DNA of 5,316 nucleotides from a virus (IMGVR_UViG_3300022758_000038); one strand, 5' to 3'; positions 1 through 5,316 are shown, counted from the stretch's first letter. Made by a program: numbers and translations. Notes: generated from the letters alone by a model not told the origin.

Positions 1-127
1 CCCCCAGACCCTTGTTGATCTTGGAATTGTCAGTTCTCAGAGTCCAATATCCTCTGATCAACTTCCCTCCGAGCCCCTGACGCCTGCTCAGAAGCCCCCG
101 GAGGTACAAACCCCTAGCCCTGCTGAA
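1..127. repeat. Terminal direct repeat: bases 1..127 are identical to 5190..5316. This is a circular-genome overlap, giving a unit length of 5189 nt.
   Basis: Base-by-base comparison of the first 127 nt with the last 127 nt of the window shows exact identity. The reading frame of the ORF that begins at 4798 continues seamlessly from 5316 into 128..142. Confidence 0.9.
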
Positions 128-142
128 AGTGAGGTCAAATAA
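2..142 (+). CDS. C-terminal end of the wrap-around ORF that starts at 4798 (putative VP3, internal scaffolding-like protein). It encodes a proline-rich tail ...SPISSDQLPSEPLTPAQKPPEVQTPSPAESEVK and stops at TAA 140..142.
   Basis: Frame 2 is open from position 2 to the TAA at 140..142 and is identical to 5191..5316 plus 15 unique nt. The stop is directly followed by the VP1 ATG at 143 (TAAATG). Confidence 0.55.
   Translation, partial: PQTLVDLGIVSSQSPISSDQLPSEPLTPAQKPPEVQTPSPAESEVK
131..135 (+). promoter_or_regulatory. Shine-Dalgarno site (GAGGT) for VP1, 7 nt upstream of ATG 143.
   Basis: GAGGT lies 7 nt from the ATG. Confidence 0.5.
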
Positions 143-1828
143 ATGAGTAGAAACGCTAATTCTCGTTTTGCTACCAATCCCGTTCGTTTGGATATGTCCC
201 GTTCCAAGTTTCCTCGCAATTTTTCTCATAAGACCACTTTTAATGCTGGTCAGGTGATCCCCTTTTACGTTGATGAGGTCCTCCCCGGCGATACGTTCCA
301 GGTTCGCACGTCTAAGGTTGTCCGTATGCAGACCCTCTTAACCCCTGTCATGGATAACGTCTATCTTGATACGTATTATTTCTTTGTTCCCAACCGTCTG
401 GTATGGGAACACTGGAAACAGTTTATGGGTGAGAACACTGAATCCGCTTGGATCCCCCAGGTTGAGTATGAGGTCCCCCAGCTGACTGCCCCCGCCAATG
501 GCTGGGAAGTCGGAACCCTGGCAGATTATATGGGCATTCCTACTGGTGTGAAAGGTCTTTCTGTCTCCGCCCTCCCGTTCCGTGCCTATGCCCTTATTAT
601 GAACGAGTGGTTCCGCAGTGAAAATCTTACCGATCCTCTTAATATCCCCGTGGATGATGCTACCGTCCAAGGCGTGAATACAAATAACTATGTTTCTGAC
701 GTTGCCAAAGGCGGCAAACCCTTTGTTGCCAATAAGTTCCGCGATTATTTCACGAGCTGTCTCCCAGCTCCTCAGAAAGGCCCGGATGTGACGATCCAGA
801 CTGCCCAGCTTGGTAACGCTCCGGTTGTACCGATGGATAAAGCAGTCCCTAAGGACCTGTTTAATTATCCGTACAATGTCTATATCCCTAGTGGTAATAA
901 AGATTTTGATGCTGGTTATCATGCTGGCTCTGCTTACCAGAACGCCTTCGGCGGTGTTTGGTCTCTTTCTGGTGGTGATCCCAATAAATTGGATCCTGAT
1001 ATTGGTAATGGTGTCGTGGCTTACCCCGCTAACCTTTGGGCGCAGTTTGATAACACTGTCTCTGTTGCTACCATCAATCAGCTTCGTACTGCTTTCCAGA
1101 TTCAGAAGTTTTATGAAAGGAGTGCTCGTGGTGGTTCCCGCTACATTGAGACTCTCAAGGCCCATTTTGGAGTTACTTCCCCGGATGCTCGTCTTCAACG
1201 CCCTGAGTATCTTGGTGGTAATCGTATTCCTGTCAGTATTAATCAGGTTATTCAGAATTCCGGGACTGTTTCCGGTTCTACGCCTCTCGGTGATACTGGC
1301 GCTATGTCTCTCACTACCGATGTGCATTCCGATTTTACTAAGAGCTTTGTTGAGCATGGTTTTGTGATCGGCGTTATGGTCGCTCGTTATGATCATACCT
1401 ACCAGCAGGGCATTGAGCGTTTTTGGAGTCGTAAGTCCATGTTTGATTACTACTGGCCTGAGTTCGCTAACATCGGTGAAATGGCTGTCTTAAACAAGGA
1501 AATTTATGCTCAAGGCAATGCCCAGGACGATGAAGTTTTTGGCTATCAGGAAGCATGGGCCGACTATCGTTATAAGCCTTCCCGTGTGTCTGGTGAGATG
1601 CGATCCCAGTATGCTCAGAGTCTTGATGTGTGGCATCTGGCCGATGATTACTCCAAGATGCCCGCTCTTTCTGATGCCTGGATCCACGAGGACCCCGTCA
1701 CTATTAACCGTGTCCTCGCCGTTTCTGACAATCTCGCTAATCAGTTCTTCTGTGATATTTACGTGCAGAACTATTCTACACGCAATATGCCGCTTTACTC
1801 TATCCCTGGTCTGATTGACCACCACTAA
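143..1828 (+). CDS. VP1: Major capsid protein VP1 (phiX174 F-like) of a Microviridae/Gokushovirinae phage, 561 aa.
   Basis: A 561-aa ORF with an ATG start and an SD site. The N-terminal segment SHKTTFNAGQVIPFYVDEVLPGDTF matches the conserved N-terminal motif of gokushovirus VP1 (KTTF.AG..IP...DEVLPGDTF). Its size is typical for this protein (about 530-570 aa). Confidence 0.9.
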   Translation: MSRNANSRFATNPVRLDMSRSKFPRNFSHKTTFNAGQVIPFYVDEVLPGDTFQVRTSKVVRMQTLLTPVMDNVYLDTYYFFVPNRLVWEHWKQFMGENTESAWIPQVEYEVPQLTAPANGWEVGTLADYMGIPTGVKGLSVSALPFRAYALIMNEWFRSENLTDPLNIPVDDATVQGVNTNNYVSDVAKGGKPFVANKFRDYFTSCLPAPQKGPDVTIQTAQLGNAPVVPMDKAVPKDLFNYPYNVYIPSGNKDFDAGYHAGSAYQNAFGGVWSLSGGDPNKLDPDIGNGVVAYPANLWAQFDNTVSVATINQLRTAFQIQKFYERSARGGSRYIETLKAHFGVTSPDARLQRPEYLGGNRIPVSINQVIQNSGTVSGSTPLGDTGAMSLTTDVHSDFTKSFVEHGFVIGVMVARYDHTYQQGIERFWSRKSMFDYYWPEFANIGEMAVLNKEIYAQGNAQDDEVFGYQEAWADYRYKPSRVSGEMRSQYAQSLDVWHLADDYSKMPALSDAWIHEDPVTINRVLAVSDNLANQFFCDIYVQNYSTRNMPLYSIPGLIDHH

Positions 1829-1840
1829 AACCGCCATAAT

Positions 1841-1870
1841 GCCCCCTGGGAGCCCCCAGGGGGCGTTTTA
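1841..1870 (+). terminator. Rho-independent terminator between VP1 and VP2. The stem is GCCCCCTGGG / CCCAGGGGGC with loop AGCC, followed by TTTT.
   Basis: A 10-bp perfect GC-rich inverted repeat (1841..1850 pairs with 1855..1864), a 4-nt loop, and then a T-tract at 1866..1869, 13 nt after the VP1 stop. Confidence 0.7.
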
Positions 1871-1887
1871 AGAAAGGAAGAGTGTAT

Positions 1888-2784
1888 ATGCTTAGCTCTG
1901 CACAAAAAGTTTCTCAGGACATCGCAGGACGTTCTAACCCTAATTGGAGCTCCGGCGGATCTTCTTCGGTCGGATCCTCCACATCGGATATGTTTGATAA
2001 GTATGCCGCCATGATCAAGGCTAACGCCGCTGAAAACAATGCTTGGTCTGCCCAGCAGGCCCAGATCAATCGCGATTGGCAAGAGCGTATGTCCAATACC
2101 GCTCACCAGCGAGAGGTTGCTGATCTCAAGAAAGCCGGTCTCAATCCTGTACTTTCCGCAAATGGCGGCCAAGGGGCCGCCACTACTTCTGGCGCCACTG
2201 CGTCTACGGATACTTCCGCTAATTCCGCTATTGCCGGGATCCTTGGATCCATTCTCCAGTCCCAGGTGAGCCTGGAGAATCAACGTCTATCCGCTCAGAC
2301 TAACCTTGCGGTTGCAGAGAAGTATAATGCTATGTCCAAGTATACCGCCGAGCTCAACAGTCAGACTCAGCTTAGTACTGCAAATATTTCCGCCGCAACT
2401 TCTCGGTGGATTGCTCAGCTACAGGCTACCACGTCTATCAGCAACACCCAAGCCCAGGTTGCCGCTTCTAAGATCAACGCCCAGGTTGCCGCCGCCGCTC
2501 AGCGGTATGGTTATGAGTTGAGTTCTTGGACTTCTCAGCAGGTTGCAAAGATCAATGGTGATATTAATAAGGAGCTCAAACAGATGGGAATTGATGCCGA
2601 TTGGAATGTGCTCCAGGATACACAACTTCATGATATTGAAACTAATCCAGAGAAGTGGCTGTCTTATCAAGGAATTGGACTTCTTGAAAAGTATCTGCCG
2701 AAGGATTTTCTTGGAAATCCTACTCTTGATGGCTCTCGAGGCGGAGGCTTTAATTCCGCCCGTGGTGCTTCTTCTGGCCGTTAA
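1888..2784 (+). CDS. VP2: Minor capsid / DNA pilot protein VP2 (phiX174 H-like), 298 aa from ATG 1888. The ORF track started it at GTG 1882.
   Basis: The position immediately downstream of VP1 is typical for this gene. AAGGAAG lies 7 nt upstream of ATG 1888. The protein has a Gly/Ser-rich N-terminus and a long Ala/Gln-rich predicted helical (coiled-coil-like) core, consistent with pilot proteins. No specific motif was verified. Confidence 0.7.
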   Translation: MLSSAQKVSQDIAGRSNPNWSSGGSSSVGSSTSDMFDKYAAMIKANAAENNAWSAQQAQINRDWQERMSNTAHQREVADLKKAGLNPVLSANGGQGAATTSGATASTDTSANSAIAGILGSILQSQVSLENQRLSAQTNLAVAEKYNAMSKYTAELNSQTQLSTANISAATSRWIAQLQATTSISNTQAQVAASKINAQVAAAAQRYGYELSSWTSQQVAKINGDINKELKQMGIDADWNVLQDTQLHDIETNPEKWLSYQGIGLLEKYLPKDFLGNPTLDGSRGGGFNSARGASSGR

Positions 2785-2792
2785 AATGATCT

Positions 2793-2827
2793 CTGGGGCC
2801 CTATTTCCTTGATGTATAGGGCCCCAG
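2793..2827 (+). other. GC-rich hairpin with a 12-bp perfect stem, CTGGGGCCCTAT / ATAGGGCCCCAG, and an 11-nt loop, immediately 3' of VP2. It abuts the -35 element of the downstream promoter.
   Basis: Bases 2793..2804 are the exact reverse complement of 2816..2827. No U-tract follows, so it is not a canonical intrinsic terminator. Confidence 0.6.
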
Positions 2828-2856
2828 TGACACCACACCTCTGTGTGTGGTATAAT
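2827..2856 (+). promoter_or_regulatory. Sigma70-like promoter: -35 GTGACA (2827..2832), an 18-bp spacer, an extended -10 TGgTATAAT (2848..2856) and a consensus TATAAT.
   Basis: A perfect TATAAT hexamer sits at 2851..2856, preceded by TGn. The upstream hexamer matches TTGACA at 5 of 6 positions. The predicted transcription start is about 17 nt upstream of ATG 2881, just before the SD site. Confidence 0.5.
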
Positions 2857-2865
2857 GGCCCTGAG

Positions 2866-2873
2866 AAAGGAGG
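2866..2873 (+). promoter_or_regulatory. Shine-Dalgarno site AAAGGAGG, 7 nt upstream of ATG 2881.
   Basis: Near-consensus SD site with the correct spacing. Confidence 0.6.
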
Positions 2874-2880
2874 TACCGTT

Positions 2881-2988
2881 ATGAAGCTCTGGAAATTGCT
2901 TGTGCTTATTTTCTTTGCCTGGTTTCTTTTTGGCAATGGCTGGGCTATGATACTCGGTCTTATTGCAGTTTTTCTTGGAGGTGCTTGA
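2881..2988 (+). CDS. Small hydrophobic membrane peptide of 35 aa, MKLWKLLVLIFFAWFLFGNGWAMILGLIAVFLGGA. It is a candidate single-gene lysis or membrane protein. It was missed by the ORF track because of its size.
   Basis: ATG start with a strong SD site and its own promoter. The N-terminus is cationic (K2, K5), followed by an uninterrupted stretch of about 28 hydrophobic residues broken only by GNG. The stop TGA 2986..2988 lies 1 nt before the TTG 2990 start of Rep. Confidence 0.45.
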   Translation: MKLWKLLVLIFFAWFLFGNGWAMILGLIAVFLGGA

Positions 2989-2989
2989 T

Positions 2990-4078
2990 TTGTCTTGTTA
3001 TTACCCTCTCATTGGAATACCTAATGGTGTGAACCCTAACGGAAAGACCCACTACGCCATCCGTCCTTTTAAGGACTCTGTGTGGGAAGATCTCCAGTTT
3101 CGGCCCCCGCTTCAAGGCCCCGCCGTCAAGATCCCGTGCGGAAAGTGCATAGGTTGCCGCCTGGACTACTCCCGCCAATGGGCTAACCGTTGTATGCTTG
3201 AGGCCCAGTATTATCCTCCCGATCAAGTTTGGTTTGCTACAATTACTTACAATGACAAGTATGTTCCTCGTGTGACTTCCACGGATCCTGAGACCGGCAA
3301 GCAGGCCCCCGCCCTTACTCTTCGGAAGCGTGATTTTCAACTCTGGATGAAGCGGCTCCGCCGCCATTTTCCGGAAACTAAGATTCGTTTTTTTGCCTCT
3401 GGTGAGTATGGATCCGAGACTTTGCGGCCGCATTATCATGCTATCTTATTTGGTCTACCAATTCATGACTTGGAGCCTTATGAAAAGTCCGGAAATTTTC
3501 AACTTTATACGTCAAAAAGTATTGCAAAAACATGGTCGAAGGTGTATAATAATAATGACCTCCGAGATACAAGCAAGGATAGTTATGCTCCTCTTGCATT
3601 GGAGACATGGGTTGAAGGTGATTTGACGTATGAACCGTATGGCAGAATTGTATTATCCCCTTGCAGTTGGGAAACCTGCGCTTATACTGCCCGTTATACC
3701 GCCAAGAAATCCAACACCTTCTTCCCTCAGTTTTTCGAGTCGTTTGGACTCGAGGCTCCGTTTACCCTCATGTCTCGTCGGCCTGGTATAGCTGGCCAGT
3801 ATTACCAGGATCACCCGGAGGTTTACGATTATCGCTATATCAATATCCCAGGCCAGGAAGGAGGCATTAAGTTTACAGTCCCTCGATACTTTGATCGGCT
3901 CCTCGAAAAAGAGGATCCCGAGGCGTTGGCGCGCATGAAGGAGATCCGTCAGAAGATTGTAACTGAGCTGGACAAGGAGAAGGACACAAAGACAACGTAT
4001 GGTACAAAAAATCGTTTGGAAGTAGAAGCTCGTCAGAAAGAAGCTGTTGCTAAGATGTTAAGGAGATCTGCTATATGA
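2990..4078 (+). CDS. VP4: Replication initiator protein VP4 (HUH rolling-circle endonuclease, phiX174 A-like), 362 aa from TTG 2990. Alternative starts are GTG 2981 and TTG 2963, the latter as in the ORF track.
   Basis: RCR motifs are present: motif I FATITY (3233..3250), motif II HUH in RPHYHAILFG (HYH at 3431..3439), and motif III CAYTARYTAKK with paired tyrosines Y-x3-Y then K (3683..3706). There is also an N-terminal CGKCIGC cysteine cluster. No in-frame ATG exists upstream of the conserved N-terminus SCYYPLIG. GGAGG at 2977..2981 lies 8 nt upstream of TTG 2990. Confidence 0.85.
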   Translation: MSCYYPLIGIPNGVNPNGKTHYAIRPFKDSVWEDLQFRPPLQGPAVKIPCGKCIGCRLDYSRQWANRCMLEAQYYPPDQVWFATITYNDKYVPRVTSTDPETGKQAPALTLRKRDFQLWMKRLRRHFPETKIRFFASGEYGSETLRPHYHAILFGLPIHDLEPYEKSGNFQLYTSKSIAKTWSKVYNNNDLRDTSKDSYAPLALETWVEGDLTYEPYGRIVLSPCSWETCAYTARYTAKKSNTFFPQFFESFGLEAPFTLMSRRPGIAGQYYQDHPEVYDYRYINIPGQEGGIKFTVPRYFDRLLEKEDPEALARMKEIRQKIVTELDKEKDTKTTYGTKNRLEVEARQKEAVAKMLRRSAI

Positions 4079-4254
4079 GTCGATTTGAAGTTGTTTATGA
4101 TTCGCTTTGTTCTCTTCGTGATGAGTATTTCGCTAAGTCCAGTGCTGAGTCAGATGATTCTCTTTCTGAATTTTATCTTGGTCGTGCTGGTGCTTATGCT
4201 ATTGCTTGTCTTGCTTTAAAGGAGGCTATTGATTATGAGAAAAAGAGCCAGTAA
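4075..4254 (+). CDS. Small acidic hypothetical protein of 59 aa, MSRFEVVYDSLCSLRDEYFAKSSAESDDSLSEFYLGRAGAYAIACLALKEAIDYEKKSQ. It may be VP5-like by position.
   Basis: Its ATG overlaps the Rep stop (ATGA, 4075..4078). AGGAG lies 9 nt upstream. The ORF is absent from the track only because it is shorter than 60 aa. Confidence 0.45.
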   Translation: MSRFEVVYDSLCSLRDEYFAKSSAESDDSLSEFYLGRAGAYAIACLALKEAIDYEKKSQ

Positions 4255-4345
4255 AGGTGATAAGGCTAAGTTCCGTCGTACTGCCGTGAAGGCCAAGAAG
4301 ATTAATATTGATCCGTATATTCCTAGAGGAGGTATTTCTTTGTGA
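4235..4345 (+). CDS. VP8: Small highly basic DNA-binding protein of 36 aa, MRKRASKGDKAKFRRTAVKAKKINIDPYIPRGGISL (VP8 / phiX174 J-like).
   Basis: 13 of the first 23 residues are Lys or Arg. ATG with AAAGGAGG 9 nt upstream. The size and composition are typical of microvirus ssDNA-packaging J/VP8 proteins. It overlaps the preceding ORF by 20 nt in a different frame. Confidence 0.6.
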   Translation: MRKRASKGDKAKFRRTAVKAKKINIDPYIPRGGISL

Positions 4346-4351
4346 GTGGTT

Positions 4352-4387
4352 GTGAGTCGCCTCACGCTTATTGTTTTGGTATTTTTT
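4352..4387 (+). terminator. Weak terminator-like element: a GTGAG/CTCAC stem of 5 bp with loop TCGC, followed by a T-rich run (TTATTGTTTTGGTATTTTTT).
   Basis: A short inverted repeat at 4352..4365, then a T-rich tract up to 4387. It is preceded by a TGTGAGT direct repeat (4341 and 4351). The stem is short, so function is uncertain. Confidence 0.3.
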
Positions 4388-4400
4388 GGAGGTATATTAA

Positions 4401-4646
4401 ATGAATGTTTTTGTCTACTCTATGCGTGACATTAAGTCTGACTTTATGGCTCCTACCTATAGCAGTAACGATGCTGTTGCTATGCGCAATTTTGAGTCGG
4501 CTATTGAGCAGTCGCATGATGTGCTGTTTACTCATCGCTCTGATTTTCAGCTTTTCCGCATTGGTTCTTTCGATACTGATACAGGTATTTTGACCCCTGA
4601 GAAACTTCCTGTTCTCATTAAGGATGGAAAGGATGTTGTTGGTTGA
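4401..4646 (+). CDS. Hypothetical protein of 81 aa.
   Basis: ATG with GGAGG 8 nt upstream. Codon usage matches the other genes (T-rich third positions). The stop TGA overlaps the next ORF's ATG (TGATG at 4644..4648). Confidence 0.6.
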   Translation: MNVFVYSMRDIKSDFMAPTYSSNDAVAMRNFESAIEQSHDVLFTHRSDFQLFRIGSFDTDTGILTPEKLPVLIKDGKDVVG

Positions 4647-4798
4647 TGTACTACGTTGAGATTATGCAGGATGGCCGTAATCGTGCTTCCTTCCCTTGTA
4701 AAACCCTCCCGGAAGCTAAACGTACCGCCGTTGCTGTTCAGGAGCTGGTTGTTACCTCTGATGAGTATATCCGAGTTGTAAAGGAGATTGATTTTTGA
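4646..4798 (+). CDS. Hypothetical small protein of 50 aa, MYYVEIMQDGRNRASFPCKTLPEAKRTAVAVQELVVTSDEYIRVVKEIDF.
   Basis: Its ATG overlaps the upstream stop (TGATG) and its own stop TGA 4796..4798 overlaps the next ATG 4798..4800 (TGATG), a translational coupling chain. It has no independent SD site. Confidence 0.4.
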   Translation: MYYVEIMQDGRNRASFPCKTLPEAKRTAVAVQELVVTSDEYIRVVKEIDF

Positions 4799-5316
4799 TG
4801 ATGTTCCGTACTGCCGCTCAGGCTATTGAGGATCACCCCCGGGTTAATATTAACCCGGGGGATCCTGATAAGGTCCTTTACTCCCCTTCCTTTGACTCCT
4901 CTGGTCATATGGAGCTTAAAGAGGTTGGTAAGGAGTCCCTTTATCAGTTTATTCAGTCCCACAAGGAAAGTACTGATATTCGTGTCATTCTTGCCCGCTT
5001 TACCGCTGGTGATACTACCGCTCTTGCTAAGCGTCAAATGTTCTATGCCGATCTGACGGAGTTTCCTACCACCTATGCTGATGTGGTTAATACTATGCAT
5101 GGTGCTGAGGATTATTTTACTCATCTTCCCGTTGAGGTTCGTGCTAAGTTTGGTCATGATTTTAACAAGTTCTTGGCCTCTCTTGATAACCCCCAGACCC
5201 TTGTTGATCTTGGAATTGTCAGTTCTCAGAGTCCAATATCCTCTGATCAACTTCCCTCCGAGCCCCTGACGCCTGCTCAGAAGCCCCCGGAGGTACAAAC
5301 CCCTAGCCCTGCTGAA
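4798..5316 (+). CDS. VP3: Putative internal scaffolding-like protein VP3, assigned by position and size. It is 177 aa in total. This is the N-terminal part, which runs off the window end and finishes at 2..142.
   Basis: The frame is open from ATG 4798 through the window end and continues across the circular junction to TAA 140..142, directly upstream of VP1. That is the position VP3 occupies in gokushoviruses, as I recall the phiMH2K-type gene order. It has a proline-rich C-terminal tail. Confidence 0.5.
   Translation, partial: MMFRTAAQAIEDHPRVNINPGDPDKVLYSPSFDSSGHMELKEVGKESLYQFIQSHKESTDIRVILARFTAGDTTALAKRQMFYADLTEFPTTYADVVNTMHGAEDYFTHLPVEVRAKFGHDFNKFLASLDNPQTLVDLGIVSSQSPISSDQLPSEPLTPAQKPPEVQTPSPAE
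4836..4861. repeat. 26-bp perfect palindrome CCCCCGGGTTAAT|ATTAACCCGGGGG. As ssDNA it would form a GC-clamped hairpin with an AT-rich TTAATATTAA loop. It is a candidate origin or packaging stem-loop.
   Basis: Bases 4836..4848 are the exact reverse complement of 4849..4861. The element lies inside the N-terminal coding region of the 4798 ORF, where it encodes HPRVNINPGD. Confidence 0.7.

Follow-up and report, generated by a model that had tools for sequence, protein, structure and literature searches.

A selected membrane-peptide gene in a sequence-replaceable slot between VP2 and Rep of a temperate gokushovirus, a candidate for the missing lysis factor

The stretch of DNA analysed here (5316 nt, referred to as the window) carries between the genes for VP2 and Rep a mini-ORF that is an unannotated, predicted membrane-peptide gene under selection, located in a slot that is conserved in position and replaceable in sequence among gokushoviruses. 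Its product is most plausibly the missing lysis factor, a candidate role that we assign from sequence comparison. That nt 2881–2988 constitute a real membrane-peptide gene is nearly certain. The gene of 35 residues is, to judge from the substitutions among relatives, under strong purifying selection, and it is new to public annotation.

The window comprises a gokushovirus genome in circularly permuted form; its ends are redundant over 127 nt, the unit length is 5189 nt, and the + strand carries every gene. VP1 (nt 143–1828, Pfam Phage_F) is followed by the VP2 pilot protein (nt 1888–2784, matching PHROG pilot-protein families), the mini-ORF, Rep or VP4 (nt 2990–4078, Pfam REP_ORF2-G2P), small ORFs at nt 4075–4345, VP5 (nt 4401–4646), a 50-aa ORF, and VP3 from nt 4798. 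Rep starts with a TTG codon 1 nt past the stop of the mini-ORF, and its N-terminus, MSCYYPL, aligns to the Rep starts of 60 relatives. The nearest GenBank record is Gokushovirus WZ-2015a (KT264754), with 86% identity. A preliminary description of this DNA had placed the mini-ORF in the only sizeable intergenic gap; the gap between VP2 and Rep, about 205 nt (205–208), is indeed the largest. It had also stated that the genome encodes no recognisable muralytic enzyme. Domain scans, Pfam included, of every ORF of the window returned no muralytic, peptidase, lysozyme, amidase or holin domain, and the related 5-kb genomes have no spare ORF of enzyme size. The other small ORFs of the window encode soluble products, and the mini-ORF peptide is the sole membrane protein of this genome.

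The mini-ORF extends on the + strand from the ATG at nt 2881 to the TGA at nt 2986–2988 and comprises 35 codons plus the stop. It encodes MKLWKLLVLIFFAWFLFGNGWAMILGLIAVFLGGA, a peptide which we assign to family A. A consensus Shine-Dalgarno (SD) sequence, AAAGGAGG, lies at nt 2866–2873, 7 nt 5′ of the ATG, and is conserved among relatives. The coordinates given earlier for the ORF, the SD, the −10 element, GTGACA and the Rep TTG all agree with the sequence. AlphaFold2, supplied with an alignment of seven sequences, predicts one continuous helix spanning residues 3–32 with a pLDDT of 91. The peptide has a Lys-rich N-terminus, ends in GGA and has no C-terminal tail, and one face of the helix displays the conserved small residues G18, A22, G26, A29 and G33. 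The described match of codon usage to that of the phage genes is borne out, with a mean log-RSCU of 0.27 versus 0.21–0.29 for the structural genes VP1, VP2, VP3 and VP5; T occupies 49% of third positions in the mini-ORF. When the gap is shuffled with its dinucleotides preserved, 11.6% of the shuffles contain a hydrophobic ORF of 20 residues or more behind an SD. Thus the single sequence is not decisive, and conservation is.

Family A is found in KT264754, whose record does not annotate it, in IMG/VR contigs and in metagenome contigs. A protein-cluster search, with the 59-aa upstream-extended frame of the mini-ORF as the query, yielded two 90%-identity clusters with 43 members, and one variant resides on 315 contigs; altogether the peptide is present on hundreds of public contigs with the ORF intact. 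Among six distinct DNA variants of the mini-ORF, the variable columns are distributed over codon positions 1, 2 and 3 as 4, 1 and 15. The dN/dS of all pairs is 0.04–0.29, close to the range of Rep, whose N-terminal half gives 0.02–0.08 in the same genomes. The window and KT264754 differ within the mini-ORF by 10 synonymous and 3 non-synonymous changes, with a dN/dS of 0.06. The divergent member MKFKHWLILLLLAWFLFGGGWYIILGLIAVFLGGA (L202) exhibits 69% identity, an hhalign probability of 99% and a dN/dS of 0.28. Disruption by frameshifts or stops in close relatives had been named as the sign that the region is merely the 5′ leader of VP4; in all family A genomes examined the ORF is intact and the changes are mostly synonymous, and the purifying dN/dS together with the intact ORF thus speaks against such disruption.

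Permissive searches found no homologue of family A in Pfam (to E ≤ 10), NCBIfam, PADLOC or PHROGs, and a PDB search gave no match. A profile search of 1.84 billion representatives returned family A's own cluster alone. The mini-ORF carries no annotation in the two GenBank relatives checked.

Upstream of the mini-ORF, a stem-loop resembling an origin covers nt 2793–2827 on the + strand. It consists of a 12-bp stem (CTGGGGCCCTAT paired with ATAGGGCCCCAG) and an 11-nt loop containing the invariant CTTGAT, with a predicted energy of −23.5 kcal/mol. Among 28 unique gokushovirus sequences the stem measures 12–15 bp with compensatory changes at 8 positions, and the loop CTTGAT(GTA) does not vary. The stem-loop is bordered by the invariant flank CAGTGACACC (nt 2825–2834), which includes GTGACA at nt 2827–2832. 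The 3′ flank GAGTGACACC, with the motif (C/G)AGTGACACC, is invariant in 28 of 28 sequences, including genomes whose promoter is over 100 nt farther downstream. The origin of phiX174 contains CAACTTG^ATA, and the conserved hairpin element looks like a putative Rep nick site or origin.

GTGACA had been read as a −35 hexamer, followed by a near-consensus extended −10 promoter. The hexamer is present, with a spacer of 18 nt to the extended −10 element TGgTATAAT (nt 2848–2856), and it belongs to the deeply conserved origin-like hairpin element; as the motif is kept where the promoter lies elsewhere, its conservation is not evidence of promoter function. The site as a whole is the best sigma-70-like site of the window in a promoter scan, with 11 of 12 matches plus the TG; as a class, promoter-like sites are not enriched in the window (8 versus 6.4 expected). 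TGnTATAAT is kept in every clade member. A second predicted hairpin, ACCACAC/GTGTGGT (nt 2832–2851), occupies the promoter spacer, and its arms covary among relatives (CCACGT/ACGTGG, CCATAC/GTATGG, CACCGG/CCGGTG and CACCC/GGGTG). From this anatomy the site 5′ of the mini-ORF probably acts as a promoter. No relevant Rfam family was found in the mini-ORF region.

At the other end, the mini-ORF is interlocked with rep. The SD of Rep, GGAGG at nt 2977–2981 on the + strand, lies 8 nt before the Rep TTG within the last mini-ORF codons for Leu-Gly-Gly, in the sequence CTTGGAGGT. The stop of the mini-ORF at nt 2986–2988 is separated from the Rep TTG at nt 2990 by 1 nt in the window, and the distance is 0–4 nt in all relatives, either as TGAATG or as a TTG or ATG after the stop. 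The last codons double as the Rep SD in both of the peptide families that occupy this position, as CTT GGA GGT in family A and GGA AGG AGA in family B (described below), in which GGAAGGAGA encodes G-R-R; dual coding likewise occurs in L043, L051 and L134. A stop close to the downstream start and an SD inside the upstream frame are what a translational-coupling leader possesses, and both are present here; the peptide sequence of such a leader is expected to be unconstrained, and here the dN/dS is 0.04–0.29. The earlier suggestion that translation of the mini-ORF is coupled to Rep expression thus has the support of the anatomy of the junction, which suggests that the mini-ORF and rep lie on one transcript and that Rep translation would be coupled to that of the mini-ORF. 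Such coupling is probably a secondary property of the mini-ORF. Masking of the Rep start by mRNA structure was considered and rejected, since the fold is no better than those of shuffled sequences (z = −0.33).

Comparison with close relatives reveals that the slot can be filled by an unrelated peptide. In sister phages whose Rep N-terminal halves are 92–98% identical, a 35-aa membrane peptide of family B, for example MESLLVVALMFGLLWLTKNVLWKVIDFLRDIFGRR, is encoded in the identical place, flanked by the same hairpin and promoter on one side and by the Rep start on the other. Its charges are arranged opposite to those of family A, with an acidic N-terminus, a transmembrane (TM) segment and a basic C-terminus. 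A common origin of the two families is rejected by hhalign (probability 0.1%). Family B is homologous to widespread peptides encoded after VP2 (hhalign probability 96%, E 2e-9). A 38-aa peptide in L043 and L126 resembles family A weakly (hhalign probability 12%), and because the similarity is only weak we do not claim homology. The family in the slot, A or B, tracks the type of the VP1/VP2 module.

One lineage of the clade is without the ORF. MG945869 is exactly 108 nt shorter than MG945855, a family B phage, and about 95% identical to it elsewhere, and the SD region of the mini-ORF drives Rep directly. The exact difference of 108 nt indicates that the gene may be dispensable. A metagenome scan gave 12 further clade loci, of which 10 contain the ORF, 5 each of families A and B, and none is without it; of the remaining two, one begins a third, partial ORF and the other is cut off at the start codon. 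A peptide is kept in all other clade members examined, about 20 distinct sequences.

The survey was extended to 80 Rep-related IMG/VR contigs with 37–99% Rep identity, and the interval from VP2 to Rep, readable in 67, was scanned. An SD-preceded small hydrophobic ORF with a TM segment is located between VP2 and Rep in 44 of the 67 genomes, and in 33 of the 55 outside the window's own clade, so that the proposed check of this interval in other gokushoviruses gave a positive answer. Eight of the 67 have a small TM ORF only elsewhere, and 15 have none by the survey criteria. Most of the peptides are of a form that we call Type I, which is 26–46 residues long and in which M-[E/D]-S... precedes a TM segment and the C-terminus is basic; in 27 genomes they start −11 to +15 nt from the VP2 stop, frequently overlapping it as ATGA. 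Type II peptides, which include family A and the peptides of L126, L134 and L144, combine a basic N-terminus with a final GG[A/G/V]. Nearly all of them abut Rep; that of L144 ends 52 nt before it. In other lineages the ORF that abuts Rep is a conserved one of 52 or 57 aa with a soluble product, and a Type I peptide is still encoded after VP2. The coexistence of the two demonstrates that TM peptide and Rep leader can be separated.

The phage is temperate. Exact-sequence look-ups located the peptide on bacterial contigs of 11–155 kb from gut metagenomes, on which a complete prophage is bounded by two halves of rep, and these complete prophages establish the lifestyle. In 6 prophages (L026–L031), whose junction sequences were read, each end aligns with the window, and the two alignments overlap by 19 nt. 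The overlap defines the attP core GCAAGGATAGTTATGCTCC at nt 3573–3591 on the + strand, inside rep near codons 195–201. Another 10 loci (L115–L124) have the same gene order with a split rep: the Rep C-terminal part, small ORFs, VP5, VP3, VP1, VP2, the mini-ORF and the Rep N-terminal part. The phage genes are all intact in the 16 prophages, and at least 16 carry the mini-ORF with its promoter-like site and SD. Degradation of the prophages was considered, as automated gene calling gave antisense ORFs over VP1 in some loci, and rejected, since VP1 is intact in 16 of 16.

Since attP is inside rep, lysogens keep the promoter-like site, the mini-ORF and a truncated Rep′ at the prophage end. The three form an attR-proximal, outward-facing unit, in which Rep′ retains the HUH motif and loses the Tyr motif. 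The prophage context shows that single-copy carriage of the mini-ORF is tolerated. The host flanks have a GC content of 56–65%, versus 47.6% for the phage, and an SLH-domain gene follows attR in every locus with a flank long enough. Both the junction and the SLH gene recur in a MAG that bears the label "uncultured Collinsella sp."; this label is uncertain, and no mention of this MAG was found in the literature. The host is likely Gram-positive.

For the function of the family A peptide, a role as a lysis (egress) effector is the best-supported reading, which we put forward as a tentative one. It is preferred because the peptide is the sole membrane protein of a genome without a wall-degrading enzyme, and because a small TM peptide persists in the VP2–Rep interval of 5-kb genomes across deep divergence. 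The displacement of one peptide by an unrelated one also favors it, as sgl genes behave in this manner (PMC7693330), and the lysis gene of gokushoviruses is unknown (PMC7062461, PMC3394797). Elsewhere in the microviruses, moreover, accessory lysis-associated genes are found in comparable places: other families have peptidase genes between VP1 and VP4 (PMC9239249), and some Alpavirinae have theirs between VP2 and VP4 (PMC3394797). In ssRNA phages, lysis genes are subject to rapid de novo turnover and have been sought by operational Sgl criteria, namely at least 25 codons, an SD and a TM domain (TMD) (PMC7693330). The mini-ORF has the required length, an SD and a predicted TMD, and its genome contains no holin-endolysin pair. 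With still more reserve, we propose that the slot between VP2 and Rep may be a gokushovirus lysis-gene cassette of interchangeable, unrelated peptides (family A; family B and its post-VP2 homologues), the lethality of which would be gated by integration in the temperate clade.

A possible course of events is as follows. The peptide would be a membrane-acting effector, a functional analogue of single-gene lysis proteins, that inserts into the cytoplasmic membrane. Once inserted, it might bind the membrane step of cell-wall precursor supply, or it might oligomerise via its small-residue face and collapse the membrane potential; in a Gram-positive host the loss of membrane potential would free autolysins. 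The dosage of the gene would control killing. The lysogen, where rep is split by integration, would have the gene in single copy, and integration would leave a catalytically dead Rep′ that perhaps sits on the origin-overlapping promoter. Upon excision Rep would be restored, the copies of the replicative form would multiply, and the output of the peptide could become lethal.

Several observations stand against lysis. The peptide has no homology to any known lysis protein, and a constitutive, potent lysis protein would kill lysogens. The main objections are the ORF-less lineage of MG945869 and the survival of lysogens in which the gene follows a near-consensus promoter-like site. The dosage gating proposed above would answer the latter, which applies to any lysis gene of a temperate microvirus lacking a repressor. 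The 15 of 67 genomes without a small TM ORF also count against lysis, as does the tendency of T-rich third positions to yield hydrophobic ORFs by chance. In a screen of ssRNA phages in E. coli, the majority of TMD ORFs were non-lytic (PMC7693330).

Two other readings that give the peptide a function in the membrane are both unlikely. In one, a moron-like peptide is made constitutively from the prophage end and protects the lysogen, for example by blocking the VP2-mediated DNA delivery of superinfecting microviruses, or otherwise modifies the envelope. The phage is temperate, the promoter-like site, mini-ORF and Rep′ are intact at the attR-proximal end, and a site of its own, a position at the prophage end and variable presence among relatives are the properties of a moron; the slot is cassette-like, with A, B or nothing on near-identical Rep backbones in accordance with the VP1/VP2 module type, and MG945869 is a natural lineage without the ORF. 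Superinfection immunity from gokushovirus carriage was also reported, with an unknown mechanism (PMC7062461). However, the homologues of family B are kept down to about 40% Rep identity, as a rule coupled to VP2 within the structural operon and not placed at a prophage end, and accessory exclusion genes of 5-kb genomes do not usually behave in this way; the roughly 20 other clade sequences all keep a peptide, and PADLOC gives no similarity to known defence or exclusion proteins. In the other, the peptide has a different membrane role, as a burst-size or replication-site factor like phiX174 K, a tether for Rep or the replicative form, or a cofactor of VP2 delivery. The position directly upstream of rep with abutting stop and start fits such a role, as do the Type I peptides coupled to VP2 in 27 genomes and the phiMH2K record, which groups an overprinted ORF with 'E and K'; the absence of the peptide from one lineage and from 15 of 67 genomes is what a helpful, non-essential factor would produce. 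Positive evidence for any specific role is lacking, however, and the replacement of B by the unrelated A with the opposite charge orientation argues against a specific partner such as VP2 or Rep.

The remaining readings are improbable to different degrees. A small membrane toxin of an addiction or abortive module, similar to type I toxins and stabilising the prophage or carrier state, is quite improbable. The size and hydrophobicity are like those of type I toxins, and a promoter-like site with 9 of 12 matches runs antisense at nt 2936–2908 on the minus strand; this site is weak, with GAAAAT as its −10, and falls within coding sequence that is conserved, Pfam, NCBIfam and PADLOC return no toxin family, and a toxin made from a strong promoter and SD would be lethal in the absence of any evident antitoxin. 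It is highly improbable that the ORF is a cis-acting leader with a functionless peptide, whose translation alone sets or attenuates Rep synthesis from the weak TTG. The junction described above, with the Rep SD inside the ORF and the stop 0–4 nt from the Rep start in all relatives, is what this reading predicts, and it gains from the different soluble ORFs (52 and 57 aa) in the same abutting position and from MG945869, where the SD region of the mini-ORF serves Rep itself. A pure leader is not expected to be under amino-acid purifying selection comparable to that of Rep, nor to keep a hydrophobic TM character in two unrelated families; the predicted mRNA fold has no special structure to sequester the Rep start; and the lineages with soluble Rep-abutting ORFs still have the post-VP2 TM peptide, a separability which argues against a mere leader. 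Finally, a chance ORF in a T-rich intergenic leader, for which the frequency in shuffled gaps and the abundance of alternative-frame hydrophobic ORFs in this genome could be cited, is effectively refuted by the conservation pattern: the variation is biased to third positions, the dN/dS is low, the frame is intact on hundreds of contigs and the codon usage is phage-like.

Other candidates for the lysis gene were sought among the alternative frames of the window. A hydrophobic ORF of 62 aa in the +1 frame of VP5 (nt 4405–4593) is open in the immediate clade, where the synonymous diversity of VP5 amounts to roughly half of the mean for the genome. It is rejected, as early stops close the frame in each of the 71 more distant genomes, the closely related L002 and L003 among them, its ATG is lost in L115, and its residues change freely. 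Hydrophobic ORFs in the +1 frame of VP1 (nt 1128–1367) and at nt 4085–4219 are likewise unsupported; stops are few throughout the +1 frame of VP1. Such alternative-frame hydrophobic ORFs are expected from the T-rich third positions.

The reading of the mini-ORF as a lysis or membrane peptide in the preliminary description stands in one respect: conservation shows a genuine membrane-peptide gene, which looks expressed, and not a mere 5′ leader of VP4. The lysis function is a candidate one, and no homology to phiX174 E or to any known family was found. The mini-ORF product and phiX174 E, the single-gene lysis protein of the Bullavirinae and an inhibitor of MraY, are both small single-TM peptides of microviruses without an endolysin and without temporal regulation. 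phiX174 E has Pro21 in its TM segment, and the G-N-G cluster that may perturb the helix in the middle of the TM segment of the mini-ORF peptide is loosely like it. No sequence similarity was found, however, in Pfam to E = 10 or in the PDB. The E protein has 91 residues, is overprinted in the scaffolding gene D, and is oriented N-out/C-in with a basic cytoplasmic domain, whereas the mini-ORF is a free-standing intergenic ORF for 35 residues with a basic N-terminus and no tail. Compared with E, to whose architecture the peptide had been likened, the charge distribution is reversed. Family B and the post-VP2 peptides are nearer to the architecture of E than family A is.

The Sgl proteins of ssRNA phages, such as LysM, an inhibitor of MurJ with 37 residues, resemble the mini-ORF peptide in size, in the combination of SD and TMD, and in the interchange of unrelated peptides among close relatives. 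The mini-ORF differs in that it comes from another realm (ssDNA) and from a temperate phage; its lytic activity is putative, its sequence points to no particular target among the steps of peptidoglycan precursor supply (MurA, MraY or MurJ), and most TMD ORFs of this kind were inactive in the published screen. The K protein of phiX174 and OrfN of phiMH2K, annotated as 'similar to E and K', are small hydrophobic microvirus proteins encoded beside or within the replication gene. phiX174 K is non-essential, which would fit the natural variant without the mini-ORF. Both, however, are overprinted in other genes, whereas the mini-ORF has a promoter-proximal slot, and its product resembles neither in sequence. 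With type I toxins, small holins and prophage superinfection-exclusion peptides, the mini-ORF product shares the size of 30–60 residues and the one TM helix, and morons share the position at a prophage end behind a strong promoter-like site of their own. For the mini-ORF, neither an antitoxin RNA nor an endolysin partner was found, and searches of Pfam, NCBIfam and PADLOC gave no match.

Gokushovirus lysis has been an open question since these phages were found to be without phiX174 E (PMC3394797, PMC7062461), and gokushoviruses are among the most abundant ssDNA phages of gut and ocean. The present data provide a set of candidates: an orphan peptide of 35 residues under strong selection, an unrelated peptide in the same slot, and a VP2-adjacent family of 26–46 residues in most of the related genomes examined (33 of 55 outside the clade). 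These peptides, none of which is annotated in the two GenBank relatives checked, are small enough for synthesis and screening. If lytic, they would be new 'protein antibiotics', probably against Gram-positive gut bacteria; if not, the smallest known temperate DNA phages would have in them a new class of membrane peptides expressed from the prophage.

The region between VP2 and Rep contains a stem-loop and its 3′ flank at nt 2793–2834, with both the loop, CTTGAT(GTA), and the flank, GAGTGACACC, invariant. The stem-loop with this flank is kept in 28 unique gokushovirus sequences, among which Rep identity falls to about 40%, and the stem displays compensatory changes at 8 positions. The loop resembles the phiX174 origin core, CAACTTG^ATA. 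The structure is probably a Rep nick site or origin. A second hairpin, ACCACAC/GTGTGGT (nt 2832–2851), fills the spacer between GTGACA and TATAAT, and its arms covary across clade members. It could act as an ssDNA structure, in promoter control or as an origin component.

The ORF content next to rep varies among relatives. MG945869 (nt 5160–5200), which is without the 35-residue mini-ORF, and MG945855 (nt 5160–5300), which carries an unrelated 35-residue peptide in the same slot, differ by exactly 108 nt. This is the distance from the start codon of the mini-ORF to that of Rep, which suggests that the mini-ORF was excised or inserted by recombination between the two similar SD-start contexts. 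In other gokushovirus lineages, the stop of a conserved soluble ORF adjoins or overlaps the Rep start. There are two such ORFs, one of 52 residues (MRPRLVRYYGPDYDNLKHG...; L053, L054, L058 and other loci) and one of 57 residues (MLLKDLLVVNKNWSEDS...; L022, L025, L033, L050 and other loci). Neither gave a family match; both may be Rep regulators.

A second cassette zone lies between Rep and VP5 (nt 4075–4400), where close relatives differ in whether they carry a 59-residue acidic ORF, a J-like basic protein of 36–38 residues, and ORFs of 44, 57 or 71–73 residues. It is followed by a 62-residue hydrophobic ORF (nt 4405–4593) that is read in the +1 frame relative to VP5 and shares its SD with VP5. 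Across this stretch the synonymous diversity of VP5 is about half the genome mean. None of the more distant relatives has the +1 frame open, and in the prophage L115 the ORF has lost its ATG.

Low synonymous diversity, 0.05–0.12 versus a mean of about 0.2, was also observed at the 3′ end of VP2 (nt 2575–2784, codons 229–298) and in rep just upstream of attP (nt 3458–3589, codons 157–200). Overlapping signals or recent recombination may cause these two dips. Shortly 3′ of the VP1 stop, a GC-rich hairpin of 13 bp, GCCCCCTGGG.../...CCCAGGGGGC (nt 1839–1866, −27 kcal/mol), is followed by TTTT. This hairpin, which the consensus scan did not pick up, probably acts between VP1 and VP2 as a terminator or attenuator.

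In the prophages L026–L031 and L115–L124, the 19-nt integration core (nt 3573–3591) is located inside the phage's own rep, and the insertion point is upstream of a host SLH-domain gene. The phage encodes no integrase, and its att site does not resemble dif. At attL the sequence is perfectly palindromic, GCAAGGGG-CGTTATGCT-CCCCTTGC. In the integrated phage, rep is split, and a truncated product, Rep′, in which HUH is present and the Tyr motif is lost, remains behind the promoter. Rep′ could serve as an immunity factor or autorepressor.

The host flanks of these prophages and of L034 encode SLH-domain wall proteins and have a GC content of 56–65%, versus 47.6% for the phage. One MAG, a GTDB representative that bears the label 'uncultured Collinsella sp. 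UMGS1339', has the junction too. The prophage host is probably a Gram-positive gut bacterium. A gokushovirus prophage in such a probable host is uncommon in itself; PMC9239249 reports just a few cases of this kind.
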